The notes under the pieces are model-generated. The model saw only the letters and a list, made by a program, of their open reading frames with translations, was not told where the DNA came from and did no database searches. A DNA stretch of 32,000 nt from Gaiellaceae bacterium (GTDB lineage Bacteria; Actinomycetota; Thermoleophilia; Gaiellales; Gaiellaceae). Positions 1-32,000 of the stretch are shown here, piece by piece. The stretch is taken from contig DASQWB010000183.1 of assembly GCA_035640455.1 (NCBI GenBank), positions 5,510-37,509 on the forward strand, given 5' to 3'. The translations under genes were made by a program, and so were the position numbers. Position 1 is the first letter of the stretch. Each line of letters starts with the position of its first letter.

Positions 1-1133
1 ACGGCAAGAGCGACCCGTACACGCTGGGCGTGGAGGAGGAGTACATGCTCCTCGACGGCGAGACCTTCGACCTCGTCCAGCACGTGGACACGGTGCTCGC
101 GGCCACGTCCGGCCATGAGCTCGAGTCGCGCATCAACCCGGAGCTGATGCAGTCGGTGCTCGAGATCGCGACGCCGGTGTGCCATACGGCGGCCGACGTC
201 GAGCTCGAGCTGCGGAAGCTCCGCGGCTACGTCTGTGACCTCGCGCGGGAACGTGGGATGCGTGTCGGCTCGGCCGGGACGCACCCGTTCTCGCTCTTCG
301 AGCGCCAGCGGATCACGGCGCGCGACCGCTACCGGAACCTCGTCGACCAGATGCAGTACGTCGCCCGGCGAGAGCTGATCTTCGGCATGCACGTCCACGT
401 CGCCGTCGACGATCCCGAGAAGGCGATCCAGGTCGTGAACGGGCTGCTCGTCCACGTCCCGCTGCTGCTCGCGCTGTCGGCGAACTCGCCCTTCTGGCGC
501 GGCGAGCCGACCGGGCTCTCGTCGAGCCGGCAGATGGTGTTCGCCGCCTTCCCGCGCTCCGGGCCGCCGCCGCGCTTCGCCGACTACGGCGAGTACGCGG
601 AGGTCGTCGGCCAGCTCGAGAAGACCGGCTGCATCGCGGACTACACGCACATCTGGTGGGACATCCGTCTGCACCCGCGGCTCGGGACGATCGAGATCCG
701 CATCTGCGACGCGGTGACGCGGGTCGAGGAGGCGGTCGCCCTGACCGCCTACTGCCAGGCCCTCGTAAAGCACTTCTGCGAGCGGTACGAGCGCGGCGAG
801 GAGATCCCGTCGTACCACCGGATCCTGACCACCGAGAACAAGTGGCTCGCCGCCCGCTACGGGCTCGAGGCGCCCGTGATGGACCTCGCCACCGGCCGGC
901 GGAACCGCGTCTCGGTGGCGCAGCTCGTGCGGCGGACGCTGCGGGAGCTCGAGCCGCACGCGCGGGAGCTCGGCTCCGAGCGCGAGCTCGAGGGTGTGAA
1001 GGAAATCCTCTCACGCGGCAACGGCGCCGACCGCCAGCTGCGGATCTTCAACGCGAACCGCGACATCGTGGAGGTCGTCAGCGAGATCGCGGACGCGACG
1101 GAAGTTGCCGCCGTGCCTGTCTCAGCCCACTAG
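1..1133 (+). CDS. ybdK: carboxylate-amine ligase, YbdK / glutamate-cysteine ligase family 2 (5' end cut by window edge)
   Basis: The frame is open from nt 3 (GKSDPYTLGVEEEYMLLD), so the true start lies upstream of the window. The full-length match to the GCS2 pattern includes LGVEEEY, INPELMQSVLEI.TP, GTHPF, HVHV, SANSPFW and WWDIRLHP..GTIEIRICD. Stop is TAG at 1131-1133. Confidence 0.85.
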   Translation, partial: GKSDPYTLGVEEEYMLLDGETFDLVQHVDTVLAATSGHELESRINPELMQSVLEIATPVCHTAADVELELRKLRGYVCDLARERGMRVGSAGTHPFSLFERQRITARDRYRNLVDQMQYVARRELIFGMHVHVAVDDPEKAIQVVNGLLVHVPLLLALSANSPFWRGEPTGLSSSRQMVFAAFPRSGPPPRFADYGEYAEVVGQLEKTGCIADYTHIWWDIRLHPRLGTIEIRICDAVTRVEEAVALTAYCQALVKHFCERYERGEEIPSYHRILTTENKWLAARYGLEAPVMDLATGRRNRVSVAQLVRRTLRELEPHARELGSERELEGVKEILSRGNGADRQLRIFNANRDIVEVVSEIADATEVAAVPVSAH

Positions 1134-1741
1134 CGCCGGACGCGCTCGCAGCCAGACATGCCCTGATCGATCGGATCGAGACCCGCTACGACGTCGTGTC
1201 CGCCGCTGCAGTCGATCATGTCGAGGTTGCCGTCCCGCGCGCGGATGACGTCGTCGCCCGGGCCGGCGAGTAGCCACTGCGCGCACAGCGGGCCGCCGCT
1301 CGCGAGCATCCGCGACCCGGCTCGTACGTGGCAGCGCGTCAGGCGATCGCGGCCGTCGATCGTGTCGTCTCCGGTCCCGCCCATCACGACGGCGCCGCCG
1401 ACATGGCTGACGAAAACATCGTTGCCCGCTCCGCCGAGCAGGCGCTCGCGGCGATAGGGCGGATCGACCGGCCACGAATCGTTGAGCGGGCCGCCGTCGA
1501 GGACGTCGTTGCCGTCGCCGCCGTAGAGGTGATCCTTGCCGGTTCCACCGTGCACGACGTCGTTGCCGCGTCCGCCGTAGAGCTCGTCGTGGCCGGCGCC
1601 GCCGACGATCAGGTCCGGGCCTTTCGTGCCGAGCAAGGTGTCCGGACCGGCCGAGCCCATCACGATGTGCCGCACCGTCCCGCCGGCCGCGGCGCTCGCC
1701 GCTGCGACGAGCGCGACCGTGACGATCATCGTCGCTCTCAC
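1130..1741 (-). CDS. secreted calcium-binding protein with RTX / hemolysin-type GGxGxD nonapeptide repeats
   Basis: Repeats read GGAGHDELYGGRGNDVVHGGTGKDHLYGGDGNDVLDGG, and the C-terminal Cys motif is IDCSGGHDVV...GCERV. The signal-peptide-like N-terminus (M)RATMIVTVALVAAASAAAGG starts at in-frame GTG 1741; ATG 1729 is an alternative. The upstream part of the 1130..1930 ORF is Arg-rich and overlaps the promoter region. Confidence 0.75.
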   Translation of the reverse strand: MRATMIVTVALVAAASAAAGGTVRHIVMGSAGPDTLLGTKGPDLIVGGAGHDELYGGRGNDVVHGGTGKDHLYGGDGNDVLDGGPLNDSWPVDPPYRRERLLGGAGNDVFVSHVGGAVVMGGTGDDTIDGRDRLTRCHVRAGSRMLASGGPLCAQWLLAGPGDDVIRARDGNLDMIDCSGGHDVVAGLDPIDQGMSGCERVRR

Positions 1742-1746
1742 ACGAG

Positions 1747-1775
1747 CTACTACGACTGCAGCGCGAGCGGGGTCC
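1747..1775 (-). promoter_or_regulatory. putative ECF-type promoter facing the RTX gene (GGACCCCGC-N11-TCGTA-GTAG)
   Basis: The minus strand reads GGACCCCGC (1775-1767), an 11-nt spacer, then TCGTA (1755-1751), 9 nt before GTG 1741. It is nearly identical to the motif on the other strand at 1815-1843. The -35 ACC core and -10 CGT core resemble the generic ECF promoter architecture. Confidence 0.35.
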
Positions 1776-1814
1776 ACGGACCTCGAAAGGTCCACTGGCC
1801 GTACTCGCCGCGAT

Positions 1815-1843
1815 GGACCCCGCCAGCAAACCCGCTCGTATAG
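1815..1843 (+). promoter_or_regulatory. putative autoregulatory ECF-type promoter of the sigma-factor operon (GGACCCCGC-N12-TCGTA-TAG)
   Basis: The plus strand reads GGACCCCGC (1815-1823), a 12-nt spacer, then TCGTA (1836-1840), 10 nt before ATG 1851. This implies a very short or absent leader. Confidence 0.35.
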
Positions 1844-1850
1844 TCGGCGC

Positions 1851-2393
1851 ATGGCCGCGAGCCGGCACGAGCGCGCCTGGGTCCGAGGCGCCCGGGCCGG
1901 CTCCGCCGCGGACGTCGAGGCGCTCTTCAAGCACCACTGGCCGCTCGCCTACCGCGCCGCCTACCTCGTCGTCCACGACGCCGCGGCCGCGGAGGACATC
2001 GCGCAGGAGGCCTTCCTCGCCGCCCTGCGCGCCCTCGACCGCTTCGACCGCCGCCGGCCGTTCGGGCCGTGGCTGCACCGGATCGTCGTCAACCGGGCGA
2101 TCGACTGGGCCCGCGCCCGCGCGCTGCGGGCCGAGGTCTCCGACGACGGGACGCTCGAACGGGCCGCCGCGCGCGAGCGTCCGCGCGAGGGGGACACCGA
2201 CGCGCGGGCGCTCGCGGGCGGCCTCCGCCGGCTGTCGCCGGAGCACCGGGCCGTGATCGTCCTCCGCCACCTGCTCGAGTACACGCCGGGCGAGATCGCC
2301 GAGCTCCTCGAGCTGCCGCGCGGAACAGTCAACTCGCGGCTGCGGCGGGGCCTCGACGAGCTGCGCGAGACGATCGGCGAGGAGCTCCGATGA
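1851..2393 (+). CDS. ECF (extracytoplasmic function) RNA polymerase sigma-70 family factor
   Basis: Region 2 reads DIAQEAFLAALRALDRFDRRRPFGPWLHRIVVNRAIDWAR. Region 4 HTH reads LSPEHRAVIVLRHLLEYTPGEIAELLELPRGTVNSRLRRGLDELR. The ATG at 1851 is the first start after the divergent promoter region. The stop overlaps the next start as ATGA. Confidence 0.9.
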   Translation: MAASRHERAWVRGARAGSAADVEALFKHHWPLAYRAAYLVVHDAAAAEDIAQEAFLAALRALDRFDRRRPFGPWLHRIVVNRAIDWARARALRAEVSDDGTLERAAARERPREGDTDARALAGGLRRLSPEHRAVIVLRHLLEYTPGEIAELLELPRGTVNSRLRRGLDELRETIGEELR

Positions 2394-3526
2394 GGCTCCG
2401 CACCCTCCTCCGCGAGCTTCCGCTCCCGAACGAGGACGAGGCAGCGCGGCGCAGCCTCGCCGTCGTCCGTGCCGCATTCGCCGCCCGGGAGCCCGTCCAG
2501 CGTCGGCGGGCGTACCTCAAGCCTGCGCTCGCGATCGCGGTCGTGGCCGCGCTCGTCGCCGCCGCCCTCAGCCCGCCCGGCCGCGCCGTCCTCGGCTCGC
2601 TGCGGAAGACGGTCGCGGGCGAGAAGCGCGTCGTCGCGACCGAGCTCTTCGCCCTCCCGACCGGCGGCCGCCTGCTCGTGAACTCCCCGCGCGGCCCGTG
2701 GATCGTGCAGCCGAACGGCTCGCGGCGGCTGCTCGGGCGCTACCGCGACGCGGCCTGGTCGCCGCACGGCCTCTACGTCGTCGCGACGCGGGCGAACGAG
2801 GTGGTCGCCGTCGATCCGAAGGGCGTCGTCAAGTGGACGCTGCCGCGGCGGCAGGTCCGCTTCGCCCGCTGGGGCGGCAGCCGCGTCGACACGCGCGTCG
2901 CCTACCTCAGCGGCTCGCGGCTCCACATGGTCGCCGGTGACGGGACGGGCGACGTCGATCTCTGCGGCGAGCCGCCCGCGGCGCGGATCGCGCCGGCATG
3001 GCAACCGACCCCGGTTCGCGTCGTCGCCTACGCCGACGCGCGCGGCCGGGTGTCGGTCATCGACGCCGACACGTGCTCGCTGGCGTGGCGCTCGCCGCCC
3101 TTCCCGGAGCCGCGGGCGCTCCGCTGGTCGGACGACGGCCGCCGCCTGCTCCTCGTCACGCGCGACAAGCTCGCCGTCTTCGGGCTCAGCCGCGGCACGC
3201 CCCTCGCCGTGCGCTGGATGCGCGGCGTCACGGACGCGGCCTTCGCCCCGCGCAGCCACGAGCTCGCGCTCGTCCGCCGCGGCGAGGTGCTCGCGCTGAG
3301 TGCCGATCGCCTGCGCGCGACGCCGCGCCGGCTCTTCCGCCTCACCGGCCGGATCGGCCAGATCGCTTGGTCGCCGAACGGTCGCTGGCTGCTCGTGACA
3401 TGGCCCGACGCCGACCAGTTCCTCTTCGTCCGCGGCCGGCACATCCGCGCGGTCTCGGGCATCTCGCGCCAGTTCGGCGGCGGCGCGTTCCCGTCGATCG
3501 GCGGCTGGTGCTGCACCTCGTCCTAG
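2390..3526 (+). CDS. single-pass membrane protein, probable anti-sigma factor with extracytoplasmic beta-propeller (PD40/TolB-like) domain
   Basis: ATG 2390 overlaps the sigma stop (ATGA). A short cytoplasmic N-terminus is followed by a TM helix (LKPALAIAVVAALVAAAL). Repeated WSPHGLYVVA / WSDDGRRLLLV / WSPNGRWLLV blades follow. The position right after an ECF sigma gene is typical of anti-sigma factors, but no zinc HxxxCxxC motif was seen. Confidence 0.6.
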   Translation: MRLRTLLRELPLPNEDEAARRSLAVVRAAFAAREPVQRRRAYLKPALAIAVVAALVAAALSPPGRAVLGSLRKTVAGEKRVVATELFALPTGGRLLVNSPRGPWIVQPNGSRRLLGRYRDAAWSPHGLYVVATRANEVVAVDPKGVVKWTLPRRQVRFARWGGSRVDTRVAYLSGSRLHMVAGDGTGDVDLCGEPPAARIAPAWQPTPVRVVAYADARGRVSVIDADTCSLAWRSPPFPEPRALRWSDDGRRLLLVTRDKLAVFGLSRGTPLAVRWMRGVTDAAFAPRSHELALVRRGEVLALSADRLRATPRRLFRLTGRIGQIAWSPNGRWLLVTWPDADQFLFVRGRHIRAVSGISRQFGGGAFPSIGGWCCTSS

Positions 3527-5124
3527 CCGCGGCGCTCGCGCTCGGCGGGCACTCCGCCGCCGCGCATCCGTTCTCGGCGCACGGGATCTCGGGCGCCCTC
3601 CCACCCGGCTGGCGCGTCCTGCACCGGCGCTTCACGCCCTGCACCGACCCGCAGGAGGTGCTCGCGGTCTCGTCGTTCCCGGTTGCGAAGCGCGCGCGGA
3701 TGGACCCGCACGGCGCCTTCCTGCTCCTCGAGGAGCGGCACGGCTCGACCGACGGGCTGCCGCCGCGGCCGGCGCGCTTCTCGCTCGCCGACCCTCCGCA
3801 GGCGCTCACCTGCTGCGAGCCCTTCGCCGGCGCTCCCGGCTGGAGCGTGCGCTTCCAGGCCGCCGGTCGCGGCTTCTATGGGTACGCGTACGTCGGAGCG
3901 AACGCGAGCTCGCGACTGCGTGGCGAGCTCCTCGGGGTCCTCGACGGCCTCCGCTTCGCCGACCACCGGTCGCGCTCGCTCGGCCTGCCGTGGGCGGGCC
4001 GGCTGGTCGGCGGCGTCCAGCTCCCGGCGGCCGGGCGGCACTTCTTCACCTGGGACCCGGTCCTGCGCCGGAAGCCCGATCGCGACTGGCGGCGCTACGG
4101 GAATGCGCGCGTCGTCCGGACGGTCCTGCGCGTCGTCGACGCCTACGCGGCCTCACACCCGCACGCGGCGCGGCTCGGGATCGGCGACCTGAGCCGACCG
4201 CACGGCGGTGACTTCGGCCCGCGGTTCGGCGGGCTCGGGCACGTCTCGCACCAGAACGGGCTCGACGTGGACGTCTACTACCCGCGCCGCGACGGTCGCG
4301 AGGCGGCGCCGACGCGCCCAGCGCAGATCGACCACGCCCTGGCGCAGGATCTCGTCGACCGCTTCGTCCGGGCCGGCGCGGTGCGCGTCTTCGTCGGCCC
4401 CTCGACCGGGCTGACCGGCCCGCGCCGCGTCGTCTCCGTTCTCGCGCACCACGACAACCACCTGCACGCGCGCTTCGCCGTCCGGTCGGTTCGGCGGACC
4501 GTCTTCCTCGGCCGCTCCGTCCGCGGCGTCCCGATCTCGGCGCTCGAGCGCGGCGACCCAGGGAGCTCGCGGAAGGTGCTCGTCGTCGGCTGCATCCACG
4601 GCAACGAGTGCGCGGGGCTCGCGGTCGTCCGGCTCCTGGCCCGGGCGCGCTTGCGCGGCGACGTCGACCTCTGGCTCCTGCCGAACCTCAACCCCGACGG
4701 CTACGCGGCCGGCACGCGGCAGAACGCGCACGGCGTCGACCTCAACCGCAACTTCCCCGCGATGTGGAAGCGGACCGGCCGGCGCGGGAGCCTCCAGTGG
4801 TCGGGGCCGCGGCCGCTCTCGGAGCCCGAGTCGCAGATCGCCCGCCGGCTGATCCTCCGGCTGCGGCCCGCGCTGACGCTCTGGTTCCACCAGCCGCAGG
4901 CGCTCGTCCGCGCCTGGGGGCCGAGCATCCCCGCGGCGCGACGCTACGCCCGGCTCGCCGGCGTGCCCTTTCGCGCCCTCGCCTGGCCGAACGGGACGGT
5001 CTCGAACTGGCAGAACCACCTCGATCCGCGCGCCGCGTCGTTCGTCGTCGAGCTGCCGGGCGGGCCGCTCACGCCCTCCGCGGCGAAGCCTTACGCCGAC
5101 GCCCTGCTCCGCCTGGCGCAGTAG
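3508..5124 (+). CDS. secreted multidomain peptidoglycan peptidase: unknown N-domain + LAS/M74 MepA-like endopeptidase + M14 MpaA-like carboxypeptidase/amidase
   Basis: A signal-like sequence (M)LHLVLAAALALGGHSAAA starts at GTG 3508. LAS zinc motifs are HVSHQNGLDVD (4240-4272) and HHDNHLH (4447-4467). M14 motifs are HGNE (4597-4608), LPNLNPDG and VDLNRNF. The start is uncertain; CTG 3505 and ATG 3400 are alternatives. Confidence 0.8.
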   Translation: MLHLVLAAALALGGHSAAAHPFSAHGISGALPPGWRVLHRRFTPCTDPQEVLAVSSFPVAKRARMDPHGAFLLLEERHGSTDGLPPRPARFSLADPPQALTCCEPFAGAPGWSVRFQAAGRGFYGYAYVGANASSRLRGELLGVLDGLRFADHRSRSLGLPWAGRLVGGVQLPAAGRHFFTWDPVLRRKPDRDWRRYGNARVVRTVLRVVDAYAASHPHAARLGIGDLSRPHGGDFGPRFGGLGHVSHQNGLDVDVYYPRRDGREAAPTRPAQIDHALAQDLVDRFVRAGAVRVFVGPSTGLTGPRRVVSVLAHHDNHLHARFAVRSVRRTVFLGRSVRGVPISALERGDPGSSRKVLVVGCIHGNECAGLAVVRLLARARLRGDVDLWLLPNLNPDGYAAGTRQNAHGVDLNRNFPAMWKRTGRRGSLQWSGPRPLSEPESQIARRLILRLRPALTLWFHQPQALVRAWGPSIPAARRYARLAGVPFRALAWPNGTVSNWQNHLDPRAASFVVELPGGPLTPSAAKPYADALLRLAQ

Positions 5125-5133
5125 GGTCCCGCC

Positions 5134-5592
5134 ATGCTGCAGGCAGGCGACCGCGTGCCGGAGGCAACGGTGTGGCTCGCGCCGCGCGAGCCGCTCACCA
5201 TCGGTGAGCTCGCCGCCGACGTGCCGATCCTCCTTTTCTTCTACCTCTTCGACTGGTCGTCGACCTGAACGAACGAGATGGAGCTCCTGCGTGACAGGAG
5301 CGAGCAGTTCGCGGAGGCGGGCGTCCACCCATATGGCATCTCCCGCGACTCGCCGTGGACGCACATCGCGTGGATGCAGGCGCTCGACCTGAACTTCCCG
5401 CTCCTCTCGGACTGGAACGCCGAGGCGGTGCAGGCCTTCGGGATCGCGCACGAGTTCCGCGGCATGCACGACGTCGCCGAGCGGACGGCGTTCCTCGTCG
5501 ACCCCGGCGGTACGGTCCGCCGCGCATGGAGCTACGGGACGGACCAGGTGCCCGACTTCGACGAGCTGCTCGCGGCCGCGCAGCCTACGTAG
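5134..5592 (+). CDS. AhpE-like 1-Cys peroxiredoxin with in-frame UGA (probable selenocysteine) at the peroxidatic position
   Basis: Translation from ATG 5134 gives MLQAGDRVPEATVWLAPREPLTIGELAADVPILLFFYLFDWSST-[TGA 5266-5268]-TNEMELLRDRSEQF.... This continues in the same frame into the 5278..5592 ORF. Remembered against M. tuberculosis AhpE (VLLVFFPLAFTGICQGELDQLRD), the TGA sits exactly where the catalytic Cys is. Downstream Prx blocks are present (FPLLSDW, and the conserved Arg in ERTAFLVDPGG). There is no Cys anywhere in the 152-codon product. Confidence 0.65.
5270..5311 (+). other. SECIS-like two-part RNA stem-loop immediately 3' of the in-frame UGA
   Basis: The lower stem is CGAAC (5270-5274) paired with GTTCG (5307-5311). 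The upper stem is GCTCCTG (5283-5289) paired with CAGGAGC (5295-5301). The 5-nt apical loop CGUGA (5290-5294) contains GU and begins 21 nt after the UGA. This geometry is comparable to bacterial SECIS elements. Confidence 0.5.
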
Positions 5593-7142
5593 CGCTCGCC
5601 TGCGCCCTCTACCTCGGAGCCGGCGTCGCGGCGACGTGGCCGGCCGTCCAACACGCGGGCTCGGAGTTCATGGCCGGCGGAGCTCCCGGTCACGGCGAGG
5701 CGGCGCCGGGCGACCACCTGCAGACGCTCTACCACCTCTGGCTCGTCGGCCACCAGCTCGACCACGGCCACGCGCCCTGGCGCGACCCGTACAGCTTCCG
5801 GCCCGAGGCGAAGCCGACGCTCAACTTCGCCGGCTGGCCGCTCGGGTTCGCGTTCTGGCCTTTGGACGCGGCATTGGGCGCCGTTCGCGGCTGGAACGCC
5901 TTCGTGCTCTTGACGTACCTCGGCGCCGGCGGGCTCGCCTGCCTCTGGCTCCGCGAGCTCGGGCTGCCGCGGGGGGCGGCGCTCGCGGGCGGCCTCGCGT
6001 TCGCGATCGCGCCTTACCGCGTGGGGCAGAGCGTCGGCCACCTGCTTGGGCCGATCTCGATCCTGCTCCCGCTCGCGCTCTACGCGCTCGAGCGGCGGTG
6101 GCTCGTCGTCGCGGTCGCTGCCGTCGTCTCGATTCCCCTGTCGGGTCAGGTGCACCTGGCCCTGGGAGCCGTGCCCTTCTTCTGCGCGTACGCCCTCGTC
6201 CGGCGCCGGGATCTGCGGACGTGGGTGACCGTGGAAGCGGCCGTCGCTTTGGCGGTCGCCGCGGGCTTCCTCGTCAAGACGACGACGATCGACCGCTCGC
6301 ACCTGGCAGGAGGACGGTCGCTGCACGCCGTCTCGCAGTACTCCGCCGGCTGGGGCGACTTCGTCGACCGCCACAAGGGCCATCAGGCCGAGCAGTTCGT
6401 GTTCCTCGGCTGGGCCACGCCCGTGCTGGCCGTGGTCGGGCTCGTGCTGCTGTGGCGCGGGAGGCGCGGCCTGGCGGCGGTGCTCGGCCTCGGCGCCGTC
6501 GTGCCGATCCTGCTCGCGCTGGGGACATCGACGCCGCTCTACTCGGGCCTGTGGCACGCGCTGCCGCCGTTCCGCTACCCACGAGTGCCGGAGCGGCTCA
6601 TGCCGATCGCGTGCCTCTGCCTCGCGGGGCTCGTTGCGTTCGCCGTCGCGCGTTCGCGGCGCGCGGTCGTCGTGCCGGCGTTGGCGGTCGCGCTGCTCCT
6701 CGTCGACCTGCACGTGCGGGTCTACGGCGCGTCGGCTGCGGACGCGGGCAATCGCGCCTATGCGGCGCTCCGCGAGGCGCCGCCCGGCCGCATGCTCGAG
6801 CTGCCGGTCTTCATGCCCGACCTCCACTACGGGAGCGTCTACATGTACTACGACATGCAGGCGCGGCGCGAGCGGCCGGCCGGGTACTCCACCATTGCGC
6901 CGCGGGCCGCGTACGACCTCCTGCGGACGCTGCTGCCCGTGAACTGCGGCCGCTTCGACGCCGCGCAGCTCGCGACGCTTCGCCGGCTCGGCGTCCGCTA
7001 CGTCGCCGTCCACCGCGCGCTCTTCCGCTACCGGCGGGTCGAGGGCCAGCCGTGCACGCCGCCGCCCGCGCGACGGCTTCGCTCGTTCCGTGTGCTCGCG
7101 TCGGACGGCGAGGTCACGATCTTCGACCTCGCCGCGTTCTAG
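5526..7142 (+). CDS. polytopic integral membrane protein, possible GT-C-type glycosyl/arabinosyl-transferase-like protein
   Basis: At least 10 hydrophobic segments are visible. The first extracytoplasmic loop carries GDHLQTLYHLWLVGHQL, and a soluble C-terminal domain follows. ATG 5526 gives a positively charged N-terminus before TM1 but overlaps the Prx gene by 67 nt. The family assignment is weak. Confidence 0.65.
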   Translation: MELRDGPGARLRRAARGRAAYVALACALYLGAGVAATWPAVQHAGSEFMAGGAPGHGEAAPGDHLQTLYHLWLVGHQLDHGHAPWRDPYSFRPEAKPTLNFAGWPLGFAFWPLDAALGAVRGWNAFVLLTYLGAGGLACLWLRELGLPRGAALAGGLAFAIAPYRVGQSVGHLLGPISILLPLALYALERRWLVVAVAAVVSIPLSGQVHLALGAVPFFCAYALVRRRDLRTWVTVEAAVALAVAAGFLVKTTTIDRSHLAGGRSLHAVSQYSAGWGDFVDRHKGHQAEQFVFLGWATPVLAVVGLVLLWRGRRGLAAVLGLGAVVPILLALGTSTPLYSGLWHALPPFRYPRVPERLMPIACLCLAGLVAFAVARSRRAVVVPALAVALLLVDLHVRVYGASAADAGNRAYAALREAPPGRMLELPVFMPDLHYGSVYMYYDMQARRERPAGYSTIAPRAAYDLLRTLLPVNCGRFDAAQLATLRRLGVRYVAVHRALFRYRRVEGQPCTPPPARRLRSFRVLASDGEVTIFDLAAF

Positions 7143-7162
7143 GAAGGTCTTCGCGAGGTGCT

Positions 7163-9880
7163 ATGACGCACCGCGTGACCCTGACCGGCCTGCTCGTCGG
7201 ACGCGATGAGGAGCTCGACCGCATCGACCGCCTCGTCGGCGACCTCGACGCGCTGCCCGCGGCGCTCGTCCTGGAGGGAGAGGCCGGAATCGGAAAGACG
7301 ACGATCTGGGAGGCGGGAATCACCGCCGCCGAGGGCGCTGGATTCCGCGTCCTCCGTGCCACGCCCTCCGAAGCCGAGGCCTCTCTGGCCTTCGCAGCCG
7401 CCGCAGATCTCCTTGCGCCGATCGCGGACGAGGCGACCGCAGGCTTGCCGGACGTCCAGCGACGGGCGCTCGCCGCCGCCCTCCTCCTGGAGTCGAATGA
7501 CGTCGCTGCAGATCGCCGGGCGGTCGCGACGGCGTTCCTCGGAGCGCTGCGCCGCCTCGCCGCGTCACGACCCGTCTTCGTCGGGCTCGACGACGTGCAG
7601 TGGCTCGACGCGGAGTCGGCGCTGCTGCTGAGCTTCGCCGCGCGGCGCCTTACGTCGGAGCGGATCGGCTTCCTGCTCGCGCACCGCGCCGGAGAAGCTG
7701 GGCCGCGCCTCGAACTCGGCCCGAACGAGCAGCGCGTCGCGATCGGGCCGCTGTCGCTCGGCGCGCTCCACCGTTTGCTCCACGACCGCCTCGGCGAGCC
7801 CCTCCCGCGGCCGCTGCTCCGCCGCATCCACGACGTCTCGGGCGGCAATCCGTTTTTCGCGCACGAGCTGGCGTCGGTCGCGAAGGGCGCGACCGGGCAC
7901 GACCTCCCGTTGCCGGCGACACTCGAGCCGCTCGTCGAGGCGCGCCTGCGAGGCCTCCCGCCGCGGACGCGCGCCGTGCTGGCCGAGCTCGCCGCCAGCA
8001 CGAGCCCCGAGTCTGCGGACCCAGACGAGGAGGCGATCGCCCCGGCCCTCGCCGCCGGCGTCGTGCGGACAGGACGCGAAGGGCTCGAGTTCACCCACCC
8101 GCTGCTTCGCGCGGCCGCGTACGAGCAGCTGACGCCGGCTCGGCGCCGTGAGCTCCACCGGCGACTGGCCGAGACCGCTGCAGACGCGGAACAGAAGGCG
8201 CACCACCTCTCGCGCGCGGTCGACGACCCGGACGAGTCCGTCGCGGCGGCGATCGCCGAGGGGGCGGAGCGCGCTCGCCGCCGGGGCGCGCCGGCCGTCG
8301 CGGCCGAGCTCCTCGACCACGCAGCCCGCGTCACGGAGGATCCCGAGCGCCGGGTCCGGCGCACGCAGCAGGCCGCAGTCTGGAAGGGCGAGGCCGGAGA
8401 CACGGTGGGCCAGCGCGCGGCGCTCGAGGCCCTGCTCCGCGAACTCGCCCCCGGACCGGCACGCGCGCAGGTGCTCGCCGTCCTCGCGGACGACGCCGGC
8501 CTCGAGGTCGGCCGCGCCGCGGAGGTCGCCCGCGAAGGGCTTGCCCAGCCGGGACTCGACGCCGCGGCGCGAGGGTGGCTCCTACTCGCGCTGAGCGACA
8601 ACGTGTTCCTCCAGAACGACCTCCGCGCGAGCGCAGCGTACGCGCGTGAGGCGCTCCCGCTCGTCGAGCCGGCCGGCAACGCCCAGCTGCTCGCCCGCGC
8701 GCTGGCCTGGAACGGCCAGCTCGCGAGCCTCACTGCGAGCGGCGACGCCGCGAGCTTCTTCGAGCGCGCACGCGAGGTCGAGCAGCAGCTCGAAGCACTC
8801 GACCCTTGGCGAGCTGCCGGCCATTGGCAGGGAGTCAGCCTGATGTGGGCCGACCGCCCGAGTGAGGGCCGCCCGTTGCTCGAGGAGCAGCACGAGCGCG
8901 CCGAGGAGCTCGGAAACGAGTTCGCGCGGAGCGCCCTCTGCTTCCACCTCACGCAGCTCGAGTGCCGCGCCGGCGAGCTTGCACGCGCGAGCCGCTACGC
9001 GCGCGAGGGCCACGAGCTCGCGAGCCTCGGCGGCAACGACCAGCTCGTCGGGATCCTGCTCAACGCACGTGCCCTCGCCGCAGCGCACGAAGGCGACGCA
9101 GCCGCGGCGCGGGCGTTCGCGGACGAGGCCGTGGCCGTGACGGCGGGTGCGGGCGACGCGTTCTTCGCGATCCACCACCGCGTCGTGCTCGGGTTCCTCG
9201 AGACGTCTCTCGGTGACTACCCGGCGGCGGGGCGACACCTGGAGGGACTCTCGCAGCTACTCGACGAGATGGGCGTCCGCGAGCCGGGCATCTTCCCGTT
9301 CCACGGTGACGCCGTCGAGGCCGCGGTCGCCCTCGGCGACCACGAGGACGCTCGGCGCCTGATTGCCGACCTCGAGGCGCGAGGGCGTGAGCTTGCACGC
9401 CCGCGCCTGCTCGCGCTCGCCTGGCGAGGCCGCGGGATGCTGCACGCGGCGGCGGGCGAGGCCGCCGGGGCGGACGACGCATTCGCGAACGCGGTGGCGG
9501 AGCACGAGCGGCTCGAGCTTCCGCTCGAGCGCGCGCGAACGCTCCTCGCCAACGGCGTGGCGCTGCGACGAGCGCGGCAGAAGCGATCGGCGCGCGCGGC
9601 CCTGGAGGAAGCAGAGGCGACCTTCGAGGCCCTGGGCGCACGGCTCTGGGCCGAGCGAGCGCGGAGCGAGCTCGCCCGCGTCGGCGGTCGCGCGCCGTCA
9701 CGCGGCGCGCTGACGCCGACCGAGCAGCGGGTGGCCGGGCTCGCCGCCGCCGGCAAGGCGAACAAGGAGATCGCGACCGAGCTCTACGTCACCGTGCGGA
9801 CCGTCGAGACGCACCTGACGAAGATCTACGAGAAGCTCGGCGTGCGCGGCCGCGCCGAGCTCCCGCGCCGCCTCTCGTAG
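7163..9880 (+). CDS. LAL-type (large ATP-binding LuxR family) transcriptional regulator: AAA/P-loop NTPase + TPR-like region + LuxR HTH
   Basis: ATG 7163 is preceded by GAGGTG. Walker A reads EGEAGIGKTT, and Walker B-like reads VFVGLDDVQWLD. A long helical repeat region follows. The C-terminal sequence LTPTEQRVAGLAAAGKANKEIATELYVTVRTVETHLTKIYEKLGV is a LuxR/GerE HTH. Confidence 0.9.
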   Translation: MTHRVTLTGLLVGRDEELDRIDRLVGDLDALPAALVLEGEAGIGKTTIWEAGITAAEGAGFRVLRATPSEAEASLAFAAAADLLAPIADEATAGLPDVQRRALAAALLLESNDVAADRRAVATAFLGALRRLAASRPVFVGLDDVQWLDAESALLLSFAARRLTSERIGFLLAHRAGEAGPRLELGPNEQRVAIGPLSLGALHRLLHDRLGEPLPRPLLRRIHDVSGGNPFFAHELASVAKGATGHDLPLPATLEPLVEARLRGLPPRTRAVLAELAASTSPESADPDEEAIAPALAAGVVRTGREGLEFTHPLLRAAAYEQLTPARRRELHRRLAETAADAEQKAHHLSRAVDDPDESVAAAIAEGAERARRRGAPAVAAELLDHAARVTEDPERRVRRTQQAAVWKGEAGDTVGQRAALEALLRELAPGPARAQVLAVLADDAGLEVGRAAEVAREGLAQPGLDAAARGWLLLALSDNVFLQNDLRASAAYAREALPLVEPAGNAQLLARALAWNGQLASLTASGDAASFFERAREVEQQLEALDPWRAAGHWQGVSLMWADRPSEGRPLLEEQHERAEELGNEFARSALCFHLTQLECRAGELARASRYAREGHELASLGGNDQLVGILLNARALAAAHEGDAAAARAFADEAVAVTAGAGDAFFAIHHRVVLGFLETSLGDYPAAGRHLEGLSQLLDEMGVREPGIFPFHGDAVEAAVALGDHEDARRLIADLEARGRELARPRLLALAWRGRGMLHAAAGEAAGADDAFANAVAEHERLELPLERARTLLANGVALRRARQKRSARAALEEAEATFEALGARLWAERARSELARVGGRAPSRGALTPTEQRVAGLAAAGKANKEIATELYVTVRTVETHLTKIYEKLGVRGRAELPRRLS

Positions 9881-9960
9881 CGTCAAAGATCGTGGGTCTC
9901 CGGGATTTCTCTTCCGCGTGCCTCGCCGTACCGTCGGCAGCCTCAACGAAGGGAGGAGAA

Positions 9961-10266
9961 ATGAAGAAGCACCTTCGCCTGCTCGCCGTCGTGTTCGCTT
10001 TGGGCGCGCTCGCGGGACCGGCCGCGGCCGACAACTCCACGAGCAGCTTCGCGACGAACGACAGCGGGTGTCTCGGCGGGCTGCGCAGCGCGATCGCGCG
10101 CGGCGACCTCGCCGGCGTGGCGCTGCCCGATGGGTTCGTCGTACCCGCGGGGTTCGGCGCGGAGTTCAATCCCGGCGGCCACCTCGGAACCGTCGGCGAG
10201 GCGGCGTTCCTGCAGTCGCACGGCGTCACCGACCTCGACGCGTTCTGCGCGCTCTTCGTCAAGTAG
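9961..10266 (+). CDS. small secreted protein of unknown function (101 aa, two Cys)
   Basis: ATG 9961 lies behind a strong SD (GGGAGGAG, 9951-9958). The Sec signal peptide is MKKHLRLLAVVFALGALAGPAAA. The mature part of about 78 aa has Cys in SGCLGG and DAFCALF. No family was recognised. Confidence 0.65.
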   Translation: MKKHLRLLAVVFALGALAGPAAADNSTSSFATNDSGCLGGLRSAIARGDLAGVALPDGFVVPAGFGAEFNPGGHLGTVGEAAFLQSHGVTDLDAFCALFVK

Positions 10267-10272
10267 TCCGAG

Positions 10273-10536
10273 GTGGAGCAGTACCTCGTCGAGCTCTACT
10301 TGCCACGGCGTGACGAGGCGGCGCTGGCGGACGCAGCAGTGCGCGCCCGCGCCGCCTCCGAGCAGCTCACGAGCGAAGGCAGGCAGGGCCGGTACCTGCG
10401 GACGATCTTCGTCCCCCAGGACGAGATCTGCTTCCACCTCTACGAGGCGCAGGCGGCGGACGTGGTCGGCGAGGCGAGCCGCCGCGCGCAGATCGCCTAC
10501 GAGCGGATCGTTCGCGCGGTAAGCGTCGAGCGATAG
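10273..10536 (+). CDS. small conserved hypothetical protein, DUF4242-like
   Basis: The pattern (M)EQYLVELYLPR...RYLRTIFVPQDEICFHLYEA resembles the YMVERYLP...RYLRS.FVPE.E.CFCLFEA pattern I associate with DUF4242 proteins. The start is GTG, 6 nt after the preceding stop. The assignment is from memory only. Confidence 0.55.
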   Translation: MEQYLVELYLPRRDEAALADAAVRARAASEQLTSEGRQGRYLRTIFVPQDEICFHLYEAQAADVVGEASRRAQIAYERIVRAVSVER

Positions 10537-10543
10537 CGCTGAA

Positions 10544-10580
10544 GCGGTCGGGGCGCGCGTGTGGGCCGCGCCCCGACCGC
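10544..10580 (+). terminator. GC-rich hairpin, probable intrinsic terminator after the small-gene pair
   Basis: A 14-bp perfect stem pairs 10544-10557 with 10567-10580, with a 9-nt loop. It starts 8 nt after the stop at 10536. There is no U-tract, which is common in high-GC actinobacteria. Confidence 0.5.
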
Positions 10581-10652
10581 GAAGGCGCAGAACGGCGATG
10601 AGTTTCGCGCCGCAATGCCGTCTTCCGTAGAGAGAGCGAGGAGGAGGACGAC

Positions 10653-11222
10653 ATGGCCAAGATCGTGGTATCGCAGTTCGTGACGCTCGACGGCGTCATG
10701 GAGGACCCGGGCGGGGCGGAAGGCTTCGAGCGCGGCGGCTGGGCCTTCGAGTTCGACCGCGGCCCGGAGGGCGACAAGTTCAAGCTCGACGAGGTGATGG
10801 CGGCCGAGGCGCTGCTGCTCGGGCGCGTGACCTACGAGGGCTTCGCCGCGGCCTGGCCTTCGAGGACGGGCGAGTTCGCCGACAAGTTCAACACGATGCC
10901 GAAGTTCGTCGTCTCGACGACGCTGCAGAACCCGGAGTGGAACAACACGACGGTGATCTCCGGCGATGTCGCGGAGGAGGTCGCGCGCCTCCGGGAGCGG
11001 TTCGACGGCGACGTCCTCGTGAACGGCAGCGCGCAGCTCGTGAACGCCCTGGCGCGGCACGACCTCGTCGACGAGTACCGGCTGATGGTCTTCCCGGTCG
11101 TCCTGGGAGCCGGCAAGCGCCTCTTCGAGGACGGCATCGCCAAGAAGCCGCTCGAGCTCGTCGAGTCGAAGCCGGCCGGCGCGGTCGTGATCCTCACGCT
11201 TCGCCCGCCGGGCGGCGAGTGA
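10653..11222 (+). CDS. dihydrofolate reductase family protein (RibD C-terminal domain, YwjB/YyaP-like)
   Basis: SD is GAGGAGGAGG. The sequence MAKIVVSQFVTLDGVMEDPGG...LLLGRVTYEGFAAAWP...MPKFVVSTTL...VNGSAQLVNALARHDLVDEYRLMVFPVVLGAGKRLF is the typical pattern of this family. Confidence 0.9.
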   Translation: MAKIVVSQFVTLDGVMEDPGGAEGFERGGWAFEFDRGPEGDKFKLDEVMAAEALLLGRVTYEGFAAAWPSRTGEFADKFNTMPKFVVSTTLQNPEWNNTTVISGDVAEEVARLRERFDGDVLVNGSAQLVNALARHDLVDEYRLMVFPVVLGAGKRLFEDGIAKKPLELVESKPAGAVVILTLRPPGGE

Positions 11223-11225
11223 GAC

Positions 11226-11927
11226 CTACGCGACTTCGAGGCCGAAGACCTCGACGAGGCCTCGCTCGCCGACGGGCGTGACCCGGACGGCGCGCCCGGA
11301 CTCGTAGCGCTCGATCCAGCCGAACTCGAAGAAGCGGTCGGCGAGCGCCTTGCCGAGCTTGCCGCCGACGTGGTGGCGCTTCTCGCTCCAGTCGAGGCAG
11401 TGGCGAACGGCGGGCCGCCGGCCCGGAACGGAGGCGAGATCGATCCCGAGCCCGCGTAACGTGCCGAGGCCGGACTGCGTCACGTGGTAGTCCGGCTCAC
11501 CGCCTCGCGCCGCGCCGTTCGCAAGCAGCTCCCGGTCGAGGAGCGCCGCCATCAACCCGGTTCCGAGCTTGCCGGCGAGATGGTCGTAGCACGTCCGTGC
11601 ACGCCGGAGCGCCTCGGCGCGCGTCCCCTGGCGCAGCGACCGGACCGGCTCCGGCGGGGCGAGGCGTGCGAGCGCCTCGAGCAGGTCGTTGATCTCCGGC
11701 CCGGCGAGGCGGAAGTAGCGGCGGCGGCCGTTCGGCTCCGTCGAGAGGAATCCCGCCGCCACCAGCTTCGCGAGATGCTGGCTCGCGGTCGAAGGCGCCA
11801 CGCCGGCCTGGGCGGCGAGGACGCTCGCCGGCAACGCGCGCCCGTCCCCGAGCGCAGTGAGAATCCGGGCGCGGGCCGGCTCGGCGACGATCGCCGCGAC
11901 GGCCGCGAGATCCGCGTCTCCGTCCAT
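11226..11927 (-). CDS. ArsR/SmtB-family winged-helix transcriptional regulator with C-terminal extension
   Basis: The sequence AEPARARILTALGDGRALPASVLAAQAGVAPSTASQHLAKLVAAGFL...GRRRYFRL is an ArsR-type HTH. The C-terminal half (CYDHLAGKLG...) is typical of the roughly 230-aa actinobacterial subgroup. It is convergent with the DHFR-family gene, with a 3-nt gap. Confidence 0.85.
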   Translation of the reverse strand: MDGDADLAAVAAIVAEPARARILTALGDGRALPASVLAAQAGVAPSTASQHLAKLVAAGFLSTEPNGRRRYFRLAGPEINDLLEALARLAPPEPVRSLRQGTRAEALRRARTCYDHLAGKLGTGLMAALLDRELLANGAARGGEPDYHVTQSGLGTLRGLGIDLASVPGRRPAVRHCLDWSEKRHHVGGKLGKALADRFFEFGWIERYESGRAVRVTPVGERGLVEVFGLEVA

Positions 11928-12049
11928 GGAGCGAGGCTAGCGCGCCATTCGTTCGGTCCTGGCCGAAGCGAGCGCAAGGCTTCAGGGCCGTGGTTCGGCA
12001 CGACGCAGCGACCTGCCCCTAGCGCAAGGTCCAGCCGCCGGCGCTTCTA

Positions 12050-12066
12050 GTGCGACGCCGTCGCAC
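12050..12066 (-). terminator. short palindrome/hairpin 16 nt downstream of the TIR gene stop
   Basis: GTGCGACGCCGTCGCAC has 8-nt arms around a central C. As RNA it would form a 6-bp stem with a 5-nt loop. Its function as terminator or operator is unproven. Confidence 0.25.
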
Positions 12067-12081
12067 GCCTTTGCATTCGTC

Positions 12082-13017
12082 CTAGTAGTCGAACTTAAGG
12101 CGGCCGCTGATCTCTCTGACGGTCGCCTCGTGCTGGCGACGGGCCTCGACTTGCCGCTCGCCCTGCGCGCGAAGCCGACGCTCGTGCTCGGCAATCTCCT
12201 CGTTCACCTTCTCGAGCACGTACCGCAGCGTCTCGACGTGATAGCGCTCAAGCTCCTCCATCGTGGTGCCGTCGAGGATGATGGTGTCGCCAGAGACAGA
12301 GGCAATGCCGGGGCGGTGCATCGTCGTCCATCGCGGCGGGTGATTCCATGTTTCGACGAAGCGCCGCGCCCAAAGCGGGTGGGGTCGTCGCGAGAGCCGC
12401 AGCGGGATGCGGTACAGGGCGCTTCCTGCGCTTCCGTCATTCCGCGGTTGACCCACACCCTCCTCCACGATGCCCGTGATCCTGATGGGCTCGTAGTCAG
12501 CCGTGAGAGGCGCAGATGCGGCTGGCGGCAGCGTGGATGTACCGGACGATGGTCGCCTCGCCGCTCGCTCCGCTTCCCGGCGCTTCGCCGCGCGCTCCCG
12601 CTGCTCAGCCTGGTGCTGGGGGATCGCGGCGGCGATCTTGTCCGCGACCTCATCGATGTTCGCCTCGTCCAGCGAGAGGTAGAGCACATCGGCCAGTGCG
12701 TCGGGCATCTCGGCACCGGCAACGCGAACGGGAAGCACCCGCACGCCCTCGCGGCCCAGCTCACCGGTGACGGCGAGCGCGAGTTCCTTCCGACACCAGT
12801 TCGACTTCCGCGATGCCTCGCTGACCAGAGCGAGGAAGAAATCGATTTCGGCGATTGCCGTCGCGATTCGCTCGATGAGGGAGTCTCCGACTTTGAGCTC
12901 GCCCTCATCGATCCAGACGCGGAGGCCGCGAGCGTCGAGCGCTGCAGCGAGCGCACGGGCGAGATCCTTGTCCTCGTGGGAGTAGGAGATGAAGATCGAG
13001 GCCTGTGAACCGGTCAC
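12082..13017 (-). CDS. TIR-domain protein (N-terminal TIR, predicted NADase) fused to an uncharacterised C-terminal domain
   Basis: The sequence (M)TGSQASIFISYSHEDKDLARALAAALDARGLRVWIDEGELKVGDSLIERIATAIAEIDFFLALVSEASRKSNWCRKELALAV is a canonical bacterial TIR pattern. It includes the conserved WCxxE glutamate (E78, codon 12784-12786). A charged/Pro-Ala linker spans aa 131-172. The C-terminal domain (aa 173-311) has a terminal coiled-coil-like stretch, and no family was recognised. The start is GTG. GC is markedly lower than in the flanks. Confidence 0.85.
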   Translation of the reverse strand: MTGSQASIFISYSHEDKDLARALAAALDARGLRVWIDEGELKVGDSLIERIATAIAEIDFFLALVSEASRKSNWCRKELALAVTGELGREGVRVLPVRVAGAEMPDALADVLYLSLDEANIDEVADKIAAAIPQHQAEQRERAAKRREAERAARRPSSGTSTLPPAASAPLTADYEPIRITGIVEEGVGQPRNDGSAGSALYRIPLRLSRRPHPLWARRFVETWNHPPRWTTMHRPGIASVSGDTIILDGTTMEELERYHVETLRYVLEKVNEEIAEHERRLRAQGERQVEARRQHEATVREISGRLKFDY

Positions 13018-13078
13018 GACGAGAACGGTACTGCGTGGGGTTGACGCACCTCTCAGGGCGTCGAAGGATCAGTTAGTT

Positions 13079-13858
13079 CTACATGCCCATTGCGTGGTAG
13101 CCGGAGTCGACATACAGCGTCGTCCCGGTCACGTTTCTCGCCGCGTCGGAGAGCAGGAACGCGGCCGCGGCGCCCACGTCGTCGGCGGCGATGTGGCGAT
13201 GGAGCGGCGAGCGCTCCTCGACGATTGCCTCCATCGTCGGGAAGCCCGCGATCGACCGCGCGGCCAGCGTCCGCACCGGGCCGGCCGAGATCGCGTTCAC
13301 GCGGATGTCCTTCCGGCCCAGGTCCCAGGCCAGGTAGCGGACGGACGCGTCGAGCGCGGCCTTGGCGACGCCCATCACGTTGTAGTGCGGCACGGCCCGC
13401 TCGCCGCCCAGGTAGGTCATCGTCAGGATCGAGCCGCCGCCGGCCGCCTCCAGCAGCGGCTCCGCGGCCCGCGCGCACGCGACGAGGGAGTACGCGCTCA
13501 CTTCGAGCGCGAGCCAGAACCGGTCGCGGGGCGTGTCGGTGAAGCGGCCCTCCAGGTCCTCGGCGGCGGCGAAGGCGACCGAGTGGACGAGCACGTCCAG
13601 CTCGCCCTCGAACGTCTTCCCGACCTCGGCGAAGACACGCTCGACGTCCTCGTCCGCGCGGACGTCGCAGGCGGTGACGAGCGGGCTCCCCACGCTCTCC
13701 GCGAGCTGCCGCACGGCGCCCTCGATCCGCTCGCCCTGGAAGGTGAAGGCGAGCGTCGCGCCCTCCTCGGCGAGGCGGCGCGCGATGCCCCACGCGATCG
13801 AGCGGCGGTTCGCGACGCCGAGCACGAGGCCGCGCTTGCCTTCGAACACTCCCGGCAC
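13079..13858 (-). CDS. fabI: enoyl-[acyl-carrier-protein] reductase (NADH), FabI
   Basis: LEGKRGLVLGVANRRSIAWGIA is a FabI-type Rossmann motif. The catalytic Y-x6-K is in PHYNVMGVAKAALDA, and ISAGPVRTLAA is also present. The start is GTG at 13858. Confidence 0.93.
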   Translation of the reverse strand: MPGVFEGKRGLVLGVANRRSIAWGIARRLAEEGATLAFTFQGERIEGAVRQLAESVGSPLVTACDVRADEDVERVFAEVGKTFEGELDVLVHSVAFAAAEDLEGRFTDTPRDRFWLALEVSAYSLVACARAAEPLLEAAGGGSILTMTYLGGERAVPHYNVMGVAKAALDASVRYLAWDLGRKDIRVNAISAGPVRTLAARSIAGFPTMEAIVEERSPLHRHIAADDVGAAAAFLLSDAARNVTGTTLYVDSGYHAMGM

Positions 13859-13864
13859 CGGGCG

Positions 13865-13874
13865 AGTCTAGACT
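13865..13874. promoter_or_regulatory. 10-bp perfect palindrome AGTCTAGACT in the 23-bp fabI / protease divergent spacer
   Basis: Read directly from the sequence. It is the only AT-containing stretch between two divergent start codons (13858 and 13882). It is a possible operator or shared promoter core. Confidence 0.3.
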
Positions 13875-13881
13875 GTCCATC

Positions 13882-16800
13882 TTGCGCCGCCGCATCGCTC
13901 TCTTGACCGTCGTAGCGGCGCTCGTCGCTGCGACTCCGGCCGCGGCGCAGCTCCTGCCCATCAAGCGCACCTTCGGCGAGCTGACGCTGCCGCGGCTCCG
14001 CGCCGGCACGATCCACGTCCCTCGCGGACACGCGAGCGGCCGCCTGCGCGTGATCGTGACGTTGAAGCTGCCGCCGCTCGCGGCCGCGTACACCCGCGCG
14101 CCCGCCGCCTTCGGAGGCACGCGGCGGCTGGACGTCGCCTCCGCCTCGTCGCGCGCCTACCTCGCCCGCGTCGCGGCGGCGCAGCGCGTCACGGCCGCGC
14201 GGCTGCACCGCGCGATCCCCGGGGCCTCGATCGGCCGCCGCTTCCGGATCGTCCTCGACGGCCTCACCGTCACGCTGCCGGTGCGCCGCCTGCCCCAGCT
14301 CGTGCGGCTCGGCTTCGTGCGCCGCGTGTACCCGAGCCTGCGCTTCACGCTCACCCTCGACCGCAGCCCGTCGCTGATCGGCGCGGACGTCCTGCACGCG
14401 GCCACCGGCGCGCGCGGTCAGGGCGTCAAGATCGGCGTCGTCGACGACGGCATCGACCAGACGAACCCGTTCTTCGACCCAGCCGGCTACTCGTACCCGG
14501 CCGGCTTCCCGAAAGGCGACACGACGTTCACGACGCCGAAGGTGATCGTCGCGAAGTCGTTCCCCGGCCCGGGCGCCGGCACGCGCGGCGCGCTGCCGCT
14601 CGATCGCCAGGAGTCCTTCCACGGCACGCACGTCGCGGGCATCGCCGCCGGGGACGAGGGGACGAACGCGCCGGCCGGCCGTGACCATCCGCCGGTGCCG
14701 GGTCTCTCCGGCGTCGCGCCGCGGGCGTGGATCGGCAACTACCGCGTCTTCACGGTTCCCACGCCGATCGGCAACGTCGCCAACACGCCCGAGATCGTCG
14801 CCGCCTTCGAGGCCGCCGTCGCCGACGGGATGAACGTGATCAACTTCTCCGGCGGCGGGCCCGAGACCGACCCGGTGACCGACGCGCTCATCGAGACCGT
14901 CAAGAACACGGCGGCCGCGGGCGTCGTGCCGGTGATCGCGGCCGGGAACGACCGCGACGACTTCGGACTCGGCAGCGTCGGCTCGCCCGGTACCGCGCCG
15001 GCGGCGGTGACGGTCGCAGCCGTGACGAACTCGCACATCTTCGCGCCCGTCCTCTCCGTCACCTCGCCGGGCGCGCCGGCGACGCTCCAGCAGATCCCGA
15101 TCGAGAAGGCCTCGACGCCCGGCGCGTGGGCGGTGAGCGACCAGACGCTCGTCGACGTCGGCACGATCGTCGGCGCGAACGGCACGCCGGTCGACCGGCA
15201 CCTCTGCGGCCCGCCCGAGAACCCGAACGGGCCGGTGCAGCCGCTGCCCGCGCACTCGCTCGACGGCGCGATCGCGCTCGTCTCGCGCGGGATCTGCACC
15301 TTCGCCTCGAAGGCGCTGCGCGCGCAGGCGGCGGGCGCGATCGGGATGGTCCTCGTCGACAACCGGCCGGGCAACCCGAACCCGATCCCGCTCCAGCTGC
15401 CGATCCCGGCCGGGATGATCTCCGACCTCGACGGCGCGAATCTGCGTGCCTACCTGGCCGGCACGGGCGGCCGCGCGGCCGTCCGAATCGGCAACGACCC
15501 GGTCGACGTCGAGAACGGCCGCGGCGACGTCATGACGAGCTTCTCCTCCGCCGGCCCGACCGACTTCCGCCACCTCCTGAAGCCCGACGTGTCCGCGCCC
15601 GGCGGGCAGATCCTGTCCTCGACGCTGCCCGAGTTCGCCGGCTCGCCGTTCGCCGTCTTCGACGGGACGAGCATGGCGACGCCGCACGTCGCCGGCGCGA
15701 CGGCGCTCCTGCTCGAGCTCCACCCCGGCTGGTCGGCGCAGCAGGTGAAGTCGGCGCTCGTCTCGACCGCGGGCCCGGCGTACGGCGACACGGCCGAGAC
15801 GCACGAGGCGCCCGTCCTGCTCGAGGGCGGCGGGCTCGTGAACCTTCCCCGCGCGGCTGATCCGGGGCTCTTCACCGATCCGACCTCGCTCTCGTTCGGC
15901 GACCTGAACGTCTCGGGCGGCGCGCAGTCCCGCGGGATGCTCGTACGCCTGACGGACGCGGGCGGCGGCGCGGGCACGTGGACGGTCTCGGTCGCGCCGC
16001 AGTCGTCGAGCGCCGGCGCCGCGCTCGACGTGCCCGGCGTCGTGACGATCGCGCCGGGCGGCGAGACCGACGTGACCATCACGGCGTCAGCGAGCGCGAG
16101 CGCGGAGAAGGGTGACGACTACGGCTTCGTCGTCCTCCGGAACGGAACCAAGACGCGGCGGATCCCGTACCTCTTCCTCGTCACGAAGCCCGGCCTGGCC
16201 GCGGCGACGCCGACGCCGCTCCGGCCGCTCCAGACCGGCGACACGCGGAGCGGCGTCTCGCGCGCCGACTTCTACCGCTTCCCGGACGCGCCGTTCGGCC
16301 CGGCGCCGAACTACCTCGCCGCGCCGACGGAGAGCGAGGACGGCGCCGAGCAGGTATACGTCATGCACCTCGACCGCGCGGCGACGAACCTCGGCGTCTC
16401 CGTCCTCCAGCAGAGCGCGCGCTCCGAGATCGACCCGTTCCTGCTCGGCTCGCTCGACGAGAACGACGTCCAGGGTTACGCGGGCACGCCCGTGAACGCC
16501 AACGGCCTGATGTTCGACTACCGCTTCGACGTCGAGGCCGCAGGCGCCCAGTTCCCGAGCGCAAAGGACTACTACGTCGCCGTCGACTCCGCGCGCGACC
16601 TCTTCACCGGCGAACGGCTTCCCGGGCAGTACCAGCTGCGCTCCTGGGTGAACGACGTGCGACCGCCGACGGTGAAGCTCCTTACCACCCGCGTCGCGCC
16701 CGGCCGGCCGACGATCGCGGCGCGCATCCGCGACGCGGGCTCGGGCGTCGATCCGTTCTCGCTCGTGATCGGCTACAAGCAGGTGCTCGTCGGCGCGGCG

Positions 16801-17265
16801 GCCTACGACCCCGTGAGCGGAATCGCCGTCTTCCCGCTCCCGGCCGCGGCGCCGGCGCTCACCGGCCGAACCGCCGCGACGATCCAGGCCTCCGACTACC
16901 AGGAGACGAAGAACGTCAACACCTCGGGGTCGGAGATCATGCCGAACACGGCGTTCAAGGACGTCCACATCGCCGTCGCCGCGCGCCCCGCCGTGAGCTG
17001 GCTCCTCCCCGACCCGGCCGCGGGATGCGTGAAGGGGACGGCGCGGCTCGTCGTCGTCGCGAGCGCGTCGCGGCGGATCGCCTCCGTCAGGTTCTTCGAC
17101 GGGAAGCGACGGATCGCGACCGTCCGCAAGGGCACCGCCGGCCTCTTCGCCGCGAACTGGAGGACGGCGCGGGCGAAGCGCGGCGCCCACGTCCTCGAGG
17201 CTCTCGTCCGGGACGCGAAGGGCTCCACGGCGAGCGCCCGCGAGCGCGTCCGCGTCTGCCGCTGA
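13882..17265 (+). CDS. secreted subtilisin-like serine protease (peptidase S8) with I9-like propeptide, PA-domain insertion and long C-terminal Ig-like region
   Basis: The signal peptide is MRRRIALLTVVAALVAATPAAAQ (TTG start). The catalytic Asp is in GVKIGVVDDGID, His in HGTHVAGIAAG, Asn in VIAAGND and Ser in GTSMATPHVAGA. A PA-like insert (ALVSRGICTFASKALRAQAAGAIGMVLVDN) lies between Asn and Ser. Confidence 0.9.
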   Translation: MRRRIALLTVVAALVAATPAAAQLLPIKRTFGELTLPRLRAGTIHVPRGHASGRLRVIVTLKLPPLAAAYTRAPAAFGGTRRLDVASASSRAYLARVAAAQRVTAARLHRAIPGASIGRRFRIVLDGLTVTLPVRRLPQLVRLGFVRRVYPSLRFTLTLDRSPSLIGADVLHAATGARGQGVKIGVVDDGIDQTNPFFDPAGYSYPAGFPKGDTTFTTPKVIVAKSFPGPGAGTRGALPLDRQESFHGTHVAGIAAGDEGTNAPAGRDHPPVPGLSGVAPRAWIGNYRVFTVPTPIGNVANTPEIVAAFEAAVADGMNVINFSGGGPETDPVTDALIETVKNTAAAGVVPVIAAGNDRDDFGLGSVGSPGTAPAAVTVAAVTNSHIFAPVLSVTSPGAPATLQQIPIEKASTPGAWAVSDQTLVDVGTIVGANGTPVDRHLCGPPENPNGPVQPLPAHSLDGAIALVSRGICTFASKALRAQAAGAIGMVLVDNRPGNPNPIPLQLPIPAGMISDLDGANLRAYLAGTGGRAAVRIGNDPVDVENGRGDVMTSFSSAGPTDFRHLLKPDVSAPGGQILSSTLPEFAGSPFAVFDGTSMATPHVAGATALLLELHPGWSAQQVKSALVSTAGPAYGDTAETHEAPVLLEGGGLVNLPRAADPGLFTDPTSLSFGDLNVSGGAQSRGMLVRLTDAGGGAGTWTVSVAPQSSSAGAALDVPGVVTIAPGGETDVTITASASASAEKGDDYGFVVLRNGTKTRRIPYLFLVTKPGLAAATPTPLRPLQTGDTRSGVSRADFYRFPDAPFGPAPNYLAAPTESEDGAEQVYVMHLDRAATNLGVSVLQQSARSEIDPFLLGSLDENDVQGYAGTPVNANGLMFDYRFDVEAAGAQFPSAKDYYVAVDSARDLFTGERLPGQYQLRSWVNDVRPPTVKLLTTRVAPGRPTIAARIRDAGSGVDPFSLVIGYKQVLVGAAAYDPVSGIAVFPLPAAAPALTGRTAATIQASDYQETKNVNTSGSEIMPNTAFKDVHIAVAARPAVSWLLPDPAAGCVKGTARLVVVASASRRIASVRFFDGKRRIATVRKGTAGLFAANWRTARAKRGAHVLEALVRDAKGSTASARERVRVCR

Positions 17266-18038
17266 CCGAGCAGCGAGTCGCCGTCGTCACCGGCGCCTCG
17301 AGCGGGATCGGCGCCGCGATCGCCCGCGCGCTCGCCGCGCGCGGCGACCTCTGCGTCCTCCTCGCCCGGCGCGAGGATCGGCTGCGCGCGCTCGCCGAGG
17401 AGCTCGGCGGCGAGTACGAGCTCTGCGACGTCGCCGACCGTGAGGCCGTGGAGCGAGCAGCGGCAGCGGTTCGCGAGCGGCATCCGCGGATCGCCGTTCT
17501 CGTCTGCAACGCCGGCATCCCGGGGCGGTACGGCTTCCTCGACATCGAGCCCGAGCGCCTCGTCCAGCTCGTCCGGACGAACTACCTCGGCGGCGTCTGG
17601 TGCCTGCGCGCCTTCCGCCCCGCGCTCGAGGCCGCGGGCGGCGCCGACGTCGTGAACGTCGTCTCCGTCGCGGGCGGAGTCGCGTTCCCGCCCTCCGGGC
17701 CCTACTCTGCGTCGAAGCACGCGCAGCTCGCGTTCTCGCGCGCGACGGCCGCCGAGCTGCGGCCGCGCGGCATCCGCGTGCACACGATCAATCCCGGCTT
17801 CGTCGAGACCGAGGGGTTCCCGCAGCGAACAGTGCTGCGCGGCCGCCTGCTGCGGCGGGCGGTGATCGAGCCGGAGGACGTGGCGCGCCACGTGCTGCGC
17901 TCGCTCGAGCGCGGACGGGGCGAGACGTACGTGCCCGCCTGGTACCGCGTCTTCCCGCTTCTCCAGGCCCTCGCGCCCGGGGTCGTCGGCCGGCTCGCCG
18001 GACGCTCTGGCTATCGCTCGCGCGCCGCGTCAAACTAG
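17262..18038 (+). CDS. short-chain dehydrogenase/reductase (SDR) family oxidoreductase; start codon unresolved
   Basis: Motifs are VAVVTGASSGIGAAIARAL (TGxxxGxG), NAG, and the catalytic YSASK. No ATG, GTG or TTG occurs between 17025 and the Rossmann motif. The coordinates given use CTG 17262, which overlaps the protease TGA (CTGA). CTG 17256 and ATG 17025 are alternatives. Confidence 0.8.
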   Translation: MTEQRVAVVTGASSGIGAAIARALAARGDLCVLLARREDRLRALAEELGGEYELCDVADREAVERAAAAVRERHPRIAVLVCNAGIPGRYGFLDIEPERLVQLVRTNYLGGVWCLRAFRPALEAAGGADVVNVVSVAGGVAFPPSGPYSASKHAQLAFSRATAAELRPRGIRVHTINPGFVETEGFPQRTVLRGRLLRRAVIEPEDVARHVLRSLERGRGETYVPAWYRVFPLLQALAPGVVGRLAGRSGYRSRAASN

Positions 18039-18043
18039 GTCCG

Positions 18044-18451
18044 ATGAGCGAGCAGCTGAGCGCACAGGCTGCGATGCGAGGCGCGGAGTTCCGTGCTGCC
18101 CTCCGCCGCTTCCTCCGGCGGAGCGAGCGCGTTGCCCGCGCGTCAGGGCTCACGCCGCAGCGGTACCTCCTCCTGCTGATGATCAAGGGCGCGCCCGACG
18201 GCTCGGAGCAATCGACGGTCACCGAGCTCGCGGAGCGCCTCCAGCTCGCGCAGAGCACGGTCACCGAGCTCGTCAGCCGTGCCGAGGAGGTGGGCCTCGT
18301 CGAGCGGGAGCCGTCGCCGGCCGACGGCCGCGTCGCGCACCTCCGGCTCACCGAGGAGGGCGAGCGACGCCTCGCGCGGTCGTTCGCGACCATGGCGGCG
18401 GAGCGCGAGCAGCTCCGGGCGGTGTTCGCGCACCTGGACGAGTCGTCGTAA
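18044..18451 (+). CDS. MarR-family transcriptional regulator
   Basis: The sequence LTPQRYLLLLMIKGAPDGSEQSTVTELAERLQLAQSTVTELVSRAEEVGLVEREPSPADGRVAHLRLTEEGERRL is a MarR winged HTH. Confidence 0.9.
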   Translation: MSEQLSAQAAMRGAEFRAALRRFLRRSERVARASGLTPQRYLLLLMIKGAPDGSEQSTVTELAERLQLAQSTVTELVSRAEEVGLVEREPSPADGRVAHLRLTEEGERRLARSFATMAAEREQLRAVFAHLDESS

Positions 18452-18491
18452 CGCGGGATTTCCGAGCCCGCGCGGGCCGTTTACGACCGAC

Positions 18492-18812
18492 GTGGAGCCG
18501 CAGCGGCGAGCACCGAAGGTCGAGTTCCTCTACTGGGAAGGCTGCCCTTCCCACCCCGAGGCGCTCGAGCTGCTCCAGGAGGTGTTGGCGGCCCGGGGGA
18601 TCGACGCGCGCGTGGAGCTCCGCGAGGTGACGAGCCAAGGGGAGGCGGAGGCGCTTCGCTTCCCCGGCTCGCCGACGATCAGGGTCGACGGGCACGACAT
18701 CGACCCGGCCGGCGCGGACGCGCGACCGGCGCTCAACTGCCGCATCTACCACCTCCCAGACGGCACCGTCTCGCCCGTGCCGACACGCGAGCAGCTCGAG
18801 GAGGCGCTCTGA
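18492..18812 (+). CDS. small thioredoxin-fold-like protein (single CPSH motif)
   Basis: The sequence reads (M)EPQRRAPKVEFLYWEGCPSHPEALELLQEVLAARGID..VELREV...AEALRFPGSPTIRVDGHDI. This is the typical layout of small Cys-containing alpha/beta proteins often annotated as thioredoxin family. The start is GTG at 18492, and the stop overlaps the next ATG (TGATG). The exact family was not recognised. Confidence 0.55.
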   Translation: MEPQRRAPKVEFLYWEGCPSHPEALELLQEVLAARGIDARVELREVTSQGEAEALRFPGSPTIRVDGHDIDPAGADARPALNCRIYHLPDGTVSPVPTREQLEEAL

Positions 18813-19327
18813 TGACCACCGCTCCGCAGTTCGACCTCGAGGGCGTCGACGGCCAGCGGCATTCCCTCGACGACTACGCCGACGCCGACGTGCTCGTCCT
18901 GATCCAGTCCTGCAACCACTGTCCGTACGTCCAAGCGTGGGAGGACCGGATGAGCGCGATCCAGCGCGACTACGGCGACCGCGGCGTGCGGCTCGTCGCC
19001 GTCAACTCGAACGACGCCGACGCCTACCCGGAGGACTCGTTCGAGGAGATGCGCTCACGGGCGGAGCGCCGCGGCTTTGCGTTCGACTACCTCTACGACC
19101 CCTCGCAGGGCATCGCGCGGGCGCTCGACGCCGAGCGCACGCCCGAGGTCTTCCTCTTCGACCGCGACCGCCGGCTGCGTTACCACGGCGCGATCGACGA
19201 CTCGCGCAACGAGCAGGCGGTGACCCAGCACTACCTGCGCGCCGCGCTCGACGCCGTGCTCTCGGGGAGCGAGCCTCCGGTGGCGGAGACGATGCCGGTC
19301 GGCTGCACCGTCAAGTGGCGTCGGTAG
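18812..19327 (+). CDS. thioredoxin-fold thiol-disulfide oxidoreductase (AhpC/TSA-redoxin family, CNHCP motif)
   Basis: The sequence FDLEGVDGQRHSLDDYADADVLVLIQSCNHCPYVQAW...GVRLVAVNSND...RTPEVFLFDRDRRLRYHGAIDD is a TlpA/redoxin-like pattern with a CxxC centre. Confidence 0.85.
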   Translation: MTTAPQFDLEGVDGQRHSLDDYADADVLVLIQSCNHCPYVQAWEDRMSAIQRDYGDRGVRLVAVNSNDADAYPEDSFEEMRSRAERRGFAFDYLYDPSQGIARALDAERTPEVFLFDRDRRLRYHGAIDDSRNEQAVTQHYLRAALDAVLSGSEPPVAETMPVGCTVKWRR

Positions 19328-19334
19328 CGCCAGC

Positions 19335-19775
19335 CTAGGCTCGCCCGAAGAGCTGCGCTCGGCCGCGCCCGCGCGCGGTCGGGTCGGGCCGGCGGTTCTC
19401 CGGCACCTTGATGGCGGAGCGGCCTCCTTCGTCTGCGAGCGGCTCGTCGTCGAAGCGAGGGATGACGTGCAGGTGCGCGTGCCCGACGTCGGGGGAGCAG
19501 TTCCACAGGAGCATGTAGCCGTCGGGCGCGAGGCGCTCGTCCCACGCGGCCTTGGCCTCGAGGAGGAGCTCGTGGGTCGCCGCCCACTCCTCGTCCGTGA
19601 AGTCGAACGGCGACGGCTTGTGCGCGAGCGGGACGATCACGCCGCACCCGGGCAGCACGTCGGGCGGGTCGCGCGGATCGCGCGTCGAGGCGTAGATACA
19701 GAAGGCGTTCTCGATGCACACCTCGGCTCTCCGGAGCCGCTCGTGGTCGCAGAAGACGCAGTCGTCTCGGGCCAT
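19335..19775 (-). CDS. HIT (histidine triad) family nucleotide hydrolase/transferase
   Basis: ATG is at 19775. Motifs are CVFCD and the histidine triad GHAHLHVIPR. Only the last 146 codons of the 396-aa ORF look protein-like. Confidence 0.85.
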   Translation of the reverse strand: MARDDCVFCDHERLRRAEVCIENAFCIYASTRDPRDPPDVLPGCGVIVPLAHKPSPFDFTDEEWAATHELLLEAKAAWDERLAPDGYMLLWNCSPDVGHAHLHVIPRFDDEPLADEGGRSAIKVPENRRPDPTARGRGRAQLFGRA

Positions 19776-19777
19776 GT

Positions 19778-20530
19778 CTAGGGCTTGCGGAGGAGGTACC
19801 AGCCCGTCTCGGCGACGTAGGCCTCCGGGCCGTCGGGGCTCAGCGCGCGGACGCGCTCGGCGTCCTCGCCGCGGCAGCCGGCGAGCTCGAGGTAGTAGTC
19901 GAGCTCGCGCCGGTGGCTCTGGAAGCGTGTCCGGACGACGACGAGCCCGTTCGCCTCGAAGAGGTGCCGCAGGTCGATGTCCGGCAGCGTCCGCGCGTGC
20001 GAGGGGTCCCGCGCGCGCTCGAAGCGGTCGAGCGCAAGCGCCGCGAGCGGGTCGACGGGCGCGATCTGGTCGTCGACGAAGATCAACCCGCCCGGCTTCG
20101 TGACGCGCGCGAGCTCGGCCACTGCGAGCTCGGGCCGGGAGACGTGGTGCAGCGTCCGGCGACTCCCGGCGAGGTCGAAGGAGCCGGCCTCGAACGGCAG
20201 GGCGGTGGCGTCGCCCTCGACGAAGGTGACGTTCGGCGGCGGCGCCGCCCGCGCCGCCGCGAGGAGCTCGGGCACGAGGTCGACGCCCACGACTTCGCGG
20301 ACGAGCGGCGCGAGCGCGAGCGCGAGCACGCCCGCGCCGGTCCCGGAGTCGAGCGCGCGCTCCTCGCCGGTCAGCGGCAGGAAGTCCCGGAGCTGCTCGC
20401 GCACGCGCTCGACTTGGCGCGCCGAGTGCTCGGCTACGCTCGCCGCCGTCGCGGCGAAGCGAGCCCGAACGGCCTCTTGCTGCGGGTCGCTCACACCCGC
20501 ATTCTGGTAGAGCGCCGGAAGCCAAACCAA
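19778..20530 (-). CDS. class I SAM-dependent methyltransferase (UbiE/type-11-like)
   Basis: SAM motif I is ALDSGTGAGVLALALA, followed by VVGVDL, the acidic loop and KPGGLIFVDD. The ORF start at 20530 is TTG. GTG 20494 (VSDPQQEAV...) is an equally plausible start. Confidence 0.85.
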   Translation of the reverse strand: MVWLPALYQNAGVSDPQQEAVRARFAATAASVAEHSARQVERVREQLRDFLPLTGEERALDSGTGAGVLALALAPLVREVVGVDLVPELLAAARAAPPPNVTFVEGDATALPFEAGSFDLAGSRRTLHHVSRPELAVAELARVTKPGGLIFVDDQIAPVDPLAALALDRFERARDPSHARTLPDIDLRHLFEANGLVVVRTRFQSHRRELDYYLELAGCRGEDAERVRALSPDGPEAYVAETGWYLLRKP

Positions 20531-20558
20531 GCTCGACTTCCGGCGCTCGCGTATAGCT

Positions 20559-21377
20559 CTACGGCGCGCCGAGCCGAACCTGGACGAGCCTCCGCGTCGA
20601 GACGCCGGCGAGGACGTTGTCGCCCGGCTTCCGCGCTCGGACGAAGGCGACCAACGCGCCGCCGTTCACGAGCGGGAGCCGCGCCGTCGGCTGCACCTGG
20701 AAGGAGACCCAGCCGTCGGTGCCGGTCTGCTGCTCGGCGACGTTGCCGATCCGCCCGTAGGGCAGGCCGATCATGTAGACCAGCGCGCCGCGGACGACGA
20801 AGCCGCGGGTATCGGTGACGCGGAAGCGCGCCGTGAACGGGTCCCGCGACCGGACGACGCTCGGCGTGAACTCGACGCCCGAGACGATCAGTCGCTGCGG
20901 CGGGTCGACGCTCGTGACGGGAATCGACACTTTTCCGTCGGCGAGCTTGATCTGGCCGCTCGGTCCAGGCGGAGGCGGACTGGCCGCTGGCCGCACGAGT
21001 CTCGTCGGCCGCGACACCGCCGAGCTCGAGCCGGCGCTGTTCTGCGCGGTCACGCGGACGCGGATCCGGTGGCCGGCATCGGCCGAGGTGAGGACGTAGG
21101 TCTGCGACGTTGCGCCCGCGATGTCGACGCAGTTGCCGCCGCCGCTTCCACAACGGCGCCACAAGTACGAGAACGTGAGCGGCTTCGTGCCGGCCCAGTC
21201 GCCGTTCCTCGCCGTCAGCGTGCGACCGACCTGCGTCGTTCCGGTCACGTACGGCAGCGAGCGAACGGTCGGTGGGTCCACGGCTGTCGAGGCGCCGGCG
21301 ATGCCCACGGCCGTTGCGATCGCCGTCGCGGCAGCGCCCGCCACGGCAGCGAGGACGAGCTTGCTTCTCGATTGCAC
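20559..21377 (-). CDS. secreted protein with Ig-like G.W.G....Y.W.RC module
   Basis: GTG 21377 lies 8 nt after a GGGGGG SD. The signal peptide is (M)QSRSKLVLAAVAGAAATAIATAVGIAGA. The module reads GRTLTARNGDWAGTKPLTFSYLWRRCGSGGGNCVDIAGATSQTYVLTSADAGHRIRVRVTAQNSAG. A Pro-rich linker and a second beta-rich domain follow. Confidence 0.7.
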   Translation of the reverse strand: MQSRSKLVLAAVAGAAATAIATAVGIAGASTAVDPPTVRSLPYVTGTTQVGRTLTARNGDWAGTKPLTFSYLWRRCGSGGGNCVDIAGATSQTYVLTSADAGHRIRVRVTAQNSAGSSSAVSRPTRLVRPAASPPPPGPSGQIKLADGKVSIPVTSVDPPQRLIVSGVEFTPSVVRSRDPFTARFRVTDTRGFVVRGALVYMIGLPYGRIGNVAEQQTGTDGWVSFQVQPTARLPLVNGGALVAFVRARKPGDNVLAGVSTRRLVQVRLGAP

Positions 21378-21457
21378 GAGCTTCACCCCCCTTGATCTAC
21401 GCTCGTACCTGGTCCAACGAGGGCCGAGCGAGTCGGTTTGGGCCACCGAGAGCCGCT

Positions 21458-22486
21458 TTACGCGCCGCTTACGGCACGGCGGACGAGCTCGAGCGCCTCC
21501 TCGCGCGTGGAGATGATCCCGGCCGCGCGCTCCTCCTCGACGAGCGCGAGCAGCCAGCCGATCTCCGGTCCGGGCGGAAGGCCGAGCTCGTCGCCGCGCA
21601 GGAGCGGCTCGTCGGGATCGGCGGCGCGCGCGGCCTCGACCGCCGGCGCGAGCTCCGGCGCGCCCACGAAGGCGAGCGCCTCGAGCGCCCACGGCTCGGT
21701 CGCGCGGCGGAAGCGGTGGATCGCCCGCGCGGAGCCGTTCGGCGGCCGCTCGGCCCGCAGCAGGGCGCGGAGCAGGCGCTTGCGCTCGTTCGAGATCGGA
21801 TAGCGGCGAAGCTCGGGCCCGAAGACGACGGCGAGCCGGAAGTCCGCCGAGCCAAACGCCTCGAGCAGTTCGCCGCGCTCGAGCGAGCCGCCGAGCGGCG
21901 CCAGCAGGCCGAGCTCGTCGAGCCGCCGGAAGCCGGCCGGCGAGAGCCGCTCGAGCTCGGCGAGGATCCGCTCGCCGGCCGGCCGCGGGGCGAACTCGGC
22001 GTGGGCGCGGACGAGCTCCTCGGTCAGCGGCGCGAGTCGGAAACCGAGCTCGCCCTCGAGCCGGACGGCGCGCAGCAGGCGAAGCGGATCGTCCTCGAAG
22101 ATCGTCTCGGTGACCGCGCGGAGGCTGCGGAGGGCGATGTCCTCGAGGCCGCCGCTCGGGTCGACGATCTCGCCGCCCGCGAGCGGCCGCGCGAGCGCGT
22201 TGACCGTGAAGTCGCGCGTGGCGAGGTCGGCGTCGATCGTTCCCCGGAGCGGCGTGAAGTCGACGGTGCGGCCGTCCGCGAGCACCACCCGCCACGCCCC
22301 GTGCTGCTCCGAGAGCGGGAACGGCGCCCCGCCGATGCGCCGCGCGTAGGCCCGTGCGGCCTCCTCCGGCCGCCGACAGGCGACGTCGACGTCGACGACC
22401 GGCCGGCCGAGGAGCTCGTCCCGGAGGGCGCCGCCGACGAGCCACGCCTCCTCGCCCGCGAGGACCTCGTGCGCGAGCTCAACCAT
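21458..22486 (-). CDS. cca: CCA tRNA nucleotidyltransferase / poly(A) polymerase family protein (head domain plus body, no HD domain seen)
   Basis: GGALRDELLGRPVVDVDVA carries the GGxxRD and DxD nucleotidyltransferase motifs. RDFTVNA and DPLRLLRAVR are also present. Confidence 0.85.
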   Translation of the reverse strand: MVELAHEVLAGEEAWLVGGALRDELLGRPVVDVDVACRRPEEAARAYARRIGGAPFPLSEQHGAWRVVLADGRTVDFTPLRGTIDADLATRDFTVNALARPLAGGEIVDPSGGLEDIALRSLRAVTETIFEDDPLRLLRAVRLEGELGFRLAPLTEELVRAHAEFAPRPAGERILAELERLSPAGFRRLDELGLLAPLGGSLERGELLEAFGSADFRLAVVFGPELRRYPISNERKRLLRALLRAERPPNGSARAIHRFRRATEPWALEALAFVGAPELAPAVEAARAADPDEPLLRGDELGLPPGPEIGWLLALVEEERAAGIISTREEALELVRRAVSGA

Positions 22487-23492
22487 CGACGACGCTCCGC
22501 CTGGCGCGGGTCGGGTCGCTCGACACGCCGCACACGATCTCGTAGTTGATCGTGCCCGCGACGCGCGCGTGCTCCTCCGCGAGGATCCCGTCTCCGAGCA
22601 GGACGACGGGCGTACCCACCGGCAGCTCGCGGTCGAGCTCGACGGCGAACGAGTCCATCGAGACGGTGCCGACGGCGCGCCGCCGCTCGCCGGCGACGAG
22701 GATCTCGGTTCCGGTCAGGTCGCGGCGGAACCCGTCGTCGTAGCCGACCGGCACGAGGCCGATCCAGGTCGGCGCCTCCGCGACGAAACGGCGCCCGTAG
22801 CCGGTGCTCTCGCCGGGCGCGAGCCGCTTCACCTGCGCCAAGTAGCTCTGCCAGCGAAGTGCCGGCTCGAGCCCGTCCGCCGCCGGATCCTCGCCGAACG
22901 GGGACAGGCCGTAGAGCGCGATGCCGCAGCGGGCCGCGTCGAAGCGTGCTTCGGGCAGCCGGAGGGCCGCCGCGCTGTTCGCGACGTGGCGCGTCAGGTG
23001 GGCGTAGGCGGCGGTCGCCTCGCGGAACCGCTCGATCTGAAGCGCTGCGAATCCCTGGTCCGTGTCGGCGGTCGCCAAGTGCGTCATCACGCCGACGACG
23101 TTCGCCGGCGGCTCGGGCAGCTCGCGGAACCCGTACCGGCCCATGCCGGTGTCGAGCTTGAGGTGGACGGAGATGCCGGGCGGGATCTCGCCGCCGGTGA
23201 CCGTGAGCTCGAGCCGCGCCTCCCGCGCCTGCGCGAGGTCGACCGTCGGCCCGAGGACGATGATGCGCGGCTCGGTCAGCTCGCGTCGCAGCGCGAGGGC
23301 CTCCGGAACCGTCGCGACGCAGAGCGCGCTCGCCCCGCCCGCGAGCGCCGCGCGGGCAGCGTCGAGGGCCCCGTGGCCGTACCCATCCGCCTTGACGACC
23401 GCCCAGAGCTCGGCGCCGTCGAGCGCGCGCAGGAGCCGCGCCACGTTGCGGCGGATCGCGCCGAGGTCGACTACGAGCTCAGAGCGGTGCAT
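22479..23492 (-). CDS. alr: alanine racemase
   Basis: The PLP-lysine motif is AVVKADGYGHG. The remaining layout matches Alr: HLKLDTGMGRYG, ANSAA, CGIALYG and TGYG. Confidence 0.93.
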   Translation of the reverse strand: MHRSELVVDLGAIRRNVARLLRALDGAELWAVVKADGYGHGALDAARAALAGGASALCVATVPEALALRRELTEPRIIVLGPTVDLAQAREARLELTVTGGEIPPGISVHLKLDTGMGRYGFRELPEPPANVVGVMTHLATADTDQGFAALQIERFREATAAYAHLTRHVANSAAALRLPEARFDAARCGIALYGLSPFGEDPAADGLEPALRWQSYLAQVKRLAPGESTGYGRRFVAEAPTWIGLVPVGYDDGFRRDLTGTEILVAGERRRAVGTVSMDSFAVELDRELPVGTPVVLLGDGILAEEHARVAGTINYEIVCGVSSDPTRARRSVVDG

Positions 23493-24396
23493 ACGGACGG
23501 AAGTTTCGCGCCAGCTCGGAGACGTACCTCCGTCCGAGCGTGTCGCCGTTCCGCTCGAGCCACTCGCGGAAGCTCGCGCGGCCGCGCGGCGGCTCGGCCG
23601 AGACGAGCAGGCTCGCCTGGAGACCGGCAGCCTCGTCCGCGGTCAGGAGGACGTCATGCTGTGCCAGGCCGACTGCCTTCCCGAGCGTGAGCGCGAGGCG
23701 CGGAGGCATGTGCACTAGTGCACGGGGACGGCCGACGGCTGCGGCGACGAGGCGGACGAGCTCGTCGAAGGTGTACGTCTCGGGCCCGGCCGCGTCGACC
23801 GTGCCGGTGGCGCTCACGGCGATCTCGGCAACGTCCTCCGCGGACACGGGCTGGACGCGGCCGCTCCCGTCGCCGGGGACGACGAACACCGGGAACCGGC
23901 GCAGGAGCCACGCGATGTTGTTCACGAGGATGTCCCGCGGCCCGAAGACGAGCGTCGGCCGGACGATCGCATACGCCACGCCGCAGGCGGCGAGCTCGCG
24001 CTCGACGAGCGCCTTGCCCCGGAAGTATCGGAGCGGCGAGTGGAGCGACGCGTTCGTCACGCTCACGTGCACGATCCGCTCGACCCCGGCCTCGGCCGCC
24101 GCCGCGAAGAGGACGGCGCTGTTCCGAACCGCGCGCTCGAAGGTCGTCTCGCTGCGCTCGAAGCGCACCCAGTAGGTGTTGTAGAGGCAGCGGGCGCCGC
24201 GCAGGCTCGCTACGAGCCGAGCGCGTTCAGTGAACTGGAGCGGCGCCGCTTCGACCTTTCCGTGCAGCGGGCTCGACGGATCGTCGCGGCGCGTCAGCGT
24301 CCGGACGCGGATGCCCTCCGCCAGCAGCCGCCGCGCGATGAAGCTGCCGGTGTAGGAGAACGCGCCGGTGACGACGTCGAGGTCAGGCGAGGGCAC
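23479..24396 (-). CDS. NAD(P)-binding epimerase/dehydratase (NmrA / complex-I 39 kDa-like) family protein
   Basis: The sequence VVTGAFSYTGSFIARRLLAEG is a Rossmann GxxGxxG variant, followed by HVS...YFRGK. GTG 24396 was chosen as start because the ORF N-terminus upstream of it is Arg/Cys-rich junk. Confidence 0.8.
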   Translation of the reverse strand: MPSPDLDVVTGAFSYTGSFIARRLLAEGIRVRTLTRRDDPSSPLHGKVEAAPLQFTERARLVASLRGARCLYNTYWVRFERSETTFERAVRNSAVLFAAAAEAGVERIVHVSVTNASLHSPLRYFRGKALVERELAACGVAYAIVRPTLVFGPRDILVNNIAWLLRRFPVFVVPGDGSGRVQPVSAEDVAEIAVSATGTVDAAGPETYTFDELVRLVAAAVGRPRALVHMPPRLALTLGKAVGLAQHDVLLTADEAAGLQASLLVSAEPPRGRASFREWLERNGDTLGRRYVSELARNFRPYAPL

Positions 24397-25702
24397 GAGG
24401 CAGCAGCGCCACGACGTCGCTCGCAACGAGACCCGCCTGCTGCGGGGCAAGCCGCGCCGCCCGCGCCTGCGCGACCGCCCCGGCGGCCGCGGCGAGCTGC
24501 GCCTCGAGTCCCTTGGCGAGGAAGGCCGCGACGATGCCGGTGAGGACGTCGCCCGTCCCCGCGGTCGCCAGGCCCGGCGCGTTCGCCGACCGGACGAGGA
24601 CGCCGGCTCCCGGCGCGCCCACCAGCGTGTCGGCGCCCTTCAGCAACACCACGCAGCCGAAGCGCTCGACGCCTCGCCGGATCGCCTCGAGCCGGTGGGT
24701 AGCCACCCACCGCGACTCCTCCCCGAGCAGCCGCGCGAGCTCCCCCTCGTGCGGGGTCAGGACAGTGGGCGCATCCCGCGTGAACGGCTGGAGCTCGTGC
24801 AGCCCGTCCGCGTCGACCACCGCCGGCAGCGACGACTCCGAGAGCAGCCGCCGCACGAGCGCCCGCTGCTCCTCCCCGCGCCCGAGCCCGGGCCCGAGCG
24901 CGAGCGCGTCCATGCGCGGCAGCAGCTCGTCGACCTCGTCGATCGGCCGCTTCACCGCCTCGAGCAGGCGCTGCTCCACGACCGGGAGCGAGCGCTCCGG
25001 GACGGCAACCGCGACGTAGCCGGCGTCCGCGCGGAACGCCGCCTCGGCGGCGAGGCAGGCCGCGCCGGTCAGCCCCGGCGCGCCGCCAACGACGAGCACT
25101 GCGCCGGCCGAGTACTTGTTGTCGCCCTCGCGGCGACGCGGCACGCGCGCGAGGACATCGCCCGTCACGAGCCGGTGCTCGGTCTCCGCGCGCTCGAGGC
25201 CGATCTCGACGACGTCGACCTCGCCGGCGTGGAATCGCCCCGGCGCGACGACGAGCCCGACCTTCGGGGCGTGCATGGTGACAGTCACCGCGGCGCGCAC
25301 CGCCGCGCCCGCGACCTCCCCGGTCGAGGCGTTTACGCCCGACGGCACGTCGACCGCCACGACCGGCGCGCCCGCGCCGTTCATCCGCCGGATCAGCTCG
25401 GCCGCATCCGCCCGCGGCTCGCCCCGAAACCCGGTGCCGAAGAGCGCGTCGACGACGACGTCGGCGCCCTCCCCGAGCTCCTCGACCGCGTCCCGACCTG
25501 CCTCCCGCAGCACCCGGGCCGCGATGCGCCCGTCGCCGCCGTTCGCGCCCCGGCCGCAGACGCAGGCGACCCGCCGCGCCTCCGGGAAGCGGCGCAGGAC
25601 CGCCTCCGCGACTCCGCGCCCCGCCCGCTCCATCATCGCCTCGACGTCGTGGCCGGCCTCGGCGGCGCGCATCTCGTCCGCGGTGTAGAGCGGCTCAAGC
25701 AT
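24383..25702 (-). CDS. nnr: bifunctional NAD(P)H-hydrate repair enzyme (epimerase + ADP-dependent dehydratase)
   Basis: The N-terminal YjeF_N domain has GRGANGGDG and DALFGTG. The C-terminal carbohydrate-kinase-like domain has NKYSAGAVLVVGG, TPHEGE and ATAGTGDVLTG. Confidence 0.9.
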   Translation of the reverse strand: MLEPLYTADEMRAAEAGHDVEAMMERAGRGVAEAVLRRFPEARRVACVCGRGANGGDGRIAARVLREAGRDAVEELGEGADVVVDALFGTGFRGEPRADAAELIRRMNGAGAPVVAVDVPSGVNASTGEVAGAAVRAAVTVTMHAPKVGLVVAPGRFHAGEVDVVEIGLERAETEHRLVTGDVLARVPRRREGDNKYSAGAVLVVGGAPGLTGAACLAAEAAFRADAGYVAVAVPERSLPVVEQRLLEAVKRPIDEVDELLPRMDALALGPGLGRGEEQRALVRRLLSESSLPAVVDADGLHELQPFTRDAPTVLTPHEGELARLLGEESRWVATHRLEAIRRGVERFGCVVLLKGADTLVGAPGAGVLVRSANAPGLATAGTGDVLTGIVAAFLAKGLEAQLAAAAGAVAQARAARLAPQQAGLVASDVVALLPRALA

Positions 25703-26054
25703 CGGAGACGAGGCAGATCGCGGCGGCGAGCTCGCGCGAGTGCGTCATCGAGAGGTCGATCCGGCCGGCGCGGCTCCGCTCCGCATACGCCTTCGTCCGC
25801 CCGGAGAGGCGGACGCCGGGCTTCGGCCGGCCGACGATCTCGATCTCCTTCCACGTGAAGCGGACGCCGATGCCGAGCGCCTTCCCCACCGCCTCCTTGC
25901 CGGCGAAGCGGCCCGCGTAGCTCTCGGCCGGGTTCGGCCGCGAGTCGCAGTACTCGCGCTCGGCGGCCGTGAAGCAGCGCTCGCGAAAGCCCGGATAGCG
26001 CTCGAGCGCACGGCGAATGCGCCCGATCTCGATCAGATCCAAGCCGACGCGCAC
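25695..26054 (-). CDS. acpS: holo-[acyl-carrier-protein] synthase (4'-phosphopantetheinyl transferase)
   Basis: The sequence reads (M)RVGLDLIEIGRIRRAL......FT..E..YC......ESYAGRFAGKEAVGKALG. GTG 26054 shares one nt with the TAG of the upstream HAD gene (GTAGTG). Confidence 0.9.
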   Translation of the reverse strand: MRVGLDLIEIGRIRRALERYPGFRERCFTAAEREYCDSRPNPAESYAGRFAGKEAVGKALGIGVRFTWKEIEIVGRPKPGVRLSGRTKAYAERSRAGRIDLSMTHSRELAAAICLVSDA

Positions 26055-26830
26055 TACACGTTCTGCTCGAGCCACTCCGGGAGCTGCGCCACCGAGGAGA
26101 CGAGACCGTCGGGCATGACGCTCCCCCGCTCGACCGCATCGGGCCGGAACTTCCCCGTCCGGACGAGGACGGTGCGGAGGCCGAAGCGCTGTGCGCCCGC
26201 GATGTCGGCCTCGATGTCGTCGCCGACCATCCACGTGAGTTCCGGCTCGGCGTCGAGCGCCTCGACGGCGGCGCCGAAGTAGGCAGGGCTCGGCTTGCCG
26301 AGCACGGTCGCCTCGACGTCGGCCGCGTACTCGAGCCCGGCGACGAAGGCGCCGGCGTCGAGGAGCGGGCCGCGCCGCGTCTGCCACCAGCGGTTCTTGT
26401 GCAGGCAGTAGAGCTCGGCGCCGGCCTCGAGCTCGTGGAAGGCGCGGGCGAGGTTCGTGTAGCTGAAGACCTGGTTCGTCTCGAGCGTCTCGTCGGCGCC
26501 GCCGAGCAGCACCGCGTCCGCGCCCTCGCCGACGAGCTCGACCCCCGCGAGGTCGTCGACGAGCGCGTGCATCGTCAGCGCGAGCACGCGCTTGCCGCGC
26601 AGCGCCCTCGCGGCCGCATGCGCCGTCGTCTGGAGCTCGTCGTCGTCGAGGTCGACGCCGATCTCCCGCAGCTCCTCGGCGAGCGTCGCGCGCGCCCGCG
26701 TCGTGTTGTTCGTGACGAACCGGAGCCGGTGGCCGTCCTCACGCAGCCGCCGCACGGCCTCCGCCGCGCCTGCGATCGGCTCGCCGGAGACCGCCAGGAC
26801 GCCGTCGACGTCGAGGAGAATTGCCGCCAT
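26054..26830 (-). CDS. HAD-superfamily hydrolase, subfamily IIA (NagD-like sugar phosphatase)
   Basis: HAD motifs are MAAILLDVDGVL (DxDG), FVTNN, GKP and GDDIEADIAGA. ATG is at 26830. Confidence 0.85.
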   Translation of the reverse strand: MAAILLDVDGVLAVSGEPIAGAAEAVRRLREDGHRLRFVTNNTTRARATLAEELREIGVDLDDDELQTTAHAAARALRGKRVLALTMHALVDDLAGVELVGEGADAVLLGGADETLETNQVFSYTNLARAFHELEAGAELYCLHKNRWWQTRRGPLLDAGAFVAGLEYAADVEATVLGKPSPAYFGAAVEALDAEPELTWMVGDDIEADIAGAQRFGLRTVLVRTGKFRPDAVERGSVMPDGLVSSVAQLPEWLEQNV

Positions 26831-27236
26831 GGCCGGCGAGTCTATTTCGGTCACGCGCTCCGTCGCGATCCCGCTCGAGGAGATCGAGCTCCGCGTCTCC
26901 CGCTCGAGCGGCCCCGGCGGCCAGCATGCGCAGACCTCGGAGACGCGCGTCGAGGCCGTCTTCGATGTCGAGGCCTCGGAGACGCTCTCGTCGGCGCAGA
27001 AGCGGCGCGTCGTGGCACGAGCCGGGCCGGTGCTCCGTGCGGTCGCGCAGGACGAGCGAAGCCAGGCGCGGAACCGCGAGCTCGCCCTCGAGCGGCTGGC
27101 GGCCAGGCTCCGCGAGGCGCTGCGAGTGCAGCGCAAGCGCGTCCCGACGAAGCCGACCGCGGCCGCGCGCGAGCGCCGCCTGGAGGAGAAGCGCCGCCGC
27201 AGCGAGACGAAGCGGCTACGAAGACCGCCGAGCTAG
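26829..27236 (+). CDS. arfB: peptidyl-tRNA hydrolase ArfB (alternative ribosome-rescue factor, RF-1 domain)
   Basis: The sequence MAGESISVTRSVAIPLEEIELRVSRSSGPGGQHAQTSETRVE carries the GGQ motif. The basic C-terminal tail is KRRRSETKRLRRP. Confidence 0.85.
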   Translation: MAGESISVTRSVAIPLEEIELRVSRSSGPGGQHAQTSETRVEAVFDVEASETLSSAQKRRVVARAGPVLRAVAQDERSQARNRELALERLAARLREALRVQRKRVPTKPTAAARERRLEEKRRRSETKRLRRPPS

Positions 27237-27737
27237 CCGCTCGAAGTCCGGCACGGGAATGCCGTAGCGCTCACCGAGTGCCCGCACGTCTCGCTGGTGA
27301 GCGTCGTCGAGCGCGTAGCCGGTCGTGTGGCTCACCATCACGGCCTCGGGCGTGAGGCAGGGAACCTCCTGTCCCAGGATGCGGCCGACGCCGCCGAAGG
27401 CCGCGGCCGGGTAGATCCAAACCTCGCCGTTCGCCATCCGGTAGACGCCCTCGCCGGTCGCTGTGAATGACACCGGATGCACGTCCACCTGATGTCCCTC
27501 TTCGTCGATGAGCTCGAAGCTCGAAGGTGGTTCGCCGGCGGCGAGCACGTAGCCGCGTTCGCCGAGCGCCTGCTCGATCCGCGCGCTGTCGTCGAATCGG
27601 GCCACGAGGTCGAGGTCGTCGTGCGGTCGCGTCTGCTCACCGAGCAGCGCGTCGACCGCCCAGCCGCCGTCGAGCCATACCGCGATGTCGTGCGTCTTCA
27701 GGTGCGCGAGCAGGCCGAGGACGCGCGCTGCGTCCAT
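27216..27737 (-). CDS. nucleotidyltransferase of the aminoglycoside 2''-adenylyltransferase (ANT(2'')-Ia-like) family
   Basis: The sequence MDAARVLGLLAHLKTHDIAVWLDGGWAVDALLGEQTRPHDDLDLV parallels the remembered ANT(2'')-Ia N-terminus (LPLWIGGGWAIDARLGRVTRKHDDIDL). ATG 27737 was chosen, and the upstream 39 codons look non-coding. Confidence 0.7.
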   Translation of the reverse strand: MDAARVLGLLAHLKTHDIAVWLDGGWAVDALLGEQTRPHDDLDLVARFDDSARIEQALGERGYVLAAGEPPSSFELIDEEGHQVDVHPVSFTATGEGVYRMANGEVWIYPAAAFGGVGRILGQEVPCLTPEAVMVSHTTGYALDDAHQRDVRALGERYGIPVPDFERLARRSS

Positions 27738-29817
27738 CTCCGCCTGCGGCTGTCTCCCGCGTCCGCTTCTCGCCACACCCGAGCCGATTAGACCGCACTC
27801 TGCAGGGGAAACAGGCGCGACCGCGAACGACCTGCTCGTCCTCGACGGCTGCACGTTCTTCTACACCGACGCGACCGGCGACGTCGACGCGCGCGAGGCG
27901 AAGGGCTACTTCTTCGAGGACGTGCGCCACCTCTCGCGCTGGCAGCTCCTGCTCGACGAGCAGCCGCTCGAGTGCCTCGCGAGCCGTCCCGTCGACTACT
28001 TCTCGGCCCGCATGGTCTGCGCGCCGCCGGGCCAGCAGCCGCCGGTGACGGTGCGCCGCGACCGCTTCGTCACCGACGGCGTCCACGAGGACGTGATCGT
28101 CAGGAACCATCGCTTCGAGCCGGTAGAGGTCAAGCTCGAGCTCCACTTCGGCGCCGACTTCGCGGACGTCCTCGAGGCGCAGCAGGGCGGGGAGACCGCC
28201 GAGGGCGAGGACGGGCACGAGCTCGAAGGACCGCGAGCCCGCATGTGGCACCAGCGAAATGGCTACCGGCGAGAGACGATCGTCGCGTTCAGCCGCCGCG
28301 ACGTGACGCTCGAGGAAGGGCGCGCGGTCTTCGACCTGCGCCTCGGCCCGCACGAGGAGTGGAAGACGTGCGTCGACGTCGTGCCCGTCGTCGAGGGACG
28401 CCGGCGGCGGGCGCTCCTCCGTTGCGAGTCGTTCGGCAAGCCCGAGCCCGAGATGCCGCTCTCGCTCCAGGAGTGGCTCGCCGGCGCTCCCTCCTTGGAG
28501 AGCGACAGAGCATCGCTCGTGCAGACGTACCGGCAGAGCCTCCTCGACCTCGGCGCGCTGCGGATCCGGCCGACGACGAGCCTCGCGCACGCGATGCCGG
28601 CGGGCGGCCTGCCGTGGTTCATGACGGCGTTCGGCCGCGACAGCCTGGTCACCTCGTACTTCGCGGTTCCGTTCCAGCCGACGCTGGCCGAGGCGACGTT
28701 GCAGGCCCTCGCCGAGCTCCAGGCGACCGAGTACGACGACTTCCGCGACGCCGAGCCGGGCAAGATCATGCACGAGCTGCGGCGCGGGATCCTCGCGCGA
28801 AGCGGCGTCACCCCGCACAGCCCGTACTACGGCACGCACGACGCGACCCTCCTCTTCCTGATCGTCCTCGACGAGTACGAGCGCTGGACTGGCGACACGG
28901 CGCTCGTGCTGCGGCTCGAGGGCGCGGCGCGCGCGGCGGTCGCGTGGCTGGAGGGGCCCGCGGATCTCGACGGCGACGGCTTTCTCGAGTACCACAGCCG
29001 CTCGTCGAAGGGGCTCCGCAACCTCTGCTGGAAGGACTCTGATGACTCGATCCTCTTCCCGGACGGGTCGCACGCCGAGGCGCCGATCGCGACCTGCGAG
29101 ATCCAGGGCTACGCCTACGACGCGCGGCTGCGGACGGCGCGGCTCGCCCGCGAGGTGTGGGGCGACGATGCGCTGGCGGAGCGGCTCGAGCGGGACGCTG
29201 CCGCGCTCCGCGAGCGATTCGACGAGGTCTTCTGGCTCGGCCGCCGCCGCTTCTACGCGCTCGCTCTCGACGGGCGGAAGCGGCCGGTCGACGCGCTCAC
29301 GTCGAACGTCGGCCATCTCCTGTGGAGCGGGATCGTGCCGAAAGAGCGCGCGGAGATCCTCGTCCGGCGTCTGCTCGGAAAGGACATGTTCAGCGGCTGG
29401 GGGATCCGCACGATGTCGGCGCGCGAGCGCCCGTACAGCCCACTCCGCTACCACGACGGGACGGTCTGGCCGCACGACACGGCGATCGTCGCCGAGGGGA
29501 TGCGCGGCTACGGCTACCGCGACGAGGCGAGCCGCGTCGCGCACGCGCTCCTCGACGCGGCGCGGCAGCTCGGCCACCGGCTGCCGGAGGTCTTCGCCGG
29601 CTTCGAGCGCGACGGCGCCGACGTGCCGGTCCAGTACCCGGGCGCCATGACTCCGCAGGCCTGGTCCGCCGCGGCGCCCCTCCTCGCCCTGCGGACGCTG
29701 CTCGGCCTCGACGTCGTCGACGGCGAGCTGCGGGCGCGGCCGAAGCTTCCCGACGACCTCCGCGCGCTCCGCCTGCGCGGCGTTCCGTTCCGGGGCGGCA
29801 CGCGCGACGTCCCGTGA
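27685..29817 (+). CDS. amylo-alpha-1,6-glucosidase / glycogen debranching enzyme family protein; start codon unresolved
   Basis: The N-terminal GDE_N-like part reads LLVLDGCTFFYTDATGDVD...GYFFEDVRHLSRW. The C-terminal (alpha/alpha)6 part has GLPWFMTAFGRDS, GKIMHELR, YYGTHDATLLF and CEIQGYAY. The coordinates use ATG 27685, which overlaps the divergent gene. CTG 27832 and ATT 27787 lie nearer the expected N-terminus. Confidence 0.8.
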   Translation: MSCVFRCASRPRTRAASISACGCLPRPLLATPEPIRPHSAGETGATANDLLVLDGCTFFYTDATGDVDAREAKGYFFEDVRHLSRWQLLLDEQPLECLASRPVDYFSARMVCAPPGQQPPVTVRRDRFVTDGVHEDVIVRNHRFEPVEVKLELHFGADFADVLEAQQGGETAEGEDGHELEGPRARMWHQRNGYRRETIVAFSRRDVTLEEGRAVFDLRLGPHEEWKTCVDVVPVVEGRRRRALLRCESFGKPEPEMPLSLQEWLAGAPSLESDRASLVQTYRQSLLDLGALRIRPTTSLAHAMPAGGLPWFMTAFGRDSLVTSYFAVPFQPTLAEATLQALAELQATEYDDFRDAEPGKIMHELRRGILARSGVTPHSPYYGTHDATLLFLIVLDEYERWTGDTALVLRLEGAARAAVAWLEGPADLDGDGFLEYHSRSSKGLRNLCWKDSDDSILFPDGSHAEAPIATCEIQGYAYDARLRTARLAREVWGDDALAERLERDAAALRERFDEVFWLGRRRFYALALDGRKRPVDALTSNVGHLLWSGIVPKERAEILVRRLLGKDMFSGWGIRTMSARERPYSPLRYHDGTVWPHDTAIVAEGMRGYGYRDEASRVAHALLDAARQLGHRLPEVFAGFERDGADVPVQYPGAMTPQAWSAAAPLLALRTLLGLDVVDGELRARPKLPDDLRALRLRGVPFRGGTRDVP

Positions 29818-30461
29818 CCGACGCCGTCGTCTTCGACGCGCTCGGGACGCTCTTCGAGCTGCGGGTGCTCGTCGAGCGCCTCGACGAGCTGGGCGCCCCC
29901 GACGGCGCCTTCGACGCGTGGTTCGGGCGGCTCCTGCACTCCGCCGCCGCCGTCACGCTCGCCGGCGAGTTCGTGCCGTTCGCGGAGCTCGCGCGGACGA
30001 CGCTCGCGACGGCGGCGGCGCGGCTCGGCGTCGAGCTCGACCCCGAGGAGGTGCTGCCGCTCCTCGAGCGGCTGCCGCCCTACCCGGACGCGCGAGCCGC
30101 CGTGGCGCGGCTGGAGGAGGCCGGTGTGGCTTGGGCAGTCCTGACGAACGGCGGCGAGGCCGCCACGCGGGCGCTCCTCGAAGCGGGCGGGCTCGCAGGG
30201 GCGTGGCACGTCGTGAGCGCCGAGGAGGTCCGCGCGTACAAGCCCCACCCTGCGCCGTACCGTCGCGTCGTCGAGGCGCTCGAGCTGCCGGCCGAGCGGG
30301 TGACGCTCGTCGCCGCGCACGGCTGGGACGTCGTCGGCGCAGGCGCCGCCGGCCTCCGATGCGTCTGGGTCGACCGTCTCGAGCACGAGTGGCCGTTCCC
30401 GCCGCCCGAGCCGCCGCGGGCGCCGGACCTCGAGCTCGCCGTCGAACGCGCCCTGGCTTAA
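29814..30461 (+). CDS. HAD-family hydrolase (haloacid dehalogenase type II-like)
   Basis: GTG 29814 overlaps the previous stop (GTGA). Motifs are VVFDALGTL (DxxGT), LTNG, YKPHP and AAHGWDVVGAGAAG. Confidence 0.8.
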   Translation: MTDAVVFDALGTLFELRVLVERLDELGAPDGAFDAWFGRLLHSAAAVTLAGEFVPFAELARTTLATAAARLGVELDPEEVLPLLERLPPYPDARAAVARLEEAGVAWAVLTNGGEAATRALLEAGGLAGAWHVVSAEEVRAYKPHPAPYRRVVEALELPAERVTLVAAHGWDVVGAGAAGLRCVWVDRLEHEWPFPPPEPPRAPDLELAVERALA

Positions 30462-31753
30462 TAGTCCCGAGCCGCGCCCAGAAGCGGCGCCGGGAGCTGG
30501 TGCCGGATCGACCTGACGATCCGCCCCGTCGTGGTCGAGACAACCGAGTACGAGGCATTGCCGCGCTCGATGAAGGCGCGCCGCCCGACGACGATGCCGA
30601 AGACCTGTCGCTTGCCGAACAGGTGCGCGCGCCGCACGCCGGCGAGGCTGTAGATCGTCGCGCCGCGGCCGTCGTAGCGCTGCCGCTCTGCGTTCCAGTG
30701 CCACGGCGTGACGACGATGGCGTCGGTGCCGACGGACGCGCCTGCGGCGTTCGGATCGATCGTCTTCGCGCTCCAGTCCGTCGTGTCGACGAGCTGCAGG
30801 CCGACCGGCCGCGGGTCGTAGAGCATGCGGCCCTGCGCGTCGATCGAGCCGCGCTCGTCGACGCCCGACACGAGCAGCTGACCTGGCCGCGCCCACATCG
30901 CGACGCGAGACGTCCCGTCCAGGGGGCCCTTCTCCACGCTCTGGAGCGCTCGCGAAGCCCCGGCGAGCCGGTGGTAGGAGACCTGGAGCGTCGCGAGGTC
31001 GACCGCCGCGATCTGGCCCGGCGAGACCACGAAGGCTCTGCTGCCGTCGGCGGAGATCGCGAGGCCCGGCTGCGCGTAGTGCACGACGCGCGCCGGCCCC
31101 TCCTCGCCCGAGGCGTCCGAGCCGACGGAGACGCCGTCGAGCCGAACCGTGCGGACGGCGCCGTCCGCGTCGACGAGCGCGAGACCGGCCTCGCCCAGGC
31201 CGGTCTTAGGTCCGACGAGCAGCGCCAGCGTCCGGGAGGAGTGGGCGGCGCCGTAGACGAAGCTGTCGAGCGCCTGCTCGCCGACGACCGACCTCGTTTC
31301 GGGATCGACGGCGAGGAGCGACGTGGACGCGGGTGTCAGGCTTCCGTCGGCCTGTCGGTTCAGCCGCGCCACGACCGCGTAGAGCCGCCGGTCGTCCGGC
31401 CAGAAGGTCGTCCGGATCACGGCCATGCCGCCGGTGTCGACGAAGCCGAGCCGCCGCATCCGCACCGGATCGACGAGCATGAAGACGCCGTTCAGGTCGG
31501 AATCAGCGAGCACGAGCGTCGAGCGGTCGGGAGAGAAGCTCCACGCGGAGATCCGGCTGCCGAGCGCGAGCGACGGGCCGCGCCGCTCCAGCAACGTCAG
31601 CGGGTCGAGCCGGGCCAGCCGCCACGACTCCTGGCCGACGTATACGAAGCCGAAGACCGGAGCCGAGGAGCGCTGCTGCGCTGCACCGGCGCCGGCGAAG
31701 ACGAGCAGCAGGCCGGCGCCGAGAAACGTGAGCCCGAAGCGAAAGCGAGTCAT
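30458..31753 (-). CDS. secreted beta-propeller-like hypothetical protein
   Basis: The signal peptide is MTRFRFGLTFLGAGLLLVFAGAGAAQ. Repeated beta-strand blades include WSFSPDRSTLVLA and ISADGSRAFVV. The C-terminus is paralogous to the next gene. The stop overlaps the HAD stop (TTAA). Confidence 0.7.
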   Translation of the reverse strand: MTRFRFGLTFLGAGLLLVFAGAGAAQQRSSAPVFGFVYVGQESWRLARLDPLTLLERRGPSLALGSRISAWSFSPDRSTLVLADSDLNGVFMLVDPVRMRRLGFVDTGGMAVIRTTFWPDDRRLYAVVARLNRQADGSLTPASTSLLAVDPETRSVVGEQALDSFVYGAAHSSRTLALLVGPKTGLGEAGLALVDADGAVRTVRLDGVSVGSDASGEEGPARVVHYAQPGLAISADGSRAFVVSPGQIAAVDLATLQVSYHRLAGASRALQSVEKGPLDGTSRVAMWARPGQLLVSGVDERGSIDAQGRMLYDPRPVGLQLVDTTDWSAKTIDPNAAGASVGTDAIVVTPWHWNAERQRYDGRGATIYSLAGVRRAHLFGKRQVFGIVVGRRAFIERGNASYSVVSTTTGRIVRSIRHQLPAPLLGAARDY

Positions 31754-31764
31754 TCCGACACCTC

Positions 31765-32000
31765 CTAGGAGTCCGCCCCCGCGCCGAGGAGCGGCTGCGG
31801 CATCTCGCCGGCGCGCACCTTCCGGAGGATCGCCCCCGTGCGAAGCGAGACGACGGCGTAGTAGCCGGCCTGCGTCTGCACGAACGCCCGGTGCCCGAGC
31901 GCCACGACGTCGACGAACTGACGCCCGAACAGGCGCGCCCGCCGCGAGCCGTCGAGCCCGTAGATCGTCGCGCCCGGCCGGACGCCGCTCACCACGAGGG
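31765..32000 (-). CDS. paralog of the 30458-31753 gene (3' part only; continues beyond window)
   Basis: The C-terminal 76 aa (GATIYGLDGSRRARLFGRQ...LLGAGADS) align colinearly with GATIYSLAGVRRAHLFGKRQ...LLGAARDY of the neighbour. The frame is open to the window edge. Confidence 0.65.
   Translation of the reverse strand, partial: LVVSGVRPGATIYGLDGSRRARLFGRQFVDVVALGHRAFVQTQAGYYAVVSLRTGAILRKVRAGEMPQPLLGAGADS

Follow-up and report, generated by a model that had tools for sequence, protein, structure and literature searches.

An interrupted peroxiredoxin gene

The window analyzed here (the whole stretch of DNA, 32,000 nucleotides from a Gaiellaceae bacterium) carries on its forward strand, at positions 5134-5592, a gene whose frame contains one internal TGA. 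From the ATG at 5134 the frame runs through 44 codons (...ILLFFYLFDWSST) to the TGA at 5266-5268 (5134-5268 in all), continues with TNE and enters an open reading frame of 104 amino acids (5278-5592) that ends with TAG at 5590-5592; translation confirmed this arrangement, which had been proposed in an earlier note on this DNA. With the UGA taken as selenocysteine (Sec) at codon 45, the complete coding sequence holds 152 sense codons. Translation of the joined codons likewise upheld the statement that the product has no Cys at all, as do 115 of 128 Sec forms; judged by its sequence, the protein would be of the 1-Cys mechanistic type, with the resolving Cys absent from the polypeptide. Homologs align end to end with the 152-codon coding sequence, and all of them keep the N-terminal pattern MLxxGDxxP. 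Elsewhere in the window TGA is an ordinary stop, which ends 5 of the 12 genes. At the left end (1-1133, forward strand, cut by the edge of the window; 401 amino acids in full) lies a gene for a YbdK-type carboxylate-amine/glutamate-cysteine ligase (Pfam GCS2, 7.9e-59; NCBIfam NF010039, 416 bits against a cutoff of 371). In 58 loci a GCS2 gene lies no more than 10 kb from the peroxiredoxin (69-96% identity), and in four loci with a Cys form (L153-L156) the two are direct neighbors.

The product scores 88.7 bits (cutoff 26; E 3.8e-25) with the profile of Pfam AhpC-TSA (PF00578), over residues 5-130 and profile positions 2-123 of 124. The UGA-encoded residue aligns with the peroxidatic Cys (Cp) of the A. 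pernix BCP (2cx3) and with Cys45 of M. tuberculosis AhpE (in a sequence identical to PDB 1xxu_A), so that the TGA falls exactly where the earlier note had placed it relative to AhpE. Ser or Thr stands at -3 relative to Cp in 128 of 128 genes, and the Arg of the motif AERTAF, invariant in the family alignment (R117), aligns with the conserved Arg of 2cx3. In the motif PxxxT/SxxC the Pro at -7 is replaced by Leu in 126 of 128 Sec forms; a coupling of this replacement to Sec was rejected, because 34 Cys-form database clusters also have Leu.

The AF2 model of a Cys-form homolog (P0014, 65% identical to the window protein; pLDDT 96, pTM 0.91) places residue 45 in the first turn of helix alpha2, where helix 43-61 begins, and superposes on S. 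solfataricus Bcp4 (3hjp) with TM 0.93/0.89 and an rmsd of 1.6 A, and on 1xxu with TM 0.89/0.88. The predicted structure is thus a thioredoxin-type peroxiredoxin fold with the catalytic position at residue 45. The earlier description of the protein as AhpE-like holds for its size, its 1-Cys character and its fold, but archaeal BCP/PrxQ proteins score higher by sequence (7.7e-20 for 2cx3 versus 7.8e-11 for 1xxu) and at least as high by structure. AhpE (Rv2238c; 1-Cys, 153 amino acids) belongs to the same length class, has no resolving Cys, shares the helix motif E-x-x-x-LRD and is 32% identical over 133 amino acids (BLASTP); it differs in being a Cys enzyme and in keeping the motif Pro that is Leu in the window protein. 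The archaeal BCP/PrxQ proteins, the best match by both sequence and structure, are also Cys enzymes, several of them with a resolving Cys, and are about 29-35% identical.

Conservation of the TGA codon among relatives

The homologs that contain a stop number 145 (the window, 67 species-level Thermoleophilia genomes labeled mostly Gaiellaceae or Gaiellales, and 77 metagenome contigs), and in all 145 the stop lies at the Cp column and is TGA, never TAA or TAG. The codon is TGA in 67 of 67 Thermoleophilia genome loci, one species-level genome each, at amino acid identities of 43-83%, and in 77 of 80 metagenome contigs. Cys-form homologs have Cys (TGC) in the same column and are uninterrupted proteins of 152-160 amino acids. 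The alignment at this column had been proposed in the earlier note as a means of telling a recoded gene from a broken one, and its outcome, with TGA conserved throughout the one set and Cys in the other, speaks for the former. Over 128 unique genes both flanks of the TGA are under purifying selection, with a dN/dS of 0.45 on the upstream side and 0.32 on the downstream side (dS 0.68 and 0.64); the two flanks evolve as one coding sequence in a single frame with no further stops. In approximately 1.5 Mb no other in-frame TGA recurs with a coding signal on both sides, and no second selenoprotein gene was found in the neighborhoods of the peroxiredoxin loci.

Seen in isolation, a gene that is intact but for one in-frame stop could pass for a pseudogene (TGC mutated to the nonsense codon TGA) or for an error of assembly or sequencing. 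Assemblies made independently from different samples agree with the window at 99.5-100%, however, and the TGA is present in both of those that cover the gene; because it recurs in independent assemblies of the window's population, it is not a sequencing error. A pseudogene is likewise at variance with the recurrence of the same TGA in 145 sequences from independent samples and assemblies, with the lack of any further disabling mutation and with purifying selection on both halves at a dS of about 0.65, and we consider this explanation exceedingly improbable.

Another reading takes the TGA as a true stop that leaves a 44-amino-acid peptide, an internally initiated 104-amino-acid fragment (Met at 5278), or both, in some noncatalytic role. 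This is how NCBI, JGI and ENA annotate the gene, and the window does have an ATG at 5278. Among the 68 sequences of the genome set, however, the codon at 5278 encodes Met in 41 and Leu in 25, and the internal start is not conserved, because relatives often have Leu or Val there. The fragment would lose the first beta-strands and the active site, and a terminator would leave unexplained why the 44 upstream codons are held in frame by selection across 128 genes, why the stop is never TAA or TAG and why the Cys-form homologs are continuous. Nor would plain termination or re-initiation predict the freezing of synonymous positions described below, which is confined to the hairpin. A true stop is very unlikely on this evidence, and the pseudogene, sequencing-error and internal-start alternatives are effectively excluded by the sequence comparisons.

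A constrained hairpin 3' of the TGA

The minimum free energy (MFE) fold of 5260-5320 is a two-part stem-loop, as the earlier note had drawn it. Its upper part, GCUCCUG-CGUGA-CAGGAGC (5283-5301, forward strand), lies 14 nt downstream of the UGA and consists of a stem (5283-5289 with 5295-5301) and the loop CGUGA (5290-5294); its lower part pairs 5270-5274 with 5307-5311 on the same strand. The fold of this single sequence is of marginal significance (z = -1.96; 11 of 200 shuffled sequences do equally well), and because one sequence is such weak evidence it is the comparison with relatives that is decisive. When 118 distinct homologous sequences are compared, each of the five apical pairs forms in 98-100% of them, and over the upper stem as a whole 95.9% of cells are paired. 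The lower stem, with 87% of cells paired, does not stand out from shuffled controls (36 of 500 reach the same value), is unpaired in 12-22 of the 118 sequences at each pair and is absent from the unbiased RNAalifold consensus, which retains only the 5-bp core 5285-5289/5295-5299 and the loop. The upper stem of the original proposal therefore stands, and the lower stem does not.

Bacterial SECIS elements, as sought by bSECISearch, have an apical loop about 16-37 nt after the UGA with a G among its first bases. In the window the loop is indeed CGUGA and begins 21 nt after the UGA, as had been claimed, and its second base is G; the geometry is consistent with the bacterial consensus, in which a G in the apical loop is also stated by others (PMC1794560). 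No SECIS family of Rfam was matched at gathering thresholds anywhere in the window, nor at E <= 10 when 5100-5650 was searched, as may be expected if these models are specific to other lineages.

Compensatory covariation in the hairpin was not found (the covariation term is approximately 0) and is uninformative here, the element being almost free of variation; the substitutions seen, either G-U wobbles or a swap of G-C for C-G, preserve the pairing. The constraint is visible instead at synonymous positions. Synonymous divergence (pS) is 0.023 in the hairpin codons as against 0.43-0.45 elsewhere, a drop of about 20-fold, and each of the codons CTC CTG CGT GAC AGG is kept in 126-128 of the 128 unique genes, whereas other conserved residues with fourfold or sixfold codon choice have codon entropies of 0.9-1.65 bit. 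The two Arg codons are rare ones: CGT (126 of 128 genes) and AGG (128 of 128) make up only 8.8% and 2.0% of the Arg codons of the genome, and they sit where they make the loop U and the 3' arm of the stem. All 140 occurrences of the 13-mer core of the hairpin in 1.71 Mb lie 20 nt after a TGA.

It is conceivable that these nucleotides are frozen by a constraint other than a SECIS function (the protein may need LLRDR, or the stretch may serve as a regulatory RNA or an antisense feature) and that the TGA is a coincidence. ELLRDR is common in Cys forms too, AhpE has ELDQLRD, and there are no compensatory changes to prove that the stem is paired. The Cys forms argue strongly against such a constraint: their peptide varies at the positions where LLRDR is invariant in Sec forms, and they encode the same or similar peptides with ordinary codons (CGC, CGG and CGA; GAT), so that the freezing is specific to the TGA forms and lies at synonymous positions. 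Among seven distinct Cys-form genes CGT is found in none and AGG in one, and in five of the seven the 19-nt element folds at only -1.2 to -4.0 kcal/mol, as against -10.2 +/- 1.3 in Sec forms. Together with the placing of the rare codons and the pairing-preserving nature of the changes observed, this makes a constraint of another kind highly improbable. Some Cys forms (loci L153, L069 and L151) have remnant SECIS-like structures, such as have been described for other families (PMC1794560; PMC5029168). The sequence comparison shows constraint on the hairpin at the RNA level that is specific to the TGA forms, and it offers a clean case in which frozen synonymous sites reveal a putative SECIS element without covariation, with the Cys-form relatives as a built-in control.

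The SECIS element of E. coli fdhF, which SelB recognizes, is a stem-loop inside the coding sequence 3' of the UGA, with an apical loop containing G and U at a fixed short distance. The hairpin of the window likewise lies within the coding region just 3' of the UGA and has a G/U loop; unlike that of fdhF, it has a different sequence and no obvious bulged U, and its universal part is a 5-bp stem with a 5-nt loop.

Probable selenocysteine decoding and known selenoperoxiredoxins

We conclude that 5134-5592 very probably encodes a small BCP/AhpE-like peroxiredoxin of 152 residues whose sole redox-active residue is a Sec encoded by the UGA at 5266-5268. The conserved TGA, the selection on both sides of it and the frozen hairpin strongly support the proposal from which this analysis started, namely a Sec peroxiredoxin hidden by an in-frame TGA and accompanied by a SECIS-like hairpin. 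In the mechanism that we infer, which extends to Sec insertion at the UGA, SelB binding and the reductant, the hairpin 5283-5301 would act as a bacterial SECIS element during translation and recruit SelB-GTP-Sec-tRNASec to the ribosome, so that the UGA would be decoded as Sec and not as a stop. Helped by the Ser at -3 and the Arg, both conserved, the selenolate in the first turn of helix alpha2 would attack peroxides and give a selenenic acid. Recycling of the enzyme would have to come from an external thiol partner, since the protein itself lacks Cys, and the neighboring glutamate-cysteine-ligase-like gene hints at a low-molecular-weight thiol in this role.

Sec machinery was sought around the gene and across the class. 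No selA, selB, selD or tRNA-Sec gene was found in the window or in the approximately 52 kb of contiguous sequence around the gene (sel genes are absent from the 10 kb beyond the right end of the window and from about 4.7 kb beyond its left end), and none was found in 1.47 Mb of homologous peroxiredoxin loci; tRNA-Sec was searched with ARAGORN in the window and all peroxiredoxin loci and with Rfam in the window, and the loci were searched for sel genes by tblastn with E. coli and then Thermoleophilia SelA/B/D. Miltoncostaea oceani has selD-selA-selB-tRNA-Sec, and a peroxiredoxin of the Gaiellaceae type is absent from the replicon that carries this operon. Searches with the Miltoncostaea SelB, with a profile of the most distant cluster and by exhaustive representative search and cluster look-up returned SelB labeled Miltoncostaeaceae, Thermoleophilaceae, Baekduia and unclassified Thermoleophilia bacterium. 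Among the matches listed, which other families dominate, none was labeled Gaiellaceae or lay on a peroxiredoxin contig, and those from the Miltoncostaea query and the profile were of the Miltoncostaeaceae and Thermoleophilaceae types only; with the lists filled by other families in this way, the lack of a Gaiellaceae label is no sign that the family has no SelB. None of the three NCBI contigs with SelB (WGS prefixes CAZVNM, JANMDN and WBZQ) is among the peroxiredoxin metagenome-assembled genomes (MAGs), two JGI contigs with SelB proved not to come from the metagenome of peroxiredoxin locus L121, and an assignment of sel-linked contigs to Gaiellales by their GCS2 genes was rejected (about 48% identity versus 69-96% in the peroxiredoxin-linked set). 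The Sec trait exists in Thermoleophilia and is shown in families other than Gaiellaceae.

This distribution bears on the possibility that the UGA is read without Sec, by a near-cognate tRNA (Trp, Cys or Arg), an unknown factor or recoding independent of SelA/SelB. Such readthrough would accord with the lack of sel genes and tRNA-Sec near the locus, with the lack of a Gaiellaceae-labeled SelB among the matches listed and with a hairpin that matches no curated Rfam SECIS family. It would not explain why the codon lies exactly on the catalytic Cys of a protein with no other Cys, where only Sec or Cys keeps activity; with Trp or Arg at Cp the peroxidase chemistry would be lost, which is hard to square with purifying selection along the whole protein. 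The interchange of Cys and TGA at one column within a family is the classical signature of a selenoprotein (PMC1794560), the hairpin geometry fits a SECIS element, and many members of sister families in the class have Sec machinery; we therefore judge readthrough without Sec very unlikely. It is equally doubtful that Gaiellaceae decode this UGA without the canonical SelA, SelB and tRNA-Sec, with the almost invariant 5-bp stem and CGUGA loop signaling to another recoding factor. In a milder version, to which the same doubt applies, the peroxiredoxin, and not FdhA or SelD, might be what keeps the Sec trait in an abundant, presumably aerobic soil order; if so, the oxidative-stress defense of the lineage would be tied to soil selenium.

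Sec decoding, the preferred reading, places the gene in known company. Bacterial Sec-containing peroxiredoxins with a T/SxxU active site are an established family (Zhang et al. 2006, PMC1794560; Peng et al. 2016, PMC5029168; the earlier note, too, had called Sec peroxiredoxins known), and the window gene is a further, well-supported member of it and not a new kind of system. It has in common with the known members the AhpC/TSA fold, predicted Sec in place of the peroxidatic Cys, the S-x-x-U motif, a SECIS-like hairpin with a loop G just downstream of the UGA, and the occurrence of Sec and Cys forms in related organisms; its hairpin differs in being unusually invariant, over about 145 sequences. 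PrxU of Peptoclostridium (Eubacterium) acidaminophilum (NCBIfam NF040737, peroxi_PrxU), a selenocysteine-containing, thioredoxin-dependent peroxiredoxin, likewise has U at the peroxidatic position; this protein, of AhpC/Prx1 type, is longer and comes from an anaerobic Firmicute. Orthology to PrxU was rejected, the window protein scoring 35.4 bits against the curated equivalog cutoff of 270 and matching only the core of the 233-position model.

The Sec form occurs in at least 67 species-level Thermoleophilia genomes and in many soil metagenome contigs, a spread that would imply selenium dependence of a peroxide-detoxifying enzyme in members of a very common soil lineage. Sec forms, peroxiredoxins included, have been associated with anaerobes (PMC1794560; PMC5029168), whereas the Gaiellaceae-type sequences come largely from soil metagenomes and MAGs, and a selenium-dependent peroxiredoxin in this lineage is mildly at odds with that trend. 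No mention of selenocysteine in Gaiellaceae or Gaiellales (Thermoleophilia) was found in the relevant literature searched.

The prediction that gene callers would miss or truncate the gene proved correct in every public resource sampled. NCBI holds only the 104-amino-acid fragment (HYZ79528.1, 'redoxin domain-containing protein', identified by exact look-up at 5278-5592, forward strand), and JGI and ENA hold pieces of 44 and 104 amino acids, as at L167/L168, where a gene at 9857-9991 in the numbering of those loci (44 amino acids, no Pfam match) immediately precedes the fragment. Catalogs of soil Actinomycetota consequently undercount selenoproteins, and the family of the window gene has no NCBIfam model of its own. 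At least 14 database clusters are exactly 104 amino acids long (81-93% identity to the fragment), and eight clusters translate the UGA as Trp or Gly.

A peroxiredoxin gene interrupted by TGA

Translation from ATG 5134 gives 44 codons (MLQAGDRVPEATVWLAPREPLTIGELAADVPILLFFYLFDWSST), an in-frame TGA (5266-5268), the residues TNE and then the 104-codon ORF of the mechanical ORF list (5278-5592), all in one forward-strand frame ending at TAG 5590-5592, as the earlier note had read it. The 152-aa product contains no Cys, also as claimed there, and with a placeholder Cys at the TGA it matches two Pfam families along its full length, AhpC-TSA (3.8e-25) and Redoxin (2.9e-13). The placeholder aligns with Cys45 of M. 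tuberculosis AhpE (sequence identical to 1xxu_A), confirming that the TGA falls exactly on the peroxidatic Cys; together with a conserved Arg, it also aligns with the peroxidatic Cys and Arg of A. pernix BCP (2cx3). An AlphaFold model of a database homologue with Cys at this column (P0014, same length, 65% identical; pLDDT 96, pTM 0.91) has residue 45 in the first turn of helix 43-61, and its best structural match is S. solfataricus Bcp4 (TM 0.93/0.89), with AhpE (TM 0.89/0.88) and M. tuberculosis BcpB close behind. The fold is that of a peroxiredoxin, with the TGA at its active-site position, which places the protein among small peroxiredoxins of the BCP/AhpE-like type. The proposed label 'AhpE-like' holds for size and for 1-Cys character, because 115 of 128 Sec forms (homologues with the in-frame TGA) have no Cys, but the subfamily assignment is not secure, Bcp4 ranking above AhpE. 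No NCBIfam equivalog scored at or above its own cutoff, and orthology to PrxU was rejected (35 bits versus a cutoff of 270).

Leu (FYLFDW) stands in place of the Pro of the PxxxT/SxxC motif (motif position -7, 5245-5247; the codon U-5, five codons before the TGA, is 5251-5253) in 126 of the 128 Sec forms, and 34 Cys-form clusters from this clade have it too. More distant Cys forms keep the Pro (FYPFDW). Because the 34 Cys-form clusters share the Leu, the change is a feature of the clade, which rules it out as a correlate of Sec.

Eight of 10 window proteins are letter-identical to public entries (range HYZ79528.1 to HYZ79555.1), and the 104-aa fragment (HYZ79528.1) is named 'redoxin domain-containing protein' by NCBI. 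At 99.5-100% identity, the same DNA recurs on soil-metagenome contigs in ENA and on a JGI contig of 817,703 bp (at roughly 660-706 kb); for these, the JGI and ENA gene calls give a 44-aa ORF stopping at the TGA and then a 104-aa ORF. A protein search returned full-length matches at no more than 73% identity and at least 14 clusters of exactly 104 aa at 81-93%. The prediction that standard callers would miss or truncate this gene is therefore documented. None of the protein-search matches has U or X; at the catalytic column, seven 'full-length' entries have Trp (P0013, P0022, P0032, P0041, P0048, P0108 and P0113) and one has Gly (P0083), and they resemble TGA forms to which metagenome gene callers applied genetic code 4 or 25. 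Reassignment of TGA to a sense codon was rejected, because TGA terminates five of 12 well-supported window genes. No further in-frame TGA that recurs and has a two-sided coding signal turned up in the roughly 1.5 Mb scanned.

Conservation of the TGA and of the downstream hairpin

Scanning a single genome for each species gave 68 loci. Of these, 67 belong to MAGs with the labels Gaiellaceae, Gaiellales, Thermoleophilia, Actinomycetota or 'uncultured Actinomycetes' (43-83% protein identity). In every one of the 67, the catalytic column holds an in-frame stop, always TGA; the lone exception among the 68 is a distant Haloarcula match with Cys. When metagenomes were scanned with a Cys-form protein as seed, 80 loci were obtained (77 TGA, three TGC). 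Both states anticipated for this column were found, a conserved TGA in 145 sequences in total and Cys (TGC) in others. Across 128 unique complete genes, the codons preceding the UGA give dN/dS 0.45 and dS 0.68, and those well beyond it dN/dS 0.32 and dS 0.64. The two halves have thus diverged close to synonymous saturation, and a single reading frame is translated through both. The conserved TGA and the purifying constraint on both halves exclude a pseudogene, and the same conservation with the one-frame coding constraint excludes a sequencing error. A free-standing 104-aa product, starting at 5278, is excluded by the one-frame constraint, and that codon is Leu or Val in many relatives.

Folding 5260-5320 yields the proposed two-part stem-loop, with an upper stem (5283-5289/5295-5301), a CGUGA loop between 5289 and 5295, and a lower stem (5270-5274/5307-5311). 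The fold energy is marginal against shuffles (z = -1.96; 11 of 200 shuffles equal it), no Rfam family or tRNA was found in the window, and by itself the window sequence makes the Sec reading suggestive, short of conclusive. The loop begins 21 nt from the UGA and its second base is G, which we take to match the bacterial SECIS consensus.

The homologues add selection at the RNA level. Codons U+6 to U+10 (counted from the UGA) are CTC CTG CGT GAC AGG in 126-128 of 128 unique genes, with a codon entropy of 0-0.12 bit versus 0.9-1.65 bit for equally conserved 4- and 6-fold degenerate residues of the same gene. Synonymous difference averages 0.023 over the hairpin codons, versus 0.43-0.45 over the remaining gene. 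CGT and AGG, the source of the loop U and the 3' stem arm, make up 8.8% and 2.0% of Arg codons in the source genome. The encoded peptide LLRDR is invariant in Sec forms, whereas Cys forms vary (LLGER, VLRDK, LFRDR, LLQDR and others). In 1.71 Mb there are 140 copies of the 13-nt core CCTGCGTGACAGG, each of them 20 nt after a TGA, and no copy lies elsewhere. Among 118 distinct sequences, 98-100% form each of the five apical pairs, whose only changes are U-A to U-G (eight sequences) and C-G to U-G (one); base pair 18-36 swaps from G-C to C-G twice and is open in 26. Formal covariation across the hairpin is uninformative (covariation term about 0), and the RNAalifold consensus consists of the 5-bp core and loop alone. 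Both stems stand in the window fold, but conservation of the lower one is not supported (87% of cells paired, no better than shuffles, 36 of 500 of which reach this value; absent from the consensus). The UGA at the peroxidatic position is conserved, one coding frame runs across it, and the hairpin 14 nt downstream is under RNA-level selection.

A rare loop variant, CGUGG (collected loci L087 3133-3192 and L088 2121-2180), lengthens the stem to 8 bp and leaves a loop of 3 nt (-13.4 kcal/mol); it encodes LLRGR in place of LLRDR, the only amino-acid change within the hairpin loop among TGA forms.

Cysteine forms and selenocysteine machinery

Seven distinct Cys-form genes served as the control set. 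CGT is present in none of the seven and AGG in one. For five of the genes, the folding energy of the 19-nt element is -1.2 to -4.0 kcal/mol, versus -10.2 +/- 1.3 kcal/mol in 142 Sec forms. The exceptions are loci L153 and L155, the latter folding in a different register. In L153 the 7-bp stem is intact (-10.8 kcal/mol), the loop has changed from CGUGA to CGCGA (U to C) and the Leu-type motif is kept, so that this gene looks like a recent Sec-to-Cys convert; the putative SECIS relic comprises the codons after TGC at 1133-1180 of L153 and L154. Rare AGA AGC codons kept in L069 and L151 likewise suggest a relic of recent conversion. Sec/Cys interchange, with remnant SECIS-like structures in Cys forms, has been published for other families.

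Searches of the window, of some 52 kb of contiguous DNA spanning the gene and of 1.47 Mb from homologous loci revealed neither selA, selB, selD nor tRNA-Sec. The Sec trait exists in the class Thermoleophilia: the cultured Miltoncostaea oceani carries selD-selA-selB and then tRNA-Sec (L157 12001-16247; NZ_CP064357.1, an 815-kb replicon deposited as a plasmid), the tRNA being found by ARAGORN and scoring 61.7 bits in Rfam (gathering score 47). This tRNA gene is omitted from the PLSDB gene table. High-GC soil contigs carry selA-selB or selD-selA-selB; in three of them a ZMP/ZTP riboswitch (L158 6157-6254, L160 6278-6367, L162 8244-8342 (-); 51-57 bits, gathering score 39) lies upstream of a serine hydroxymethyltransferase gene, the divergent neighbour of selA-selB. 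SelB matches are labelled Miltoncostaeaceae, Thermoleophilaceae (eight names), Baekduia sp. and 'Thermoleophilia bacterium'. None among the matches listed is labelled Gaiellaceae or lies on a peroxiredoxin contig, but the lists are filled by those other families, so this absence does not count against the Sec claim.

Family membership, proposed mechanism and gene neighbourhood

'Peroxiredoxin (Prx)', with a T/SxxU/C active site, is an established bacterial selenoprotein family, with 12 proteins in 2006 (PMC1794560) and 91 proteins from 78 organisms in 2016 (PMC5029168). The locus behaves as a member in the respects tested, apart from the Leu at the motif Pro, and we are highly confident that it is a real and well-supported one; it is not categorically new, and is useful for annotation and for soil selenium biology. 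Our literature search found no paper relevantly tying selenocysteine to Gaiellales or Thermoleophilia. In the literature, Sec forms are associated with anaerobes, which makes it mildly unusual for a Sec-Prx to be conserved across a lineage common in soil.

In the mechanism we propose, the hairpin would recruit SelB-Sec-tRNASec, leading to Sec insertion at the UGA; the selenolate would reduce peroxides, and the selenenic acid would be recycled by an external thiol, needed because the protein has no Cys. A YbdK-type carboxylate-amine/glutamate-cysteine ligase (GCS2) gene lies within 10 kb of the peroxiredoxin in 58 loci (69-96% identity) and immediately adjoins it in Cys-form loci L153-L156; here it occupies window positions 1-1133 (+) (full gene, L168 4651-5856; NF010039, 416 bits versus a cutoff of 371). 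As a lead, this neighbour may point to a low-molecular-weight thiol as the reductant.

Three genes directly precede the peroxiredoxin, encoding an ECF (SigE-family) sigma factor (1851-2393, +), a 378-aa protein without a family match, possibly an anti-sigma factor (2390-3526, +), and a fused M74/M14 peptidase (3508-5124, +). With only 9 nt between the peptidase stop and ATG 5134, the peroxiredoxin may share a transcript with an envelope-stress module. An unrelated second AhpC/TSA-Redoxin gene (18812-19327, +; 171 aa; NCBI 'thioredoxin family protein') lies 13 kb downstream, adjoined by a MarR-type regulator (17600-18451). A TIR-domain protein (12082-13017, -; TIR_2 3.3e-28, with weak ThsB-like and Pycsar-effector-like matches), whose gene is flanked by an ArsR/MarR-type regulator and an enoyl-ACP reductase, may be defence-related.

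What the first reader, a model, noticed from the sequence alone, without database searches (positions are those of the whole stretch)
12082..13017. Stand-alone TIR-domain protein with an unrecognised C-terminal domain: candidate novel NADase immune effector
- The first 125 aa or so are an unmistakable bacterial TIR domain: IFISYSHEDK...VWIDEGELKVGDSL...FFLALVSEASRKSNWCRKELALAV.
- The WCxxE glutamate is retained (E78, codon 12784-12786). In characterised TIR NADases (SARM1, AbTir, ThsB-type) it is catalytic.
- A charged/Pro-Ala linker (aa 131-172) joins the TIR domain to a C-terminal module of about 140 aa: ...ALYRIPLRLSRRPHPLWARRFVETWNHPPRWTTMHRPGIASVSGDTIILDG..., ending in a heptad-like helix. 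I cannot assign this module to any known sensor or partner domain (not SAVED, STING, APAZ, SLOG, NB-ARC or a cNMP-binding domain).
- None of the usual partners is adjacent: no ThsA, pAgo, cyclase, CD-NTase or reverse transcriptase.

A one-gene TIR plus novel-domain architecture inside a compositional islet is the kind of configuration in which new anti-phage systems have been found.
Basis: partly seen in the sequence, partly recalled or inferred. Interest (0 to 1): 0.8.

Follow-up and report, generated by a model that had tools for sequence, protein, structure and literature searches.

The report
One-gene TIR protein, unnamed sensor-like domain
This soil-bacterium gene encodes a probable NAD-destroying anti-virus protein (a TIR enzyme domain) tethered to a widespread, strongly conserved but so far unnamed tail domain, making it a new variant of a known one-gene bacterial immune design rather than a wholly new system.

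Summary
The ORF at 12082-13017 (-) is real and intact (311 aa). Residues 7-120 are a canonical TIR domain, closest to the AbTir/BtTir/PdTIR/BtpA NADases. The S-x-W-C-x-x-E motif, including E78, is invariant in 100 homologs. Residues 180-311 (the CTD) match nothing in Pfam, NCBIfam, PADLOC, PHROGs, PDB sequences, or Foldseek against PDB and BFVD, although the AlphaFold model is confident (pLDDT 92.7).

The CTD is a mobile module found in 471 clusters at 50% identity and 208 species across more than 12 phyla. It sits almost always at the C-terminus, behind SEFIR-type or TIR domains and rarely SIR2, kinase, EAD7 or AbiJ_NTD3. In five lineages it is split from an adjacent stand-alone SEFIR gene.

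No partner gene recurs across 60 lineages. Contexts vary: housekeeping genes here, but next to SPARTA, restriction systems, AbiG, integrative elements and on 52 Enterococcus plasmids elsewhere.

The SEFIR head of relatives is 41% identical to that of validated bSEFIR, a one-protein NAD+ depleter, but bSEFIR's tail is unrelated. At least one SEFIR-CTD gene is probably already listed as a bSEFIR homolog.

Best reading: a one-gene NAD+-depleting defence protein whose CTD is the sensor or assembly switch. This is a new variant of a known kind. The function is inferred, not shown.

The parts
12082..13017 (-). Complete gene (GTG start, 311 codons plus stop) for the TIR-CTD protein
   Evidence: ORF listed. 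An identical protein (P0001) is annotated as a Gaiellaceae MAG TIR-domain protein. GC3 is 0.79 against 0.91-0.97 in the neighbours.
12658..12999 (-). TIR domain, aa 7-120
   Evidence: Pfam TIR_2 E=3.3e-28. PDB sequence hits to BtTir 7uxr (2.5e-14), AbTir, BtpA and PdTIR. Foldseek TM about 0.7 to the same structures. Secondary structure from AF2.
12784..12804 (-). S72-N-W74-C75-R-K-E78 motif. E78 (12784-12786) is the predicted catalytic glutamate.
   Evidence: E78 aligns to the Glu of the W-x-x-(Y/K)-E-L motif in solved bacterial TIR NADases. S72, W74, C75 and E78 are invariant in 100 homologs.
12556..12657 (-). Long charged helix extending from the last TIR helix, aa 121-154
   Evidence: AF2 full-length model, helix H121-154, pLDDT 90-98.
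12481..12555 (-). Disordered Pro/Ser/Ala-rich tether, aa 155-179
   Evidence: pLDDT below 50 for residues 160-171 and no secondary structure. The columns are poorly conserved.
12202..12480 (-). CTD globular core, aa 180-272. Topology is beta-beta-alpha-beta-beta followed by the start of the long helix. Carries the motifs PRNDG-x3-GSALY, W216, W224, PP, TTMHRPGIA, LDGTT-x-EE, YH260-x2-TL and N272.
   Evidence: AF2 model pLDDT 92.7, pTM 0.80. Invariant residues from alignments A2 and A4. 471 representative clusters carry it.
12310..12318 (-). Invariant H234-R235-P236 motif in the loop before the beta3-beta4 hairpin of the CTD
   Evidence: H70, R71 and P72 in CTD numbering are invariant in 36 diverse members. 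H234 and R235 are at least 90% conserved in 100 full-length homologs.
12133..12201 (-). Charged spacer helix of fixed length, aa 273-295
   Evidence: 52% charged residues, 11% strong hydrophobics, mean top-residue frequency 0.33. The N272-to-H296 spacing is 24 residues in 35 of 36 sequences.
12085..12132 (-). Conserved amphipathic C-terminal motif, aa 296-311: H296-x3-V300-x5-R306-[IL]-x-F309-[DE]
   Evidence: H296 97%, V300 92%, F309 97% and R306 78% conserved. The CTD ends within 12 aa of the protein C-terminus in 127 of 150 representatives.

Best explanation
The gene encodes a self-contained, one-polypeptide, abortive-infection-type immune protein that destroys NAD+.

The N-terminal TIR domain (aa 7-120) is the enzyme, with E78 as the catalytic residue. 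A helix plus a disordered tether (aa 121-179) links it to a C-terminal module of about 130 aa (the CTD). The CTD keeps the TIR domain inactive until a trigger is sensed. On sensing, CTD-driven self-association brings TIR domains together and forms the composite active site that TIR NADases need. NAD+ is then cleaved to ADP-ribose, possibly with a cyclic-ADPR isomer, plus nicotinamide. The infected cell stops growing and the phage cannot replicate.

The CTD has three parts: a compact beta-beta-alpha-beta-beta-alpha core with an invariant polar cluster (D194, S199, H234, R235, E255, H260, N272), a charged helix of fixed length that acts as a spacer, and a conserved amphipathic tail that probably docks on another protomer.

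Shown here:
- domain identities and conservation of the catalytic motif;
- the CTD being swapped behind different NADase heads, and split into a separate adjacent gene;
- absence of any conserved partner gene;
- patchy, mobile distribution, with defence neighbours in a subset of lineages.

Inferred:
- NADase activity;
- anti-phage function;
- the sensor/switch role of the CTD;
- activation by oligomerisation.
For: TIR half:
- It is closest to the proven NAD+-cleaving TIRs BtTir, AbTir, PdTIR and BtpA, by sequence (E down to 2.5e-14) and by fold (TM about 0.7).
- Its best defence-model hits are effector-type TIRs: PDC-S66, TIR-SAVED and retron-TIR.
- E78, S72, W74 and C75 are invariant in 100 homologs.

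The CTD behaves as a constant C-terminal module behind interchangeable heads:
- Of 150 representative clusters, 65 are SEFIR-type+CTD, 28 TIR+CTD, 41 CTD-only and 16 other. The CTD is C-terminal in 127 of 150.
- Rare heads are SIR2_2, Pkinase (PD-T4-6-like), EAD7 and AbiJ_NTD3.
- In five lineages a stand-alone SEFIR gene lies next to a stand-alone CTD gene, in either order.

Single-gene unit: no other neighbour recurs across 60 lineages.

Link to a validated system:
- The SEFIR head of relatives is 41% identical to that of validated bSEFIR.
- bSEFIR is described in the literature as a single-protein system that depletes NAD+ through its N-terminal SEFIR domain.

Accessory and mobile behaviour:
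- 208 of 185,579 species representatives carry it, across more than 12 phyla, at 43-68% CTD identity among the 80 loci kept.
- It is on 55 plasmids, 52 of them Enterococcus.
- One copy lies next to an integrative element with integrase, RepSA and FtsK.
- Here its GC3 is lower than that of all neighbours.

Defence neighbours elsewhere:
- SPARTA (TIR-APAZ plus short pAgo) two genes away in L009.
- Type ISP/IIG restriction enzymes, Mrr, Schlafen/AlbA_2, PCTIR and PbeA.
- Vsr, Dcm, GIY-YIG and a second TIR gene.
- AbiGi/AbiGii and Fic on an E. faecalis plasmid.
Against: - There is no experimental evidence for this protein or any CTD-bearing relative.
- In this window every identifiable neighbour is a housekeeping gene.
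- Other lineages also show housekeeping neighbours such as Hsp70 and a tRNA synthetase. I could not compute a genome-wide defence score with a background.
- The CTD is unusually conserved for a phage-protein sensor (43-68% identity across phyla, 16 invariant residues). That fits a small-molecule or nucleic-acid sensor, an enzyme, or a purely structural oligomerisation domain better than a fast-evolving recognition domain.
- EAD7-CTD and AbiJ_NTD3-CTD fusions place the CTD where effectors often sit.
- The closest solved TIR relatives (BtpA/TcpB, AbTir) come from pathogens and are not established phage-defence proteins.
Confidence: 0.55

Rival explanations
1. The CTD is itself an effector or enzyme, for example a small nuclease or nucleotide-modifying domain. 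The TIR/SEFIR head would then serve mainly as an assembly or signal-generating domain, giving a two-effector or TIR-regulated toxin.
For: - The CTD has 16 invariant residues in 36 diverse members, including H234, R235, E255 and N272 plus near-invariant D194 and H260, which looks like an active or binding site.
- It is fused behind EAD7 (effector-associated domain 7) and AbiJ_NTD3, positions that in known systems are often occupied by effectors.
- It exists as a stand-alone protein of about 140 aa in 41 of 150 clusters.
Against: - It has no detectable similarity to any enzyme family by sequence or fold.
- The one enzyme lead, pterin-4a-carbinolamine dehydratase with its HHP motif, was rejected (hhalign probability 0.1).
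- The usual heads (TIR, SEFIR, SIR2) are themselves complete effectors with a conserved catalytic Glu.
- Stand-alone CTD genes recur next to a stand-alone SEFIR gene in five lineages.
Confidence: 0.15
2. This is Thoeris-like signalling. After the CTD senses infection, the TIR domain makes a cyclic-ADPR-type second messenger that activates an effector encoded elsewhere in the genome.
For: - The closest solved relatives are AbTir and BtTir. From my own knowledge, these make cyclic-ADPR isomers.
- There is a marginal Pfam ThsB_TIR hit (21.3 bits against a cutoff of 21.2).
- There are PADLOC ThsB hits over the TIR region.
Against: - There is no ThsA-like gene or other partner in the window.
- No gene recurs next to the fused form across 60 lineages.
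- The gene travels alone on plasmids and integrative elements. A split signalling pair would not be expected to keep working after such transfer.
Confidence: 0.1
3. The role is not in phage defence. The protein could be an NAD+-linked stress, dormancy or plasmid-maintenance switch, or a TIR protein aimed at other cells, as with BtpA/TcpB.
For: - The context in this window is housekeeping.
- The fabI-like upstream neighbour is kept in the 84%-identical orthologue.
- Many copies are on Enterococcus plasmids next to recombinases, which would also fit addiction or stability functions.
- The closest solved TIRs include virulence-associated BtpA/TcpB.
Against: - It is present in only about 0.1% of species representatives, scattered over more than 12 phyla, which does not fit a core physiological function.
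- No secretion-related domain was detected.
- Neighbours in several lineages are bona fide defence systems.
- The SEFIR head of relatives is close to that of validated bSEFIR.
Confidence: 0.15
4. The gene is a decaying or non-functional remnant of horizontal transfer.
For: GC3 is lower than in all neighbours. No recognisable promoter or terminator was found, but the scan expects almost none by chance in this region and does not cover non-sigma-70-type promoters.
Against: - The frame is intact.
- All family-invariant residues are present in both domains.
- The identical protein was recovered from several independent assemblies.
Confidence: 0.03

Closest known systems
bSEFIR (Millman et al. 2022; Bacillus sp. 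NIO-1130, 468 aa)
   Same: - The design is the same: one gene, an N-terminal TIR-superfamily NADase head and a C-terminal non-catalytic region.
- The SEFIR head of the CTD family's majority branch is 41% identical to that of bSEFIR, including the following K-P-A-L-G linker.
- 80 of 105 CTD-bearing proteins hit the PADLOC bSEFIR model, with a best E of 8.6e-74.
- The Nitrosospira sp. NpAV SEFIR-CTD gene appears in their homolog list.
   Different: - The window protein has a canonical TIR head, not SEFIR. It has no Pfam SEFIR hit, and its PADLOC bSEFIR hit is only 41 bits over profile positions 38-103 of 412.
- The roughly 300-aa region after the SEFIR domain of bSEFIR is unrelated to the CTD (hhalign probability 0.4).
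- CTD-family proteins match only profile positions 29-203 of 412 (shown for P0121).
AbTir / BtTir / PdTIR / BtpA (TcpB) bacterial TIR NADases
   Same: - These are the closest TIR sequences and structures: E from 2.5e-14 to 1e-8, 27-32% identity, TM about 0.7.
- They share the W-x-x-x-E-L catalytic motif.
   Different: - From my own knowledge, those proteins carry the TIR domain at the C-terminus after a coiled-coil or lipid-binding N-terminal region. Here the TIR domain is N-terminal and followed by the CTD.
- None of them has the CTD. All structural hits align only about 135-147 columns.
Sensor-fused TIR effectors: TIR-SAVED (CBASS), TIR-STING, TIR-APAZ (SPARTA), PycTIR, Cat1
   Same: - A TIR NADase is fused to a regulatory or sensor domain that controls activity through oligomerisation.
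- The TIR regions hit each other.
   Different: - All of these need a partner: a cyclase, a pAgo or CRISPR. No partner is present here or recurs across 60 lineages.
- The CTD is not SAVED, STING, APAZ, a cNMP-binding domain or CARF. There are no Pfam or PADLOC hits, and no fold match even though several of these complexes are in the PDB.
Thoeris ThsB
   Same: A short TIR-domain protein. There are PADLOC ThsB hits over the TIR region and a borderline Pfam ThsB_TIR hit.
   Different: There is no ThsA or other effector gene nearby, and ThsB models do not cover the CTD.
DCoH-like fold / RBP11-RpoL dimerisation modules
   Same: - The secondary-structure order is the same (beta2-alpha-beta2-long alpha).
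- Four of the top ten Foldseek PDB hits are RpoL/Rpb11/AC19 subunits.
- Two Rpb3/11-like hits appear in BFVD.
   Different: - The matches are not significant (E at least 0.37, TM 0.26-0.46).
- No sequence relationship was found. The only DCoH-like member tested, pterin-4a-carbinolamine dehydratase (PCD), gave hhalign probability 0.1.
- This is a topological resemblance only.

Membership tests
TIR domain superfamily (Pfam clan CL0173; TIR_2 PF13676) | Profile match above the curated threshold | tested here: met
   TIR_2 scores 99 bits against a cutoff of 28 over aa 8-119. PF01582 scores 34.6 bits against 21.3.
TIR domain superfamily (Pfam clan CL0173; TIR_2 PF13676) | Flavodoxin-like alpha/beta TIR fold | tested here: met
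   AF2 model. Foldseek probability 1.00 and TM about 0.7 to BtTir, AbTir, BtpA and PdTIR.
Catalytically competent TIR NADases | Conserved catalytic glutamate in the W-x-x-x-E motif | tested here: met
   E78 aligns with the motif Glu in five solved bacterial TIRs and is invariant in 100 homologs.
Catalytically competent TIR NADases | Measured NAD+ cleavage | not testable with these tools
   Needs a biochemical assay.
bSEFIR | N-terminal SEFIR domain with the SEFIR match stronger than the TIR match (rule from Millman et al. methods) | tested here: not met
   The window protein has no Pfam SEFIR hit, while TIR_2 scores 3.3e-28. The PADLOC bSEFIR hit is 41 bits over 66 of 412 profile positions.
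bSEFIR | C-terminal region homologous to that of the validated protein | tested here: not met
   hhalign of the CTD profile against the 399 residues shown of the 468-aa validated bSEFIR gives probability 0.4.
bSEFIR | Single-gene system | tested here: met
   No partner recurs across 60 lineages.
bSEFIR | Phage defence with NAD+ depletion | not testable with these tools
   Known only for the Bacillus protein, from the literature.
Thoeris (ThsB + ThsA) | Adjacent ThsA-type effector (SIR2, Macro or SLOG/TM) | tested here: not met
   None in the window. No recurrent neighbour.
SPARTA / short pAgo (TIR-APAZ + pAgo) | APAZ domain and an adjacent short pAgo gene | tested here: not met
   PADLOC Aga_TIR hits cover only the TIR region. 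There is no pAgo in the window. In L009 the SPARTA pair forms a separate, complete neighbouring system.
CBASS / Pycsar TIR effectors | SAVED, STING or cNMP-binding sensor domain plus a cyclase gene | tested here: not met
   Only the TIR region matches. No sensor domain. No cyclase among the neighbours.
TIR/SEFIR-CTD family (defined here) | C-terminal CTD with the motifs PRNDG..GSALY, TTMHRPGIA, LDGTT.EE, YH..TL and N, a 24-residue spacer and the H...V.....R[IL].F[DE] tail | tested here: met
   The window sequence is the first row of alignments A2 and A4 and carries all invariant residues.
TIR/SEFIR-CTD family (defined here) | N-terminal TIR-superfamily head joined to the CTD by a variable linker | tested here: met
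   The window protein aligns end to end with the Enterococcus plasmid SEFIR-CTD protein (35% identity, E=4e-54).

The most novel reading that the evidence does not exclude
The CTD is a previously undescribed class of immune sensor/switch domain. On this reading, a compact core with an invariant His-Arg-Pro/Glu/His/Asn pocket detects a conserved infection cue, more likely a small molecule or nucleic-acid feature than a variable phage protein. A rigid charged helix of fixed length, ending in a docking tail, converts that binding into a defined oligomer geometry that switches on whichever NADase head is attached (TIR, SEFIR or SIR2). The TIR/SEFIR-CTD proteins would then be a distinct defence family, separate from bSEFIR in how they sense infection, and present on enterococcal conjugative plasmids.
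Probability: 0.35. Interest if true: 0.7.

Novelty: new variant of a known kind. Interest (0 to 1): 0.52.

Why it matters
One-gene NAD+-depleting defence proteins are known, for example bSEFIR and DSR1/2. What each of them senses is mostly unknown.

This work isolates a compact, highly conserved, unannotated domain of about 130 aa with these properties:
- It recurs behind several different NADase heads.
- It can be split off as its own gene.
- It is found in more than 12 phyla, including gut Collinsella and 52 Enterococcus plasmids.
- It has a confident predicted fold with no recognisable relative.

Its small size and strong conservation make it an unusually tractable case for finding a new infection cue and a new way of switching TIR enzymes on.

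It also shows that proteins currently grouped as 'bSEFIR homologs' include at least two unrelated C-terminal domains. They therefore probably respond to different triggers.

Tried and rejected
1. PCD/DCoH homology. The topology, the RpoL/Rpb11 Foldseek ranks and an HRP-versus-HHP motif suggested it. Only a weak fold-class resemblance remains.

2. A beta-beta-alpha-metal (HNH-like) nuclease reading of the 239-251 hairpin plus helix. It is not pursued beyond rival 1.

3. Conserved downstream partner. The unannotated genes after the homologs in L001 and L003 are unrelated to each other and to the window's HTH gene.

4. Empty-site test for insertion between fabI and the HTH gene. A metagenome scan with the HTH protein found only relatives of 59% identity or less, none with shared synteny. 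The test is inconclusive.

5. The 1224-aa 'Aldedh-SEFIR-CTD' protein in L056 is an artefact of my longest-ORF caller and was discarded.

6. Promoter and terminator scan: nothing found. The scan expects almost none by chance here and does not cover non-sigma-70-type promoters, so it is uninformative.

7. Weak family hits judged meaningless:
- Ig_RIMBP2 in 5 of 36 members (E at least 0.005) and phrog_33214 in 7 of 36 (E at least 0.0025).
- The ProQ NCBIfam hit at aa 246-296 (E 0.0058).
- JGI names such as 'sRNA-binding protein' and 'phage-related minor tail protein', which I attribute to the charged helix.

8. Literature searches for 'bSEFIR', for WP_002415121 and for Enterococcus plus SEFIR found no paper on this architecture.
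Full report
OBSERVATION. An identical protein (P0001) is on record from several soil-metagenome assemblies and is named only 'TIR domain-containing protein [Gaiellaceae bacterium]'. The window is about 73% GC. The gene is 66.2% GC with GC3 of 0.79, while its neighbours have GC3 of 0.91-0.97. The 'compositional islet' is therefore real but modest.

THE TIR HALF. Pfam TIR_2 matches aa 8-119 at E=3.3e-28.
- The closest solved proteins by sequence are BtTir (7uxr, 2.5e-14), AbTir (8g83, 7uwg), BtpA/TcpB (4c7m, 4lzp, 4lqc) and PdTIR (3h16), followed by Cat1, TIR-STING and Roq1.
- The full-length AlphaFold model (pLDDT 87.9) gives the same ranking by fold, with TM about 0.7. Every hit aligns only about 135-147 columns, which is the TIR domain alone.
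- E78 (codon 12784-12786) aligns with the Glu of the W-x-x-(Y/K)-E-L motif in each printed alignment.
- Across 100 full-length homologs of 48-85% identity, S72, W74, C75 and E78 are invariant.
- That this Glu is catalytic in AbTir and SARM1 is established knowledge, not something I tested.

THE C-TERMINAL MODULE (CTD).
- Unassigned everywhere. Residues from about 165 to 311 hit nothing in Pfam, NCBIfam or PADLOC. Scanning all 36 aligned members individually against Pfam and PHROGs gave nothing consistent. A profile search of PDB sequences gave nothing.
- Structure. With a 36-sequence alignment, AlphaFold gives a confident model (pLDDT 92.7, pTM 0.80). It shows strands at 16-19 and 38-44, a helix at 50-61, a hairpin at 75-78 and 81-87, and then one 54-residue helix. 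These numbers are CTD numbering; add 164 for protein numbering.
- No structural relative. Foldseek finds no significant match in PDB (best E 0.37) or BFVD (best E 0.039).
- A weak fold resemblance. Several top-ranked hits are RpoL/Rpb11/AC19 subunits. From my own knowledge these share the DCoH-like beta2-alpha-beta2-alpha topology. The scores are not significant, and a test against pterin-4a-carbinolamine dehydratase failed.
- Conservation. There are 16 invariant residues in 36 diverse members, including H234-R235-P236, E255 and N272. D194, Y202, W216, W224 and H260 are near-invariant.
- The long helix is not a coiled coil. Residues 273-295 are 52% charged, 11% strongly hydrophobic and poorly conserved. 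Yet the spacing from N272 to H296 is 24 residues in 35 of 36 sequences. The helix ends in a conserved amphipathic tail, H296-x3-V300-x5-R306-[IL]-x-F309-[DE].
- My reading, which is inference: a rigid spacer of set length presents a docking motif, most simply to another protomer.

A MOBILE MODULE, NOT A ONE-OFF.
- An exhaustive phmmer search of 1.84 billion representatives with the CTD alone finds 471 clusters at E below 1e-3 and 107 below 1e-30.
- Of the best 150, 65 are SEFIR-type+CTD, 28 window-type TIR+CTD, 41 CTD-only (some are fragments) and 16 have other N-termini. The CTD ends within 12 residues of the C-terminus in 127 of 150.
- Pfam on 105 fusion proteins gives TIR_2 in 84, SEFIR in 58, and single or double cases of SIR2_2, Pkinase, AbiJ_NTD3, EAD7 and DUF2513. 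EAD7 also appears in the precomputed Pfam for P0131 and P0284.
- PADLOC on the same set adds an Aga-type SIR2 (1.6e-86) and PD-T4-6-like kinase matches.
- These heads all come from the repertoire seen in conflict systems.

FUSION AND FISSION.
- I analysed 80 loci from GTDB species representatives, which collapse to 60 lineages at 75% host-protein identity.
- The only neighbour family that recurs (five lineages: L041, L057, L062, L063, L080) is a stand-alone SEFIR-type protein. It lies directly beside a stand-alone CTD gene on the same strand, in either order.
- This ties the two modules together functionally.
- For the fused form no neighbour recurs, which fits a one-gene unit.

DISTRIBUTION AND CONTEXT.
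- The CTD is encoded in 208 of 185,579 species representatives. These include Actinomycetota, Acidobacteriota, Chloroflexota, Bacteroidota, Pseudomonadota (Nitrosospira, Marinicella), Bacillota (Oribacterium, Peptoniphilus), Cyanobacteria, Verrucomicrobiota, Planctomycetota and many gut Collinsella. CTD identity to the window is 43-68% among the 80 loci kept. This patchy pattern indicates horizontal movement.
- In this window the neighbours are housekeeping: RibD_C, an ArsR/HTH_20 regulator, FabI and an S8 peptidase. Further out are a methyltransferase, a CCA/poly(A) polymerase-family enzyme, alanine racemase, YjeF, a HAD hydrolase and a glycogen-debranching-type enzyme.
- Close orthologues sit elsewhere:
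  - The 84%-identical one keeps a fabI-like gene upstream but has a different gene downstream.
  - A 73% one lies among sugar and ABC-transporter genes.
  - A 72% one abuts an integrative element with NERD, integrase, HTH_17, RepSA and FtsK.
  - Another 72% one lies in a cluster with Vsr, Dcm, GIY-YIG and an integrase fragment, followed by a second TIR gene.
- Among 148 neighbours (plus or minus 2 genes) from 37 lineages are a complete SPARTA pair (TIR-APAZ plus short pAgo, pAgo E=6e-204), three Type ISP/IIG restriction enzymes, Mrr_cat_2, Schlafen/AlbA_2, PCTIR, PbeA and serine recombinases. Hsp70 and a tRNA synthetase are also there.
- 55 plasmids carry the CTD. Of these, 52 are Enterococcus and 50 are predicted conjugative or mobilizable.
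- On E. faecalis plasmid NZ_CP110291.1 the gene order is integrase, Fic, AbiGi, AbiGii, TIR/SEFIR-CTD (WP_002415121.1), recombinase.
- No sequenced phage in INPHARED has the CTD. Only 5 of 2.9 million IMG/VR contigs do.
- I could not compute a defence score against a proper background. The enrichment is therefore suggestive, not established.

RELATION TO bSEFIR.
- The literature describes bSEFIR as a single-protein system that depletes NAD+ through its N-terminal SEFIR domain.
- I recovered the validated Bacillus sp. NIO-1130 sequence from the preprint's supplement. The table gives its length as 468 aa, and 399 residues were shown.
- Its SEFIR domain is 41% identical (E=7e-40) to aa 1-167 of the Enterococcus SEFIR-CTD protein.
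- Its C-terminal region is unrelated to the CTD (hhalign probability 0.4).
- The window protein aligns end to end with the Enterococcus protein (35% identity, E=4e-54), with most of the identity in the CTD.
- Millman's Table S6 lists a gene in Nitrosospira sp. NpAV (contig Ga0077272_1019, + strand) as a bSEFIR homolog. My locus L024 is from that genome, on accession ...019 and the + strand. It contains exactly one SEFIR-type gene, which is SEFIR+CTD. Identity of the two is likely but inferred.
- Their Table S1 also has a SEFIR cluster with a mean length of 290 aa and a defence score of 0.467 (q=1.6e-6). The size fits SEFIR-CTD proteins, but I could not verify membership.
- So the SEFIR-headed branch has probably been counted under bSEFIR, although neither the text nor the supplement passages I read single out its different tail. 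The TIR-headed branch, which includes the window protein, would be excluded by their rule that the SEFIR match must be stronger than the TIR match.

MECHANISM (BEST READING, CONFIDENCE 0.55).
- This is a one-polypeptide NAD+-depleting defence protein. The TIR domain with E78 is the enzyme.
- Residues 121-154 (helix) and 155-179 (disordered) form a flexible tether. The full-length pTM of 0.56 agrees with this.
- The CTD senses the trigger and drives the self-association that TIR NADases need.
- The CTD's strong conservation argues against recognition of a fast-evolving phage protein. It favours a conserved small-molecule or nucleic-acid cue, or a mainly structural switching role.
- The rivals are: the CTD as an effector (0.15), Thoeris-like signalling to an unlinked effector (0.10), a non-defence role (0.15), and a dead gene (0.03).

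NOVELTY AND SCORE.
- The design is known, so I rate this a new variant of a known kind.
- Two things are new. One is the CTD itself, which is widespread, unannotated, confidently folded and without a recognisable relative. The other is the evidence that it is a swappable module behind TIR, SEFIR and other heads.
- Interest is 0.52. It is a solid, testable lead with tractable relatives, but it would not surprise a specialist, and the function is inferred only.

Noticed in passing
window 7163-9880 (+): Gene calls on the matching contig (L005), mapped to window coordinates, place a 905-aa AAA_16 + GerE (LuxR-type) regulator here. My GC3 screen instead picked antisense shadow ORFs at 7565-8581 (-) and 9257-9697 (-), which had no Pfam hits. 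This is a reminder that long antisense ORFs in this 73% GC genome are not genes.
   Followed up: partly
L009:4044-8516: In a Pyrinomonadaceae MAG, a complete SPARTA-type pair lies two genes upstream of a TIR-CTD gene (7536-8516). The pair is TIR-APAZ at 4044-5498 and a short pAgo at 5498-7009, and the two genes overlap. An unannotated 135-aa ORF lies between the pair and the TIR-CTD gene. The result is two different TIR systems side by side.
   Followed up: partly
L141:6001-8197: A 72%-identical TIR-CTD orthologue is followed directly by a second, different TIR-domain gene (370 aa as called). They sit in a cluster with Vsr, a Dcm methylase, GIY-YIG and an integrase fragment. I did not examine whether the two TIR genes cooperate.
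   Followed up: no
L041:9469-10408: In a Cytophagales MAG the CTD is split into two ORFs of 75 and 65 aa (9953-10180 and 10211-10408), next to a stand-alone SEFIR gene (9469-9981). This is a likely frameshift, pseudogene or sequencing error.
   Followed up: no
L142 (E. faecalis plasmid NZ_CP110291.1) 2483-8004: The cluster integrase, Fic, AbiGi, AbiGii, TIR/SEFIR-CTD (WP_002415121.1), recombinase lies about 2 kb from the copper-resistance genes tcrB and tcrZ. The same CTD gene is on 52 Enterococcus plasmids, many from pigs and humans.
   Followed up: partly
P0145, P0164, P0160, P0128: A minority of family members (23 of 150) have extra sequence after the CTD, up to about 300 aa. Examples are P0164 (564 aa, CTD at 116-254) and P0160 (370 aa, CTD at 4-128). 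These extensions were not characterised.
   Followed up: no
P0279 (176 aa): A protein with a GroES (Cpn10) N-terminal fragment joined to a CTD (Pfam Cpn10 7.9e-09). It could be a real fusion or a gene-calling or assembly artefact.
   Followed up: no
window 12085-12300 (aa 246-296 of the protein): The charged helix draws spurious annotations. These include a weak NCBIfam ProQ hit (E 0.0058) and JGI names such as 'sRNA-binding protein' and 'phage-related minor tail protein' for homologs. They should not be read as function.
   Followed up: yes
window 24383-25744 (-): A YjeF-type NAD(P)HX repair enzyme (YjeF_N + Carb_kinase) lies about 11 kb from the TIR gene. It is an NAD-related housekeeping gene, and nothing suggests a link to the TIR protein.
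   Followed up: no
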